64,000 nucleotides of DNA from a bacterium (GTDB lineage: Bacteria > Fidelibacterota > Fidelibacteria > Fidelibacterales > Fidelibacteraceae), in the NCBI GenBank assembly GCA_963676395.1, contig OY781066.1:1600001-1664000 (forward strand), read 5' to 3'. Each line of letters begins with the position of its first letter. Within the stretch, counting starts at the first letter, position 1. The notes beneath the pieces were generated by a model, which had not been told where the DNA came from, made no database searches, and was given only the letters and a program-made list of their open reading frames with translations. Positions 1-64,000 of the stretch are shown here, piece after piece. Position numbers and translations under genes: made by a program.

Positions 1-1999
1 TGTTGGCTGTTGCCGGCGTTGCCGAAATGGCATCGGGGCGAGCATTACCGGTAGAAACAATCGTATAACTGAAATTTTTCAGTTCAACAGTTGAGTAGTA
101 AAGGTCAACTTCACCGACCAACTTAACCTTTGTGCCTTTTGTCAAGTCAGCTAATAATTCGTAGTTGTATAGATTTAAACCACGACCTGATTCATCTTGA
201 ATGTAGCAAGAGGTCATATCGTTGCGAAGAACGCCGGCGCCGATGGTGATAATACCTTCGATGGTTTTTGTTTGGCCGTCCCATGCAGTAATATTGGTAT
301 GGATGTCGGCGATATTTGTGACCGTACCTGCTACAAGCATAGTTTTAAGCGCAGAATTAACGGTTTCACCGTTTCCTGTAGCTGCTACATAATATTCAAG
401 TTCGATGTCACCTGTACTCAATGCGGGGATATTACCGGCATAAGTATTGCCATTATCTAACCACATGTCAGCTTCGTTTGTCTGAGTTCCGCCGGTACCA
501 TAAAACACTTTAACGGTGCTGGGTGCGGGAACACCGGTGTCGGGAGTGATATCAATGGTGATACCAATTTCTGAACCGGCTTGTGGGAAAGCTGTTGTAA
601 CGGTTGCATTTGCAAAGTTATAAGCAACAGGGCCCGCTGTATGTGAACCAAGATTGCTTGTTACATCGATGTCGTAAACGATCCATTCAGAATTTTCTTC
701 CGTTGTACCGGCTGAAGAAGCCCAATCTGAGTTACCGGCTTCTACAGAAGCTTTACGAACCAAGGTGTGATTTACTGCAGCGCCTGTAACTCCGGCTGCA
801 TCAAAGTTGGCATCGGAATTCGGATCGCCGATCACATCAACCAATACATCGTTTAAAAATAGACCTAAAGCATCGTTTCCGTTAAACCAGGTAATGTCGC
901 TGGTAACATCAGAATTACCTGTAATGTTTGCATCGCTGGCACCATCATTGGTGATCACGTAAACATCATTACCGGCAAGCGTACCGCTAAGAACAAGCTC
1001 TGAACCTGATCCCCAGCCGCCACCATTTGATGCGCGAACGACTTTATAATCACCAAGATTAACTGAGTTTTCATCTAAGTTGTAAATTTCAACCGCTTTA
1101 TTGCTTGATGAACCTTCAATATATTCAGAAAAGATCAGCTTAGTTTCTTGTACTTCGCGAACTGCGATAACAACTGTATCTCTTGAGATTTCGCCCAAAC
1201 TGTCAGTTACGATCAATTCAAAATGAAAGTCTTGAACAGTGGCCGGGGCTGTAAATGTTGCTATGGCTGTATTTGCATTGCTTAGAGTTGGTGAAATTTG
1301 AGTTCCCCAAGACATGGCCCATTGATAAGCAGCAATATTGTCATTAGGGTCTGTAGAGCCTGAACCGTCTAAGGTGACAGTTTCATTTACAAAAACCAAT
1401 TGGTCTGCACCTGCATCAGCTACAGGAGGATAGTTTGTTCCAGCAGCTAATACCTGGCCCGTATTGATGGCGCCGGGTGAGTTAGCAGTTGCTGCCCATG
1501 GAGAACCATCTAAACCAATTCGGGATAATGATGTGTCGGCAGCACCAACCCATTTATCGTCTCTATCTACTGAAGCGATTTCCATTGGATTACCCGAAAG
1601 GTCATTTAATTCACCTTCGTAGGTAACGGCATCTACAACTGTACCGTCTACGGTAAGTTGAACGCCGTCAGGGGATCCATTTTGGATTAGGTTTTCTGCA
1701 GGAGTTACTGTCATGTCAACATTTGTGACACCGGCAACGCCAATAACATAAAAACCATATCCGTCAGCTTCGTTTGTTAGTGTAATATTACCTACGGTAA
1801 TGGTCTTGTATGAAGCACCATCATTACCATTGACCAAATCAATGACAACGTTGTTGTAGGTTCCGGCAGTACCTGCCAGTTCAATAAACTCAGCGGCATC
1901 TGTGCCGGGCTGATCGTAATCAATCTCGTTGATGAACAATTGTCCATACGCTGCTACAGACAGTACGAGTAGCATGAGAATTACAAGGTTCCGTTTCAT
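1..1999 (-). CDS. Secreted lamin-tail-domain (LTD) protein with PKD/Ig-like and OB-fold-like regions; runs off the window start
   Basis: Absent from the ORF track because its stop lies outside the window. Manual translation from ATG 1999 (SD GGAGG): MKRNLVILMLLVLSVAAYGQLFINEIDYDQPGTDAAEFIEL..., PPVADAGADQ..VTLDGSGSTD (PKD-like), LIFSEYIEGSSSNKAVEIYN (second LTD), YIQDESGRG (OB-like). Confidence 0.8.
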   Translation of the reverse strand, partial: MKRNLVILMLLVLSVAAYGQLFINEIDYDQPGTDAAEFIELAGTAGTYNNVVIDLVNGNDGASYKTITVGNITLTNEADGYGFYVIGVAGVTNVDMTVTPAENLIQNGSPDGVQLTVDGTVVDAVTYEGELNDLSGNPMEIASVDRDDKWVGAADTSLSRIGLDGSPWAATANSPGAINTGQVLAAGTNYPPVADAGADQLVFVNETVTLDGSGSTDPNDNIAAYQWAMSWGTQISPTLSNANTAIATFTAPATVQDFHFELIVTDSLGEISRDTVVIAVREVQETKLIFSEYIEGSSSNKAVEIYNLDENSVNLGDYKVVRASNGGGWGSGSELVLSGTLAGNDVYVITNDGASDANITGNSDVTSDITWFNGNDALGLFLNDVLVDVIGDPNSDANFDAAGVTGAAVNHTLVRKASVEAGNSDWASSAGTTEENSEWIVYDIDVTSNLGSHTAGPVAYNFANATVTTAFPQAGSEIGITIDITPDTGVPAPSTVKVFYGTGGTQTNEADMWLDNGNTYAGNIPALSTGDIELEYYVAATGNGETVNSALKTMLVAGTVTNIADIHTNITAWDGQTKTIEGIITIGAGVLRNDMTSCYIQDESGRGLNLYNYELLADLTKGTKVKLVGEVDLYYSTVELKNFSYTIVSTGNARPDAISATPATAN

Positions 2000-2270
2000 T
2001 TAAATTCCTCCATTAAATTATTTTAGTTTTTTTCTGCCAATTGATTAAAATACAAGATTTTAGCTCGCAAAGAAATAAATTTATTATATAATTAAAGTAT
2101 ATTGTATAAAAAGCTGTATGGCATAATAAATTACAATTGTTCGATGATGTATCGAGAAGATATTAAAATAGTCGAAAAGTTGGTAAAAAGAGAGTTGAAA
2201 AATCGATATTATTGATTCCAGCATCCCCATCACAGGTCACAGATCACCGACAAATAATTACAGAAAATAT

Positions 2271-2298
2271 AAAAGCCCACTCGAATGAGCGGGCTTTT
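2271..2298 (-). terminator. Intrinsic terminator downstream of hup (bidirectional-type)
   Basis: AAAAGCCCACTC-GAAT-GAGCGGGCTTTT hairpin with A/T tails. Confidence 0.75.
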
Positions 2299-2323
2299 AA
2301 AGTTCTATGTCTTAAAAAAACTA

Positions 2324-2596
2324 TTAGTTTACAGCTTCTTTAAGTTTTTTAGCAGCTTTGAATTTTACATTCTTAGAAGCGGCGATTTTGATTTTTTCGC
2401 CTGTTTTAGGGTTAACACCGTCGCGAGCTGCGCGTTCGGCAACCTGAAAAGTACCCAAACCTGCTACAGCAAATTTTTCGCCTTTTTTGACTTCTGCTAA
2501 TAGTGTTTCAACAAATGCATCAACAACTTTTTCAGCTTCAACTTTTTTAATGTCGGCGGCATCAGCCAATACTTTCAACAGTTCATCTTTTTTCAT
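2324..2596 (-). CDS. hup: HU family DNA-binding protein
   Basis: 90 aa; GLGTF..ERAARDGVNPKTGEKIKIAA..VKFKAAKKLKEAV signature. Confidence 0.95.
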   Translation of the reverse strand: MKKDELLKVLADAADIKKVEAEKVVDAFVETLLAEVKKGEKFAVAGLGTFQVAERAARDGVNPKTGEKIKIAASKNVKFKAAKKLKEAVN

Positions 2597-2731
2597 TTTT
2601 TTCTCCTTACTTGTTAGTAAAATAGACTGTGTTTTTTTCTTTTAACAAGAAAAAATAAACATTAAATCCACGTAAACAAAGGAAATTTTAATTCTTTGCT
2701 ATAAGATAAGCAAATACATACATTATGTTGC

Positions 2732-3580
2732 ATGCAAGAAACCAAGCCCAAAATCTCAGTGATTATTCCGGTTTTTAATCGAGAAAAAACCATTTCTCGG
2801 GCCATTGATTCTGTGCTTTCACAAACTTATCCGGCCTATGAAATTATTGTGATCGATGATGCTTCGAGTGATAAAACTGCAAAAATTTTGCAGACCTATA
2901 TTCATGAAATTAAGATAATTAGCTTAAATTTAAATTCCGGTGTTTCTGCGGCCCGGAATCAAGGGATCGCTATAGCCAAAGGGGATTGGATCGCATTTTT
3001 AGACTCAGATGACGAGTGGTTTAAAAATAAGTTAGAGCTTCAGGTAGAGTACCTAAAAAAACATCCTGAAATTGTCATTTTGCAGAGTGATGAGCAATGG
3101 ATCAGGTATGAAAAAAAAGTGAATCCACCGCGAAAATATGTCAAAAAAGGCGGCGAAATTTTCAAAAATTGTCTCAAAACTTGTATTGTTGGACCCTCTA
3201 CGATCTTGATAAAGAAGTCTATTTTTAATGAGGTCGGAGTCTTTGATGAAAGCTTACCGGTTTGCGAAGATTATGATCTTTGGTTGCGTATTTCGGCAAA
3301 ATATACCATTCCTTTGATCGACAAAAAATTGATCAATAAATACGGCGGTCATAGCGATCAGCTTTCAACCACCGTTCCCGCTTTGGATAGGTACCGGGTA
3401 CAATCTTTGGAAAAGATTTATTATTCCCTTGATCTTAATCCGGATCAGAAAAAAGCGCTTTTGGATGAATTGGTATTAAAGTTGGGGTATCTGTATGAAG
3501 GGGCCAAAAGGAGAGGTGAGGGCGATGCGTTTTATAAAACAAAGTTTGAGAAATTTCAAACCATTCGAATGAGTGAATGA
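2732..3580 (+). CDS. Glycosyltransferase family 2
   Basis: ISVIIPVFNRE, IIVIDDASSD, ARNQGI, AFLDSDD and EDYDLWLR motifs. Confidence 0.92.
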   Translation: MQETKPKISVIIPVFNREKTISRAIDSVLSQTYPAYEIIVIDDASSDKTAKILQTYIHEIKIISLNLNSGVSAARNQGIAIAKGDWIAFLDSDDEWFKNKLELQVEYLKKHPEIVILQSDEQWIRYEKKVNPPRKYVKKGGEIFKNCLKTCIVGPSTILIKKSIFNEVGVFDESLPVCEDYDLWLRISAKYTIPLIDKKLINKYGGHSDQLSTTVPALDRYRVQSLEKIYYSLDLNPDQKKALLDELVLKLGYLYEGAKRRGEGDAFYKTKFEKFQTIRMSE

Positions 3581-3658
3581 TCGATAAAATTTATTAATTT
3601 AGAATTAAGAGATATATTTATATCTCAGATCAATGGTCACAGTTCATTGATGACCCAC

Positions 3659-4531
3659 TCAGATCAATCCAAAAAATTCACATACCCAATAGGCTAGATG
3701 AAAATCAAAGTCTGTGGTGTAAATGGCCTTTTTGCCACCCTGTTTGATGCTTTCCCCGGGATTTACAGGTATTTTGTGTTTCATACCTTCAATATCCAAT
3801 TTAATGAGAAAATGATGAGGATCATTTTTATAATGAGTTAGCTGCAGTTGTGGGAGATTTCTATAATTTTTTTCTATCACGCGTTGCGAAGGCTCAAATT
3901 CAAGGAAATTTTCCCATTGCTCAAATACTTTTTGTGCATGATGTGGTGGAACGGTGGGATCTTTTGTTCCTTGGATGATTGCAATACGTGGCTTAATATC
4001 TCTGTTGGGATTTATCCCTTCGTGCAATTGAGAGGGAGGAGCCAACATGGCCCCGGCAGCAAAGATGTCAGGGTATGCATTTAGCATAACATTTGTCATG
4101 GCGGCGCCGGCCGAAAAGCCCCAAATAAATATTTTATCTTTATTTATGGGATAATGTTCTATGCAATAGTCGATCATTTGCTTGACTGAGGCCGTTTCAC
4201 CCTGTCCTTTTTTCATTTTATTGGGACTGTAAAAAGTAAAGGCCGTTAAGAGGTTGTTATATAGAGGTTGATCCGGATAGCATATGACAAATCCTAAAGA
4301 ATCTGCCAATTTATTGATCCCGCAGCTGTTGCTCAATGCTTTGGCAGAGAGCCAACTGCCATGTAAGGTTACAATTAAGGGCAATTCTGCCTGCGTTTTG
4401 GCTTTCTTGGGAAGATAAAGGAACATGCGCAAATGCCCGGGGTTTTCACCGAAATCAGATATTCTTTCCAAGGGGACAGCCCAAAGAATTGATATACTTA
4501 TCATGAGGACGATAAAGCTTTTTTTAAACAT
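3659..4531 (-). CDS. Secreted PHB-depolymerase/LpqC-family esterase (alpha/beta hydrolase)
   Basis: Signal peptide; FGENPGHLRMFLY, VTLHG, GFSAG nucleophile elbow, IQGTKDPTV. Confidence 0.85.
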   Translation of the reverse strand: MFKKSFIVLMISISILWAVPLERISDFGENPGHLRMFLYLPKKAKTQAELPLIVTLHGSWLSAKALSNSCGINKLADSLGFVICYPDQPLYNNLLTAFTFYSPNKMKKGQGETASVKQMIDYCIEHYPINKDKIFIWGFSAGAAMTNVMLNAYPDIFAAGAMLAPPSQLHEGINPNRDIKPRIAIIQGTKDPTVPPHHAQKVFEQWENFLEFEPSQRVIEKNYRNLPQLQLTHYKNDPHHFLIKLDIEGMKHKIPVNPGESIKQGGKKAIYTTDFDFHLAYWVCEFFGLI

Positions 4532-4544
4532 ACTTAACCAATGT

Positions 4545-4907
4545 TTAAAGAACCAAAATGAAAGATAACGCCGACAATAAAGGAGTCATGATAATGAATA
4601 AAATATGTAAGTTGCGAATGAGATGTGAATATTGTTTTTTTGGGGTTTGGATGATCCCGGTGATATTTGACATTATAATAAATACCAGAGCCGTAATAAA
4701 GGTTATGCAAGGTAAGAATGTCGGTTTATCGTGAATACTTGTACAAACAAAAACGATAAATAGGATGGCATAACTTAATGAGGATAATTTATGCATGGTG
4801 AAGGTGAAAAAAACGTAGGGTTTTTTTTGTTTGCTTAGAATGATACCCAAGATACCGGTAAGCAAATAGAGGAGACCCATACTTGCAAGTTTTAATGTTT
4901 CTGACAT
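4545..4907 (-). CDS. Small 4-TM membrane protein, paralog of 5366..5728
   Basis: Four hydrophobic segments; GIILSKQKKPY..MHKL and ITG..LH align with the neighbour. Confidence 0.7.
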   Translation of the reverse strand: MSETLKLASMGLLYLLTGILGIILSKQKKPYVFFTFTMHKLSSLSYAILFIVFVCTSIHDKPTFLPCITFITALVFIIMSNITGIIQTPKKQYSHLIRNLHILFIIMTPLLSALSFILVL

Positions 4908-5090
4908 TTTGAAACCCTTAATAAAGTCAAAAATATAATTATCAATAACAATGTAATATAAAAACCTTTGCTTGTCAATTGTAAAAAAAATAAAATGTTT
5001 TTTTAGCTATTCTTTATTTTTGATATGAGCCGATTCAGTAGCTGTTTTGAGCAAAGCGACTAGAAAAGAAAAAGATATTGCTTATGACGT

Positions 5091-5169
5091 GGGTTTAGTT
5101 GCCGAAGTGCCATCACCTATCTTATGAGATGCAGGCTAATGATGTTCTTATTAAAGGGAACTATTGCCT
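5091..5169 (+). ncRNA. Possible Na+-I (DUF1646-type) riboswitch-like element with overlapping alternative hairpin
   Basis: GGGTTTAGTTGCCGAAGTGC-hairpin-GCAGGCTAATGAT resembles my recollection of the motif consensus. The 3' half can instead pair with GGGAACTATTGCCT. Not checked with a covariance model. Confidence 0.35.
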
Positions 5170-5322
5170 ATTTATCCTTATAAAGACCTTTTTGTGGGAG
5201 ATTTTTACTATTTTGCAAATCATGTAGAATTTAAATCAAAATATCTGTTTGTTGCTTGTGGTGTGGGTGGAGTTCAGGTATTTCATTTCGAAAAGAAATA
5301 AACGAAACGCAGTTCATTTATG

Positions 5323-5352
5323 AAAAGAGGAGTGATTTATCACTCCTCTTTT
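5323..5352 (-). terminator. Bidirectional intrinsic terminator
   Basis: AAAAGAGGAGTGAT-TT-ATCACTCCTCTTTT perfect inverted repeat. Confidence 0.8.
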
Positions 5353-5365
5353 ATTTTAAGATCAT

Positions 5366-5728
5366 TTATTTAAACAGTAGAAAGGTCAGGATCAATAATG
5401 GGATTGTCGTATATGTAGCAATATCATGCAAAATAAGAATGATCTTGGGGCCTTCTTTGTTTCCACTTAACATACTGCCTGTTACGAATAAAGATATGAA
5501 TAAGATAAAGCTTATAGCCAGGCTGACGATCGCCATAACGCTAATGCTGCTTTCGATCAAGGCGTTCCTAACCAGCATTATGGTCACAATAATTACGACC
5601 AAGGCCAATAGCTTGTGAGCAACAGAAAGGAGTTGGTTAAACGGACGTCCTTTCTTATGCAAAATGATTCCACTGACGATAGCAAATAGATAAAAAACCG
5701 CTACCATGATAATTTGTACTGTGCTCAT
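5366..5728 (-). CDS. Small 4-TM membrane protein
   Basis: Hydrophobic; GIILHKKGRPF..AHKL, VTG..LH. Confidence 0.75.
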   Translation of the reverse strand: MSTVQIIMVAVFYLFAIVSGIILHKKGRPFNQLLSVAHKLLALVVIIVTIMLVRNALIESSISVMAIVSLAISFILFISLFVTGSMLSGNKEGPKIILILHDIATYTTIPLLILTFLLFK

Positions 5729-5927
5729 CGTGTTTCCTATGTTAATTGTTTATGTATGATACAAAGTTGTTTAAGGTGATCGTAATATTTAGAATGTTTT
5801 CAATTGTTACGATTTTGGGCTTGTCTTTTGGGGCATGGGTGATATCCTGAATTTCTATATTTTCAAGAGATCACCGAGGTGAAACCGCTATAGCCGACAC
5901 AGCAAATCGTAGAAAAACGATCTGTTG

Positions 5928-6434
5928 CTATTCTATGATAGTATCCAACTTGTCAATATAGGAGATAGCCCATTGACGGATAGCGTCCCAATTTCTAAGA
6001 TCTTGGGGTGTATCTTTTTTTACGCCAAAAAGCAAACGAGGAATTGTACCGAATGCATCCTCGATTTTGCCGTCGAATTTTCCGATCATCATAGGTTTAA
6101 CCACTTTTATGGCTTTGTTAAGACTGTTATTGATCATTCGTTTCCACATTTTGGAACCGCTATTCATAAGATAAGATACAAGGTAATATGAAGTTGGTAC
6201 TTGCTTTAAGTACTTTTTGTTTTTTTCTACAAAATCATAGGCTTCGGGTAGCCACTGCATACCGTTAATGGGTGAGCCGATCAAAACTGCATTGTAAGCA
6301 TCGAGTGATTCAACATTCGACATGCCGATGACTTTTACTTCCCATCCTTTTTCTCTCGCGATCTTAGCGATCTCTATGGCAATTTCTTTTGTCGTGTTCG
6401 TCTTGGTCACATAGGCAATACACAAGTTTTTCAT
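5928..6434 (-). CDS. Flavodoxin-domain protein (Flavodoxin_5/HemG-like)
   Basis: Likely start ATG 6434 (MKNLCIAYVTKTNTTKEIA, SD GAGG); AVLIGSPING, DLRNWDAIRQWA. Confidence 0.85.
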   Translation of the reverse strand: MKNLCIAYVTKTNTTKEIAIEIAKIAREKGWEVKVIGMSNVESLDAYNAVLIGSPINGMQWLPEAYDFVEKNKKYLKQVPTSYYLVSYLMNSGSKMWKRMINNSLNKAIKVVKPMMIGKFDGKIEDAFGTIPRLLFGVKKDTPQDLRNWDAIRQWAISYIDKLDTIIE

Positions 6435-7173
6435 AATAGCCTCATTTGGTGGTGAGAAACTTCCCTTATTTTGTTTTCCCCTGTGAGTTTTAAAGTAAGG
6501 ATGATGAATGAGAATGACAAATGAAAATATTATCATGTTGAAAGCCGCAAATAGATCCATGAATTATGCAGAATGCAGAGAAGATAAGGCGAATATAAAT
6601 ATATTATATTAAATGATATCTATGGAGTTTAGTAAATGCACTTGAATGTTTTGTTTAGTTTTGTGTTTTAAAAGACAGGTGCAAAATGAAATATTAAATG
6701 TTAAAACGGAAATGAACAAAGAGTTATCAAAAAATACATTTCTTGATTCTTGTCGTGTTCATGGTTTGAAATTAGGCTGACAGTTTGCTTGAAGTAAAGA
6801 TTGGGATCGTGATTTTAGTCTATGTGACGCTTGAGAGATATTTTACTCTTATGATAATTTTTAATTTGTTGTTACTGCGTTAGTTGGATAATGTAGCCCT
6901 CAATGAAAGTGGCTTAGCTATAATGTATGGAATAGTAATACGGTTAATGTTACCACGAACTGGAATCTTTATATGATCTCTATCATGCAGGAACAAAGTG
7001 ATACCATAATCTCTAGCGATTGATTCATTCGGGAAAGCGATAAAATAATATAATAGAATAAATTACCCGTAATCAATGATCACTGATAGTATGATATAAA
7101 TCGAATATTGGAAAATTGTTAAATTGATATTTTCAATTTAACCGTTCAATTTCTGAGAATTATTTTTTGGATA

Positions 7174-7524
7174 TTATAGTCCGCTACCCACCATTTCCAG
7201 CTCATAAGTATGGTTGGGCTTATATTTCATAGCCCATAAGAAGGGAGCCCAAACAATAAAACCAGCGACAATAGCGCCAAATTCAGGAGCTTCATCACGG
7301 GAAAAGGATGTATAAAGTGTTTTATATCCTTCTTTTTCAATTTTAAGATGGTTGGTTGAAAAAATAATCTTTGAGTCTTCGTACATCAAAGGTGTTTTTC
7401 CAATATATTCATCATTCAAGAATACTTTTGCCCCAGGAGGGTTACTTGTGATCTGAGTGGTTGATGAACAAGAGATAAGCAGTATGGAAACTGCCAGAAC
7501 GAGAGCTAAACTTCTTTTTAACAT
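7174..7524 (-). CDS. PEGA-domain lipoprotein
   Basis: Lipobox LISC; ITSNPPGAKVFLNDEYIGKTP..IEKEGY. Confidence 0.88.
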   Translation of the reverse strand: MLKRSLALVLAVSILLISCSSTTQITSNPPGAKVFLNDEYIGKTPLMYEDSKIIFSTNHLKIEKEGYKTLYTSFSRDEAPEFGAIVAGFIVWAPFLWAMKYKPNHTYELEMVGSGL

Positions 7525-7533
7525 AATACTCCT

Positions 7534-8355
7534 TTATATAAAGATTTCGGGTAATCGGGTTTTGGAAGATTGTGAATTAAGGACTGATTTTACAAGTGGT
7601 GCCATTTTTAATTTAATGTTGCGAGCATCGAGTTTGCATGCTCTAACGCATGAGAAACAATGTATACATTTATTTTTATCAATATCCAATGTCTTACTGT
7701 CAATGGCTCCCGTAGGACACATTTTTGCACATTGTTTGCATTGATTGCAATGCTTGTGATTGACTTTAGGGTATTGTGCAAAGAATTTTGACGAGTTGCC
7801 CGGTAAAACCTTAGCCATAAAGGGTAACTCACTGGGGAGTTTTTCTTCTTTATAATTAAGGATATCATCTATACCATCGAGCTTATTAATGATTTTTTTC
7901 CCGAATTCGTGTGCATGATAAATATCTATCATATCCGGCCTGTTTACAGCGATAGGCAGTTGTTCGTGCGAAAATGAGTGTTCACCGATAAATGCAGCTC
8001 CTGCAACGACAATAAAACCGGCCTTATGTGCCCAGTCCTGCATTTCTTTTAGACAAAGTCCGTAACCGATATTTCCATAAACGGCAACTAATACGATTGG
8101 CTGACCGTTGCCTTTCAGGTTTTCTAGAGAGGTTTTTATTAAGCCGGGAATACGCTCTTCGTAAACGGGAACAGTCAGGATAAATAACTCATCTTTGCGA
8201 TTACTGTGGTATTCAAAATGTTTGCGGTTAACAGGATGTGTAAGATCGAAAGTTTGATCTTCTTCGCATTTGATATTATTGCTGATGCCGAATGCAATTT
8301 TGCGGGACGTTCCGGTGGGGGAGAATAAGATGCGAGTAAGTTTATTAATTTGCAT
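7534..8355 (-). CDS. EFR1-family ferrodoxin (flavodoxin + 2x[4Fe-4S])
   Basis: FSPTGTS N-terminus; CNQCKQCAKMCP and CIHCFSCVRAC. Confidence 0.9.
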   Translation of the reverse strand: MQINKLTRILFSPTGTSRKIAFGISNNIKCEEDQTFDLTHPVNRKHFEYHSNRKDELFILTVPVYEERIPGLIKTSLENLKGNGQPIVLVAVYGNIGYGLCLKEMQDWAHKAGFIVVAGAAFIGEHSFSHEQLPIAVNRPDMIDIYHAHEFGKKIINKLDGIDDILNYKEEKLPSELPFMAKVLPGNSSKFFAQYPKVNHKHCNQCKQCAKMCPTGAIDSKTLDIDKNKCIHCFSCVRACKLDARNIKLKMAPLVKSVLNSQSSKTRLPEIFI

Positions 8356-8557
8356 GTGTTGTTCCTGTTTCGCGAAGAACGATATTAAACAATTTTATTA
8401 ATAAAGAAAAATGAAAAAAGGGAAAAGTGGTGTGATGCAAATAACATGAGTAGATTGAACATCATTCTAGTTTTCTGTTTTTTGTCTTTTTGTAAAAAAT
8501 CCCCCCGAGAAACACCACATCAAATCGAGAGGATAAGTAAGAAATAGTGATATATAT

Positions 8558-9367
8558 TTATTTTAGCATCATAGTTGTAAGTGCGTCAATTCCACGATCA
8601 CCTAATAGTTTGCGTATATACACTAAAATGCTACCGGAACCCTTCATGTAACGAGTTTTAGGATTTTTGGCATTAAGGATTTTTACCATCACCTTCCCAA
8701 TGACCGAGACGTGCGAGGACTTAAAACGTCCCTGTGCTTTGCTCATATTTTTGACCATATCGGCGTAAGGACCATTTTGTGAGTTGGCAATGAGGTTTTC
8801 TTTCATGATATCGTTCCATGGAGTATCGATCGAACCCGGTTCAAGAATAACGACATGTATTCCGAAAGGTTTAACTTCATTGCGCAATACATCCGACCAA
8901 CCTTCAAGCGCATGTTTTGTGGCATGATACCAGGCTCCGAAAGGCGTATAGATCTTACCACCAATAGAGGATGTGTTAATGATGAGTCCTGATTTTTGCT
9001 TGCGCATAATAGGGAGGACTTTTTTTGTAATCGCGGCCAAGCCGAAAATATTTACTTCGAACTGATATTTCGCGCGTTCGATAGATACATCTTCAACTGC
9101 ACCGTATTCACCGTAGCCGGCATTGTTAAAAAGAACATCTATTCGATTTTGTTCTTTGAAAATTTGTTTAACACAGGTCTCGATGGAATCTTGATCGGTG
9201 ATATCAAGCTTAATGGCTTGGCCGCCCGCTTTAACAATATCATCCATTTTTTCTACGGATCGCGCAGCACCGTAAACAATATGTCCCAAGGCCAGATAGC
9301 GTAAAGCTGTATCTTTGCCTATTCCTGTTGAGGCCCCGGTGATCAATATAACTTTTGTAGTTTTCAT
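8558..9367 (-). CDS. Short-chain dehydrogenase/reductase
   Basis: TGASTGIG, NNAG, YHATK catalytic motif. Confidence 0.93.
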   Translation of the reverse strand: MKTTKVILITGASTGIGKDTALRYLALGHIVYGAARSVEKMDDIVKAGGQAIKLDITDQDSIETCVKQIFKEQNRIDVLFNNAGYGEYGAVEDVSIERAKYQFEVNIFGLAAITKKVLPIMRKQKSGLIINTSSIGGKIYTPFGAWYHATKHALEGWSDVLRNEVKPFGIHVVILEPGSIDTPWNDIMKENLIANSQNGPYADMVKNMSKAQGRFKSSHVSVIGKVMVKILNAKNPKTRYMKGSGSILVYIRKLLGDRGIDALTTMMLK

Positions 9368-9393
9368 GTTTTATTTCCTATTTTTTTTATTAA

Positions 9394-9417
9394 TTATAAT
9401 CGAATGTTCGTTTAATA
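9394..9417. promoter_or_regulatory. Probable TetR operator upstream of the SDR gene
   Basis: TTATAATCGAATGTTCGTTTAATA; exact reverse complement of 10017..10040; internally quasi-palindromic. Confidence 0.7.
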
Positions 9418-9434
9418 AACACTGTAAAAAAATA

Positions 9435-10007
9435 TTAATTCTTGATTGCATCCCATACCATATCATACAGATTATCAAGGGTATTTTTATTTAACCTAAT
9501 ACCGCTATCATGCATTTGTTTATATAAAAACATGCTGGGTGCCATAAATACAGAGGCTAAAATGGCAGGTCCTACCGGGCGTAAAACTCCCTCATTAATA
9601 CCTCGTTGTAAAGTATTGTATAAGGGTGCATATAGTTTGTCTACATCTTCTTTGATCCCAAAACTAAGTTGGGGAGAATTAACAAATTGTTCGGCGAAAA
9701 GAAAAATGACCGGTTCTTTTTTTGTAAAGGCATGAAAATTGTCAAAGATTTTTCGCGAAAGGTCTTTAATTGAGGCATTTAGATCAATGTCTTTAAGAAG
9801 TGCTGAAATAAATACTTCTTTAGAATAGAGATAGAGCTTGTTCAACATATCATCTTTATTCTCAAAATAGACATAGATGGTTGAAGGGGAGACTCCGGCT
9901 TTTTTTGCGATCTTTGACATCGGTGTGTTCGCAAGTCCGTTAGTATAAACCAGTTCGATAGCTGCGTGTGAAATGGCGTGTCGTTTGTTTTCGTCTTTTG
10001 TTCTCAT
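9435..10007 (-). CDS. TetR/AcrR family transcriptional regulator
   Basis: ATG 10007 (MRTKDENKR); HTH IAKKAGVSPSTIYVYFENKDDML. Confidence 0.93.
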   Translation of the reverse strand: MRTKDENKRHAISHAAIELVYTNGLANTPMSKIAKKAGVSPSTIYVYFENKDDMLNKLYLYSKEVFISALLKDIDLNASIKDLSRKIFDNFHAFTKKEPVIFLFAEQFVNSPQLSFGIKEDVDKLYAPLYNTLQRGINEGVLRPVGPAILASVFMAPSMFLYKQMHDSGIRLNKNTLDNLYDMVWDAIKN

Positions 10008-10016
10008 AGGCCCCAA

Positions 10017-10040
10017 TATTAAACGAACATTCGATTATAA
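10017..10040. promoter_or_regulatory. Probable TetR autoregulatory operator
   Basis: TATTAAACGAACATTCGATTATAA, about 10 nt upstream of the TetR start. Confidence 0.7.
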
Positions 10041-10071
10041 GCAAGATATTTTACAAAATATTTCATATCTT

Positions 10072-10174
10072 CTACTCACTACTCACTACTCACTACTCAC
10101 TACTCACTACTCACTACTCACTACTCACTACTCACTACTCACTACTCACTACTCACTACTCACTACTCACTACT
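10072..10174. repeat. Perfect heptamer tandem repeat (CTACTCA)x~14.7
   Basis: Read directly from the sequence; overlaps the stop codon of 10163..10660. Confidence 0.98.
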
Positions 10175-10660
10175 GATTCGTTTTCTGATTATACCTATCA
10201 AGATCAGAACGATAGTGATTAAACACAATCCCCATTTTAGCCATGAAATCACAAGTACAAAATCAGCGATTCCCATGAGTTGTTTGGGCCAGAAAGTGAT
10301 TAGTGCAACGATTCCGGCATTTTCGCAGAGGTCACAAACAGCCTGAGTAAGGGGGATAAACAGCATCCAAAATTTTTCCCACTTTGCATATAACAAGAAT
10401 GCAAAAAGCAGGAAGTATGTAATCGGAAAAAGGACATCCAATGTGAGTGCTCCTAGGATATAGCTATGTCCCATGCCGGGTGAGTAATTGGCAATGATGT
10501 TAAATATTTGGGAGGCTTGAGTTGCAAAAGCCATGTCGATCATGACCGCGTTATCACCTTTTGGCAAGCCTACTTTAAAGAGGATCTCAATAAGTATAAC
10601 AATTCCCAAAAGTATAAAAATATTTTTACGTGTACTGTGTTTCTTGAAAAAAGTGATCAT
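10163..10660 (-). CDS. Hypothetical membrane protein
   Basis: Multiple TM segments; LDVLFP..Y and CDLCEN motifs; SD AGGA. Confidence 0.75.
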   Translation of the reverse strand: MITFFKKHSTRKNIFILLGIVILIEILFKVGLPKGDNAVMIDMAFATQASQIFNIIANYSPGMGHSYILGALTLDVLFPITYFLLFAFLLYAKWEKFWMLFIPLTQAVCDLCENAGIVALITFWPKQLMGIADFVLVISWLKWGLCLITIVLILIGIIRKRISSE

Positions 10661-10868
10661 ACCGATTCCTTGATTTTTCTTGTTTTGTGATTAATAATAA
10701 GGAATAATTTTCTTTAATCCATATGAAAACAATGTGATGGATATGGAGAAGTTTTGTCCCGTTAAATGTTGCTTACATACAATGGAGAAATAATACTTTA
10801 AATTTTGGCCAACAAACAAATATTTAAATTTAACTCTCTATTCAGTCTTCGCTATTTAAGTGAGCGTT

Positions 10869-12473
10869 TTAGCGCCGACGCAAGGTCCTTCCATTTAGCA
10901 CTCCCGTATGTTGGCCATCTTGCACAGCAACCTTACCGTTTACCAGCACAGCTTGAACACCATCGGGATATTGATGTGGGTCGGAGTAGGTGGCGTTATC
11001 GATCACGGTTTCGGGATCGAAGATGACAATATCGGCAAAATAGTTTTTCTTGATAAAACCGCGTTTGGGGATATCAAAGGTACTGGCAACCAGTCCGCTC
11101 ATTTTATGGACAGCTGTTTCCATACTAAAGATACCTTCTTCGCGCGCGTATTTGCCAAGAACGCGTACGGCTGAGCCATAGGCACGAGGATGTTGTTTCC
11201 CCTCGCCGAGCTCACCGTAGGGAGCGTAAGCGGAGGCATCGGCACCGATCATCACAAAGTCCTGAGCTAGAACTTTCTTGAGATTATCTTCATCCATGGC
11301 AAAACCTATCATGTCGGCATGGATATCTTCCAGTAAGACCATTTTAACATATTCCCAGCCGCTTAAACCGGTCATTTCCATGCCTTCTGCAACGGTTTTG
11401 TCGGCATATTTCGGGTTGTTGCAACCCGAAATGAGGAATTTGTCTTCACCGCCAATATTAACGAATTTCGTTTCGCAGTATGCCTTTAGTTCAGCTTCCA
11501 GTTTGGGGTCTTTAAGTCGTGCGATGACATCTCTATCATTTCCGGCTCGTGCCCATGTGGGGAGTAAAACAACCAAAGATGTGTTATAGGCATTGTAAGG
11601 GTAGCGGTCGGCCTGAATGTTTAAGCCTTTTTCACGAGCGGCTTTAACGTGCTCAATTGCGACATGGATATTATCCCAATTGGGAGCATTGCAGGCCTTA
11701 AAATGTGAAATATGTCCTTGGGCACCACTTTTTTCGCTAATCTCAATCACTTCATCAACGGCTTCGACAAGGTATTTATCTTCGTTGCGCATATGTGACA
11801 CATAGGGGACCTTATATTTTGCAAGAACCTTGGACAATTCGATCAATTCTTCGGTGGATGTAAATGAGCCGGGTGTGTATTCCAGTCCCGTACTCATTCC
11901 CCAGGCACCTTGTTTTAACTGAGTTTCAAGCAGAGTTTTCATTTTTGTCAGTTGTTCATCTGTGGCTTCTTTGTCTACATTCCCCATTACATAACGACGG
12001 ATATTTCCTTGCCCGACCAATGCGGCTTGATTAATACCCATGCCACCGGCTTCTAAAGCATCACAGTAGGTTTTGTAATCGGCGTAGGCATTTTTTGATG
12101 ACCACATGCTATTATCATCATCTTTTTGAGGATAAGGTGAGTAACCGCAGTTGCCTGTGACCTCGGTAGTAACACCCTGACGGATCTTGGATTCTCCGCG
12201 AGGATTGATAAGTAATTTTGTATCAGTGTGGGAGTGAGCATCAATAAATCCCGGAGCCACGATTTTGCCGCTTGCATCGATCTTTACATTGGCTTCTTTT
12301 TCGGAAAGATCTCCGATCGCCACGATTTTATCACCAATAATTCCCACATCTGCCTTGTATGCTTTTTCACCGCTACCGTCCATCACGGTTCCTCCGGTGA
12401 TCAAGATATCATAGAAATTTGTACATCCTGTTAATGTCATGAGAATAAGTCCTATTAAAAGTAGTTTTTTCAT
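10869..12473 (-). CDS. N-acyl-D-amino-acid deacylase (D-aminoacylase family), lipoprotein
   Basis: PGFIDAHSH, GVTTEVTGNCG, SHMRNE, HISHFK, HPRAYG; lipobox LTGC. Confidence 0.92.
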   Translation of the reverse strand: MKKLLLIGLILMTLTGCTNFYDILITGGTVMDGSGEKAYKADVGIIGDKIVAIGDLSEKEANVKIDASGKIVAPGFIDAHSHTDTKLLINPRGESKIRQGVTTEVTGNCGYSPYPQKDDDNSMWSSKNAYADYKTYCDALEAGGMGINQAALVGQGNIRRYVMGNVDKEATDEQLTKMKTLLETQLKQGAWGMSTGLEYTPGSFTSTEELIELSKVLAKYKVPYVSHMRNEDKYLVEAVDEVIEISEKSGAQGHISHFKACNAPNWDNIHVAIEHVKAAREKGLNIQADRYPYNAYNTSLVVLLPTWARAGNDRDVIARLKDPKLEAELKAYCETKFVNIGGEDKFLISGCNNPKYADKTVAEGMEMTGLSGWEYVKMVLLEDIHADMIGFAMDEDNLKKVLAQDFVMIGADASAYAPYGELGEGKQHPRAYGSAVRVLGKYAREEGIFSMETAVHKMSGLVASTFDIPKRGFIKKNYFADIVIFDPETVIDNATYSDPHQYPDGVQAVLVNGKVAVQDGQHTGVLNGRTLRRR

Positions 12474-12621
12474 TGTTTATTCCTTGCTGAAACTTGTTTC
12501 AACATCAATAATAATGAAAAAGAGGATTAATCACAATAGAAGAAAGTGCAACCCTGAGCTGCGCACCGCCGGGTAATTATAGACTGAACCGTTCGACAAG
12601 TTCAAAGCTATTGAATGGTGA

Positions 12622-13104
12622 TTAATTGAGTTTGCGTTTTTCTTTAAAAAAATGTGACAATATCGCCCCACACTTCTCCTCATATACTCCCGAAACAACT
12701 TTAACGCTGTGATTTAAGCGCGGATCCTCGCAAAGGTGATAGAGAGAGTCGCATGCGCCGGCTTTAGGGTCTTTGGCGGCGTAAACGATCGTGTCCAGCC
12801 GGGCATGCACAATAGCACCGGCACACATGGGACAGGGTTCCAACGTGACGTAAAGAGTACAGCCTTCGAGTCGTTTTTCTTCGAGTGTCTCGCAGGCGGA
12901 GGTTATGGCGATCATTTCGGCGTGTGCCGTGGGATCTTTGAGTTTTTCCACCTGATTATGAGCTTTGGCAATAATGCGATTATCTTTTACAATGATGGCA
13001 CCGATAGGCACTTCATCTTGCTTGAGAGCTCTTTCGGCTTCGGCGAAGGCTTTTTTCATCCAGTATTCATGATTAAAAGGGTTCATCAGGTCTTGCATGA
13101 TCAC
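12622..13104 (-). CDS. tadA: tRNA adenosine(34) deaminase
   Basis: EVPIGA, TAHAE, LYVTLEPCPMCAGA. Confidence 0.95.
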   Translation of the reverse strand: MIMQDLMNPFNHEYWMKKAFAEAERALKQDEVPIGAIIVKDNRIIAKAHNQVEKLKDPTAHAEMIAITSACETLEEKRLEGCTLYVTLEPCPMCAGAIVHARLDTIVYAAKDPKAGACDSLYHLCEDPRLNHSVKVVSGVYEEKCGAILSHFFKEKRKLN

Positions 13105-14048
13105 TCCTTTTCTTTTAGCATGATCACTCGGTCATCTTGCTGATAATCTTTAACGATCTTTTGTGCAAAGTTTGAAAAAATGTTTTTCAGTTCGGCTGTC
13201 TGATGATTACCGCCATATTCCAATAATGCATAAGCTTTGTTTTCCATCCATTCGCTGAATTTAGCGGCGAAAAAACGATAAAAGCTTAATCCATCATCAT
13301 TATCGGATAAGGCCATATGTGGTTCATAGTGTGAAACATTTTTTGCCAGTCCCGGCATTTCGCCTTGGGCGATATAGGGTGGATTGGAAACGATGATATG
13401 AAATGTATTGTTTAGCTGATAGTTTAATATATCGGCGTGAACGACTTTAATACGATTTTGCAGATTATGGTAATTGACATTGCGCTTAATGATTTCCACA
13501 GCTTCGGGAGATTTTTCAAGAGCTGTTACATTAGCCTGAGGAATATGCTTTGCAAGTGCAATAGCAATACATCCCGAGCCCGAGCCGATATCAAGAATAC
13601 GTAGTTCTTTAGGAAGGGTGACGATCTCGGTTTTTTCTTCTTTGCCTTCTTCTGAGCTGATCTTACGCTCAATGCTTCCGGCTTTAATATTCTCAAGGAT
13701 TTTGGGTGCCAGTTTGATGGCTTCTTCAACCAGTCGTTCCGTTTCCGGGCGGGGAACCAGTACATGTTCATTGATGGCAAGCTCAATGCCATAGAATTCA
13801 CAATTGCCTACAACCTGTTGTACAGGCTGATTAGCGGCACATTTTAGTAACATGGGACGAAATTTTGCCAATTCGTTTTCGCTCATAGGGCGATCGAATT
13901 GAAGATACAAATCCATTCTTGAGCAGGAAAGAGTATCGCATAGTAGCCATTCTACCACCGATTTTGCGTCCTCTATACCTTTTTCATCAAGATAATTTGC
14001 GGACCAATTCATGATACTCATCACGGTCCATGTTTCTTGCTTGCTCAT
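13101..14048 (-). CDS. prmC: Release factor glutamine methyltransferase
   Basis: VLVPRPETE, LDIGSGSGCI, SNPPY; follows prfA. Confidence 0.95.
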   Translation of the reverse strand: MSKQETWTVMSIMNWSANYLDEKGIEDAKSVVEWLLCDTLSCSRMDLYLQFDRPMSENELAKFRPMLLKCAANQPVQQVVGNCEFYGIELAINEHVLVPRPETERLVEEAIKLAPKILENIKAGSIERKISSEEGKEEKTEIVTLPKELRILDIGSGSGCIAIALAKHIPQANVTALEKSPEAVEIIKRNVNYHNLQNRIKVVHADILNYQLNNTFHIIVSNPPYIAQGEMPGLAKNVSHYEPHMALSDNDDGLSFYRFFAAKFSEWMENKAYALLEYGGNHQTAELKNIFSNFAQKIVKDYQQDDRVIMLKEKE

Positions 14049-15109
14049 TAGAGATTCTTAAGTTTCTCGATATTGTCTGCCAGCTTTAATTGCTCAACGA
14101 CTTCATATAAGTCGCCGTCCATCACAGCTTGAAGCTGGTGAGTGGTAAAGTTAATGCGATGATCCGTGATACGCATCTGAGGGTAATTGTAGGTGCGGAT
14201 TTTGGCCGAACGGTCACCGGTAGAAACCTGTGAGCGACGTTCTGCAGCCATTTTAGCATTTTGTTTATCAATACTGTCCTGTAACAAGCGAGAGTACAGG
14301 ATCTTAAGGGCTTTTTCTTTATTTTTGTGCTGTGAACGTTCGTCTTGACAAGCGACGACAACACCCGAAGGAATGTGTGTGATGCGGATAGCCGAATCGG
14401 TTTTATTTACATGCTGACCCCCTGCACCGCTGGCGCGAAAGGTATCGATACGAAGATCTTGATCTGCGATCTCAATATCTACTTTTTCAGCTTCAGGCAG
14501 CACAGCCACGGTTGCAGCTGAGGTGTGAATACGTCCCGAAGTTTCTGTCGCCGGTACACGTTGAACTCGGTGAACGCCGGATTCATATTTCAATTTCCCG
14601 TAAACACCGTCACCTTTAATGGAGAAAGAGATTTCCTTAATACCGCCAAGTCCGATAAAAGAAGAAGATAATTCTTCGATTTTCCATTTATTACGTTCGG
14701 CAAAGCGGACATACATACGGTAAAGGTCATGAGCAAATAAAGCCGCTTCATCACCGCCGGTTCCGGCACGAACTTCCAGAATCGTAGATTTTTCATCATT
14801 GGGATCGGGAGGAATAAGCAGGAATTTGATCTCTTCTTCCATGCGTTCACGTTCGGTTTTAAGATCATCCAATTCTTCTCTGACCAATTCTTTCATTTCT
14901 TCGTCATCACCCTGTAGGATCTCTTCGTCACCTTTTATGTTTTTCAATACTTCGGCATACGCTTTATGAGCTTCCATGATAGGTTCAAGATGCTTCCGTT
15001 CCTGAGATAATGTTTTAAATTTTTTTTGATCGCTGAAGGTGGCCGGATCTGATAATTCCGCAATCACCGTATCATAGCGCTCTTTTATTTGTTCTAATTT
15101 TTCTAACAT
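14048..15109 (-). CDS. prfA: Peptide chain release factor 1
   Basis: GTGGDEA, RVPATE (PxT), GAGGQHVN. Confidence 0.97.
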   Translation of the reverse strand: MLEKLEQIKERYDTVIAELSDPATFSDQKKFKTLSQERKHLEPIMEAHKAYAEVLKNIKGDEEILQGDDEEMKELVREELDDLKTERERMEEEIKFLLIPPDPNDEKSTILEVRAGTGGDEAALFAHDLYRMYVRFAERNKWKIEELSSSFIGLGGIKEISFSIKGDGVYGKLKYESGVHRVQRVPATETSGRIHTSAATVAVLPEAEKVDIEIADQDLRIDTFRASGAGGQHVNKTDSAIRITHIPSGVVVACQDERSQHKNKEKALKILYSRLLQDSIDKQNAKMAAERRSQVSTGDRSAKIRTYNYPQMRITDHRINFTTHQLQAVMDGDLYEVVEQLKLADNIEKLKNL

Positions 15110-15123
15110 GCTTTACTCCGGAA

Positions 15124-16092
15124 TTATTCCATCGCCTCGGCGACAAAGCCGCCTTCTTTATATGTTTCCCATTCATCTCCAAAACCGACTTTCAAAGATG
15201 TGATTGCGCATTCGATCATGCTGTCATCAGGTTCTTTTGTTGTGATGCGTTGTAGCCATAGACCGGGTTTCGCCATCCATGCAATATACCATTTATCTAG
15301 ATTACGACTTGAAAATTTTAAAACTTCATAACCGATTCCCATAACCAAAGGGATAAGTGGTAGGTGATAAAGTAAGCGAAGTTGGATCGTGAGTGTTATA
15401 TCAAAGAAGTGCATCACGAGCGCATCAACGATGGCATAGATCAGGATCACATTGATCATAGAAATGAACAAAAATGAGGTTCCACAGCGAGGATGAAAGC
15501 GAGAGAATTTTTTTACATTTTCTACTGTAAGTTCTTCACCCGATTCAAATGCATAGATGGTTTTATGCTCGGCTCCGTGGTTCATGAACAAGCGCTTGAC
15601 ATCTTTCATCATTGAAATAATGATAAGGTAAAGTAAAAAGAAAATGATTCTGAACGCACCGGCAGAAAGGTTAAATAAGAAAGCGGATTCCTGTAAACCA
15701 AAGACTTTTTCGGTAACCCACATGGGACCGATAAGGAACATCACGATCGCTAGGCCAAAGGCAAACACTGTGCTGAGTGCACCAAGAAGTTTCGACCATA
15801 TGGTTTCTTCTTTTTTTGCTTCTTCGGGGAAAGCGATCTCGGCTGAGAAATTCAAGGTTTCCATGCCGATTTTCATAGATTCGATCATTGAGACAACGCC
15901 ACGAACTACCGGCCACCCGTAGAATTTCTTTTTCTTGGCTAATGAAGTGAACTCTTTGCGCTCAGTAATGATCTCTCCCTCTGGATTTCTAACAGCCGTA
16001 GCATAGGCTTTAGGAGTTCTCATCATAACACCTTCCATTACGGCTTGACCGCCGACCAGGATGGTTTTTTTCTTTTCGTTTGATTGACTCAT
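15124..16092 (-). CDS. DUF1385 family membrane protein
   Basis: GGQAVMEGVMMR, HGAEHK, HPRCGTSF, TTKEP; canonical rpmE-prfA context. Confidence 0.92.
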   Translation of the reverse strand: MSQSNEKKKTILVGGQAVMEGVMMRTPKAYATAVRNPEGEIITERKEFTSLAKKKKFYGWPVVRGVVSMIESMKIGMETLNFSAEIAFPEEAKKEETIWSKLLGALSTVFAFGLAIVMFLIGPMWVTEKVFGLQESAFLFNLSAGAFRIIFFLLYLIIISMMKDVKRLFMNHGAEHKTIYAFESGEELTVENVKKFSRFHPRCGTSFLFISMINVILIYAIVDALVMHFFDITLTIQLRLLYHLPLIPLVMGIGYEVLKFSSRNLDKWYIAWMAKPGLWLQRITTKEPDDSMIECAITSLKVGFGDEWETYKEGGFVAEAME

Positions 16093-16126
16093 TATAGACT
16101 TCTTTGCTTAAAATTTAGGGATAACA

Positions 16127-16154
16127 AAAATCATCCCGGATTCGGGATGATTTT
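16127..16154 (-). terminator. Hairpin/terminator after rpmE
   Basis: AAAATCATCCCG-GATT-CGGGATGATTTT. Confidence 0.75.
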
Positions 16155-16175
16155 AATATTTCTAACAACAAAAAG

Positions 16176-16385
16176 CTACTGGTCTTTTTTGATACCGTAT
16201 TTTTTGTTGAATTTTTCGATACGACCTGCTGTATCAAGTAATTTTTGCTTACCGGTAAAGAAAGGATGGCAAGCTGAACAAATTTCGACTTTTAGATCAC
16301 CAGCGGTAGAACGTGTTGTGAAAGTGTTACCGCAAGCACAGGTGACTGTAACTTCGTCATATTTTGGATGGATTCCAGTTTTCAT
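16176..16385 (-). CDS. rpmE: 50S ribosomal protein L31 (Zn-binding type)
   Basis: [24 protein letters not shown]; start ATG 16385 with SD AGGAG. Confidence 0.97.
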
Positions 16386-16535
16386 TTTTTGACTCCTAAC
16401 GATCATATTCAAAGCCGTGTATTATACGATTGAAATTTCGATTAGTCAAGAAAATTTGATGAGATGACATAAATTTTATTTTTCAGACGGGATAACAGGA
16501 TCAAGCGGAAATTTTATCTTTTACCATAAGCAAAG

Positions 16536-17492
16536 CTATTGACCAGAGTAGGATATCCCAAGCGCTGTCATCAGGGTAAAATTTGCATAATGATAAACAC
16601 CAAGATTAATATCAATAGAGCCCATGTTGTAGACTGCTCCGAGGGCAACACCGCTAAGAATATTATCTAAACCATAATTGTTTGATGCAAGATCAATTCT
16701 TGCCAGATCAATACCGCTTAATATTTTAAGATTTTCTGCCGCTTTGATATAGAACCCTATGCTTAGTTTTTGAGCAAAATATGGGGCGGCATAATCAAAG
16801 TTAAAATTATTTTCGTTATCGTAGAACAATTGAGGATCCCAGTCATCTCCATTCCACCTGAAATCAATGTTCAATCTGAGGGGTAGATATTCCAATTCAT
16901 GAGAAATAGATGCGCGCCATGTATTATCAAGTCCATCACTGATTCCGGAAAAAGCAATGATGTTATCTCGTTCACCAAAAGTGTAGCTAAACCCATAGCG
17001 GGCAAAGAGGCTTGCTTCCCGGGTTCCCGATATCCTGTTCCCCTGAAATACAAGTTGAGCTCCGGCTTTAAAATGTTTAGACATTTTAAAGGCATATCCA
17101 AGGAAATATTGGTATTGGGCTGCGGTAAATTCACCGGTTAGAGTCCCATTTAGATCACGTTCGTTAAAACTGCCATAATTTTCAAAATTTAAGCCACCCA
17201 CTATGGCATGGTTTTCTTTAAAACTATAATGACCAGAAATTTCACTGATATTTATCCGTACTCCGGGGATGAATGATTCATTCAAGTTCACTGACCAGGG
17301 GGAATCATAGGGAACAAGTGACGGATTAAGAAGATAAGCACTGTTTGCATCTGCAATGGCGGCACCCGAATGAGCCATTCCCCAATAGGCGGGGGAGGCA
17401 AAATTAGTGGTTTGAGAGGGTAACTCTGCCAGTAAAGGACTTATCATCAGTGATAGGATAAATAGTAATGATTTCCAAGATGATCTATTCAA
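16536..17492 (-). CDS. Outer-membrane beta-barrel, PorV/PorQ-like
   Basis: Signal peptide; GMAHSGAA..NPSL, NYGSF..G..TGEF; alternating beta strands ending LGISY. Confidence 0.65.
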   Translation of the reverse strand: MNRSSWKSLLFILSLMISPLLAELPSQTTNFASPAYWGMAHSGAAIADANSAYLLNPSLVPYDSPWSVNLNESFIPGVRINISEISGHYSFKENHAIVGGLNFENYGSFNERDLNGTLTGEFTAAQYQYFLGYAFKMSKHFKAGAQLVFQGNRISGTREASLFARYGFSYTFGERDNIIAFSGISDGLDNTWRASISHELEYLPLRLNIDFRWNGDDWDPQLFYDNENNFNFDYAAPYFAQKLSIGFYIKAAENLKILSGIDLARIDLASNNYGLDNILSGVALGAVYNMGSIDINLGVYHYANFTLMTALGISYSGQ

Positions 17493-17579
17493 ATTGACTC
17501 CTTCCGATGCTATTGAGTCGTTTTAAAATTCAAGATGTTCCCGATTGGGGTAATAAGTTATGAAAGAATTGTGTAAAAT

Positions 17580-17621
17580 CCAACCGACTCGGTTCTTTTA
17601 ACATCTAACCGAGTCGGTTGG
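17580..17621 (-). terminator. 15-bp stem hairpin downstream of the 17631 gene
   Basis: CCAACCGACTCGGTT ... AACCGAGTCGGTTGG. Confidence 0.65.
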
Positions 17622-17630
17622 GTATATTTA

Positions 17631-19433
17631 TTATTTAAATTCTTCCGGTTTAAATCCACGACTATAATGTGTATTGGTTTTGCTGATACGACCACCATAT
17701 TCCGGAAAATACTCCGTATTGTAGTTGATGCCGTTTGTACTTGTTTGTGTAGACCAATAACGCATGCCGGTAGTGTCTCCCGCCGCATTTGTTGTCCAGT
17801 TAATAAAAATAACAGAGTGCCCACTTCCGGAGGTTCGCCAAATTTGTACGAAATCACCTTTTTTCACATCTTTCATTTCATCTATTGTTTCACCTACACC
17901 GTAGTCGACCAAAGCGATCCCGGGTCCATCACCATTTGTGGATTGTACAAACCATTTTGAGATAAATGATGAAAAGTCCGATGCATTTATATTGTTTATA
18001 TCATTTCCCATATTCCTATCTGTGAGTAGTCGGTTCATTGCCCTGTACCATACTTCAAATGTTGCTCCACAGCAATAAGTACTATGAGATGAATCAGCGT
18101 TTGCTTTCGCTATGCGGGTGCCTTTGTAATAAAGGTCTCTACTGACACCATGATAACCGCTGACCCATGAGTATGGGTATCGTCCATCGCGATGATATTC
18201 TTCTAAAAGGTCAACAACATAATCGTTAAATGTCAAATCTTCATACCGGGAAGCGACAAGGTAGGCTGAATCCTGCCAGGTAACATTTCTTTCATCTGTG
18301 ATATTCATATGAACAAGTGTTGAAAATGTATCTTGAGTGGTTCCTTCCAGTGAAAGACCATTAAAGCCAAAGGATGCAGGTAGCTCATCAGTGGGACTAA
18401 CTTGAACATTGCCCTGCGAGTTTTCGATGAGCATGTTTTTTGCATGACTTTCACCTACATAGATCCTTCTTAGCTTTTTGGGCCAGATCTTGGCAGAGGG
18501 CTGGAGGTCAAAATTGATCCTGAAGCTGTTATACTTTGTACCGGAAGCTTCTTTTAGGCTAAAATCAGCATAGCTTCTATTTACATTGTGATATTGCATG
18601 ATGATCGTACTGTCATCATGAACATTCCAATCAAAATCAATTTGATTCGATGTGATCTCAATATCATTTTCAAAGTATATATCGATCGTATCATTTACAT
18701 TTTGTCCTTCAAGTACGGACAGATTTTCCGGTTGAGTCCTTAGGTATGGATGCACATGCACAGGGATGGTACCAAGATCTAAGGTAGTTGGAATTTCGCT
18801 ATAACTTTGTGTATATGTTTTGTTTTCAATATCACCGTCTTCAAACTTTAATTCCAGGGTACTATTGGTGGCTTTACTTAAATATATTGTTGCGGGTGAA
18901 CCCGAAGATATAAGGTTTGAAGATGAGAGGGTCATCTTTTTAATTTCGGTTTTACCGTTCATTTGTAAAACTGAAAAATATATACCTTGTGGACAAAGCT
19001 GAAGTTCATCGTTCAACCCATTCCAGATCATTGAGTATTCTCCCGCTGAAAAACGATCTTGAGCCAGTGTGCGAATCTTTCTCCCTCTGATATCATAGAT
19101 ACTAAGTTTTACTTCACCGGGATTATTTATTTTAAAGGGAACGGAAGTTTTTTTATTGAAAGGGTTTGGGTAATTGGCATCCAGCGTGAAATCCTCAACA
19201 ATATCATAGGGAGTATCGGCTGTTGCCGTTTCGCTTTTGGTAAAAACGCCATACTCATTTGTATAAAGAAGCGCCTTGACGCTTGAGTTAACATAGACTT
19301 TAACTCTAACATTATCACACTTTTCTATACCACCTCTACCATTTACAAGTTTTCCGGTTAAATTTGTCAGTTCCGCAAATACAAATGATGTCGTTAAGCA
19401 TAATATGATGAATAATAATTGTCTTTTTTTGAT
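17631..19433 (-). CDS. Secreted protein (600 aa, ATC start): N-terminal YPNPFN/FlgD-Ig-like domain, Ig-like middle, C-terminal Cys/His papain-like (NlpC/P60-like) domain
   Basis: The frame is open 134 codons upstream of the track's Met 19031: (I/M)KKRQLLFIILCLTTSFVFA-E...LDANYPNPFNKKT...IYDIRGRKIRTL. SD GAAGGA lies 7 nt before the ATC. C-terminus has TYCCG, GDFVQIWR, GHSVIF, YWSTQ. Confidence 0.8.
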   Translation of the reverse strand: MKKRQLLFIILCLTTSFVFAELTNLTGKLVNGRGGIEKCDNVRVKVYVNSSVKALLYTNEYGVFTKSETATADTPYDIVEDFTLDANYPNPFNKKTSVPFKINNPGEVKLSIYDIRGRKIRTLAQDRFSAGEYSMIWNGLNDELQLCPQGIYFSVLQMNGKTEIKKMTLSSSNLISSGSPATIYLSKATNSTLELKFEDGDIENKTYTQSYSEIPTTLDLGTIPVHVHPYLRTQPENLSVLEGQNVNDTIDIYFENDIEITSNQIDFDWNVHDDSTIIMQYHNVNRSYADFSLKEASGTKYNSFRINFDLQPSAKIWPKKLRRIYVGESHAKNMLIENSQGNVQVSPTDELPASFGFNGLSLEGTTQDTFSTLVHMNITDERNVTWQDSAYLVASRYEDLTFNDYVVDLLEEYHRDGRYPYSWVSGYHGVSRDLYYKGTRIAKANADSSHSTYCCGATFEVWYRAMNRLLTDRNMGNDINNINASDFSSFISKWFVQSTNGDGPGIALVDYGVGETIDEMKDVKKGDFVQIWRTSGSGHSVIFINWTTNAAGDTTGMRYWSTQTSTNGINYNTEYFPEYGGRISKTNTHYSRGFKPEEFK

Positions 19434-19492
19434 GTTTAATTCCTTCTTCGATAAGGTTATAAGGGTATCTAGTTTTGCACCTTTTAGATGGT

Positions 19493-20182
19493 TTACTTTT
19501 TAATAAAATATTTTGGTTTAAATGCTCGACTGTAATGCGTAACATTTTTATCTATTTTGCCACCAAAGTCTTTGAAATACTCATTGTTGTAATTAACACC
19601 ATGGGTGCTGGTTTGCGTTGACCAATATTTCATCCCGGTTGTATCTGAATCGTCATTGGTTAACCATTCAATAAATATTACGGAATGACCGGATCCATTG
19701 GTTCTCCAAATTTGAACAAAATCTCCGGGTAACACATCTTTCATCTTATCAATGCTTTTACCAAGGCCATAGGCTTTTAAAGCAAGTCCGGGTCCATCAC
19801 CATTGGCTTCTAAAACAAACCATTTTCGGATAAATTTATCAAAATCTTTTGCTTTGATGCCATTTAGGTTTTCGCTTTCGTTTAGAGTACTCATAATACT
19901 TTTAAAATATACTTCAAGAGTGATTCCACAGCAAAAAGTACTGTGTGAACTATCGCTTTTTGCATTGGCGATCGTACAGCTTTGATAGTTTAAATCCTGG
20001 CTTACACCATCGTAGTCGTTTGTCCATGAGTATGGATATCGACCGTCACGCTCATAAGTTTCTAATGTCTGTAAGATTGTTTCATTTAAATAAATATTTT
20101 CTTGAATGATTTCTTTTTTGCAAGCAAGAAGGGTTAAAGCTGCCGTCAAAACAATGAGTGATGTAATAGTGAGCTTTTTCAT
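19493..20182 (-). CDS. Lipoprotein, stand-alone paralog of the Cys/His domain of the downstream gene
   Basis: Lipobox LLAC; YERDGRYPYSW, TFCCG, GDFVQIWRTNGSGHSVIF, MKYWSTQTSTHG. Confidence 0.85.
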   Translation of the reverse strand: MKKLTITSLIVLTAALTLLACKKEIIQENIYLNETILQTLETYERDGRYPYSWTNDYDGVSQDLNYQSCTIANAKSDSSHSTFCCGITLEVYFKSIMSTLNESENLNGIKAKDFDKFIRKWFVLEANGDGPGLALKAYGLGKSIDKMKDVLPGDFVQIWRTNGSGHSVIFIEWLTNDDSDTTGMKYWSTQTSTHGVNYNNEYFKDFGGKIDKNVTHYSRAFKPKYFIKK

Positions 20183-20345
20183 GTATGCCTCTAATTAATA
20201 TAAGTGCTCCCTGAAGGGATTGCAGTTATATTAATATGAAAAAGGGGAAAATGGTAGGAGAATATGAATGATTTTTTTGCTTTTTTGAAAATTCTGTCGC
20301 CTTCATCAAAGGCAACTTAGGATTCGGCTGTATATTTTTAAAATA

Positions 20346-21218
20346 TTATTCTTCGACGTTTTCTTCTTCTTCCATACTCTGTAATTTTCTGCGATGTCTC
20401 ATTCTTGCCATAATAAAGCCAAGAATTACAATGAATGGAGCCAATATCCAGATGATATTGCTTTGGTCAAGGAAGATGTAGATACGGTATGACTTTTTGT
20501 TTTTTTCTTTCCAGTGATGTTCAAATTGATCTTGAGACATCAGGAATGACGATTGAAATGCTGTTTCGAAGTTTTGGGTTTCTGCAGATATCTGAAGGCA
20601 TTTTCCGATAAGCCCTTCGCCGAAATAATTTACGATGTATGAATACATAGCGGCTGATTGAGCGTAGGCGATCTTTGCTTTGTCACGATTCATCGCTTGT
20701 AAATATTCTATCTGGTAGAGGGGAATGATGTGTTGGCCAAGAAAGGCTCGACCGACAAGTATTCGCTGATGTAGATCATGTTGGCCGGCATGATATTGCG
20801 CAAATCCTTCATTGAACCAAACGGGTAAAGGCATGTTACTAACGGATAAATGTGTTGTTTCATGTAGTAGCGTTTTTTTGTATTCAGCAAAGCTTTGTCG
20901 ACTGAAAGAAGGGCTTTTTACCAACAGTTTATCATCTGAGGCAAGTCCTACCGACCATATTGCGGAATTGGAACCGGAAAATACCCTATAGGTGTCTTCA
21001 TTATCGGCGATATAAATACGTAATGGATTTATGGGTAATCCGTATTTTTTACTTAGCATTTGTTGCTGAGTTATTACAATATCTAAGCTGACTTCGGCAA
21101 TACGCTGATCTTTTTCGGTATAGTATACATAAACATGATCTTTTTTTAATATTCTATCCGGCGTTGCAAAGAGCTGGGCGAGGGAAAGGAAAAGAATTAT
21201 AAGGAATTTGAGCTTCAT
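20346..21218 (-). CDS. Peptidase MA-like (gluzincin) metallopeptidase-domain membrane protein
   Basis: HETTH..PVWFNEGFAQY; signal peptide and C-terminal TM helix; start probably ATG 21218. Confidence 0.8.
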   Translation of the reverse strand: MKLKFLIILFLSLAQLFATPDRILKKDHVYVYYTEKDQRIAEVSLDIVITQQQMLSKKYGLPINPLRIYIADNEDTYRVFSGSNSAIWSVGLASDDKLLVKSPSFSRQSFAEYKKTLLHETTHLSVSNMPLPVWFNEGFAQYHAGQHDLHQRILVGRAFLGQHIIPLYQIEYLQAMNRDKAKIAYAQSAAMYSYIVNYFGEGLIGKCLQISAETQNFETAFQSSFLMSQDQFEHHWKEKNKKSYRIYIFLDQSNIIWILAPFIVILGFIMARMRHRRKLQSMEEEENVEE

Positions 21219-21272
21219 AAAACTGAAATCGTATGTAGGAAACACTCGTTAACGTTCCTTACAAAGGTATAA

Positions 21273-21920
21273 TTATGAATAAATTTGTGCCCCGGGACAT
21301 AAGTCATTCAATGCACATTCTTTGCATTTTGGTCTTCTTGCAATGCAAATACTACGACCATGTTTGATCAACTGGTGATTCCATGCGATCCAGGCGTCTT
21401 CGGGCAGGATCTTCATGAGATCGAATTCGACTTTTGTGGCATCTTTTTCTTTGGTAAGACCCAAGTGGCGGGAGATCCTTCCGACGTGTGTATCAACAAC
21501 AATGGCGGGTACATGATAAATATGGTTTAAGATCACATTGGCGGTTTTACGTCCAACTCCTGCAAGAGCTGTGAGATTTTCCAGGTTATCAGGCACTTTG
21601 CCGTCATATCGCTCAACGATCTCTTTACAACAAAGCAGGATATTTTTTGATTTGTTGTTAAAAAAACCGGTTGAACGTATATACTCAATGAGTTCATCTC
21701 GATCGGCGTTTGCCATATCTTTAACGGTAGGGTATCGTTCGAATAGAGCCGGAGTAACCATGTTTACGCGCTTATCGGTGCACTGTGCGGAGAGCATGGT
21801 AGCAACGAGCAGTTCATAAGCATTCTTATGGTTCAGCTCGCAGGTGACATCAGGGTAGAGTTCCCCGAGTTTGTCAATGAGTTGAAGAGCGCGTTCGCGC
21901 CGTTTTGTAAGAGATTCCAT
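21273..21920 (-). CDS. nth: Endonuclease III
   Basis: LSAQCTDKRVN, GVGRKTANV, VDTHV, CIARRPKCKECALNDLC. Confidence 0.96.
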   Translation of the reverse strand: MESLTKRRERALQLIDKLGELYPDVTCELNHKNAYELLVATMLSAQCTDKRVNMVTPALFERYPTVKDMANADRDELIEYIRSTGFFNNKSKNILLCCKEIVERYDGKVPDNLENLTALAGVGRKTANVILNHIYHVPAIVVDTHVGRISRHLGLTKEKDATKVEFDLMKILPEDAWIAWNHQLIKHGRSICIARRPKCKECALNDLCPGAQIYS

Positions 21921-21980
21921 GCTTTAACTTAAGCACTTAACTCAAGAAAAGCATGGAATATTTCTCTTGCGGGATATCAA

Positions 21981-22172
21981 TTACTTCAATGAGTATTTGA
22001 TACAATTTCCAACTTTAGCTGAAGAAAGTTTATCTTCACGAAGCAACCAGCCTAACGCCATGTAAACGTCGTTGCTTTTAGCGCCTGTTGATTTAGCCAA
22101 TGCGCTTGCTGCTGTTGCACCGTCTTTTTCTAAAGCTTCCCAGATTTTTCCTGCTAATACACCAATTTCCAT
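21981..22172 (-). CDS. DUF2582-like small winged-helix protein
   Basis: IGVLAGKIWEAL...MALGWLLREDK. Confidence 0.8.
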   Translation of the reverse strand: MEIGVLAGKIWEALEKDGATAASALAKSTGAKSNDVYMALGWLLREDKLSSAKVGNCIKYSLK

Positions 22173-22391
22173 TGTTCGCTCCTAAAATTTGTGTTTCATG
22201 GTTAGTTCTGGAATGAATATACACTAAAAAAAACAAAAGGCAAAAGTTTTATAATGAGTGGGTGGTAGATAGTTAGCGGCAGGTTATAAGTATGTTTTAA
22301 GATACGAAATATTATCAAATAGATTGGAGAAAATGTAGCGAAGAGACCCCATGACGGTTTGATGATCGATAATTATTTTACATGGAAATAC

Positions 22392-22443
22392 AAAAGGACT
22401 GAGCTACTGAATTGAATTCAGAATGACATCAGTCCTTTTTTAT
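22392..22443 (-). terminator. Terminator at the end of the acyl-CoA synthetase array
   Basis: AAAAGGACTGA...TCAGTCCTTTTTT hairpin. Confidence 0.7.
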
Positions 22444-22462
22444 TATATTTATCGATTATTGA

Positions 22463-24286
22463 TTAAGCTTGATCATCTACTCCGTAAAGTGCCTCAATCT
22501 GCTTTGCATAAGCTTCTTCCACTTTACGACGACGAACTTTTAAGCTCGGAGTAAGTTGTTCGTTCTCGATAGTGAAAGGATCGCCGATGAGAAGGATTTT
22601 TTTAGATTTCTCATAGCGTGCCAAAGGTTCCTGAAATGCTTCCAATTCTGATTCAAAGAGTGCATAGACTTCAGGGTTACCAAGCAATGTATAATAGTTT
22701 GAATAAACGATCGAACGTTCCTGGGCCCAGGTTTCGAGATCTTCACGAGCCGGTACGATGAGAGCGATAGGATATTTACGGCGATCACCGACGATCACAA
22801 CTTGTTCGATGTATTTTGATTCAAGCATGACATTTTCGATTGGAGCCGGAGCAATGTTTTTACCGCCTGCCGTGACAATAATGTTTTTCTTGCGATCGGT
22901 GATCTTTAAGTAACCGTCTTCGTCAATTAAACCGATATCACCGGTATGGAACCAACCGTTTTCTTCGATAGCTTCTTTTGTTTCGATAGGATTTTTATAA
23001 TAGCCCTGCATGACACAAAGTCCACGAATAAGGATCTCTCCGTCATCGGCAATCATACACTCAACATCCGGGATCGGTTGTCCCACAAAACCGAATTTAA
23101 TACACCCGGGAGGGGTCAAGTGCGTTACCGGTGAGGTTTCGGTCAGACCAAAACCTTCGAGGATATTAACACCCGCAGCGGAAAAGAAAAGTCCAATATG
23201 ATCTGCTAGTGGTGCCCCACCCGAAACGGCATAGACAAATTCACCACCCAAGGCATTTTTGATCTTGTTTAAGACTAAAGCCTTTGCAATGGGGTATGAA
23301 ATGGCATATTTACCACGAGGTCTTTTTTCGAAGACCAGATATTTTTTGGCGGTTTCCAAACCGATCTTTTTTGCCCAGTTAAAGATATTTTTCTTGAGGT
23401 TTGAGCCTTCGGCTATGCCGGCATGTATCTTTGCGTAAACTTTTTCGAAAATTCTGGGGACCGAGAACATATAATGAGGTTTAACCTCTTTCAGATTATC
23501 GGCGATTTTATCGAGACTTTCGGCATAGTAAGTACCGGCTCCACAAAAATAGGAACCGTGTGATACAATGCGTTCAAATGAGTGACTTAAAGGCAAGAAT
23601 GACAAGAAACGAACATCCGGTTTGATTTTGATCACAGACATGGCTGATTGAGCATTCGTACAGATGTTGAAATGTGAAAGCATCACACCTTTGGGATTAC
23701 CTGTGGTTCCCGATGTGTAAATAAGTGTCCAAAGATCATCTTTTTTTGCTCTTTTTGCAAATGTTTCCAGTGTTTGTTTGCCTTTTGAAAGTAGTTCTTC
23801 ACCCTTCTTGAGAAGTTCATCGTATGTCAAAGTCCAATCATCTTCCAGAGCTTCACCATCTTTGATACGTACGGCAAACTTTAAATTTGGCAGATCTTTT
23901 TTTATTTCTTTGATCTTTGCCAATTGAACATCATCAGAAACGATCACGCCGGAGGTCTCGGAATTTTCCAATATATAATGGATCTGATTTGCCGGTAGAG
24001 TAGGGTAGATGGCAACGGAAGCAACACCCATATGGGCTGTAGCCAGATCTGTCATTGTCCATTCTTTGCAGTTTTCTGATAATATTGCAAATTTATCACC
24101 ATGCTTAAAGCCCAAAGCATGAAGCCCAAAGGTGATCTTTTCAACAATATCACGACTTTCTTTAAACGTCCATGATTTCCATTTTCCGTCTTTTTTCTCT
24201 GAGAAACGAACGAGATCTCCATATTTTTCTACGGAGTAGGCGAACATCGCCGGTATGGTCTTGATGTAATCTAATTTGTATTTCAT
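22463..24286 (-). CDS. Long-chain fatty acid-CoA ligase (FAA1/FadD15-like), paralog 5
   Basis: YTSGTTGNPKG, FLPLSHSFER, EGFGLTE, GWFHTGDIG, ITDRKKN, LTPSLKVRR; ATG start. Confidence 0.93.
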   Translation of the reverse strand: MKYKLDYIKTIPAMFAYSVEKYGDLVRFSEKKDGKWKSWTFKESRDIVEKITFGLHALGFKHGDKFAILSENCKEWTMTDLATAHMGVASVAIYPTLPANQIHYILENSETSGVIVSDDVQLAKIKEIKKDLPNLKFAVRIKDGEALEDDWTLTYDELLKKGEELLSKGKQTLETFAKRAKKDDLWTLIYTSGTTGNPKGVMLSHFNICTNAQSAMSVIKIKPDVRFLSFLPLSHSFERIVSHGSYFCGAGTYYAESLDKIADNLKEVKPHYMFSVPRIFEKVYAKIHAGIAEGSNLKKNIFNWAKKIGLETAKKYLVFEKRPRGKYAISYPIAKALVLNKIKNALGGEFVYAVSGGAPLADHIGLFFSAAGVNILEGFGLTETSPVTHLTPPGCIKFGFVGQPIPDVECMIADDGEILIRGLCVMQGYYKNPIETKEAIEENGWFHTGDIGLIDEDGYLKITDRKKNIIVTAGGKNIAPAPIENVMLESKYIEQVVIVGDRRKYPIALIVPAREDLETWAQERSIVYSNYYTLLGNPEVYALFESELEAFQEPLARYEKSKKILLIGDPFTIENEQLTPSLKVRRRKVEEAYAKQIEALYGVDDQA

Positions 24287-24302
24287 AATTCCTTCCTTTT
24301 GC

Positions 24303-26117
24303 CTAGTTCTTGTAAAGCTCTTCTACTTCGAGGTCATATTTATTGATAACTTCGTTTCGTTTGATCTTCATGCTTGCTGTCAATTCTCCCGTTTCAATCG
24401 TGAAGGGTTGCGGCGCGATGAAAAAATACTTTATTTGTTCATATCTTGCAAGCTCATCTTGATGCTTGTCGAGTTCTTCCCGGATGAGTTTATCTACATC
24501 TTTTGACATTGCCATTTCCTGATAATTATCAAAACTAATGGGAGGAACTTGTTTTTCACCCCATTTTTGAATAATGTCGTATGCAGGCACAACAATGGCC
24601 ACAAGATACCGTCGTCTGTCTCCAATCACCACAGCTTGATCAATATATTTCGAAGTGCAAATTTCTTTTTCTACACCGGTAGGAGCGATATTTTTGCCTC
24701 CTGCGGTCACGATAAGATTTTTTTTGCGATCAGTGATCTTTAGAAAGCCTTCTTCATCGATAAAGCCGATATCACCTGTATGGAACCAACCATCTTTATC
24801 AATGGCTTCTGCAGTTTCTGTTGGACTTTTATAATATCCTTGGAATACATTGGGACCTTTGATTAGGATCTCGCCGTCATCCGCTATGTGAGCCTTAATA
24901 TCGGGAATGGCTTTTCCCACACAACCGAATTTTAAATGATCCTGATGATTTGCATGGGTACATGGACTGGTTTCCGTGAGCCCATAGCCTTCTTGCACAG
25001 AAATACCTGCCATGAGGAAGAATTCACCAATCTCAGGAGACAAAGGAGCTCCACCGCTGATACATCGAATGAAATCACCACCAAAAATTGCCGAGACCTT
25101 GTTAAAAACAAATCGTTTTGCCCAAGCATATTTTACAGCCAATGGACCTATCGGCTTTTTGTTGTAGATCAGGTATTTTGTAGCGACTCTGTGACCGATG
25201 CGTTGTGCCCAATTGAAGATCTCTTGCTTTGTTGTCGGCCCGGAAAGCACTTGTTCGATCACGGTAGCGTAGATCTTTTCAAGTAAGCGTGGTACAGTGG
25301 TCATGTGATGAGGTTTTACTTCTTTTAAATTTTCCGGGACTTTTGCAATGCTTTCGGCAAAATAGATCTCGGCACCAATCCACAATGTGAACAGGCAAGT
25401 TACCCTTTCGAAAGAGTGGCTTAGAGGTAAAAATGACAGCCATCGTCTGTTTGCAGGGAAATTAACATGTGCCTGGATCTGTTGGATATTGGCACAGACA
25501 TTAAATTGTGTTAGCAAAACACCTTTGGGGTCACCCGAAGTTCCTGAGGTATAAATAATACTCCAAAGATCATCATGTTTGACCTTTTGGGCATAGTCCA
25601 GTATACTTAGCTTAGATTCTTTTTGAGCTTTTAAACCGGCAGCGCAAAGGTCCTTATAGGTAATCACCCAATCTTCATCATGTTCTACATCGTCTAATAA
25701 GATGGCATATTCCATGTGCTTGAGTTTCGCTTTTAACTGGATAATTTTGTTAAGCTGTTCGCGGTTGCTAACAACAACAACCTTACATTCTGAATGATTT
25801 AGAATGTAGTTGATCTGTTTTGGAATGGATGTCTGGTACACGGGTACCGAGATGAAGTTAAAGTAGGTACAAGCCCAATCGAACAGACACCATTCCGGTC
25901 TGTTTTCAGACAAGATCCCAACCTTGTCTTTTTCTTTAACCCCAAGTGAAAGTAGGCCGAATCCAAGAATGGAAAACATGTCATAAGCATCCCCATAGCT
26001 TATGCTTTTCCATTCCCCCTTGGATTTGTAATTGTACAGCTTCCTCTCAGGCCCTTGGGCCAACGCTTCCTGAAATATCTCGGGCAGCGTTTTTGTGTAA
26101 TCAAGTGAGTATCTGAT
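24303..26117 (-). CDS. Long-chain fatty acid-CoA ligase paralog 4 (probable ATC start, 604 aa)
   Basis: All AMP-binding motifs present; AGGAGG-AGATT-ATC AGA TAC = (I/M)RYSLDYTKTLP, aligning with MKYKLDYIKTIP. Confidence 0.9.
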   Translation of the reverse strand: MRYSLDYTKTLPEIFQEALAQGPERKLYNYKSKGEWKSISYGDAYDMFSILGFGLLSLGVKEKDKVGILSENRPEWCLFDWACTYFNFISVPVYQTSIPKQINYILNHSECKVVVVSNREQLNKIIQLKAKLKHMEYAILLDDVEHDEDWVITYKDLCAAGLKAQKESKLSILDYAQKVKHDDLWSIIYTSGTSGDPKGVLLTQFNVCANIQQIQAHVNFPANRRWLSFLPLSHSFERVTCLFTLWIGAEIYFAESIAKVPENLKEVKPHHMTTVPRLLEKIYATVIEQVLSGPTTKQEIFNWAQRIGHRVATKYLIYNKKPIGPLAVKYAWAKRFVFNKVSAIFGGDFIRCISGGAPLSPEIGEFFLMAGISVQEGYGLTETSPCTHANHQDHLKFGCVGKAIPDIKAHIADDGEILIKGPNVFQGYYKSPTETAEAIDKDGWFHTGDIGFIDEEGFLKITDRKKNLIVTAGGKNIAPTGVEKEICTSKYIDQAVVIGDRRRYLVAIVVPAYDIIQKWGEKQVPPISFDNYQEMAMSKDVDKLIREELDKHQDELARYEQIKYFFIAPQPFTIETGELTASMKIKRNEVINKYDLEVEELYKN

Positions 26118-26144
26118 AATCTCCTCCTGTGTGTGTTTGGGTTA

Positions 26145-27959
26145 TCAGTTTTTGTACAAATTTTCTATTTCTTGACTATATATTTTTATGATCTCGTTTC
26201 GTTTTACTTTCATGCTGGCGGTTAATTCACCGGTTTCAATTGCAAAGGGTTGAGGAGCAATATAGAAGTATTTTATCTGCTCATAACGAGCCAGATCTTT
26301 TTGATTTTCATCAAGCTCCATCTGGATCATCGCTTTTACGGCTTCTGATTTAACAATGTCATCATAGCTATCGATCTTTACAATTGGCGTTTGTTTATTT
26401 GCCCATTTCTGTACGATTTCTAAGGCAGGAACAATAATGGCGACCAGATACTGGCGTCTATCACCAACGACAACGGCTTGTTCAATAAATTTTGATGCGC
26501 AAATTTCTCTCTCAACACCGGCCGGAGCGATATTTTTACCGCCGGCTGTGACGATGAGATTTTTTTTGCGATCTGTAATTTTCAAGGCACCGTCTTCATC
26601 GATAAAACCAATATCTCCTGTGTGGAACCACCCGTCTTTATCAATGGCTTCTTCTGTTTCTTCAGGTGATTTATAATAGCCCAACATTAGGTTTGGACCC
26701 TTCATGAGGATCTCACCATCTTCGGCGATCTTGGTTAATAGATCCGGTACAGCTTTGCCTACAGTTCCAAATTTTAGGTGATCCATTAAGTTTGAATGGG
26801 TTACCGGACTCATTTCCGTGAGGCCATAGCCTTCTTGCACAGAAATACCTGCCATGAGAAAAAATTCACCGATCTCGGGAGCCAAAGGGGCACCACCGGA
26901 GATACAACGATTGAATTCACCACCAAATACGGCTGCAATCTTGTTAAAGACCAGGCGTTTTGCCAGGCCGTATTTAAATGAGATAGGTCCAATGGGTTTT
27001 CTACCGTAGATAAGATATTTTTGAGAAACTCTATGACCAACACGTTGTGCCCAGTTGAAAACACCCTGTTTGAGCTTGGAATCTGCTAAGATCTGCTCAA
27101 TAATTCTGGCATAGATCTTTTCTAGCAGACGAGGAACGGTGGTCATAAAATTGGGTTTGACTTCCTTAAGGTTGTCCGCTACCTTTTCAATGCTTTCGGC
27201 AAAATAGATCTCGGCTCCCACCCAAAAGCTGAAAAAGGAAGTTGTTCTTTCAAAAGAATGGCTTAAAGGCAAGAAAGACAACCAGCGCTTATTCGCTTTG
27301 AATTTAGTGTGTGCCTGAGTTTGTTGAACATTGGCGGCCATATTGAATTGCGTGGTCATTACACCTTTAGGATCGCCCGAGGTGCCTGAGGTATACACAA
27401 TGCTCCAAAGATCATCGGGATGAACCTCGGCAGCGATTTCCTGCATGCTTGTTTTAGATTCTTCTTTGGCTGCTTTTCCCCGTTTTTTCAGGTCTTTGTA
27501 GGGTATGATCCATTTTTCTTTAGATTTTAGCGAGTCAAGCGTAATGGCATATTCCAAGAATTTTAACTCAGGCTTAAGGTCAATGATCTTTTGCAGCTGT
27601 TCTTGATTGCTGACGACCACGACTTTTGCTTCGGAGTGATTTAGAATGTATTTTACTTGCTTAGGTATAGATGTTTGATAAATAGGAACCGATACAAAAT
27701 TAAAGTGGATGCATGTCCAGTCAAAAAAGCACCATTCCGGGCGATTTTCTGATAGGATGGCAACTTTATCTTGTTTTTTAACACCTAATGAAAATAGACC
27801 AAATCCCAGGTCAGGAAGCTGGTCGTATGTTTCCTGATAAGTAAAGTTTTTCCATTCACCTTCGGATTTATAATTATAAAGTTTTCGGTTTGGACCTTTG
27901 CTCAATGCATCTGCATATAAAGCAGGCATTGTTTTAATGTAATCTAGTGCGTATCTGAT
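26145..27959 (-). CDS. Long-chain fatty acid-CoA ligase paralog 3 (probable ATC start, 604 aa)
   Basis: AGGAG-AAACTT-ATC AGA TAC = (I/M)RYALDYIKTMP; motifs intact. Confidence 0.9.
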   Translation of the reverse strand: MRYALDYIKTMPALYADALSKGPNRKLYNYKSEGEWKNFTYQETYDQLPDLGFGLFSLGVKKQDKVAILSENRPEWCFFDWTCIHFNFVSVPIYQTSIPKQVKYILNHSEAKVVVVSNQEQLQKIIDLKPELKFLEYAITLDSLKSKEKWIIPYKDLKKRGKAAKEESKTSMQEIAAEVHPDDLWSIVYTSGTSGDPKGVMTTQFNMAANVQQTQAHTKFKANKRWLSFLPLSHSFERTTSFFSFWVGAEIYFAESIEKVADNLKEVKPNFMTTVPRLLEKIYARIIEQILADSKLKQGVFNWAQRVGHRVSQKYLIYGRKPIGPISFKYGLAKRLVFNKIAAVFGGEFNRCISGGAPLAPEIGEFFLMAGISVQEGYGLTEMSPVTHSNLMDHLKFGTVGKAVPDLLTKIAEDGEILMKGPNLMLGYYKSPEETEEAIDKDGWFHTGDIGFIDEDGALKITDRKKNLIVTAGGKNIAPAGVEREICASKFIEQAVVVGDRRQYLVAIIVPALEIVQKWANKQTPIVKIDSYDDIVKSEAVKAMIQMELDENQKDLARYEQIKYFYIAPQPFAIETGELTASMKVKRNEIIKIYSQEIENLYKN

Positions 27960-27983
27960 AAGTTTCTCCTGTGTATTGAATTA

Positions 27984-29798
27984 TCAGTTATTATATAATT
28001 TTTTGATCTCTTGACTATATTGATTGATGATCACGTTTCGTTTGATCTTTAAACTTGCGGTCAGCTCACCTGTTTCAATGGTGAAGGGATGTGAAGCAAT
28101 ATGGAAATACTTAACCTGTTCATAGCGGGCAAGATCCTCTTGGTGTTTATCGAGTTCTTTCTGGAGCAGTTCTTTTACTTCTTGATATACCAACAGATCT
28201 TTGTATTCTTTAATTTTTAACTCGGGTGCCTCTTTTTTTGCCCATTTTTGTATTATCTCAAGTGAAGGCACGACAATGGCAACCAGGTATTTCCGCCTGT
28301 CACCGATCACAACAGCCTGTTCAATATATTTCGAAGAACAAATTTCTTTTTCGACGCCTGCCGGAGCGATGTTTTTTCCACCTGCCGTCACGATGAGATT
28401 TTTCTTTCGATCTGTGATCTTTAAAAAACCTTCCTGATCTATAAAACCGATATCACCGGTATGGAACCAACCATCTTGATCGATAGCTTTTTCGGTTTCT
28501 TCGGGATTGTTGTAGTAGCCTTTGGTCATATTGGGACCCTTCATCAGGATCTCACCATCATCGGTGATCTTGGTTTTTACATCGGGGTAAGCATGGCCGA
28601 CATAGCCAAATTTGATGTTATTCAAGGGGACACCGTGTGAGATGGGGCTCATTTCTGTCAGACCGTATCCTTCCTGAATTTGGATTCCCGCCATAAGGAA
28701 GAACTCACCGATCTCTGGTGCTAGGGGAGCTCCTCCGCATATACAACGACTGAATTCACCTCCAAAGATATCGGCAACTTTATTAAATACCAGTTTCTTT
28801 GCCATTGAAAATTTTATTGCCAGAGGTCCCAGAGGTTTATTGTTATATCTCAGGTATTTTTGTACCACGCGTTGACCGATATGCTGTGCCCAATTGAAAA
28901 TTTCCTGTTTGGCTTTTGGTCCGGCAAGAATGTTTTCGATCACGCCTGTATACACTTTTTCAAGAAGTCTGGGGACAGTTGTCATATAATGCGGTTTTAC
29001 TTCTTTTAGGTTATCCGGGACTTTTACAATGCTTTCTGCAAAGTAAAACTCAGCCCCGACCCAAGCCGCATATAGCGAACAATGTCTTTCAAAGCTATGT
29101 GATAAAGGCAAGAATGATAACCAACGTTTATGGTGCTTGAATTTTGTAAAATTTTCTGTTTGTTGGATATTAACTGCCATATTAAACTGAGAGATCATTA
29201 CACCTTTAGGATCACCGGATGTACCTGAAGTATAAATAATACTCCATAAATCGTCCGGCTTGATCTTGGCTGTGATTTCTTTCATTTTTACTTCGGAATG
29301 CAATTCATGGGAGCGCCCCAGCTCTTTCAATTCATCATAGTTCATAACCCAGCTTTCATCATAGTTTTTATTGTCAAGCATGACAACATATTTTAGATGC
29401 TTAAGCTTGTCTTTGATACTTACGATCTTGGTGAGTTGATCTCTGGTGCTGACGACAGCAACTTTAGCTTCAGAGTGATTGAGAATAAATTGTATTTGTT
29501 TTGGAATTGAGGTTTGGTATATAGGAACGGATACAAAATTAAAGTGGGAGCAAGTCCAATCAAAAAAACACCATTCGGGTGAATTTTCTGAGAGGATGGC
29601 TACCTTATCTTGTTTTTTTACACCAAGCGCCATCAGCCCAAAACCTAAGGAAGACAGCACATTCCAGAGATCCATATTGCTATGGCTTCTCCACTCACCG
29701 TCTTTTTTATAAAAATAAAGTTTACGATGTGCGTTTTTACTCAATGCATCAGCAAGAATACCGGGCATTGTTTTTATATAATCAATCGAATATCTGAT
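27984..29798 (-). CDS. Long-chain fatty acid-CoA ligase paralog 2 (probable ATC start, 604 aa)
   Basis: AGGAG-CTTAGA-ATC AGA TAT = (I/M)RYSIDYIKTMP; motifs intact. Confidence 0.9.
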   Translation of the reverse strand: MRYSIDYIKTMPGILADALSKNAHRKLYFYKKDGEWRSHSNMDLWNVLSSLGFGLMALGVKKQDKVAILSENSPEWCFFDWTCSHFNFVSVPIYQTSIPKQIQFILNHSEAKVAVVSTRDQLTKIVSIKDKLKHLKYVVMLDNKNYDESWVMNYDELKELGRSHELHSEVKMKEITAKIKPDDLWSIIYTSGTSGDPKGVMISQFNMAVNIQQTENFTKFKHHKRWLSFLPLSHSFERHCSLYAAWVGAEFYFAESIVKVPDNLKEVKPHYMTTVPRLLEKVYTGVIENILAGPKAKQEIFNWAQHIGQRVVQKYLRYNNKPLGPLAIKFSMAKKLVFNKVADIFGGEFSRCICGGAPLAPEIGEFFLMAGIQIQEGYGLTEMSPISHGVPLNNIKFGYVGHAYPDVKTKITDDGEILMKGPNMTKGYYNNPEETEKAIDQDGWFHTGDIGFIDQEGFLKITDRKKNLIVTAGGKNIAPAGVEKEICSSKYIEQAVVIGDRRKYLVAIVVPSLEIIQKWAKKEAPELKIKEYKDLLVYQEVKELLQKELDKHQEDLARYEQVKYFHIASHPFTIETGELTASLKIKRNVIINQYSQEIKKLYNN

Positions 29799-29822
29799 TC
29801 TAAGCTCCTGTGCGTTCGCTTA

Positions 29823-31640
29823 TCATTTTTCGTACATTTTGTCAATATCGTCTTTGTATTTTTCAAGAACGACATTGCGTTTTAGCTTTAAGCTTGCAGT
29901 GAGTTCTCCACCTTCGATTGTGAATGGTTGAGGGGCGATAAAGAAGTATTTGATCTGTTCGTAACGAGCGAGATCCTGCTGATGAGCGTCAAGTTCATCT
30001 TTAAGAAGATTTTTAACAATAACTGAATTTGCAACATCTTCATAGTTCTTGAATTCGATAGGTGGATCCTGCATTTTACCCCATTTAATAAACATATCAA
30101 CGGCAGGAACGATAATTGTAGTAAGGTACTTGCGTCTGTCACCCAGAACAAGAGCCGATTCAACGAATTTAGAAGCGGAAATTTCTCTTTCAACCGCTGC
30201 CGGAGCGATATTTTTACCACCGGCGGTTACGATAAGGTTTTTCTTTCTGTCGGTGATCTTTAAATAACCATCTTCATCAACAAAGCCGATATCACCGGTA
30301 TGGAACCAACCATCTTGATCGATAGCTTCGGCAGTTTCTTCGGGATTCTTATAATATTTTTCCATACGATTCGGGCCTTTGAGCAGAATTTCACCATCTT
30401 CGGCGATACGTGTTTCAACATCGGGAAGTGCTGGGCCGACCGTACCCCATTTTGTTTCAAGATGAGGTGGGTTTACGTGAGTGACGGGTGACATTTCCGT
30501 TAAGCCGTAGCCCTCAATAATATCAATACCGGCAGCTGTGAAGAATTCACCGACTTCTGCAGATAAGGGAGCACCGCCGCTGACGCATTGGATGAATTCT
30601 CCACCAAAAACACCTGCGATTTTTTTAAATACCAGTGCTTTTGAAATTGAATAGCGAAGAGCGACCAAACCTTTTGGCTTTAGGTTTTTTGAAAGGAATT
30701 TTGATACGACCTCATGAGCGGTACGTTGCGCTTGAGCAAAAATGTTTTGTTTAATGTGAGAGCCTAACGCAATTTGTTCTTGTACGCCGGCATATACTTT
30801 TTCAAGCAGGCGCGGTACGGTGGTCATGTATTGAGGTTTTACCTCTTTTAAATTCTCGGCTACTTTGGCAATACTTTCAGCAAAAAATATTTCGCCACCA
30901 ATCCATGTTGTAAATAAAGATGTTACGCGTTCAAAAGAATGCGACAAAGGTAAGAAGGATAGCCAGCGTTTATTGGGTTTAAATCCAATACCGCCTTGTG
31001 ATTGCTGAACATTTGCTGCCATATTGAACTGTGAAATCATAACACCCTTCGGGTCGCCAGAAGTACCTGAAGTATAAATGATAGAAAATAAATCTTCGGG
31101 TTTGATTTCTTTTATGATTTTTGTAAGAGTGGTCTTTGATGAAGCTTTCTTTTCTTCGCCTTTGGCGAGAAGTTCATCCCAGGTGATGATCCAATCTTCT
31201 TTGAGATCAGTTTTGTCTAACATGACCATGTATTTAAGGTCTTTAAGATTATCTTTGATCTCAATCACTTTTTCAGCTTGAGCTTTGCTGGAAGCGATCA
31301 CAACCTTTGATTCCGAGTGATTTAAGATATAATCAACCTGTTTGGGGATCGAGGTCATGTAAACAGGTACCGAAACAAAACCGAAGTGTGAACATGTCCA
31401 GTCGGTAATGTTCCATTCAGGTCGGTTTTCGGAGAGTATCGCGACTTTATCGCCTTTTTTCAATCCAAGTGCATGCAAACCGAAACCGGCTTTTTCTAGC
31501 GTGTTGTAAACGTCTTGGTAAGTGTAACTGATCCATGTATCATCCTTCTTGACATTAAGAAGTTTGCGATCTGTGCCACCCGTCATAGCGTCGGCAAAGA
31601 TAGCAGGCATGGTTTGGATATAATCCATTTGATAGTTCAT
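29823..31640 (-). CDS. Long-chain fatty acid-CoA ligase paralog 1
   Basis: AGGAGG-CACAC-ATG, MNYQMDYIQTMP; YTSGTSGDPKG, EGYGLTE, GWFHTGDIG. Confidence 0.93.
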   Translation of the reverse strand: MNYQMDYIQTMPAIFADAMTGGTDRKLLNVKKDDTWISYTYQDVYNTLEKAGFGLHALGLKKGDKVAILSENRPEWNITDWTCSHFGFVSVPVYMTSIPKQVDYILNHSESKVVIASSKAQAEKVIEIKDNLKDLKYMVMLDKTDLKEDWIITWDELLAKGEEKKASSKTTLTKIIKEIKPEDLFSIIYTSGTSGDPKGVMISQFNMAANVQQSQGGIGFKPNKRWLSFLPLSHSFERVTSLFTTWIGGEIFFAESIAKVAENLKEVKPQYMTTVPRLLEKVYAGVQEQIALGSHIKQNIFAQAQRTAHEVVSKFLSKNLKPKGLVALRYSISKALVFKKIAGVFGGEFIQCVSGGAPLSAEVGEFFTAAGIDIIEGYGLTEMSPVTHVNPPHLETKWGTVGPALPDVETRIAEDGEILLKGPNRMEKYYKNPEETAEAIDQDGWFHTGDIGFVDEDGYLKITDRKKNLIVTAGGKNIAPAAVEREISASKFVESALVLGDRRKYLTTIIVPAVDMFIKWGKMQDPPIEFKNYEDVANSVIVKNLLKDELDAHQQDLARYEQIKYFFIAPQPFTIEGGELTASLKLKRNVVLEKYKDDIDKMYEK

Positions 31641-31934
31641 GTGTGCCTCCTGTGTGTGTAGCCTGTTAAAGTATAAATTTCAAAAGAAAATGCAAAGGAA
31701 AAACAAGAGTGTGAGATACAAGACCTCGGATATGATACTTAAGGAGTTGGTGGCTTAGTTGTCGGTAAATAGTAGAAATTATATTCATCTTATATCTCTA
31801 GGGTAGCTCAAAGATTGTTTGACTGTGTACATCAATATTCTAAATTTTGGGGTCTTTTGTCAAAGGGATACTAAACTGAAAAAAGAGTATTAGTATGTCG
31901 AAATAATAAAAAAGTAAAAAATGAGATAAAATTA

Positions 31935-31963
31935 TTGACTAATTATCCTTAATGATGTATAAT
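31935..31963 (+). promoter_or_regulatory. Sigma70-type promoter for tRNA-Asp
   Basis: TTGACT-17 nt-TATAAT, 17 nt upstream of the tRNA. Confidence 0.85.
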
Positions 31964-31980
31964 TACGGGCTTTGATAATT

Positions 31981-32054
31981 GGGGCTGTAGTTCAACTGGT
32001 TAGAGCACCGGCCTGTCACGCCGGAAGTTGCGAGTTCGACTCTCGTCAGTCCCG
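31981..32054 (+). tRNA. tRNA-Asp (GTC); CCA not encoded
   Basis: GGGGCTG/CAGTCCC acceptor stem, D arm AGTTCAACTGGTTAGAGC, CCGGC-CTGTCAC-GCCGG anticodon arm, GCGAG-TTCGACT-CTCGT T arm. Confidence 0.97.
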
Positions 32055-32058
32055 CATT

Positions 32059-32087
32059 AAAACCGCCAATGGCGGTTTTTGCTTTTT
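32059..32087 (+). terminator. tRNA terminator
   Basis: AAAACCGCCA-A-TGGCGGTTTTTGCTTTTT. Confidence 0.85.
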
Positions 32088-32326
32088 CAGAAGAAAAAGC
32101 TTGAGGGGGAGCGCTGAGAGGGGGAGAAAGGGGCCTTGTCCCGCGAACCAAACCCCACACTGCATCGTCATCCTGAAACGATGGCCGGAGGACATCGGGG
32201 TTCAGGGTCTCTGCGAGCATTCGATTCTTCGTCATATTCAACTACTACAATATTTCCTACATATGAAGATATTTCTTTTATAAGTTGATGGGGCTTCGTA
32301 TGTTTGACAAACTAAGGGAGTTGATC

Positions 32327-33835
32327 ATGTATACGCGTAGAATCGCCATTATCACGACTATTGTATTACTCTTTATTACACATGCCTTTGCATCAATTCT
32401 TATCGAGAAGGGCAGTTACGGGGAAATATTCCCTGCCGAAAATGGGAACATGCATATTTTTATTAGAAATGATAATTCTTCCTACATTTTCTATTCTGGA
32501 GGTAGAGTTGTTAAAGAAATACCCCTCGGAGTGAGTGATAGTACAATTATATTTGAAACGGCAAGTTCTGATGGAGTCGGTGGTGTTTATGTACTGTATA
32601 ACAACACTGCAAATAAAACAATTTATGCTCAACGTTATAATTCTAGTGGAGAAGCGCTTTGGGATGCGCCGGGAAGCATTGTTTATACTTATCATTTTCC
32701 AAGAGTCTCCTCATTTTCAGTATTGGGACCGGACAGTAGCTTTGTTGTGGTTTATGATGATTATTTTCCAATTTATGTTACACCTGAAGCATATCTCTGG
32801 GCTATTTCACTTGATGGTGATGTCGTTCCTCACCCTGGTGGTAGATTTGAACACAGCTGGAATTTTGAGATGCATAGTGATCCATTTGAAGTTTATGTTA
32901 AACAAGCATTAGCTTCCAATATAGTCCCAATCTATGATTTTGAATATGATCCATGGAATCCTGATACTTCAAAATTAGGTGTTTTGGAGTTTGATTGTGA
33001 TGGCAATGGTTATTTATATGCAATGCGAATGCCATTAGAATCACATTTAAAAAGAGAGCTCCAACGATATGATAAACAATCAAACCCCTTGTGGGAAAAC
33101 CCTATTGTGTATTATGTGGAGGAATTATATAAAGCTTCTTCAGATCCTGATTATGAACGTCCTGGGATTATTGCCAATAATGATGGAAGTGTTATAATTT
33201 ATCCAACAAAATATTCAGAAGGTTGGAATTTTACTCGTATTGATTCATCAAAAGAATACGTATATAGTGATTTAAATCTAATTGGAGAGAGTGATCGAGT
33301 TAACACAGCGTTATCTTGTTCAGATGGAACGAATTTATTCTTAATAGAAGAATGGGATACCGGTAATCTGTCTTTAATAAAAGTTTCAATTGATGGAAAC
33401 ATTGAATTCTCTACTATACTTAGAAATGGATTTTGTAGATATGCAAGCATTATTGAGAATAAAGACAGTACTTTTTCAACAATAATGATAACTAGTACTG
33501 ATTCGATATTTGTTGACAAAATTACCCATACCGGAGAGATTCTAGTAGATATAGATGAAATTGACAATCCAACTCAATTCACCCTCTCCCAAAACTATCC
33601 CAACCCCTTCAACCCTACCACAATAATCAGCTATGATCTACCCGAATCTCAAAACATTACCCTTGAGATCTACGACATAAAAGGCCGTTTAGTTGAAACG
33701 CTATTCAGCGGATACAAAGAGGCCGGGCATTGGGACGTCACCTGGGATGCGAGTGATCAAAGTTCAGGTGTATACATCTATCGATTACAGTATGGCGACA
33801 AACACATGTCAAAGAAAATGTTGTTGATCAAGTAA
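32327..33835 (+). CDS. Secreted beta-rich protein with C-terminal T9SS-type-A-like sorting domain
   Basis: SD AGGGAG, signal peptide; YAQRYNSSGEALW-type repeats; LSQNYPNPFNP...SGVYIYRL..KKMLLIK. Confidence 0.85.
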   Translation: MYTRRIAIITTIVLLFITHAFASILIEKGSYGEIFPAENGNMHIFIRNDNSSYIFYSGGRVVKEIPLGVSDSTIIFETASSDGVGGVYVLYNNTANKTIYAQRYNSSGEALWDAPGSIVYTYHFPRVSSFSVLGPDSSFVVVYDDYFPIYVTPEAYLWAISLDGDVVPHPGGRFEHSWNFEMHSDPFEVYVKQALASNIVPIYDFEYDPWNPDTSKLGVLEFDCDGNGYLYAMRMPLESHLKRELQRYDKQSNPLWENPIVYYVEELYKASSDPDYERPGIIANNDGSVIIYPTKYSEGWNFTRIDSSKEYVYSDLNLIGESDRVNTALSCSDGTNLFLIEEWDTGNLSLIKVSIDGNIEFSTILRNGFCRYASIIENKDSTFSTIMITSTDSIFVDKITHTGEILVDIDEIDNPTQFTLSQNYPNPFNPTTIISYDLPESQNITLEIYDIKGRLVETLFSGYKEAGHWDVTWDASDQSSGVYIYRLQYGDKHMSKKMLLIK

Positions 33836-33880
33836 TTTTGACTCGGATCACCAAAAGAGTTCGGTGTGGCACCCGTTCTC

Positions 33881-33937
33881 TCCGCAGTAAAACCGCCATT
33901 GGCGGTTTTTGTTTTTGTACCCAAAAAACTTGAGGGC
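33881..33937 (+). repeat. Degenerate direct repeat of the tRNA-Asp 3' end + terminator (att-like)
   Basis: 32/36 identical to 32051..32086, followed by a shared AAAAA(G/A)CTTGAGGG. Confidence 0.75.
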
Positions 33938-34099
33938 GAGGGAGAAAAAAGGAACCGGATTCGTGATCCCAACTCTAAGCAGCCATTGACGAATTTCCGT
34001 TTGATAGTAGAACTAATACTTTTTAGCTTTTGAAAACTTGTGTATCTTTTGATTGCTATTATTGGTTTATGTTTTTGTTAAAGATTGGATAGGGTTGAT

Positions 34100-35449
34100 A
34101 TGATCAAAAATCGAAGAATCATGTTTATTACCATACTATGCATGGCAATAAGTACAACTCTTTGGGGTGAAAGCGAAAAATATGTCGGGATTTTTTACGC
34201 CTGCTGGGCAAATGAGTGTTTAAATACCACATACGGTAATGATGTATACATTATGGGAGAAACGCCTTACAGTCCATCTCCGGCTTGGAATTGGTGGGGG
34301 AAACCCCTGTACGCAGCTATGCATGGTGATCGCTCAATCAAGAATAATTATAAGATGTATTTTGATTCACCCAGTAATCCTAATAATGATTTGATCGATT
34401 GGCATGCCGAATTGCTTGATTCAGCCGGTGTCGATTATATCACACTGGATCTTACTAATGGAACCCAGACCAGGATCGTGAATGGTGCAAAGGCCATATG
34501 CAAGCGCTATCAGGAAAGAATGGCTCAAAACATGTCGACACCGCAGATCGTTTTCTGGGTGCAGGACAGCGTTTGCCTGCATACCGTGGAATCTGAAATA
34601 TTCGATGTGTACGACAATGATATCTTTTTTGAATATTTGGGTAAAAAACTGGTGAATGTCGCCGGTGGCAACGTCCAGCCTGCTATACCCAATGTGGGGA
34701 TCTTCAGTCGATATACCTGCCGCCGGATGTGGGGACTGAACACCTCGGGCAATTTCTGGCAGTTCAAGGTCAATACGGCCACCCCGCCGCCACCCTTCAT
34801 GTATAATGGTATGCCGGAACAAATGTGCGCTCCGGTAGCAACACAGGCAACTTATATGACCACGGATGGTATCAATCCTTATACCGGTGCCGTAGGTCGC
34901 CAGAATGGGGCATACTTCATCAAATATATGGATGCTGCAATTGCGGCCGATGTTAAATTTGTATTCATTCACTCGTGGAACGAGTGGTGTGCCCAGAACT
35001 TCGGTACGCAAAGTACCCCAGTTCTCACGGACCTTTGGAAAGAAGAATACAGCGCCGATATTGAACCGATGGACGGCGGACACGGCTGGCAATATTACAA
35101 TTTGATGTGCAAAAAGATCGCTGAATTTAAAAACGCATCAGTTGATATACATGAAGTATCTCAAATCGTAAATAAATTTCATATTAAACAAAATTACCCC
35201 AACCCCTTCAATCCAAGAACAGCTATCAGCTATGAGCTGTCAGTTATTAGCAATGTGGAGTTAGCAATCTATGATCTTGCAGGACAGAGAATAAAACAAT
35301 GGTCCTATCAAAATCAAGCTGCCGGTACTTACGAGCTCACCTGGAACGGCAAAAACCAGAACGGCAATCCGGTGTCAAGCGGTGTGTATATCTACCGCAT
35401 GGTGGCTGGTGACTTTGCTCAAAGCAAGAAGATGCTTCTGCTGAAATAA
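34100..35449 (+). CDS. Secreted glycoside-hydrolase-like protein (GH99/GH71-like TIM barrel) with FlgD-Ig/T9SS-like C-terminal domain
   Basis: WWGKP, HAELLDSAGVDYITLDLTN, IHSWNEW, YSADIEPM..GHG..YY; QNYPNPFNP..WNGKNQNG..SSGVYIYR. Confidence 0.75.
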   Translation: MIKNRRIMFITILCMAISTTLWGESEKYVGIFYACWANECLNTTYGNDVYIMGETPYSPSPAWNWWGKPLYAAMHGDRSIKNNYKMYFDSPSNPNNDLIDWHAELLDSAGVDYITLDLTNGTQTRIVNGAKAICKRYQERMAQNMSTPQIVFWVQDSVCLHTVESEIFDVYDNDIFFEYLGKKLVNVAGGNVQPAIPNVGIFSRYTCRRMWGLNTSGNFWQFKVNTATPPPPFMYNGMPEQMCAPVATQATYMTTDGINPYTGAVGRQNGAYFIKYMDAAIAADVKFVFIHSWNEWCAQNFGTQSTPVLTDLWKEEYSADIEPMDGGHGWQYYNLMCKKIAEFKNASVDIHEVSQIVNKFHIKQNYPNPFNPRTAISYELSVISNVELAIYDLAGQRIKQWSYQNQAAGTYELTWNGKNQNGNPVSSGVYIYRMVAGDFAQSKKMLLLK

Positions 35450-35569
35450 ATCACTTCCACTCAATTATAAACCTGAACGTACAAGGTGTTCTAAAAGACA
35501 TTCGCCTTCTTTTCGCAGCCCATCGGTTGACGGAATGTGTATTATTGGCGAAGAAGGGTCAATTTCGGT

Positions 35570-36010
35570 TTATTTATCAAGATGCCCTATAAGTCTCTTT
35601 AAGAGATCCTTTAGTTGTTCGATTTCTTCAACAGATAATACGTCCGGTATAAGGCCTTTGGAGAGCTTGACGGGTATTTCCGCGGCTTTTTTTTCTAATG
35701 CTCGTCCGGCCTTGCTAAGACGTACGTCCACGCGTCGTTCATCATTTTTGCTGCGTTCCCGGATCAGGAGTCCCTGGGCTTCCATGCGTTTCAGCAGAGG
35801 CGTTACCGTGTTGGTGTTCAGTAATAGTTTTTTAGAGATCGCATTGACGCTCATGCTGACATGTTCCCAAAGTACCATCAGAACAAGATATTGCGGATAG
35901 GTGATGCCCAGTTCGTCCAAATAGGGTTTGTAGCGACGAACAATTAGATGAGAACTGGCGTAAAGTGGAAAGCAGAGTTGATTTTCAAGTTTGAGCTGAT
36001 CGTAAGGCAT
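35570..36010 (-). CDS. ohrR: MarR-family organic hydroperoxide regulator
   Basis: LENQLCFPLY, ITYPQYLVLMVLWE, TPLLKRME, DER; in the ohr operon. Confidence 0.9.
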   Translation of the reverse strand: MPYDQLKLENQLCFPLYASSHLIVRRYKPYLDELGITYPQYLVLMVLWEHVSMSVNAISKKLLLNTNTVTPLLKRMEAQGLLIRERSKNDERRVDVRLSKAGRALEKKAAEIPVKLSKGLIPDVLSVEEIEQLKDLLKRLIGHLDK

Positions 36011-36023
36011 GGTATCTCCGCGA

Positions 36024-36497
36024 TTATAGGATTTTATGTTTGATCAAAAACTTCTCGATCTTTTCCGGCTTTGTTATGGGTGAAAAACGTTTAATCACCT
36101 CTCCATTTTTATCGACAAGAAACTTAGTGAAATTCCACTTAATGTCGCCACCTTTTTCTTTTTTCAAGAATTGATAAAGTGGGTGCGTTTCTGATCCGTT
36201 GACATCAATTTTTGCAAACATCGGAAAGGTAACACCGTAGTTTAGCACACAGCCTTCTGCAATGCTTTTCTCGTCGCCGGGTTCCTGGTCGGCGAACTGA
36301 TTACAGGGGAAACCCAAGATAACCAAGCCTTTGCCTTTGTGCTTTTCGTTGAGTGTTTCCAATCCGGCAAATTGCGGTGTAAACCCGCATTTACTGGCCG
36401 TATTGACGATCAACAGGGTTTTACCTTTGTAATCGGCAAGATCAATATCCTTGCCCTGCAGGGTTGTTGCGCCTATATCATAGATTGACTGTTTCAT
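36024..36497 (-). CDS. Glutathione peroxidase family (Cys type)
   Basis: [30 protein letters not shown]. Confidence 0.95.
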
Positions 36498-36922
36498 TAT
36501 GCATTCCTTATAAGATTAGTTTCAACGGGGACATTCCCTTCGATTCCTTTTGAATAGGGACAGGTTTGATGAGCCTTTTCGATGAGCTCTAAGGCGGTTG
36601 TTTCCTCCACACCGGGTAATTCCACATCCAGTTTTACCGACAGATTAAAATTGCCTTCACCGCCGAAATCAAAATTGACATGAGCGGTAATGCTGCTTCC
36701 TTTGAGTTCAAGGCCCAACTTCTTTGCCACAAAGCTCAATGCTCCGTCAAAGCAGGCGGCATACCCGGCCGCGAACAACTGCTCGGGATTGGTGTAAAAT
36801 CCACCGCTTCCTCCCATTTTCTTAGGTGTGTGTGTTTCAAGATTCAATACACCGTCGTGGCTTTTTACTTCTCCGTTCCGTCCGCCTCTTGCTGTTACGT
36901 GAGCTGTATATAAAGTCTTCAT
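36497..36922 (-). CDS. ohr: Organic hydroperoxide resistance protein
   Basis: Start ATG 36922 (MKTLYTA..GGRNG); [23 protein letters not shown]. Confidence 0.93.
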
Positions 36923-36930
36923 GTTAATCC

Positions 36931-36996
36931 TTTCGTTTGCGATTGTATCGTGAACGATATAATAATACAACAAACATATTTATATCGCAAGCGATA
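36931..36996. promoter_or_regulatory. Probable OhrR operator boxes TATCG-N4-CGATA
   Basis: TATCGTGAACGATA (36946..36959), TATCGCAAGCGATA (36983..36996), degenerate TTTCGTTTGCGATT (36931..36944). Confidence 0.65.
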
Positions 36997-37148
36997 GTTT
37001 AAAAAAATGAAACCAGGAGTCAGAAGATGGAATGCCGAAGAGTGAAGTAGAGAGTAATTTATGGGCTTATGATCTAAAAGTGGTTTGCTTTATACTGGGG
37101 TTTTATTATTTTTATGAAAATATTTTAGAAGGATATGGGGTTATTTAT

Positions 37149-37928
37149 ATTGACTTGAGATCAAAATACGGTTCATGGGCACTGGTTGCCGGAGCGTCGG
37201 AAGGATTAGGCGCCGCATATGCGGAAGCCTTGGCGCATTGCGGTTTGAATTTGATCCTGGTCGCCCGACGGGAACAAAAACTCCGGGAATTGGCGGCTTC
37301 TCTCAATAAAAAATATAAAGTAGAGGTTTTGACCCATGCGTTGGATCTGGCGGATATTGCATCTGTGACCGAAGCGCTGGAAAAGGACTCACTTGAGATC
37401 GGTGTGCTTGTTTATAATGCCGCCTATGCGCCGATTGGATCCTTTAGTCAGATTGATCCCGAAAAACTGGAGATGGTGGTCGACGTTAATGTCAAGGGAC
37501 CGTTGCTCTTGAGCAAATACATATCAGCTCAAATGATCAAACGCCAGCGAGGCGCCATCATTTTGATGTCGTCCCTTGCAAGGAACCCAGGGCAGTCCCA
37601 AATTGGCCGCCTACGCTGCCTCAAAGGCCTTTAACGCCATCCTGGCAGAAGGATTGTGGGGCGGGAATTACGATCGCAGGGCATTGATGTTCTGGCCTCT
37701 GTGGCAGGAGCCATCAGAACACCCGGATATGAAGCAGCACAAGGGAAAAGCGCACCTGGAACCTTAGATGCGGACATGGTTGTCAAAAAAACACTGAAAG
37801 CGCTGGGCAAACGGCCGGTGACGGTTCCGGGACTGACAAACAAGATCGCCCATTTTCTGATGGGGCGCTTGCTCCCCCGAAAATATGCTATCGCGATGAT
37901 GAAAAAGAATACGGAGAGTTTATCATGA
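37149..37928 (+). pseudogene. SDR oxidoreductase (17beta-HSD/ketoacyl reductase-like) broken by two frameshifts (or sequencing errors)
   Basis: YGSWALVAGASEGLG..SSLA | GTQGSPKLAAYAASKAF..GLWG | ELRSQGIDVLA; shifts near 37581 and 37660. Confidence 0.75.
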
Positions 37929-39004
37929 AAACACAGGTAATGGGATTTCTTACACCCTGGGTCATTTATATTGTGATCACTTTATTGCATCTTGTCTTAC
38001 CTGGAAAATGGGTGAATGGCTATGTGAAAGATGAAAATACAGGTGAGGTCCTGAACTATCGACTAAACGGACTTTTAGTACTGATTACAAGTATTTTGAT
38101 TTGGTTTGTACTTGGGTATCTTGGTTGGGTACCATATGACTGGTTGTACACCGTACGTTGGGCGAGTCTGACCGGTGCAATAAGCATCGGTGTGATCTTC
38201 TCTTTGATTATCGTTCTGACCCAACCCTCCACAGGCAAATCGTTATTGGCGGATCTGTTCCTCGGTCGCTTAAAAAACCCCCAGACCCCCAAGGGCCGTA
38301 TCGATGCAAAAATGTGGCTGTACCTGATCGGTGCGGTCATGCTGCAATTGAACGTCTTGAGTTTTACGGCACATCATTACCTGTCTGCCGAATCATTGAA
38401 TCCCGGTGTATTTCTTTGTGCCGGCTTATTAACCTATTTTATTTGGGATTATTTGACATTTGAGAGAGTACATCTTTACACCTATGATTTTATTGCTGAA
38501 CGGGTGGGTCTTAAGTTGGGTTTCGGCTGCCTGACCTTTTATCCCTATTTTTATTCAGTAGCGCTTTGGACTACGGTTGATCTACCGGATTCCGGATTAT
38601 CTACCTGGGTCTATGTAATTTTTGGATTTATTTTTCTCTGTGGCTGGATGCTGGCAAGAGGTGTGAATATGCAAAAATATGTTTTTAAAACACAACCCGA
38701 TAGTAAATTTCTATGGATTGAACCCGGTATTATGACAGATGGAGAAAAAACTATACTGGTGAACGGTTGGTGGGGACTGAGCCGTCATGTTAATTATTTG
38801 GGTGAAGTGCTCATGGGTGTCGGGATTGCGCTGGCCGCGGGTTATCCGGGTGTTTGGTGGGTTTGGTTATACCCGCTGTATTATATCGCGCTACTATTTC
38901 CTCGGCAGCATGCCGACGATAAGATCTGTCATGCGAAATACGGAAAACTCTGGGAAGATTATATGGAAAAAGTACCTAGGCGTATTATTCCATTTATTTA
39001 TTGA
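37925..39004 (+). CDS. ERG4/ERG24-family sterol reductase-like membrane protein
   Basis: YRLNG, LFLGR..NP, YDFIAERVG, GWWGLSRHVNYLGE, DDKICHAKYG..W..Y..KVPRRIIPFIY. Confidence 0.85.
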   Translation: MKTQVMGFLTPWVIYIVITLLHLVLPGKWVNGYVKDENTGEVLNYRLNGLLVLITSILIWFVLGYLGWVPYDWLYTVRWASLTGAISIGVIFSLIIVLTQPSTGKSLLADLFLGRLKNPQTPKGRIDAKMWLYLIGAVMLQLNVLSFTAHHYLSAESLNPGVFLCAGLLTYFIWDYLTFERVHLYTYDFIAERVGLKLGFGCLTFYPYFYSVALWTTVDLPDSGLSTWVYVIFGFIFLCGWMLARGVNMQKYVFKTQPDSKFLWIEPGIMTDGEKTILVNGWWGLSRHVNYLGEVLMGVGIALAAGYPGVWWVWLYPLYYIALLFPRQHADDKICHAKYGKLWEDYMEKVPRRIIPFIY

Positions 39005-39007
39005 TCG

Positions 39008-39412
39008 CTATTTAAAAATCAGTTTTTTTCTTGCTTCCCATGTGATCAAAGAATCATTTTCATCCAAAGCATATCCTTGCATACCAATGATCGGGGGCAA
39101 TATGGCCTTTGATCGGGTATCTTCATTGACAGAGTACCGGATACCGGGTTCACAGGTTTGGGACATATACCAATGCATAGAACCCGTACGGCCATCTCGG
39201 TAATCTATACCCCAACCGCCAACCTTACAGGTGTCTTCCGTTATATAAAAGTCAAATTCAACATGACACCCGGTCAGCGTATTATGATAAAAAGCATTTT
39301 CAATGACCAATCGTTGAATGCCGTCGGAGATGATTTCATCATTTTCTTCTGGACTGAAGCAGGATGTAAGTAGCATGACCAAAAGGATTAATAAAGTCCA
39401 TGATTTCATCAT
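39008..39412 (-). CDS. Hypothetical lipoprotein
   Basis: Lipobox LTSC; coupled to the upstream gene. Confidence 0.7.
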   Translation of the reverse strand: MMKSWTLLILLVMLLTSCFSPEENDEIISDGIQRLVIENAFYHNTLTGCHVEFDFYITEDTCKVGGWGIDYRDGRTGSMHWYMSQTCEPGIRYSVNEDTRSKAILPPIIGMQGYALDENDSLITWEARKKLIFK

Positions 39413-40311
39413 TTCACCCCTTTTTCAAAGAGATTTCCTTGTCTTAGCCAGAGCCTATAAGCGCGGGCGTCATTACCTGTATTAAAGTCGTAGAAATAGA
39501 TGTTTCTATATCCATTATTCAAGGTTTCTTTCAGCCAACGATAATCGTCTTCGAAAATTCCAAGCCCCACGCTTTCGATCTTTTCAAGCGATGGTTCAAA
39601 AGGCCATGAGATCACCGATGTAGGAGAATAAACTCTGATCGTATTGTTGCTTGGAGTAGAGATGCTATAGATCGTATCATTCTCAAAATATTGATAATGC
39701 TCGATCTTGCTTACATGATGCCTGACATAATCATAGACCTCGCTACTAACGGTAATGGTGGAATCGCAAAGATCTGATAATACAAACTGATTAGAGTAAG
39801 GCCATCTCACCATTGGATTATTTCGGACCACAGTAACATAACCGGAGTCAATATCCATATCTAGCGTGGCTCGGTAGTTCATAATAGCCTCAACGACATT
39901 TGTAAAACGCCGTTTCCAGCTACCGATCGCATGTTGCATTGCATGTCCGTTGGTTGTTACGGTTAGGGTATCGGCGTTGGATGCATAGGTGATAGAAAAA
40001 TAATAATCGTCCCAGACAGCCGTTGTATGATCGGGAGATAAACCGAGGAAATTATTTTTCATGATGGTTTGATAGATATCAAGCAGGTTTTCCTCATCGA
40101 TTTGGGTCTTATAACTGTAATGTTCATTACGGCAAATGACATCATGATTTTCAAAGATCTCAATTTTGTCACTCATACCCGCAAATCCCCCGTACTTATG
40201 ATATTTAAGGTAGAAAGGTTCGTTAACATCGGGTTGATCCCAAATACAGGATGTTAATAATAGTATCCCGATCATACCTAAAACGATAAGGAGCATTGGA
40301 GTCTTTTTCAT
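39409..40311 (-). CDS. Hypothetical lipoprotein
   Basis: Lipobox LTSC; YGGFAG motif; 300-aa ORF with SD GAGG. Confidence 0.75.
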   Translation of the reverse strand: MKKTPMLLIVLGMIGILLLTSCIWDQPDVNEPFYLKYHKYGGFAGMSDKIEIFENHDVICRNEHYSYKTQIDEENLLDIYQTIMKNNFLGLSPDHTTAVWDDYYFSITYASNADTLTVTTNGHAMQHAIGSWKRRFTNVVEAIMNYRATLDMDIDSGYVTVVRNNPMVRWPYSNQFVLSDLCDSTITVSSEVYDYVRHHVSKIEHYQYFENDTIYSISTPSNNTIRVYSPTSVISWPFEPSLEKIESVGLGIFEDDYRWLKETLNNGYRNIYFYDFNTGNDARAYRLWLRQGNLFEKGVK

Positions 40312-40328
40312 ACATACCTCATGAATTA

Positions 40329-41729
40329 TTATTTAATAAAAGTCATTTTACCTATTGAGTAGTTATGATCATACGAGACCATATAAATATATGTTCCCGA
40401 AGGAAGAATCTTGCCGTTCAGGTCGCTTGCGTTCCAGAAAACATCATATGTTCCGGGACCATTCAACATCAATGGTTGTTGATCAACCAGACGTCCTGTG
40501 ATTGAATAGATCTTCAACCAGACGTTTTGATGGATATCTTTATCGACACTTATCGAAATGGTCGTACTGGGGTTGAAAGGATTTGGATAAGCTTTCAATT
40601 GAAATGTATTTGCCATGATCGGAGGATATGATACAATTGCTGTTTTTGAGGCGCGCTTTAGTGCCGTGATCCGGTCATAGGATTCATCGATGCGCTGTTC
40701 GGTGATCATGCCGGAATCGATCGCGGTCTTCACGACTTTGCATATCTGATTGACAATGGATTTTCCGTATTTTTCATTTCCGACATACAAGAGTATATCT
40801 ACTCCTGCGTTTATGGCCGCGTATACCGATTCGGTGAAACCGTAAATATTACGAATAGCTCCCATGTTCATGTCATCGGTAATGATCACACCATTAAAGC
40901 CTAGGCTATCACGTAGTATTCCTTCGAGTGTTGGTTTTGATAATGTTGCCGGGTACATACTGTCAATATTAGCATTAAATAGGTGAGCGGTCATTATCAT
41001 TCCGCTATAAGCCCTATCAATCATGTTGGTATATGGAATAAGTTCTTGTTTGGACCATGTTTTTGTTATGTCTGTAAATCCATCGTGTGAATCCCCCACG
41101 GCAGAGCCATGACCCGGAAAATGTTTTAATGCGCATACGATTTTATCTGCCTTCATTTCATCATAAAACCAATAAATATGATCACTGACGATTTCGGGAT
41201 CTGCAGAGAAACTACGACCGTAATGTCCAATAGCCGGTGAGCTTGGGTTAACATTTACATCGGCAACCGGTGCAAGATTGGTGTTAATACCGGCATTGTA
41301 CAGCCAACCTGCCATCAGAGCTGCTTCCGCCCGGGTGGAATCTTCATTATTGATGGTTCCAAGCGTAATAGCTTTTTCTGTGCGGGCATAGCCGTTGTTT
41401 TCATCCAATCGGGCCACAATACCACCTTCTTCGTCGGTTGCAATGAAGAGGGGCGTGTTTGCTGAGTCTTGCAAAGAAGCGGTCAAGTCGGCGATCTGTG
41501 CCGGGTTGTCTAGATTATAACCCATCAGGATCACGCCGCCAAGATTACGATGCCGGATATCATAGTACAAAGTATCCTCAAACTCCGAACCCGGAATAAA
41601 GCCGGTCATCACCATTTGACCGATTTTATAGCTTAAAGAATCTATGGCAAGAAGTTTGCAGGGGGTTAGAATCAGTGTATGTAGCAGGAAAAATAAAGAT
41701 AGTATACGCTTTATATGTGTTCTTTGCAT
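40329..41729 (-). CDS. GH3 beta-N-acetylhexosaminidase (NagZ-like) with C-terminal sorting domain
   Basis: KIGQM, DEEGG, NLAPVADV, KHFPGHG..DSH, ITDDMNM; AYPNPFNP..SGTYIY. Confidence 0.9.
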   Translation of the reverse strand: MQRTHIKRILSLFFLLHTLILTPCKLLAIDSLSYKIGQMVMTGFIPGSEFEDTLYYDIRHRNLGGVILMGYNLDNPAQIADLTASLQDSANTPLFIATDEEGGIVARLDENNGYARTEKAITLGTINNEDSTRAEAALMAGWLYNAGINTNLAPVADVNVNPSSPAIGHYGRSFSADPEIVSDHIYWFYDEMKADKIVCALKHFPGHGSAVGDSHDGFTDITKTWSKQELIPYTNMIDRAYSGMIMTAHLFNANIDSMYPATLSKPTLEGILRDSLGFNGVIITDDMNMGAIRNIYGFTESVYAAINAGVDILLYVGNEKYGKSIVNQICKVVKTAIDSGMITEQRIDESYDRITALKRASKTAIVSYPPIMANTFQLKAYPNPFNPSTTISISVDKDIHQNVWLKIYSITGRLVDQQPLMLNGPGTYDVFWNASDLNGKILPSGTYIYMVSYDHNYSIGKMTFIK

Positions 41730-41893
41730 TGTCTATTTCCAATAAATTTATAAATAGCAGATGATGTAAATATGGGTAAAAGACAAAGGAATTGCAAAGT
41801 AATAATTTAAAGATTATAACTTAGGGGAATGAAAAACCGAGGATTTCTCCATTTCCTTGTTAGAATATGAAATCGTTTTTTGAGATCTGTTTA

Positions 41894-42073
41894 TTATGCT
41901 TTTTTTTGGAACACCCCGCAACTTCGGGTGCATATTCCGCAGTTGGTACACCTTGCCTGATCTATAACAGGTGCTGAAAATGGTCCATTCTGGGTAATCG
42001 CTCCCACCGGGCAGCGGCTGACGACAGGACAAACATGGTTCTTTGGGCAGTATTCTTCTCTAACTTCAATCAT
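41894..42073 (-). CDS. Small 4Fe-4S ferredoxin-like protein (59 aa), missed by the ORF track
   Basis: MIEVREEYCPKNHVCPVVSRCPVGAITQNGPFSAPVIDQARCTNCGICTRSCGVFQKKA; SD AAGGA. Confidence 0.85.
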   Translation of the reverse strand: MIEVREEYCPKNHVCPVVSRCPVGAITQNGPFSAPVIDQARCTNCGICTRSCGVFQKKA

Positions 42074-42416
42074 TTTTAAAAATCCTTATAAATTCAATTA
42101 TATCAAAAATTTAGAGCGAATTATACGATGAGAAAATGAAGGAGAAAAGAAAAAAATGTATGCTAAGTAAAATACTTTGTAAACGATTGTAAAATAATGA
42201 GATAAGAGTTTGTTTATTTACGGTTGTTTGAGCTGTTTTTGTAAGAATTACATTTTTTACGATGAATTTTGAACTACAAATGCTTGTACGAATATCTGCT
42301 GCATTGTAGCATTGTTTATCGTTTTTACCTTGAGTATAGTGATTAGTATAAACCTAATCTTAATCTCATCACTCAAATTATTTGTCACTAATCATTAAAT
42401 CATGTATATTTCCTCA

Positions 42417-42971
42417 ATGGATACCTTAAAGGAGATTAAGCTTAAAAGTAAGGCCGTCTTTGACGGCGCTCTCTTACATGTTCGAAAAGATGAGGTGCTT
42501 TTACCTGATGGCAATAGCTCAGTGCGTGAATACATTGTTCACCCAGGGGCTGTCGCATTGATAGCCTATCTTGAAAATGGTCATGTAGTGTTACTAAATC
42601 AGTTTCGTTATCCTTTGCAGAAGGTTTTTATTGAGTTACCTGCGGGGAAGATCGACCCGGGTGAAACTCCCGAGGAAACGGGAATGAGAGAACTTCAGGA
42701 AGAAACCGGATATAAAGCCGGAAGATTAAAACATTTAACAACCATCCATCCCTGTATTGGATATAGTGATGAGGTGATTTACATATATGAAGCCTTTGAC
42801 CTGGAAAAAGGCGAGCAGAATACGGATGATAATGAATTTCTGGAATGCTTCTCTCTCCCATTGGATGAGGCAATTCAAATGGTATTGAAGGGTGAAATTT
42901 CCGATGTCAAAACGATGATCGCGTTGATGAACGCAAAAATGAGAAAGGATGATCATGCCACTCAAATCTAA
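42417..42971 (+). CDS. NUDIX hydrolase (ADP-ribose pyrophosphatase-like)
   Basis: HPGAV, QFRYP, ELPAGKIDPGE..RELQEETG. Confidence 0.92.
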   Translation: MDTLKEIKLKSKAVFDGALLHVRKDEVLLPDGNSSVREYIVHPGAVALIAYLENGHVVLLNQFRYPLQKVFIELPAGKIDPGETPEETGMRELQEETGYKAGRLKHLTTIHPCIGYSDEVIYIYEAFDLEKGEQNTDDNEFLECFSLPLDEAIQMVLKGEISDVKTMIALMNAKMRKDDHATQI

Positions 42972-45132
42972 AATGAAAAATATTTTTGATGGATTATATC
43001 ACGATCCCCATGCGGTTCTTGGCATGCATGAAGACGAAAATTTAAATAAGGTCGTGCGGGTATTTCAACCTGACGCAAAAGCAGTATCTATTACTCTTTT
43101 AACCAGCAATAAGACACTGGAAATGGAACCGGGTGAATATGTAGGTTTCTGGACCGTATCTTTTAAGTCTGAATCCTTTGAGAGATATGAAGTTCATGTG
43201 CTTTATGCCGATGAGAATACATTTGATTATATACATCCTTATCAGTTTATGCCTTTGTTAACCGAAGAGGATGCTTTTCTTTTTGGTAAAGGTGATCATC
43301 ATTTTATCTATGAAAAACTTGGTGCACATGTTCGGGAAGTTGATGGGATCAAGGGTGTTTCATTTACGGTTTGGGCGCCATCAGCAAAACGTGTTTCAGT
43401 TGTGGGTGATTTTAATCTTTGGGATGGTCGTAAGCATATGATGCGTGTTTTGGGAGCTTCGGGTATTTGGGAAATATTTATTCCCGGTGTTGATGCCGGT
43501 CATAAATATAAATTTGAGATCTATACACGTGACGGTCAATTGAAACTCAAAGCCGATCCTTATGCAAACTACAGTGAAGTACGTCCCGGTAATGCCTCAA
43601 AGATCTATGACTCAAATTATAAATGGAAAGATAAAAAATATTTGAGTGCCATGCCCAAGCATATGTTGGATAAGCCCATGAGTATTTATGAAGTACACCT
43701 TGCTTCCTGGCAGAAAAAAGAAGGCTGGAAATGGTTGAATTATAAAGAAGCTGCGCCGCTTTTGGTAGATTATGTCAAGAAACATGGTTTTACTCATATT
43801 GAGTTGATGCCAATTATGGAATATCCTTTTGATGGTTCCTGGGGCTATCAGGTGACCGGTTATTATGCTCCGACCTCTCGTTTTGGGTCACCGGATGATC
43901 TGAAATATTTTGTAGACTACTGTCACAAACATGATATTGGTGTTATTCTTGACTGGGTACCTGCGCATTTTCCTAAAGATGATTTCGCTTTGGCACGTTA
44001 TGACGGCACGGCTTTATATGAACATTTTGATCCACGAAGGGGGGAGCATCCTGACTGGGGAACACTTATTTTTAACTTTGGGCGAAATGAAGTGCAGAAC
44101 TTTTTAGTATCCAATGCCCTTTACTGGCTAAAAGAATTTCATGTGGACGGATTAAGGATTGATGCGGTTTCTTCTATGTTGTACCTTGATTATAGTCGTA
44201 ATGATGGTGAATGGTTGCCCAATAAACATGGTGGGAACGAAAATCTTGAAGCCATTGAATTTATGAAAAAGCTTTCAATTATAGTGGGTCAATATTTTCC
44301 TAAGGCAATGTTGATCGCTGAAGAATCTACGGCATGGGGCGGGGTATCACATCCTGTACATTCCGGAGGACTTGGCTTTGATTTTAAGTGGAACATGGGG
44401 TGGATGAATGATTTTTTACGTTATTTGGAGAAAGATCCTATTCATAGGAAGTATCATCATTCTGACATGACCTTCTCTATGTCATATCAATATTCTGAGA
44501 ACTTTATTTTATCTTTATCTCATGATGAAGTGGTACATGGGAAAGGCTCTTTATTAAATAAAATGCCCGGTGACGATTGGCAAAAGTTTGCGAATTATAA
44601 ACTCTTGCTTTCATTTATGTATGCTCATCCCGGCAAGAAATTATTATTTATGGGATCTGAATTGGCTCCTTGGAATGAATGGAATGAAGAGCGTGGACTT
44701 GAATGGGAGCTGGAACAATATGAACCTCATAAAACAGCTTCAAAGTTCATGACAGCCCTGAACAAGATTTATTTGGCTTCACCTGCATTGTGGGAAATGG
44801 ATCAGGATCCTCATGGCTTTGAATGGATAGACGGTGGAAATATCGAACAATCTGTAGCCTCTTTTTTCAGAAGAGGTAAAAAAGCAAAGGATGATATTGT
44901 TGTAGTATGTAACTTCACTCCCGAACCACATTATGATTTCCGATTAGGTGTTCCCGAAGTCGGGGAATATGAAGAAATCTTTAATTCGGATAGTAAGCAT
45001 TACAACGGATCCGGTATCTTTAGAAACAAAAGTGTTTTAAGTGAAAAGATCGAATGGAATGGTCGAAAGCAATCGGTTGTCATTGGGCTTCCTCCGCTAT
45101 CATGCATGATGTTTAAGCGTAAAGAAAAGTAA
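42949..45132 (+). CDS. glgB: 1,4-alpha-glucan branching enzyme
   Basis: VWAPSAKRVSVVGDFN, SWGYQVTGYYAPTSRFG, DGLRIDAV, IAEES, LSHDEVVHGK. Confidence 0.97.
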   Translation: MIMPLKSKMKNIFDGLYHDPHAVLGMHEDENLNKVVRVFQPDAKAVSITLLTSNKTLEMEPGEYVGFWTVSFKSESFERYEVHVLYADENTFDYIHPYQFMPLLTEEDAFLFGKGDHHFIYEKLGAHVREVDGIKGVSFTVWAPSAKRVSVVGDFNLWDGRKHMMRVLGASGIWEIFIPGVDAGHKYKFEIYTRDGQLKLKADPYANYSEVRPGNASKIYDSNYKWKDKKYLSAMPKHMLDKPMSIYEVHLASWQKKEGWKWLNYKEAAPLLVDYVKKHGFTHIELMPIMEYPFDGSWGYQVTGYYAPTSRFGSPDDLKYFVDYCHKHDIGVILDWVPAHFPKDDFALARYDGTALYEHFDPRRGEHPDWGTLIFNFGRNEVQNFLVSNALYWLKEFHVDGLRIDAVSSMLYLDYSRNDGEWLPNKHGGNENLEAIEFMKKLSIIVGQYFPKAMLIAEESTAWGGVSHPVHSGGLGFDFKWNMGWMNDFLRYLEKDPIHRKYHHSDMTFSMSYQYSENFILSLSHDEVVHGKGSLLNKMPGDDWQKFANYKLLLSFMYAHPGKKLLFMGSELAPWNEWNEERGLEWELEQYEPHKTASKFMTALNKIYLASPALWEMDQDPHGFEWIDGGNIEQSVASFFRRGKKAKDDIVVVCNFTPEPHYDFRLGVPEVGEYEEIFNSDSKHYNGSGIFRNKSVLSEKIEWNGRKQSVVIGLPPLSCMMFKRKEK

Positions 45133-46223
45133 TGAAAAATAAAACCGTTGTTTACGCTATCATCGATTGGGGTTTGGGTCACGTGACCCGTTCTACACCT
45201 ATTATTAAACGTCTGATAAAAGATAATAATAAAGTTATTCTTGTTTCTTATGGCAAAGCGCTGTCCATGTTAAAACAAGAGTTTTCCGAATGCACCATTC
45301 TTGAAATTAAAGATACGCAGGTTCGATATCCCAAGTTTGGGTTTCTTTTTGTTTTTGCAATGATTTTTCAGGTGCCTAAAATGTTTTTTGGTTGGGCACA
45401 CGAGCGTTCGCAAATCAAGAAGATCGTAAAAGAATATGATGCCGATCTGATAATGACCGAGATGCGTTTGGGATTTTGGCATAAAAGGGTACCATCTGTA
45501 TTGATCACACATCAATTAAGATTTCATTTACCTAAAAGGCTTCGTGCTTTTATGATATTCGGTGAATGGTTCAATCGCATTGTATTTAAGCATTTTGATC
45601 GTGTATTTGTCCCCGACGCTGCCGGTAAACCAAATCTCTCCGGGATCTTGTCACACGATACCGCGATTTCGAGACATAAAAAAGTTCGCCATGTTGGCTG
45701 TCTTTCATCCGTTGTGCCACAGGCATCTATCAAGAATGAAGATATTGATTATATGATCTCTATTTCAGGACCTGAGCCTCAACGCTCTGAGTTTGAAAAG
45801 AGAGTGTGTAAGCAACTGGATCGTTTAAAGGGGAAGGTTGTTGTAACGCTTGGTCGACCGGCTGAAGAAAAAAACATATTACAACAGAGTAAAAATCTTA
45901 CCATTTATGCACATTTAAATCGTAATGAGATGAATGAAATGATGCAACGAGCTAAGCATGTAATTTGTCGATCCGGTTATTCAACCGTAATGGAATTGCT
46001 GGCGCTGGGAAAATCTGCGATGTTTGTGCCGACTCCCGGCCAAACAGAACAGGAGTATCTTGGAAAACTTTATGAAGAGCAGGGATTGTTTACCTGTTGT
46101 TCACAAGAAAAATTAGATCTTGGAAAGCTTAATTTTTATTCTGCAGAAAAATTGAAATCACAAAATATACCGGTTAATCAGCTTGACCGGATCATGGAAG
46201 AATTAGATACATTATGCCCTTAA
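45132..46223 (+). CDS. GT-B glycosyltransferase (GT28 C-terminal-like)
   Basis: WGLGHVTR, ISGPEPQR, CRSGYSTVME, VPTPGQTEQEYL. Confidence 0.85.
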   Translation: MKNKTVVYAIIDWGLGHVTRSTPIIKRLIKDNNKVILVSYGKALSMLKQEFSECTILEIKDTQVRYPKFGFLFVFAMIFQVPKMFFGWAHERSQIKKIVKEYDADLIMTEMRLGFWHKRVPSVLITHQLRFHLPKRLRAFMIFGEWFNRIVFKHFDRVFVPDAAGKPNLSGILSHDTAISRHKKVRHVGCLSSVVPQASIKNEDIDYMISISGPEPQRSEFEKRVCKQLDRLKGKVVVTLGRPAEEKNILQQSKNLTIYAHLNRNEMNEMMQRAKHVICRSGYSTVMELLALGKSAMFVPTPGQTEQEYLGKLYEEQGLFTCCSQEKLDLGKLNFYSAEKLKSQNIPVNQLDRIMEELDTLCP

Positions 46224-47371
46224 TTTTAAAAGTACTAAGTATTGTCGCCTTTTCATTTTCAGGGATCTATGTAATCCTTATCATATTTTTTTATTCGGGT
46301 TTCCGAAAGCTAAAAGCTCATGAATTAAAAGCTGATGAGGATCTACCGGACTTAACGGTGATTGTTTGTGCCAAGGATGAAGAAGTACATATTGAAACTA
46401 CGATCAATTCGATCTTAGCTCAAGATTATCCAAAAGAAAAATATACTATCATTGCGGTTAATGATCGATCAAGTGATAGGACAGCCGAAATATTAGATTT
46501 ACTTAAGAGCAAAAACGATAATATGAAAGTGATACACTTGAGTGAATGTCCTCATGGAGTGTCACCCAAAAAGAATGCGATTTCAAGAGCAATAGAATAT
46601 TGTGATAGTGAATTTATAGTGGCGGCAGATGCCGATGTAACACTTAAAAAACAATGGCTTAGATCTTATGGCTCTATGTGCACAAAATCTTTGGGTTGTA
46701 CAACTGCATTATGTGTCTTAAATAAAAAAGTTTATACATCGAAATGGGAAGAAACCTGGCAAAACATGCAAAAGCTGGAAAACCTTTCTTACGGAGTTGT
46801 TAATGCCGGAGCTATGGCTAACGGATTTCCCATTACTGCTTATGGTGGTAATATGATGTACCGTAAAGAGCTTTTTAACGCTGATGATACCTTGAGGGAT
46901 AAGGTTGTAACAGGTGATGATACAATGATCGTTTATGAAGCCCAGAGACAAGGCTACGATATAAAATTTAATATGCATCCACAGGCTGTTGCAGATATGG
47001 TTCCGGAAGATACAATTGCCGATATGATAAACCAACGTATTCGTTGGGCTTCGCATACAATGAAAATGACTTTCCCCGTTGTACTGATGATGTTAGCGAT
47101 CTTTTTCTTTTATCTTTCTACCTTTGTTTTTCCATTTTTAGGCTTTATACACATCAATATGCTGTATTATGGGTTGGGATTATTTGCAATAAAAGCTTGT
47201 TGCGATATGTTTTATATGGCTGTAACTTTAAAGCAATTTGAAATACCGTTCAAGTTTAAACATTTGTTGCTAATGGAAGTGGTTCACGCCCCCTTTATTA
47301 TTTGGGTGGGTCTGCGTGGTACGTTTGGCAAATTTACCTGGAAAGGGTCTACTTACAAAAAAACGCTATAG
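46214..47371 (+). CDS. Membrane glycosyltransferase family 2
   Basis: VIVCAKDEE, VNDRSSD, DAD, GDD, QRIRW. Confidence 0.88.
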   Translation: MPLILKVLSIVAFSFSGIYVILIIFFYSGFRKLKAHELKADEDLPDLTVIVCAKDEEVHIETTINSILAQDYPKEKYTIIAVNDRSSDRTAEILDLLKSKNDNMKVIHLSECPHGVSPKKNAISRAIEYCDSEFIVAADADVTLKKQWLRSYGSMCTKSLGCTTALCVLNKKVYTSKWEETWQNMQKLENLSYGVVNAGAMANGFPITAYGGNMMYRKELFNADDTLRDKVVTGDDTMIVYEAQRQGYDIKFNMHPQAVADMVPEDTIADMINQRIRWASHTMKMTFPVVLMMLAIFFFYLSTFVFPFLGFIHINMLYYGLGLFAIKACCDMFYMAVTLKQFEIPFKFKHLLLMEVVHAPFIIWVGLRGTFGKFTWKGSTYKKTL

Positions 47372-47377
47372 GATATT

Positions 47378-48274
47378 ATGAATAAAATACTGTCGAACTT
47401 TCTAAAGATCGCGGTAACTGTCTTTTTATTTTGGTGGTTGTCGCGCTCTGTAGATTTTTACGAGCTAGTGGCATATTTCAGATCTATCCCCACATACTTA
47501 GTCCTTTTAATTTATTTATTGGGTCTGATCAATGCGGGAGCACAAGGATTGAGGTTTTTCTACTCTGTCCATCTATTAATGCCTCCTTTTACTAAGAAAC
47601 AAGCCATTGTTTCACTTTTTGCCGGTTTTACTTTAAGAATTATTCTGCCGGGATCTGTGGGGGAAGTTGGAAAGATTTTTCTCTTACCCGGAGATAATAA
47701 ATCGAGGTTGTATACTTTCTTACTGGATGCATTCTATTGTACCGCGACAAATTTATTTTTCTTTGGTATAGCCTGCTTTTTACTTTTTCCCAAGATGTGG
47801 TATATGTTGGGATTCTGCTTTATCTTTATAGTCTTTTTCTGGATATATCGTTTGTTGGTGCACACCACTGATTTTAAAAAGCATATTCCCGATAATGTCC
47901 CTTATTTTAAATTTGGCGTAGCAAATATTACTTTTACAACTTTGACTATGGTTGTATACGTCAGTCAGTACTGGGCCCTATTAAAACAGTATGGCATGGA
48001 TCTTTTTGAGGTGGCAAAATCTTCCATTTTTATTCTTGGAGTCGGTTTTATTCCCTTCTCATTTGCTGGAATGGGATTTAGAGAAAATGGCGCTAAATAT
48101 GTTCTGGAAATGTTCAATGTTCCTTCTGAAGCGGCAGTGGGTGTAGCTTTGTTGATTTTCTCTGCAAATGTATTATTTCCTGCTTTGATCGGCGTGATCA
48201 TGTTGACCTTTGTATCTGATATTAAATTGCATGATATCAAAGAAATGGTTAAACGTAAAGAACGTGAATCGTAA
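47378..48274 (+). CDS. Lysylphosphatidylglycerol-synthase-TM (flippase-like) membrane protein
   Basis: LPGSVGEVGK, IPFSFAGMGFRE; many TM helices. Confidence 0.82.
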   Translation: MNKILSNFLKIAVTVFLFWWLSRSVDFYELVAYFRSIPTYLVLLIYLLGLINAGAQGLRFFYSVHLLMPPFTKKQAIVSLFAGFTLRIILPGSVGEVGKIFLLPGDNKSRLYTFLLDAFYCTATNLFFFGIACFLLFPKMWYMLGFCFIFIVFFWIYRLLVHTTDFKKHIPDNVPYFKFGVANITFTTLTMVVYVSQYWALLKQYGMDLFEVAKSSIFILGVGFIPFSFAGMGFRENGAKYVLEMFNVPSEAAVGVALLIFSANVLFPALIGVIMLTFVSDIKLHDIKEMVKRKERES

Positions 48275-48292
48275 ATAAAAAATTGTAAGAAC

Positions 48293-48320
48293 TAAGGGTT
48301 GAACATATTCAACCCTTTTT
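48293..48320 (+). terminator. Intrinsic terminator
   Basis: AAGGGTTGAA-CATA-TTCAACCCTTTTT. Confidence 0.75.
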
Positions 48321-48567
48321 CTTTTTATCTTATATTTTATTATCTTGTGAATACAGGAATCTTGTGTTTGGTTGACTTCGCGAGGTTCGCGATTGGCACA
48401 TAGATCCAGCTTAAAATTATCACTTAATTAATAAAGTATATTTCTGTTATTTTTAAATCTCAATTCCAACGCTTTATACCTTTATTATATGTGTGGACTA
48501 AATACGACAAAGGCTCGAATCGCTTTCACGACTGAGCCTTTGTCACCTTTCAGGAAATAGGTCTATA

Positions 48568-49803
48568 TCAGAAGAAATATGACATAGATAGATTCGAAGT
48601 CTTCGCTTTTTCTGCCTCACCATCATAAAACAGGTGATAGGTCTCAAAGGAAGCGCTGATGCTAAGTCCATTTTTTATAAAGAACGAAGCTCCCCAGGAT
48701 GTGGATGATTTGAATCGATCCTGGATTTCATTAGGTACCAAATTGCTCAACGAGAAGGCGCTCAGGCCTTGATATGTATCGGGTAGATATTGGTATCCAA
48801 AATAGAAATGTAAGGGTAACATGGGCACATGTAGAGCCATACCGATATGGTGAGAGCCAACAGCCGAAAGGTTATTGGTAATTTCTCTGTTGATTTCATC
48901 AACTCGGGTTTGCAATAAACCGTTGTTACCGCTTGAACGAACCTTTAGATCTTGCCAGTTAGTATAGTCATAACTGTAATAAAGATCTACAATTTTTAAG
49001 GTTATGGCGAACCCGGCTCTTAGTATTGCCGGTGAGGTCATGCTATACTCAACATTAGCTGATGAAGCGTCTTGATAAGTTCTTAAAGAATATTCATTTT
49101 CAATGCTAGTTGGAAGATCAATGCTGACACCAAGATTCAAAATTGAGATCGGGTGATACGTTAAACCGATTTTTGCACCGGCCCCAAAATAGGAATTTTC
49201 TTCAATGTAACCATCAGTATTTGCTTTAAAGTCCAGGTCATTGTTTCGTTCACCGCTTAATAAGGAAACTTCGGCTCCAACAAATATATCTTCCTGAACT
49301 TCCATAGCGCCGTTAAAGTGCCAATTGTAGATACCACCCGAACTGCGTTGAAGAATATCATCGTCTTGATAATACAAAGAAAAATCTTTTGTTTTATTTA
49401 CGCCTGCGGCGAAGTTTAAAGCGCCCGTGTAAACGGGAACCGAGATGATATACGATAAGCCGCCTAAGCTGTTTTTGTTTATACCATTATAATTCGTAAA
49501 CAATCCGTTAACTTGCAGACTATTGAATTTCGTCATGCCGAGGTTAGCTGGGTTGACTGTAAATTCAGGGACCATCTGTCCCGAAGCTACAGTTGCGTTT
49601 CCAATAGCAGTGGAAACGGGGCCGCCTTTATCTAAGCTGGAAATTCTTACGGGATAGGTATACCCGGTGGGTGAGCTGAAATGCTGATTGTCCAGATCAT
49701 AAGAATAAAAAGGGGCAAGTACATCCGGTAGTTCTTGAGAAAATGCAAAAACCGACAGAATGCCTAAGATGATAACTGTTGATATTTTATGTTTCATTTT
49801 CAT
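48568..49803 (-). CDS. Outer-membrane beta-barrel, FadL/OmpP1-like
   Basis: Signal peptide; AIGNATVA..NPANLG; amphipathic strands; C-terminal aromatic SYFF. Confidence 0.7.
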   Translation of the reverse strand: MKMKHKISTVIILGILSVFAFSQELPDVLAPFYSYDLDNQHFSSPTGYTYPVRISSLDKGGPVSTAIGNATVASGQMVPEFTVNPANLGMTKFNSLQVNGLFTNYNGINKNSLGGLSYIISVPVYTGALNFAAGVNKTKDFSLYYQDDDILQRSSGGIYNWHFNGAMEVQEDIFVGAEVSLLSGERNNDLDFKANTDGYIEENSYFGAGAKIGLTYHPISILNLGVSIDLPTSIENEYSLRTYQDASSANVEYSMTSPAILRAGFAITLKIVDLYYSYDYTNWQDLKVRSSGNNGLLQTRVDEINREITNNLSAVGSHHIGMALHVPMLPLHFYFGYQYLPDTYQGLSAFSLSNLVPNEIQDRFKSSTSWGASFFIKNGLSISASFETYHLFYDGEAEKAKTSNLSMSYFF

Positions 49804-50591
49804 TATTTACTCTTTTTACTACTTGAAGATGTTGATTGTGACCTATTGTTCTTAGATGAAGTCGAAGTGGTATGTGAACCCTTACTGGGTTTGCTTGAAC
49901 TGGATGAAGAACTGGAAGAGCTTTTAGGTCTGTAGACGGCTGTTGAAGACTTCTTGGTATTAGAAGAGCTACTTGGGCGCTTGTAATTTTCTCCGGATGA
50001 TTTAGTTTCGGTAGATTTATAAGTTCTATTTGAATTTACTGAAGTCTTTCCAACTTTTTCCACTCTAGGGGAATATACCGTTCCTGTTCGTGTTGTTTTG
50101 TTTTCGAGTTTTACTTTTCCGACTCTCTGGGTACCACTGTCCTGGTTATATACCGAGATATAGGGTGCTGAACCTGTGGGGGAGTTTATTAATTCGGTGT
50201 AACCGGGTTTACGAATTCGCTCTTTATTACCCGAAGAACCACCGGTATCTCCACCATGCCAGGTGTAGTCGTGATCATAATAATACCAGTAGTTGTTATA
50301 AGGATTATAATAATAATAATAACCGCCCCAATAATGTGGACGCCAGCGATAATATGAATAATCATAATAGAACGGATCCCAATAGTAGTCGCCCCATAAC
50401 CAACTATACCTTGAATAGTGAGGTATTTGATAGTATTCGGATGTTTCGTAGTAATTGTTTATGATCACCTGTTTCACCGAGTCAGGAACTTCTTCTGCTG
50501 ATTGCATTTGCATGCTCATAGGAGGATAAAGGGTTGTATAACAACCGCTAAGTATGACAGCGACAAGCATGATCAATAATGTTTTTTTCAT
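49803..50591 (-). CDS. Tyr/Trp-rich lipoprotein with Ser-rich disordered tail
   Basis: Lipobox LSGC; YWDPFYY..; poly-Ser C-terminus; coupled to the barrel gene. Confidence 0.8.
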   Translation of the reverse strand: MKKTLLIMLVAVILSGCYTTLYPPMSMQMQSAEEVPDSVKQVIINNYYETSEYYQIPHYSRYSWLWGDYYWDPFYYDYSYYRWRPHYWGGYYYYYNPYNNYWYYYDHDYTWHGGDTGGSSGNKERIRKPGYTELINSPTGSAPYISVYNQDSGTQRVGKVKLENKTTRTGTVYSPRVEKVGKTSVNSNRTYKSTETKSSGENYKRPSSSSNTKKSSTAVYRPKSSSSSSSSSSKPSKGSHTTSTSSKNNRSQSTSSSSKKSK

Positions 50592-50766
50592 GTTTCACCT
50601 CGTTATAGAATATTAGTGCAACGACTATATATAAAAATAGTTTCCCTATAATTAAGACACAAGGGATAAAATTATGTTAATAATGGCTTAATGGTAAAAA
50701 GGGGGGGCTAAAAACGCTATAATTAATTGATTTATAGTTTATTAAATAAGATTTCTTATTTTTTAA

Positions 50767-51801
50767 GGCTTAATGGTAAAAATGGGGGGCTAAAAACGCT
50801 ATAATTAATTGATTTATAGTTTATTAAATAAGATTTCTTATTTTTTAAATAAAAAGATGGCTAAAAAGATGTCCAAAATGTGGTGGAAATAGCACCAAAA
50901 AGAACGGAAAGAAGAGGGGAAAACAGAGCTATAAATGCAACGATTGTCACCACAGATTCTCCAGCAAATCAAGACCAAGAAAAAAAATATCTCACAGTCT
51001 TTTCGTTGATTATTTTGAAGGCAAGCAAAGCTTACGACAGTTATCAGAAAAGTATCATTTAAGCATTAAAACAATCCGATCAAAATTAGCAGATCATCAA
51101 GTCACTATCCCCGATTACAAACCTTCAGATACAGTGATCATTATGGATAGTAGCTACTTCAGACGAGGCTTTGGTGTCATGGTATTTAAAGATGCGTATA
51201 GTAAAAAGAATCTTGATTGGCGGTACATCAAGACAGAAACAATTGATCTTTACAAACAAGGTATTGGTTTGCTAAAGATGAGAGGATGGATAATAAAAGC
51301 TATCGTCTGTGACGGCAGAAGAGGCTTATTTAAGGCGTTTGCAGAAATCCCTATCCAAATGTGTCACTTCCACCAACAGGCTATCATAAGGCGTTATTTA
51401 ACACTGAATCCACGCACACCGGCCGGCCATGAGCTCAAAGAAATATCATACCAACTCAAAAACATTGATAAAACATCTTGGATCTTCATATTAGATCATT
51501 GGCATAAAAAATGGCAAAATTATTTGAAAGAAAAAACGGTTAATCCAATTACGGGTAAGTGGCATTATACTCACAAAAGATTGAGAAGTGCTTATCGAAG
51601 CCTAAAGACAAACACACCTTATCTTTTTACTTTCCAAGATTACCCTGATTTACATATCCCAAACACAACAAATCTACTGGAAGGTAACTTTACTGAATTA
51701 AAAACAAAGCTAAGAAATCATGCTGGAATTAAGGATGAAATGAAAACTAAATTAACAGACCATTTTTTGGCCAAATAGCCCCCCATTTTTACCATTAAGC
51801 C
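50767..51801 (+). mobile_element. IS256-like element (inner intact copy, 1035 bp)
   Basis: Perfect 26-bp IRs (50767..50792 and 51776..51801); 8-bp TSD TTTTTTAA at 50759..50766 and 51802..51809. Confidence 0.92.
50849..51778 (+). CDS. Transposase, IS256 family Zn-binding variant-like (start uncertain)
   Basis: The open frame includes KRCPKCGG..KNG..YKCNDC, an HTH (LRQLSEKYHLSIKTI), IIMDSSYF, VCDGRRG, QMCHFH, PNTTNLLEG. Confidence 0.85.
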   Translation: MKRWLKRCPKCGGNSTKKNGKKRGKQSYKCNDCHHRFSSKSRPRKKISHSLFVDYFEGKQSLRQLSEKYHLSIKTIRSKLADHQVTIPDYKPSDTVIIMDSSYFRRGFGVMVFKDAYSKKNLDWRYIKTETIDLYKQGIGLLKMRGWIIKAIVCDGRRGLFKAFAEIPIQMCHFHQQAIIRRYLTLNPRTPAGHELKEISYQLKNIDKTSWIFILDHWHKKWQNYLKEKTVNPITGKWHYTHKRLRSAYRSLKTNTPYLFTFQDYPDLHIPNTTNLLEGNFTELKTKLRNHAGIKDEMKTKLTDHFLAK

Positions 51802-51809
51802 TTTTTTAA

Positions 51810-52739
51810 ATAAAAAGATGGCTAAAAAGATGTCCAAAATGTGGTGGAAATAGCACCAAAAAGAACGGAAAGAAGAGGGGAAAACAGAGCTATAAATGCA
51901 ACGATTGTCACCACAGATTCTCCAGCAAATCAAGACCAAGAAAAAAAATATCTCACAGTCTTTTCGTTGATTATTTTGAAGGCAAGCAAAGCTTACGACA
52001 GTTATCAGAAAAGTATCATTTAAGCATTAAAACAATCCGATCAAAATTAGCAGATCATCAAGTCACTATCCCCGATTACAAACCTTCAGATACAGTGATC
52101 ATTATGGATAGTAGCTACTTCAGACGAGGCTTTGGTGTCATGGTATTTAAAGATGCGTATAGTAAAAAGAATCTTGATTGGCGGTACATCAAGACAGAAA
52201 CAATTGATCTTTACAAACAAGGTATTGGTTTGCTAAAGATGAGAGGATGGATAATAAAAGCTATCGTCTGTGACGGCAGAAGAGGCTTATTTAAGGCGTT
52301 TGCAGAAATCCCTATCCAAATGTGTCACTTCCACCAACAGGCTATCATAAGGCGTTATTTAACACTGAATCCACGCACACCGGCCGGCCATGAGCTCAAA
52401 GAAATATCATACCAACTCAAAAACATTGATAAAACATCTTGGATCTTCATATTAGATCATTGGCATAAAAAATGGCAAAATTATTTGAAAGAAAAAACGG
52501 TTAATCCAATTACGGGTAAGTGGCATTATACTCACAAAAGATTGAGAAGTGCTTATCGAAGCCTAAAGACAAACACACCTTATCTTTTTACTTTCCAAGA
52601 TTACCCTGATTTACATATCCCAAACACAACAAATCTACTGGAAGGTAACTTTACTGAATTAAAAACAAAGCTAAGAAATCATGCTGGAATTAAGGATGAA
52701 ATGAAAACTAAATTAACAGACCATTTTTTGGCCAAATAG
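51810..52739 (+). CDS. Transposase, identical second copy
   Basis: Same sequence offset by 961 bp. Confidence 0.85.
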   Translation: MKRWLKRCPKCGGNSTKKNGKKRGKQSYKCNDCHHRFSSKSRPRKKISHSLFVDYFEGKQSLRQLSEKYHLSIKTIRSKLADHQVTIPDYKPSDTVIIMDSSYFRRGFGVMVFKDAYSKKNLDWRYIKTETIDLYKQGIGLLKMRGWIIKAIVCDGRRGLFKAFAEIPIQMCHFHQQAIIRRYLTLNPRTPAGHELKEISYQLKNIDKTSWIFILDHWHKKWQNYLKEKTVNPITGKWHYTHKRLRSAYRSLKTNTPYLFTFQDYPDLHIPNTTNLLEGNFTELKTKLRNHAGIKDEMKTKLTDHFLAK

Positions 52740-52859
52740 CCCCCCATTTTTACCATTAAGCCTTAATAATAAATATTTTTAATATCGAGTATTTACTTAA
52801 CATCATAAACTCTTTAAAATTGTTATCTAAGTGTTGGAAATAACAAAATCAATGGAATT

Positions 52860-52884
52860 AAAAAACCCCCGATTTCTCGGGGGT
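52860..52884 (-). terminator. Terminator of the TPR gene
   Basis: AAAAAACCCCCGA-TTTC-TCGGGGGT. Confidence 0.75.
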
Positions 52885-52912
52885 AATATATAAAATATTA
52901 ATTAATTACTAA

Positions 52913-53983
52913 TTAATTACCACCTTCTAATTCACGACCGCGGTTAAACAGTTCCAAACCTTCTTGAACACGACCTTGCTGAGAAAGCGTAACACCCATT
53001 AGTTTTAGGTATTTGGGGTTTTCGGGTTCTCTGTCAAGTAGTTGTTGAAAATAGTATTCTGCAGTGACGAAATCTTCGCGATCAAAGTAAACCTGTCCAA
53101 CCGTTTCGATGGCTTGTAGATCATCGGGATCTAATGCCGTAACAGTTTCGAATTGAACTGTAGCAGATTCGATATCACTCAAGCGAAGATAAGCCAAACC
53201 TAGGTTGAAATATAAATCTTTATTACCGGGGTCAACGGCAATGAGTTGATTATAAATTTCGGCTGATTTTTCAAACATGTCTTGTTCGTAAAGGAACTGT
53301 GCATAAACTTTGCCTATTCCCATGCTTTCGGGTGAAGCGGCAAAGGCTTCTTCAAAAACGACCAAGGCTTCATCTTTGCGATCGTCTTTAGCAAGAATGC
53401 GAGCTTTTTCAGCTTTTAGATCGGCATTTTTAGGAGCTTTTGCAATCGCTTTATCCAGTTCAACAATCGCTTGAACATTGTTTTGGTTAAGTTCGCTGTA
53501 GATTCTTGCTATCTGGATAGCAGCTTTGGGATCTGCGGGTTTCATTTCTGCAGCAAGACCAAAGAATTTTAATGCATCTGCAAGATCCGCATCTCTGTTT
53601 GTCGATTCGTTGCGAATGACTTTATTGTATGAAACAACAGCAGCATTAAACGATCCACCGTAAAGTTGTTCGCGTAACTGTTTCATGTTATCAGGCATGT
53701 ATGATCTGTCGCGTTTTAGTGTCTCATCATAATATTTTTTAGCTTTAGAAATATCCATTAAACCACTGTTTCTGTTGGCATAGATCTCTACAGCTAAAAG
53801 GTATGGGATCTCAGGGTTTTCAGGTTCTACATCCAATGCAGTTAAAAAGTTGTATTCCGCTTTAGCGAAATCTTTTTGTTGTACATAAACTTTAGCTGAT
53901 GTTAATTCCTGTGATTGGCAACCGAAAAAAGTAAAGACAGCAACCAAAATCAGTATGGGGGCTAAAATACGTGAGCGTTTCAT
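52913..53983 (-). CDS. TPR-repeat lipoprotein
   Basis: Start ATG 53983 (SD AGGAG); FFGC lipobox; repeated TPRs (DPGNKDLYFNLGLAY). Confidence 0.88.
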   Translation of the reverse strand: MKRSRILAPILILVAVFTFFGCQSQELTSAKVYVQQKDFAKAEYNFLTALDVEPENPEIPYLLAVEIYANRNSGLMDISKAKKYYDETLKRDRSYMPDNMKQLREQLYGGSFNAAVVSYNKVIRNESTNRDADLADALKFFGLAAEMKPADPKAAIQIARIYSELNQNNVQAIVELDKAIAKAPKNADLKAEKARILAKDDRKDEALVVFEEAFAASPESMGIGKVYAQFLYEQDMFEKSAEIYNQLIAVDPGNKDLYFNLGLAYLRLSDIESATVQFETVTALDPDDLQAIETVGQVYFDREDFVTAEYYFQQLLDREPENPKYLKLMGVTLSQQGRVQEGLELFNRGRELEGGN

Positions 53984-54137
53984 TCTATAACTCCTAATAG
54001 ATTTCATTTTAACGGTGAAATATATAATAAAAGTCATATTAATAAAAGGGAAAAGAATGAATTTGAGGGGCAAAATACTCAATAGCCTCGGGTTTAAACC
54101 CAAGGCTATTCACAATGTTATTTTTTAAGAATTATAT

Positions 54138-55565
54138 TTAAAAGAAGAGGTCTCTTTCTCCGTTCTTGATCCGCTCAAGTCTAACACGTGTTTCTTTTGC
54201 TGTAATGGGATCATCCATTTTTTGAATATTATCTTCTATAATTTTCCAACCCATGGTTGCCGTTTTTTCCGGAGCATAGTCTTCGAGATATTCAGCAAGC
54301 GTTAGGATTGCATTGGGTGTGCAATATCGTTTAATAAAACCCGGTACAGAGAATTCCATAAAGTGTTCGCCGGTTCGACCGACACGATAGCAACCGGTAC
54401 AGAACGAGGGGAGATAACCTTGTTCAAGCAATTCTTCAATGATCTCATTTAAAGAGCGGGAATCATTGATCTCAAATTGTTCACGATTTAGATTCTGAGA
54501 TTCTTTTTGTTTTTCGGCATAAGAACCCAGTTCCAATTTTGTACCGCCATCTATTTGTGAAACACCAAATGTTAATGCTTCTTGTCTGATCGAGACAGGT
54601 TCCCTTGCGGTAAGGATCATGCCGGTATAGGGTACGGCCAAACGCAAGATCGCGATCAAGCGTGTAAAATCTTCGTCACTGACTTCATATTCTTTTTTAA
54701 CCTCAGTTCCTGCCGCTGCTTTAATTCTTGGAAAAGAAATAGTATGGGGACCTATGTTGTATACCGCTTCAAAGTGATTGGTGTGTCGTAATAATGCCAA
54801 CACTTCATATTTCCAATTGTATAGTCCGAACAAGGCGCCGATCCCAAGGTCGTCTATGCCTCCTTCCATGGCTCTGTCAAGTGATGTCAAACGCCATTCA
54901 AAGTCACTCTTTGGACCGGAAGGATGGTAGAATTTATATGTTTCGGGATGGTAGGTTTCTTGAAAAACCTGATAAGTGCCGATACCGGCTTCTTTTACGG
55001 TTTTAAAACCTTCAATGTCAAGAGGGGCAGCGTTAATGTTGACACGTCGAATCTCACCTTTGCCTTTTTTAACTTGATAAACGGTTTTTACCGTATCGGC
55101 AATAAAATTAGCATCGTAATCAGGATGTTCACCATAAACAAGAATAAGCCTTTTTTGACCATTCTCTTCTAGAGCCTCAACTTCTTGAACCATTTCATCT
55201 TTTGAAAGTGTTGTACGAAGTTGTTGGGTGTTTGAAATGCGAAAACCACAATACTTGCAATTGTTTATGCATTTATTACCTACATATAAGGGGGCAAATA
55301 GAACAATTCTGTTACCATAAATATTTTCTTTGAGCTTGCGGGCACCTTCTTTGATCTCTTTGATCAACTTAGGGTCATCAGCATTTAAAAGATCAGCAGT
55401 TTCCTGCAATGAGAGTCTTTCTTTGTTGATAGATTTTGCGATGATCTCTCGAACTCGATCTGCCGAGGGTATAGGGCGATCGAGAAATTCTTGTATTTCT
55501 TCGGGGTCAATGAATGGCTTCATTGCTTCGTCGGGAAGTCGGTAAGTTTGGGGCTTAAATTTCAT
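54138..55565 (-). CDS. hydG: [FeFe]-hydrogenase H-cluster radical SAM maturase
   Basis: YGNRIVLFAPLY, CINNCKYC, IRRVNINAAP, PSFCTGCYR..C, GERDLFF. Confidence 0.96.
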   Translation of the reverse strand: MKFKPQTYRLPDEAMKPFIDPEEIQEFLDRPIPSADRVREIIAKSINKERLSLQETADLLNADDPKLIKEIKEGARKLKENIYGNRIVLFAPLYVGNKCINNCKYCGFRISNTQQLRTTLSKDEMVQEVEALEENGQKRLILVYGEHPDYDANFIADTVKTVYQVKKGKGEIRRVNINAAPLDIEGFKTVKEAGIGTYQVFQETYHPETYKFYHPSGPKSDFEWRLTSLDRAMEGGIDDLGIGALFGLYNWKYEVLALLRHTNHFEAVYNIGPHTISFPRIKAAAGTEVKKEYEVSDEDFTRLIAILRLAVPYTGMILTAREPVSIRQEALTFGVSQIDGGTKLELGSYAEKQKESQNLNREQFEINDSRSLNEIIEELLEQGYLPSFCTGCYRVGRTGEHFMEFSVPGFIKRYCTPNAILTLAEYLEDYAPEKTATMGWKIIEDNIQKMDDPITAKETRVRLERIKNGERDLFF

Positions 55566-55639
55566 GTTTCTCCTAATTTAAAACGAACACGGATTTTACA
55601 CATTCAAGATGTGAAAGTCCACCAAAATCAATAGAATGT

Positions 55640-55957
55640 TAGACAGGATGACGGGATTTACCGGATAGGGTTTTTAGATGGTATAAGCAGGATAGATATC
55701 ATTGAATAAGTTTTAAAAAACGTGATTTGGGTCACACTTTGATTTTGAGGATTTATATATGAAAATTGATTAGATTTATTTGTTAACATCAAAATATTAT
55801 CATCAGTGGCGATGAATCTTGATGTAGGTTTACTGATCAATTTTGGTGAAAAGAAAGTTGAGATACGACGCAAACTTAAGGATCTGGACAAAAATAAATC
55901 TACTTAATCCAGTTATCTTGTCTAGGGCAAATCAAGTCAATCTTGTTATCCTATCTA
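55640..55957 (+). pseudogene. Decayed GxxExxY-family gene remnant flanked by inverted ~9-mer repeat tracts
   Basis: 55812..55907 reads MNLDVGLLINFGEKKVEIRRK..., a GxxExxY-like C-terminus; flanks 55640..55659 and 55905..55924 are 16/20 inverted matches. Confidence 0.6.
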
Positions 55958-55976
55958 GAGAAAAAATCTCATCATA

Positions 55977-56017
55977 AAGAAAAACCCCTCGCGATTTGGA
56001 TCGAGGGGTTTTTTCTT
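55977..56017 (-). terminator. Terminator of the hydrogenase operon
   Basis: AAGAAAAACCCCTCG...CGAGGGGTTTTTTCTT. Confidence 0.8.
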
Positions 56018-56038
56018 GATTATAAATAAAGAATTATT

Positions 56039-56452
56039 TTATTTATTTTTTGCTTCAAGAGCGGGGATGACCTTTTCTTCAATGTATTGAAGAAGATCAC
56101 GGGGAGCAATGGGTTTATCAAGGTAATCATCCGCATTGATCCAGCTTTTTTCTTCTTTGGTCTTGGTGGAGAAACGGTAACCTGTTTCGTGACCGGTTGA
56201 AGTAAAGATTACAACCCAGCGATCGTCACGTTCGGGCTGGCGGCCCATCCAGTGAGTTAGCACAAAACCACTGTCGAAGTGTTCCATGACAAGGTCACAG
56301 AAAATGATACCGGGATCGAAACTTTCAAACAGTTCTTTGGCTTCGGTTGTATTGTAAGCAGCTTTTACATCATACCCGTTCTGCTGGAGATAGGGTTGAT
56401 ACATGTCGATCAAATCGGGATCGTCGTCAATTAATAAGATTTTTTTATTCAT
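56039..56452 (-). CDS. Single-domain response regulator (receiver)
   Basis: ILLIDDD, FCDLVM, DYLDKP. Confidence 0.9.
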   Translation of the reverse strand: MNKKILLIDDDPDLIDMYQPYLQQNGYDVKAAYNTTEAKELFESFDPGIIFCDLVMEHFDSGFVLTHWMGRQPERDDRWVVIFTSTGHETGYRFSTKTKEEKSWINADDYLDKPIAPRDLLQYIEEKVIPALEAKNK

Positions 56453-56470
56453 CGTATCATCCTTTCGGGT

Positions 56471-58186
56471 TTATATGGATTCGCGTTTGAAATAATGTGT
56501 GTGAAGAAGTTCATGTGCTTTATGTGCGCCCGGTTTTCCAAGGAATGTTTCATAAAGTTTTTGAACCGATTCATTGTGATGTGAGCAACGTTTTGGCAAA
56601 GAACGGTCAACTTCGTAAATAGCTTCCATTCTTTTTTTCATTTTCTCAGGACTCTGAGGAAGTGGCTGACCACCACCGTTGATACAACCACCGGGGCAAG
56701 CCATGACTTCGATAAAGTGATAGTCTGATTTACCGTTTTTAACTTCTTCAAGGAATTTATCAATATTGCGTAGACCTGAAACGGCAGCGATCTTTAGTGT
56801 AGCGTTTCCGACTTTGATAGATGATTCTTTAACACCTTCAAGTCCACGAACGGCTGTAAAGTCAATGCGCTCCATATCTTTACCTGTGATCATGTGATGA
56901 GCGGTACGAAGTGCAGCTTCCATCACACCACCTGATGCACCAAAGATAGCACCGGCACCGGTTGATTCACCCAAAGGATCATCAAAGTTTTCTTCCGGCA
57001 TGCGTGTAAAGTCGATACCTGCAATTTTCATCATGCGACCAAATTCGCGGGTAGACAGAACGACATCAACATCGGGCGCTTTATGTGTGACTGAAAGTTC
57101 AGGGCGACCGGCTTCAAACTTCTTGGCAGTACAGGGCATAATTGAAAGAACAAAGATCTTTTCGGGATCGATACCAACTTTTTGAGCATAGTATGATTTG
57201 ATCAATGCGCCCTGCATACCTTGAGGTGATTTACAGGTAGAGATATTCTCAAATACTTCAGGATAGAAGTGTTCAACATATTTAACCCAACCGGGTGAAC
57301 AAGAAGTAAAGAGAGGAAGTTTACCGCCATTTTGTATGCGTTCGATCAATTCATTCGCTTCTTCCCAAATGGTCAAGTCAGCGGCAAAGTTTGTATCGAA
57401 AACTTCATCTACACCCATTCTGCGAAGAGCAGCAGGGATCTTACCGGTTGAAATAGTGCCCGGTGCCATACCGAATTCTTCTCCGATAGCAACACGAACG
57501 GCGGGAGCGACCTGAGCAACAACATGTGTTTCAGGATCATTAATAGCTTCCCATGCTTGTTTTAGATATGATTTTTCACGAAGCGCACCAACGGGGCATG
57601 CTGTGATACATTGACCACAATATACGCAAGCGGTGGTATTCAATGAGCGATCCATAGCCGGAGCTACATTTGAGTAGAAACCGCGATCAACAAAATCAAT
57701 AGCACCAACGTTTTGGACTTCGTGGCACATGCGCACGCAGCGTCCACAGAGAATGCATTTATCGGGATCACGTTCAACGGCTGGAGAGGCAAGATCAAGT
57801 TTTCCGCTTCTTTTTTCACCAACGTAGCGGTAGGAACGTACACCGTATTCAGCTGCAAGGTCTTGCAAGTCACAGTTACCGTTACGTACACAAACCAAAC
57901 AATCTTGAGGATGGTTAGCGATCAATAATTCGATGATCGATTTACGTGCACGGCGAACTTTTTTAGAATTTGTAAGTACTTCCATACCTTCGTGAACAGG
58001 GTAAGCACATGAGGGAACCATGTGTCCGTTACCAAGCTCAACGATACATACACGGCAAGCGCCTGTAGGAGTGAGGTCGGCAATGTAACAGAGTGTAGGG
58101 ATCTTAATACCCTCACGATTTGCCACCTGAAGGATGGTTTCGCCCGGGTTTGCCCAATATGAATTATTATTTATTGTAATGTTCAT
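56471..58186 (-). CDS. hydA: [FeFe]-hydrogenase catalytic subunit, group A (HydA/HndD-like)
   Basis: TSCSPGW, MPCTAKKFE, EVMACPGGCINGGGQP; N-terminal 2Fe-2S and 4Fe-4S motifs. Confidence 0.96.
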   Translation of the reverse strand: MNITINNNSYWANPGETILQVANREGIKIPTLCYIADLTPTGACRVCIVELGNGHMVPSCAYPVHEGMEVLTNSKKVRRARKSIIELLIANHPQDCLVCVRNGNCDLQDLAAEYGVRSYRYVGEKRSGKLDLASPAVERDPDKCILCGRCVRMCHEVQNVGAIDFVDRGFYSNVAPAMDRSLNTTACVYCGQCITACPVGALREKSYLKQAWEAINDPETHVVAQVAPAVRVAIGEEFGMAPGTISTGKIPAALRRMGVDEVFDTNFAADLTIWEEANELIERIQNGGKLPLFTSCSPGWVKYVEHFYPEVFENISTCKSPQGMQGALIKSYYAQKVGIDPEKIFVLSIMPCTAKKFEAGRPELSVTHKAPDVDVVLSTREFGRMMKIAGIDFTRMPEENFDDPLGESTGAGAIFGASGGVMEAALRTAHHMITGKDMERIDFTAVRGLEGVKESSIKVGNATLKIAAVSGLRNIDKFLEEVKNGKSDYHFIEVMACPGGCINGGGQPLPQSPEKMKKRMEAIYEVDRSLPKRCSHHNESVQKLYETFLGKPGAHKAHELLHTHYFKRESI

Positions 58187-58204
58187 GTTTTCCTCTTTCC
58201 TTTC

Positions 58205-60184
58205 TTATTCCGCTTTAATAGCGTCGAAACGACAGTTGAGTTCACATTGGCCACAATGTGTACAGGCATCCTGATCGATGAAGTGAACACCTTTGCGTTC
58301 ACCGCTGATACAATTTACCGGACATTTTTGTGCACAGAGTGTACAACCGATACATTTTTCTTCATCAATCGTATAAGTAAGCATCTGACGGCAAGCCTTA
58401 GCCGGGCAAGTACGATCGTAAAGGTGAGCTTCATATTCATCACGGAAATAGCGAAGAGTAGAGATCACTGGATTCGCTGCTGTTTGGCCAAGTCCGCAAA
58501 GAGACGTGTCTTTGATCACATCAGCAAGACGCTCAAGGTAAAGCATACCTTGGAAACGCATGAGTGAATCGATCTCAGTTTCTTCTTCGCGGTATGACTT
58601 GGTGATTCTTTCAAGTATTTCAAGAAGTCTTTTAGTACCTTCACGACAAGGAATACATTTACCACATGATTCTGAGGTAATGAATTGCATGAAGTATTTT
58701 GCGAGGTCAACCATACAAGTTGATTCGTCCATCACAACCAAGCCACCGGAGCCCATCATGGCGCCGATCTCTTTCAATGATTCGTAATCAATTTCTGTAT
58801 CAAGGAATTGTTCAGGAAGAGCCCCGCCAGAAGGACCGCCAATCTGAACGGCTTTAAAATTTTTGCCATCGGGAATACCACCACCGCAACCGAAAATGAT
58901 ATCGCGGATAGTTGTACCCATAGGAACTTCAACCAAACCGGTATTCACAACTTTTCCGGAGAGAGCGAAAACCTTTGTGCCTTTTGAAGATTCGGTTCCG
59001 ACACCTGCGTACCAATCAGCACCTTTGCAAAAGATGACAGGGACGTTTGAGAAAGTTTCAACATTGTTGATGATCGTCGGTTTTCCGAAAAGTCCGGAAA
59101 CAGCAGGGAAAGGTGGGCGAGGTCTTGGCATGCCTCGTTTACCTTCGATAGAGTGGATAAGAGCGGTTTCTTCACCACAAACAAAAGCGCCGGCACCTTT
59201 TTTTATCTTTAGTTCAAAAGTAAAGCCACTGTTAAGAATGTTTTTACCAAGAAGGCCATAAGCTGTTGCATCTGCAATCGTTTTTTCTAAACGTTCGATA
59301 GCGAGCGGATATTCTGCACGGCAGTAAACATAACCTTTTGAAGCGCCAATGGCGTATGCGGCAATGATCATACCTTCAACAAGACGATGAGGGTCACCTT
59401 CAAGAACGGCACGGTCCATAAATGCACCGGGATCGCCTTCGTCAGCATTACAGATAAGATATTTTTGTTCTTTATCTTGGTTGTAGGCAAATTCCCATTT
59501 TTTACCTGTTAGGAATCCACCGCCCCCGCGACCGCGGAGACCTGATTTTTTAGTATCTTCGATAACATCGAAGGGAGATTTATCTTTCAGTACGCTTGAA
59601 AGTGCTTCGTATCCACCACGTGCTAGATATTGGTCAATGTTTTCAGGATCGATAACTCCGCAATTATCAAGAACGACTTTTTCCTGGATCTTAAAGAAAG
59701 GAATGTCTTTAAGCATTGGGATGTCGGCCCAGATAGAATCATCGGAGTGAGGATATTTACCAAGAGCTTTTTGAATAACCGGCTCTTTGTTCACAATGGT
59801 GCGTTCGATAATGGTATCAACATTTTCAGGTGTTACGCGTTTGTAAGAGATGCGAGGAAAACCGGGGACTTTAACATCCACGATCACTTCTTCGGCACAG
59901 AAACCAACGCAACCGACCTGAGTTAATACGGCATCAATTTCATATTTTTTTAATTCCTGTACGAACATGTCATAAACGGCCTGTGCGCCATTGGCAAGGC
60001 CGCAAGTACCCATACCTACCATGATAACGGGTTTCTCTGCGTTCTCTAAAGAGATCTTTGCTTTTAATTCTGTGATGCTTTCAGGTGTAATACCTTCTTT
60101 GCTTGCATCGTATTTACCACCGATCAATTCAACGAAATTTTCGGCGGGTACTTTTGTCGATAAAATGTCTTTAAATGTATTCAT
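58205..60184 (-). CDS. NADH-binding NuoF-like subunit (HydB/HndC)
   Basis: SGLRGRGGGGF, CNADEGDPGAFMDR, FVCGEETAL, ESCGKCIPCREG, C-terminal 2x[4Fe-4S]; N-terminal Trx-like 2Fe-2S. Confidence 0.94.
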   Translation of the reverse strand: MNTFKDILSTKVPAENFVELIGGKYDASKEGITPESITELKAKISLENAEKPVIMVGMGTCGLANGAQAVYDMFVQELKKYEIDAVLTQVGCVGFCAEEVIVDVKVPGFPRISYKRVTPENVDTIIERTIVNKEPVIQKALGKYPHSDDSIWADIPMLKDIPFFKIQEKVVLDNCGVIDPENIDQYLARGGYEALSSVLKDKSPFDVIEDTKKSGLRGRGGGGFLTGKKWEFAYNQDKEQKYLICNADEGDPGAFMDRAVLEGDPHRLVEGMIIAAYAIGASKGYVYCRAEYPLAIERLEKTIADATAYGLLGKNILNSGFTFELKIKKGAGAFVCGEETALIHSIEGKRGMPRPRPPFPAVSGLFGKPTIINNVETFSNVPVIFCKGADWYAGVGTESSKGTKVFALSGKVVNTGLVEVPMGTTIRDIIFGCGGGIPDGKNFKAVQIGGPSGGALPEQFLDTEIDYESLKEIGAMMGSGGLVVMDESTCMVDLAKYFMQFITSESCGKCIPCREGTKRLLEILERITKSYREEETEIDSLMRFQGMLYLERLADVIKDTSLCGLGQTAANPVISTLRYFRDEYEAHLYDRTCPAKACRQMLTYTIDEEKCIGCTLCAQKCPVNCISGERKGVHFIDQDACTHCGQCELNCRFDAIKAE

Positions 60185-60195
60185 CTTTTACCTGC

Positions 60196-60651
60196 CTAGT
60201 CTTTCTTTTGATATTCTTTGATGAGCTTGTGAACGGACTTTGATGTCAATCCGCCATAATACTTATCATCGATCACAATAACCGGAGCGATAGAACACGC
60301 ACCGATACATGCAACGGTTTCAATTGTGAATTTCAAATCTTTGGTTGTTTCACCGGCTTCGATACCCAATTCGCTTTCCAGGATATTCAAGATATCCAAA
60401 GAGCCTTTCACGTGACAAGCCGTACCACGACATACGCGGATAACATGCTTGCCGAGAGGAGTAAGGCGGAACTGGTTGTAGAAGGTTGCAACACCGTAAA
60501 CACGGCTGGTAGGTACACCCAAATGACGAGCGACCCGGACAATGTCATCTTCCGGCAAATAGCCGTGAATACCTTGAACATCCTGTAACATGGCGATCAT
60601 GTTTTCGGGCATGTTCTTGGGGTATTTTTTGTAGATCTCTTCTGACTTCAT
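60196..60651 (-). CDS. NuoE-like 2Fe-2S subunit (HydC/HndA)
   Basis: GVATFY, VCRGTACH, CIGAC. Confidence 0.94.
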   Translation of the reverse strand: MKSEEIYKKYPKNMPENMIAMLQDVQGIHGYLPEDDIVRVARHLGVPTSRVYGVATFYNQFRLTPLGKHVIRVCRGTACHVKGSLDILNILESELGIEAGETTKDLKFTIETVACIGACSIAPVIVIDDKYYGGLTSKSVHKLIKEYQKKD

Positions 60652-61157
60652 TTAACTCCCTTTAATGTGGTAATTTTACCCTTTTCCAGTCGATTATAAT
60701 TAATAGAGTTCCAGAAAACAAGTAAAATCGAAAATAAATATACTTTTTTTCACATAAAGGAATTTGTCTAAAAATGTGCCTTGAATCGCACTTCATAAAT
60801 TTACATAAAATACCTGACACCATATTTTTATTTTAATATAGTGAAATAGGGGAGAGCAAAATAAGTATTGCGTTTCTAGAGAACCAATATGATAGTAAAA
60901 ATCATAATAGTAAATCGGGTCATCATTACAATATTTTCGAGCTGATATTTGGAAGTATCAAGTCGGTGTTGCGAATAAATAATATCCCATTTTAATGGCA
61001 TTCGCGATTTCATGCGCAAGAAAACAATGCTTGAATTGGAGATTAAAAAATGATGTAAATAATAATCCATTAAAATAAGGCAAATGGAAGTGTTATCCTT
61101 GATTATTGCAATCAATTTCATTATTCTACTAAGTTATTACAAAACTAGGAGAAAACT

Positions 61158-61493
61158 ATGCTTTCTATCATGTTACAGGCAGCAAATGCTGCTGCTGAAG
61201 GAGCTCCCGCCGGTGGTGGCTTGATGAGTTTCTTACCTTTTATTCTGATTATCGTTGTTCTTTGGTTCCTGATGATCATGCCTCAACGCAAGCGTCAGAA
61301 AGAAACTCAAAAAATGTTGAATGAATTACAACCAAAAGAAAAAGTTGTCACTATTGGCGGTATTCTTGGTACAGTTGTTAAAGTTAAAAGCGATTCTGTT
61401 GTATTGAAAATCGGAAAAGAAACCGAATTGGAAGTTCGTAAGAATGCTATTGCTTCAAAAATAGCTGATGAGAAAAAAGAAGAAAAGAAATAA
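61158..61493 (+). CDS. yajC: Preprotein translocase subunit YajC
   Basis: FLMIMPQRKRQK..VVTIGGILG. Confidence 0.95.
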   Translation: MLSIMLQAANAAAEGAPAGGGLMSFLPFILIIVVLWFLMIMPQRKRQKETQKMLNELQPKEKVVTIGGILGTVVKVKSDSVVLKIGKETELEVRKNAIASKIADEKKEEKK

Positions 61494-61505
61494 GATTGTA
61501 ATAAG

Positions 61506-61538
61506 AAGCCCGTTCTCACCGGACGGGCTTTTTTCTTT
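61506..61538 (+). terminator. Intrinsic terminator after yajC
   Basis: AAGCCCGT...ACGGGCTTTTTTCTTT. Confidence 0.75.
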
Positions 61539-61540
61539 GG

Positions 61541-62062
61541 GTGAATAAAATGATCATGGATATTAAAACATATGGTGATCCAGTCCTTCGCGGTAAAGTT
61601 GAGCCACTTGAATCCCCACTTTCGGCACTACCTTTTATAAAGGATATGATCGAAACAATGTATGATGACGATGGTATTGGTTTATCTGCCAATCAAGTTG
61701 GTTTACGCATGCGTTTTTTTGTCATTGGAATGAATGCATTTGAAGACGGTCGTGGTGATTCGGTGTTTATAAATCCCGAGATCATTGAATTTTCAGAAGA
61801 AGAAAGCGGTTACGAAGAAGGTTGCCTCTCGGTTCCCGGAATTCGTGATACTGTGTTTCGTCCTCATACCATCAAGGTTAAGTATCTTGATGAACGAGGG
61901 ATTGAACATGAAGAAGAGCTGACCGATCTGGCAGCTCGCGTGTTTCAGCATGAATATGATCATTTGGACGGTGTTTTTTTTGTTGAACGTTTGTCTTCAG
62001 TCAGATTGGCGCGGCATAAACGGAAGCTGAAAGCCATTTTGGAAAAGCATCAGGATAAATAA
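61541..62062 (+). CDS. def: Peptide deformylase
   Basis: GIGLSANQ, EEGCLS, QHEYDHLDG. Confidence 0.96.
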   Translation: MNKMIMDIKTYGDPVLRGKVEPLESPLSALPFIKDMIETMYDDDGIGLSANQVGLRMRFFVIGMNAFEDGRGDSVFINPEIIEFSEEESGYEEGCLSVPGIRDTVFRPHTIKVKYLDERGIEHEEELTDLAARVFQHEYDHLDGVFFVERLSSVRLARHKRKLKAILEKHQDK

Positions 62063-62214
62063 AACAATCAGATAAAGAATAAATATTTCCGGTTAATAGT
62101 ACATTTTAACATAGAAGCTTTGCCAATGATGAATGATGAATTATTTGGTTCTGCTCTATATTCTTTTTACTTTAATCTTTGATCATGAAAACAGGTTATC
62201 ATATAGGATAAAGA

Positions 62215-63129
62215 ATGAAAATAGTATTTATGGGCACTCCCGAATTTGCGGTTCCGTCTTTAGAAAAATTGTATGCATCCGAACATGAAGTTTGTACCGT
62301 TGTGACTGTTCCGGATAAGCCAAAGGGCAGGGGACAAACAATGTCGATGTCTGATGTTAAGAAAAAGGCACTTGAGTTCGGATTACCGGTATTGCAGCCG
62401 ACTAAATTAAAAGATCCTGAATTTGTTGATGCTCTCAAACAATACAATGCCGATATATTTATTGTTGTAGCTTTCCGTATCCTCCCACCGGCTGTCTATG
62501 AACTTCCGCAATTTGGAGCGGTTAATGCTCATGCATCGCTTTTGCCCAAATACCGCGGAGCGGCTCCCATACATTGGGCGGTATATCATGGAGAAAAAGA
62601 GACCGGAGTTACGGTGTTTCAAATAGATAAAAAAGTTGATACCGGTCAAATAATCCTGCAACGTAAAACGCCTATCGGAGAAAATGAAACGACAGGTGAG
62701 CTTTATGACAGACTAATGTATATTGCTGCGGACTCACTTCTTGAAGCGGTTGATCAGTTGGAAAATGATCGTGTTGAATATATTCAACAGAATGATTCGC
62801 TGGCTACTCCGGCACCCAAAGTCCATCCTGATACGGGTAAGCTTGATTTTAGCAAGAATGGTAAAGCGCTTTGCCAAGCGGTACGCGCTTTTAATCCATG
62901 GCCGGGTGCTTACACTTTTATTAATGATCAACGTGTTAAAATATACACAGCTGATTTTGAGTTACATTCCAATACAGAACCCGGAAAGATCGAAGTATTA
63001 TCTAAAAAACAATTCGCTATTCATTGTGCTGACGGATATTTCCTGCCAAAAGAATTGCAATCTCCCGGACGAAAGAGAATGGGAGTTGTGGATTGGATGA
63101 ATGGTAACGAGCTTTATTCTAAAGATTAA
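62215..63129 (+). CDS. fmt: Methionyl-tRNA formyltransferase
   Basis: FMGTPEFAV, HASLLPKYRGAAPI, RAFNPWPG. Confidence 0.96.
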   Translation: MKIVFMGTPEFAVPSLEKLYASEHEVCTVVTVPDKPKGRGQTMSMSDVKKKALEFGLPVLQPTKLKDPEFVDALKQYNADIFIVVAFRILPPAVYELPQFGAVNAHASLLPKYRGAAPIHWAVYHGEKETGVTVFQIDKKVDTGQIILQRKTPIGENETTGELYDRLMYIAADSLLEAVDQLENDRVEYIQQNDSLATPAPKVHPDTGKLDFSKNGKALCQAVRAFNPWPGAYTFINDQRVKIYTADFELHSNTEPGKIEVLSKKQFAIHCADGYFLPKELQSPGRKRMGVVDWMNGNELYSKD

Positions 63130-63338
63130 ATATAAATTGAAAAGATAATATTAGAGGTGGACCTATTAATCCACCTTTTTTGCTTATTATTTAAAAAGAC
63201 TGGCTTGAGCCGGATTTGTAAATCAGAGAAACATTATTTGCGATCTAGGGGCCTGCCTGCTTATTAATATATTTATTGACTGATCATCGTTTTGAAAAGA
63301 CGCAGGAAGTTATGTTTCAATAAGTCCCCTGGATTATT

Positions 63339-64000
63339 TTAAAAAAGTCCTTCTAAAAATTCTTCGACCGTTACATTTAAAAAATAATTTTCTAAACCGA
63401 GCTCATTGAGTTTTGTTCTAAGGATATCTTTTTCGTGTGGAAGCCCCTTTAGAATATTTTCAAGTTCAGTTATATCTTTTATATTGAAGAAATCACCAAA
63501 GATCTTTGCTTTCTCGATTTTACCGCTGACGACCTGTAGGTCAATCTCAATATGTCCGCCTCCGGTTTTTATCCCTTTTTGGAAGTTGTATTGAGGAGAT
63601 GTGCCAAAATTCCAATCCCAGGTACCGTATTTTTCATCAACCAGTTTTTGAATAGCCGTGTTGTCTTCACTCGTCAACTCATAGAAAGTGGTGTCTTCGT
63701 ACATTGAACTGACATGCTTTATGATACGTTCTTCAAATTCTTGCAAGCTAATCGCTGTGGGAAGATGCTCTGAAATATTTGTTACTCTGGCTCTTACGGA
63801 TTTTACGGCTTTATCTTGAAATTTTAAGGGATTCACTTTTAAGGCTGAAGATAGGTCCGGCAGTTTTGAGCTGAAGAGAAGTGTACCGTGTTGTAAGATT
63901 TTATCTTTATAGAAATGTTTGGCGTTTCCTGAGAATTTCTTGCCTGAAATGGTTAGATCATTGCGGCCTTCAAATATGGCATTGACTCCCAGTTTTCTTA
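63339..64000 (-). CDS. lplA: Lipoate-protein ligase A, 5'-truncated by the window end
   Basis: GRNDLTISGKKFSGNA, HGTLLF, KSVRARVTNI, WDWNFG, IFGDFF. Confidence 0.93.
   Translation of the reverse strand, partial: RKLGVNAIFEGRNDLTISGKKFSGNAKHFYKDKILQHGTLLFSSKLPDLSSALKVNPLKFQDKAVKSVRARVTNISEHLPTAISLQEFEERIIKHVSSMYEDTTFYELTSEDNTAIQKLVDEKYGTWDWNFGTSPQYNFQKGIKTGGGHIEIDLQVVSGKIEKAKIFGDFFNIKDITELENILKGLPHEKDILRTKLNELGLENYFLNVTVEEFLEGLF

Follow-up and report, generated by a model that had tools for sequence, protein, structure and literature searches.

AUC as the probable start codon of three tandem acyl-CoA synthetase genes in an uncultured bacterium of the Fidelibacteraceae

Where does translation begin in three adjacent genes that have ATC at the position where the two flanking paralogs have ATG, and why has this codon been kept? 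The genes lie in a window of 64,000 nucleotides (contig OY781066.1, positions 1,600,001 to 1,664,000) from the genome of an uncultured bacterium, on the minus strand, as the middle members of a tandem array of five genes for AMP-forming acyl-CoA synthetases (p1-p5; Table 1). All five proteins, which share 46-70% pairwise identity, contain PF00501 (E 1e-66 to 1e-74) and PF23562 (E 1e-9 to 1e-11), and by this domain content they have the predicted AMP-binding and C-terminal domains of AMP-forming acyl-CoA synthetases (ANL superfamily). No NCBIfam match exceeded a curated cut-off; the best match of p1, p3, and p5, the FadD11-type fatty acid--CoA ligase NF038343, scored 331-357 bits versus a cut-off of 950. 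The AlphaFold2 model of p3 has a mean pLDDT of 87.7. The genes are closely spaced, with 24 nt from the p1 stop (TGATAA, 29825-29820) to the p2 ATC, 24 nt from the p2 stop to the p3 ATC, 27 nt from the p3 stop to the p4 ATC, and 16 nt from the p4 stop (TAG) to the p5 start. The operon probably ends at an inverted repeat 3' of p5, which was noted from the sequence; its loop exceeds the limit of the pattern-scan rule, so the scan omits it. Among the papers listed for Marinimicrobia/Fidelibacterota together with acyl-CoA synthetases, none concerned this locus.

Table 1. Genes of the acyl-CoA synthetase array and inverted repeats at its junctions and 3' end (positions in the window)
Feature	Position	Strand	Start codon	Length (aa)	Sequence	SD and spacer, or repeat
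p1, first paralog	31640..29823	-	ATG	605	MNYQMDYIQTMP	AGGAGG 31651-31646, 5-nt spacer
p2, middle paralog	29798..27984	-	ATC 29798-29796	604	IRYSIDYIKTMP	AGGAG 29809-29805, 6-nt spacer
p3, middle paralog	27959..26145	-	ATC 27959-27957	604	IRYALDYIKTMP	AGGAG 27970-27966, 6-nt spacer
p4, middle paralog	26117..24303	-	ATC 26117-26115	604	IRYSLDYTKTLP	AGGAGG 26128-26123, 5-nt spacer
p5, last paralog	24286..22463	-	ATG	607	MKYKLDYIKTIP	
p2/p3 junction inverted repeat (hypothetical coupling hairpin)	27955..27987	-				CTGATAA 27987-27981 (p2 stop and second stop) versus TTATCAG 27961-27955 (holds ATC)
p3/p4 junction inverted repeat (hypothetical coupling hairpin)	26113..26148	-				CTGATAA 26148-26142 versus TTATCAG 26119-26113 (holds ATC)
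Terminator-like inverted repeat 3' of p5	22389..22437	-				GGACTGA...TCAGTCC, then TTTTG

A preliminary description of the array stated that p1 and p5 begin with ATG, and that in p2-p4 the aligned first codon is ATC, 5-6 nt 3' of an AGGAG(G) SD, each giving 604 residues; all these statements hold on the sequence. From the upstream in-frame stop, located 7-8 codons before each ATC, up to the ATC itself no ATG, GTG, or TTG occurs in p2-p4, and the first canonical start codon downstream is reached only after 10 (p2), 10 (p3), and 18 (p4) codons; at or upstream of the N-terminus defined by homology, the three genes thus have no candidate canonical start in frame. The 3' end of the 16S rRNA (GGATCACCTCCTTTCT) carries CCUCC and thus can read the SD, and the genome makes use of such sites, a strong SD preceding ATG at 7.3% of positions versus 0.45% in the background (16-fold enrichment). 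With an SD at functional and indeed optimal spacing and a competent rRNA, p2-p4 have the makeup predicted for SD-led AUH sites. In most orthologs ATT stands one codon upstream of ATC, where it would be 2-3 nt from the SD; it is absent in p2, p3, and one gene of genome G019. Predicted mRNA folding in the -35..+35 region of the ATC sites (-5.4 to -8.0 kcal/mol) falls inside the genome background (-7.1 +/- 3.7). Finally, Logan contigs of the public run X1 span all three start codons with zero differing letters from the assembly, so the ATC letters are no assembler error; this run may be the source sample, and the agreement is independent of the assembler, not of the data. X1 was the one public run listed as containing the locus, and no RNA run was among the listings. 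ATC is very probably the true translation start of p2-p4.

The alignment of orthologous loci, proposed earlier as a check, found the codon conserved. Our survey covered 72 array genes with a recovered start from 29 genomes, namely 20 middle-type genes, 43 other array genes of the genus, and 9 outgroup genes (for G005_3022, G018_3420, G006_2727, G003a_2554, and the other pieces of <560 residues, the assignment as middle-type comes from their position and N-terminal motif only). In all 72 the protein alignment begins at the aligned start codon (motif xxYxLxYxxTxP). This codon is ATG in 43/43 of the other genus genes and in 9/9 outgroup genes, while the middle-type genes have ATC (15), TTG (3), GTG (1), or ATG (1). 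ATC is found in 11 of the 22 genomes of the genus and, apart from p2-p4 in the genome considered here (G000), in 12 further orthologous genes from 10 genomes; because the same codon position is ATC in these 12 orthologs, the pattern is beyond chance. The middle gene of G021, fragmented and with internal TGA codons, is outside the recovered-start set.

Downstream of the start, codons 2-11 vary synonymously, with Y3, Y7, K9, and T10 invariant as residues and changing in their third bases. The dN/dS ratio is 0.06-0.09 where computable (dS is saturated in 6 of 8 pairs), and hence the middle genes are functional. ATC is unchanged in 13/13 full-length genes, against a null in which a single codon was kept in 11/253 amino-acid-invariant degenerate columns and in 1/18 internal invariant-Ile columns; among sequences that are kin, an unchanging third base thus ranks only within the top ~5% of the empirical distribution, and the conservation pattern as a whole comes from about two clades, one with ATC and one with TTG/GTG. 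Within these bounds, the orthologs of p2-p4 behave as expected of a genuine start, the codon being kept or swapped only for other start codons and the region behind it being under protein-level constraint.

The suggestion that ATC predates the duplications and was kept while the paralogs diverged is borne out on both counts. In a quick IQ-TREE run, from which sequences of <560 residues were left out (G005_3022, G018_3420, G006_2727, G003a_2554, along with further pieces that are frameshifted or lie at contig ends), the ATC genes group in a single clade (SH-aLRT 100). In this clade p4 pairs with G019_4845 (98) and p2 with G019_3006 (99), both orthologs carrying ATC, and p3 is sister to the p2/G019 pair (90). 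The single clade, together with ATC in single-copy orthologs of 9 other genomes, makes the codon older than the duplications, and it remained invariant though synonymous sites were saturated. At the level of sequence, these comparisons establish the position of the start codon, its conservation, and its pre-duplication age.

The joint reading that we consider likely is that p2-p4 and the 12 orthologs start at AUC, and that this start is weak, arose once, and is held by purifying selection. The strong SD 5-6 nt upstream would place AUC in the P site, where the ordinary initiator tRNA (anticodon CAU) would read it with a third-position mismatch, so that the 604-residue product would begin with fMet/Met. 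Being weak and discriminated against by IF3, AUC would limit synthesis of the middle isozymes to a fraction of that reached by the ATG-led p1 and p5 on the same mRNA. The weak start would have arisen in a single-copy middle gene; two subsequent tandem duplications would have carried it along with the gene, and purifying selection would have retained it. Initiation with fMet-tRNA, low output, and IF3 sensitivity are what we infer for p2-p4 from known cases. In E. coli, AUC initiates at 1-2% (0.02-3%) of the AUG level, and N-terminal Met was found by mass spectrometry (10.1101/063800). Conserved AUU and AUA starts behind extended SDs in S. aureus reach ~10-30% of AUG (PMC13009471), and the ATA start of infC in Flavobacterium johnsoniae was demonstrated by mutagenesis (PMC7797042). 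Reduced, IF3-sensitive initiation at p2-p4 is suggested by analogy with the E. coli and S. aureus papers and also by infC of the genus itself, which starts with AUY in 18/18 readable genomes (ATC in 10, ATT in 8), 5-7 nt after AAGGAG. An AUY start kept in infC makes sense only if IF3 discriminates, and IF3 discrimination is probably intact in the genus.

The output of p2-p4 need not be low, since translation across the junctions could be coupled to that of the upstream gene. According to this alternative, which we regard as unlikely, AUC would serve chiefly ribosomes coming straight from termination on the upstream paralog. Its stops (UGAUAA or UAAUAG, plus CCC) would base-pair with the segment from SD to start (GGAG...UUAUCAG or CUAUUA) and keep the site shut until a terminating ribosome opens it, so that output would be tied to the upstream gene without being necessarily very low, and the C of AUC would be retained partly through pairing with the G of UGA. 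CTGATAA and TTATCAG are indeed exact 7-nt reverse complements at the p2/p3 junction, with the SD in the loop, and at p3/p4, and a bulged version is seen at p1/p2. In MFE folds (-40..+9), pairing with the stop region involves one or more bases of the start codon in 12/14 ATC junctions, and all three bases in 6. Comparable small hairpins occur at the junctions before the ATG-led last gene. The fold energies of -1.0 to -8.2 kcal/mol correspond to z-scores of +0.46 to -2.79, which are modest and come from mononucleotide shuffles, the stems being short, A/U-rich, and weakly stable. Likewise, 86.5-86.7% of cells are paired in either register versus 23-38% on sliding by 1-2 columns, and at one pair the switch between TAG/CTA and TAA/TTA yields 7 GC and 3 AU cells, but covariation in the two hand-named registers was no better than in shuffles (106/500 and 133/500 reached the observed score), and RNAalifold found no consensus structure in 15 junction sequences. 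Moreover, both arms are constrained anyway, one by the stop codons and the other by the SD and start, so pairing may be a by-product, and species of the TAATAG type conserve the U and C of AUC although neither base is paired there. Plain termination-reinitiation is an unlikely mechanism over spacers of 24-27 nt: in native gene pairs of E. coli and Haloferax, coupling is gone by ~20 nt, and the spacers of 24, 24, and 27 nt fall outside the stop/start overlap or distance of ~10 nt or less that characterizes the mechanism (PMC10666635).

An extension of weak AUC initiation, improbable when taken as a whole with its hairpin coupling and codon retention, is that the middle isozymes and infC, all led by AUC, belong to one small translational regulon titrated by IF3. 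A lower IF3-to-ribosome ratio would then raise p2-p4 together relative to the ATG-led p1 and p5, the stop/start hairpin would couple p2-p4 to the preceding gene as well, and AUC would be kept over AUU, AUA, and AUG by the response to IF3 and by pairing with the UGA stop. If so, the isozyme mix, and hence the range of activated fatty acids, would shift without a transcriptional regulator.

It is very unlikely that the true starts lie downstream, at the ATG of codon 11 (p2, p3) and the TTG of codon 19 (p4), with the ten upstream codons being a non-translated remnant of duplication. Canonical codons are present at these places, and in the public collection p2 and p3 have precisely these 594-aa forms in place of 604 aa (p4 by the ORF rule has 586 aa); truncation of all three by gene callers was expected in the preliminary description. 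However, as had been pointed out, the ATGs at 29768 (p2) and 27929 (p3) lack an SD, being preceded by ...AAAACA, and p4 has CTG at codon 11. The first canonical start of p4, the TTG at 26063, is also without an SD and would drop 18 conserved residues. All ATG-led paralogs and outgroup genes begin at the aligned codon, codons 2-10 bear the synonymous-variation signature of translation, though synonymous sites are saturated clade-wide, and residues 1-10 of the p3 model have a mean pLDDT of 90. The same N-terminal truncation is to be expected for the 12 orthologs in public protein sets.

The preliminary description also offered a lineage with relaxed start-codon selection. An altered IF3, an altered initiator tRNA, or a second, AUC-reading initiator would then leave many genes with AUH starts; this proposal is hardly credible and was not upheld. 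Four clear SD-led ATC starts in one 2.3-Mb genome, those of p2-p4 and infC, are what speaks for it. An SD-anchored scan of strong-SD positions within the first 60 codons of 1845 long ORFs, which detects SD-led genes only (a strong SD is found at just ~16-18% of first ATGs), showed ATG at 7.3%, GTG at 1.7%, and TTG at 0.8% over the background of 0.45%, with ATC outside the 20 most enriched codons and no enrichment of ATC, ATT, or ATA genome-wide. In a stricter scan 6/304 ATC positions had a strong SD (2.0%, versus 1.7-1.9% for AAA and AAC), and three of these six were the array genes. Among the tRNAs of the genome there is a single initiator-like tRNA(CAU) of ordinary type, with a GGG/CCC anticodon stem, and a single ordinary tRNA-Ile(GAU), and the AUY start of infC throughout the readable genomes of the genus is likewise against relaxation. 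Inspection of infC, as recommended, found that IF3 retains the residues aligned to Y75, R99, D106, K110, R112, R131, R133, and E134 of a 180-aa IF3 chain, a list that we presume to be the relevant one and to which we give little weight. The ATC start is thus likely a property of this locus and not of the organism's translation apparatus. Finally, an ATG sequencing error or a stop read-through producing a polyprotein can practically be dismissed, as ATC occurs in 15 genes of 11 genomes and in the X1 assembly (possibly the source sample), and although the three G000 junctions are in frame with the upstream gene, they carry two consecutive in-frame stops, and the G017 and G002 junction is one base out of frame (TAAATAG).

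Weak starts of the infC, pcnB, and S. aureus ccpN type are known to hold protein output low, and p2-p4 very probably are a new example. Documented bacterial AUC starts are few: the matches listed for AUC or ATC as a start codon, judged by titles and abstracts, concerned mostly organelle genomes and included no natural AUC start of a bacterial chromosomal gene. The array represents a natural experiment in which a weak start was copied three times in one operon, flanked by ATG-led paralogs, and was retained while synonymous sites diverged to saturation, in genomes whose infC has this codon too. It would be convenient for measuring the yield of AUC behind a strong SD outside model organisms, and suited to asking whether the proportions of metabolic isozymes are governed by the level of IF3.

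In E. coli, infC (encoding IF3) and pcnB have AUU start codons. Together with these genes, the AUA-led infC of F. johnsoniae (PMC7797042), and infC of the genus, p2-p4 share a near-cognate AUH codon behind an SD, kept among relatives. Reading by the initiator tRNA and limitation by IF3 are common to the class and would extend to p2-p4. In contrast to infC and pcnB, p2-p4 encode metabolic enzymes and not a translation factor or a poly(A) polymerase, so an autoregulatory rationale does not apply; and whereas infC in the genus alternates between ATC and ATT, the array genes of the ATC clade have AUC throughout. Among canonical starts, GTG works at 10-100% of AUG. The GTG of E. coli lacI resembles the AUC of p2-p4 in that selection on expression holds a weaker start (PMC11445065), but AUC initiates more weakly by one to two orders of magnitude in reporters tested in E. 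coli (10.1101/063800). With translational coupling systems p2-p4 have in common the operon-internal position, short spacers, and possible stop/start pairing. They differ from termination-reinitiation in their spacers of 24-27 nt, beyond the range over which it works in the native gene pairs tested in PMC10666635, and in having their own SD, the hairpin being hypothetical. A likeness in design exists also to the AUU and AUA starts of S. aureus cvfC1, ccpN, and citZ, which combine a weak start with a strong SD, are conserved across species, and were missed by annotation, citZ being a metabolic enzyme gene, as are p2-p4 (PMC13009471). Attenuation by those starts was demonstrated with Ribo-RET and reporters, while the case for p2-p4 is built from comparative sequence; unlike the S. 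aureus examples, the weak start of p2-p4 has been multiplied by tandem duplication, inside an operon and between ATG-led paralogs.

The source genome (G000; a single contig of 2.34 Mb, 38% G+C, of which the window is C1:1600001-1664000) carries five tandem paralogs, p1 to p5, each with the AMP-binding domain PF00501 and the AMP-binding C-terminal domain PF23562, at pairwise identities of 46-70%. Since their top NCBIfam match, a FadD11-type fatty acid--CoA ligase, scores 331-357 bits, far below the cut-off of 950, the proteins can be named only as AMP-forming acyl-CoA synthetases, not by their substrate. The flanking genes are unrelated to the array: upstream lies a divergently oriented one that encodes a T9SS-sorted protein, and downstream are those for an HhH-GPD glycosylase and a peptidase. 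A terminator-like inverted repeat lies 3' of p5; thus the five genes look like a single operon.

Coordinates of the array, its start codons, neighboring features and infC (window positions unless prefixed)
Feature	Position	Strand	Detail
Five-gene array	between 31640 and 22463	minus	~605 aa per protein
p1 start	31640	minus	ATG
p2 start	29798	minus	ATC; AGGAG or AGGAGG 6 nt upstream; 604 aa
p3 start	27959	minus	ATC; AGGAG or AGGAGG 6 nt upstream; 604 aa
p4 start	26117	minus	ATC; AGGAG or AGGAGG 5 nt upstream; 604 aa
p5 start	24286	minus	ATG
p2/p3 junction inverted repeat	27955-27987	minus	CTGATAA / TTATCAG
p3/p4 junction inverted repeat	26113-26148	minus	CTGATAA / TTATCAG
Divergent T9SS-sorted protein gene	32285-33835	+	516 aa; PF18962, type IX secretion C-terminal sorting domain
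infC start	G000:C1:1894065, outside window	+	AAGGAG, 5 nt, ATC

The start codons, Shine-Dalgarno (SD) spacings and protein lengths of the preliminary description were all reproduced. No ATG, GTG or TTG lies between the ATC of p2, p3 or p4 and the upstream closure of the frame 7-8 codons away; downstream, the next canonical codon of p2 and p3 is an ATG (codon 11) and that of p4, which has CTG as codon 11, is a TTG (codon 19). No SD precedes any of these three canonical codons. Independently assembled contigs of the public sequencing run X1, which may be the sample of origin, span all three ATC codons with zero differing letters (records 3, 4 and 5), in agreement with ATC rather than a misread ATG. 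The expected truncation by gene callers is seen for p2 and p3: a public protein collection carries both, shortened to exactly 594 aa (sources NCBI and ENA).

In a search of 40 relatives, arrays were retrieved and every recoverable N-terminus was located, giving 72 starts, 63 in 22 genomes of the genus and nine in outgroups. Across these 72, the protein always starts at one and the same aligned codon (motif xxYxLxYxxTxP). Among the 20 middle-type genes, including four shorter pieces outside the tree assigned by array position and motif, this codon is ATC in 15, spread over 11 genomes (G000 three times, G011 and G019 twice, and G002, G003, G004, G006, G007, G013, G015 and G017); it is TTG in G005, G008 and G018, GTG in G014, and ATG in the very recent duplicate G002_1804. 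Every other array gene has ATG (43/43 in the genus, 9/9 in outgroups). Because only ATC, TTG, GTG or ATG is found there, the aligned position can be taken as the start codon of the middle genes. In codons 2-11 there are residues that do not change while their third bases do (Y3 TAT/TAC, Y7, K9 AAA/AAG, T10 all four ACN codons). Purifying selection on the genes is strong: dN/dS is 0.06-0.09 where computable, with dS saturated in six of eight pairs. An AlphaFold2 model of p3 (mean pLDDT 87.7; 90 over residues 1-10) lends minor support to these residues belonging to the folded protein.

Several relatives show local irregularities. In G002 (L037:1804, L037:3643) two near-identical tandem middle genes, with branch lengths of 0.011 and 0.001, differ at the start: the upstream copy has ATG AAC after CAGGAG, and the downstream copy retains ATC AGC, but with CAGGAA as a decayed SD. 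The pair may show a start-codon reversion not long after a duplication. In the middle genes of G005 (L048, TTG) and G006 (L047, ATC) the open frame extends over just 312 and 427 aa, after which the gene runs on in a different frame; that of G021 (L053) is split into several pieces that contain internal TGA codons. Either assembly indels or gene decay would account for these. G011 has two arrays (L033, L034; contigs C22 and C91), one of which matches G006 with an identical last-gene protein and a letter-identical middle-gene junction and 5' end. With ~5% contamination, this metagenome-assembled genome may be a mixture of two strains, and its pair of ATC genes therefore cannot both be counted as independent of G006.

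In a quick maximum-likelihood tree the first genes form one clade, the last genes a second (SH-aLRT 100) and the middle genes, 13 with ATC and one with ATG, a third (SH-aLRT 100); a TTG/GTG pair (support 100) stands apart at the same array position. Within the ATC clade, p4 groups with G019_4845 (98) and p2 with G019_3006 (99), p3 being sister to the latter pair (90), and ATC also occurs in single-copy orthologues of nine other genomes. The ATC is therefore older than the duplications, as had been proposed. It is unchanged in 13/13 full-length genes despite saturated synonymous sites. Of the 253 degenerate columns in the same alignment whose amino acid is invariant, only 11 keep a single codon, as does just 1 of 18 internal invariant-Ile columns. 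The start codon thus falls in the top ~5%, in an alignment whose rows are kin; this is a hint, short of proof, that C specifically is selected. Taken as a whole, the start-codon pattern comes down to roughly two independent clades.

The other explanation offered in the preliminary description, relaxed start-codon selection across the lineage, was not borne out. In 1845 ORFs (stop to stop, 150 codons or longer), a strong SD precedes 7.3% of ATG, 1.7% of GTG and 0.8% of TTG codons (background 0.45%), and ATC is absent from the 20 codons most enriched behind it. A stricter scan, confined to the stretch before the first canonical codon, gives a strong SD at 6/304 ATC positions (2.0%), similar to AAA and AAC, and three of the six are the ATC-led array genes. 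Both scans are blind to near-cognate starts of SD-less genes, a strong SD (5-mer) preceding just ~16-18% of first ATGs. The full AGGAGG precedes 16 of 1034 first ATGs of long ORFs; yet each of the five array genes, like their relatives, is preceded by AGGAG(G) within a CA-rich context that is conserved (ACACAGGAG). Three further ATC codons behind a strong SD, 4-13 codons before a canonical start (G000:C1:1325998, plus strand; 877116, minus; 885746, plus), are most likely chance.

Outside the array, the single clear case of an SD-led ATC start is infC, the IF3 gene, whose AUY start is kept: of 18 readable genomes of the genus (L137-L154), 10 have ATC and 8 ATT at the aligned position. In more distant relatives the candidates, which also follow an SD, are ATA, ATT or ATC. 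The G000 IF3 aligns full-length to a 180-aa IF3 chain; residues that we take to be important for fidelity are conserved in it, which carries little weight. Of the three tRNA(CAU) genes that ARAGORN detects, one is initiator-like (5' C, GGG/CCC anticodon stem); the single tRNA-Ile(GAU) is an ordinary one. The genus infC start follows the classical autoregulatory arrangement with a near-cognate codon, AUU in E. coli and ATA in F. johnsoniae (the latter demonstrated by mutagenesis; PMC7797042), which implies that IF3 discrimination is probably intact. The co-occurrence of ATC in infC and in the middle genes tracks phylogeny and does not count as independent evidence.

The best reading, by analogy with characterized weak starts, is that the SD would direct free initiation at AUC by fMet-tRNA, with a reduced output limited by IF3. 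Quantitative expectations come from other organisms: AUC in E. coli yields 1-2% (0.02-3%) of AUG with an N-terminal Met (10.1101/063800), and S. aureus weak starts behind extended SDs yield ~10-30% (PMC13009471). One feature could alter this view: translational coupling to the upstream gene through a junction hairpin is a rival reading, though a less likely one. The upstream stop together with a second stop (CTGATAA) is the exact reverse complement of the ATC-containing TTATCAG at the p2/p3 and p3/p4 junctions, species with TAATAG stops carry CTATTA before ATC, and ~87% of cells across 15 junctions are paired in either register; however, covariation at the stems is no higher than in shuffles in either register, and RNAalifold found no structure across the 15 junctions. 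CCC after the stops can also pair with GG of the SD in the window and in relatives (alignment A1). Plain termination-reinitiation is improbable at a stop-to-ATC spacing of 24-27 nt (PMC10666635).

Free initiation at AUC would place the middle genes beside the conserved weak starts of infC, pcnB, ccpN and cvfC1, with which their ATC sites agree in three characters, all at the level of sequence; by analogy with that class, a Met N-terminus and sensitivity to IF3 are expected for p2-p4. Particular to this locus are the codon itself, AUC, and the multiplication of a weak start by tandem duplication within an operon whose outer genes keep ATG; particular to the genus is a non-ATG start in all middle-type genes except one, and to these genomes the use of the same codon by infC.
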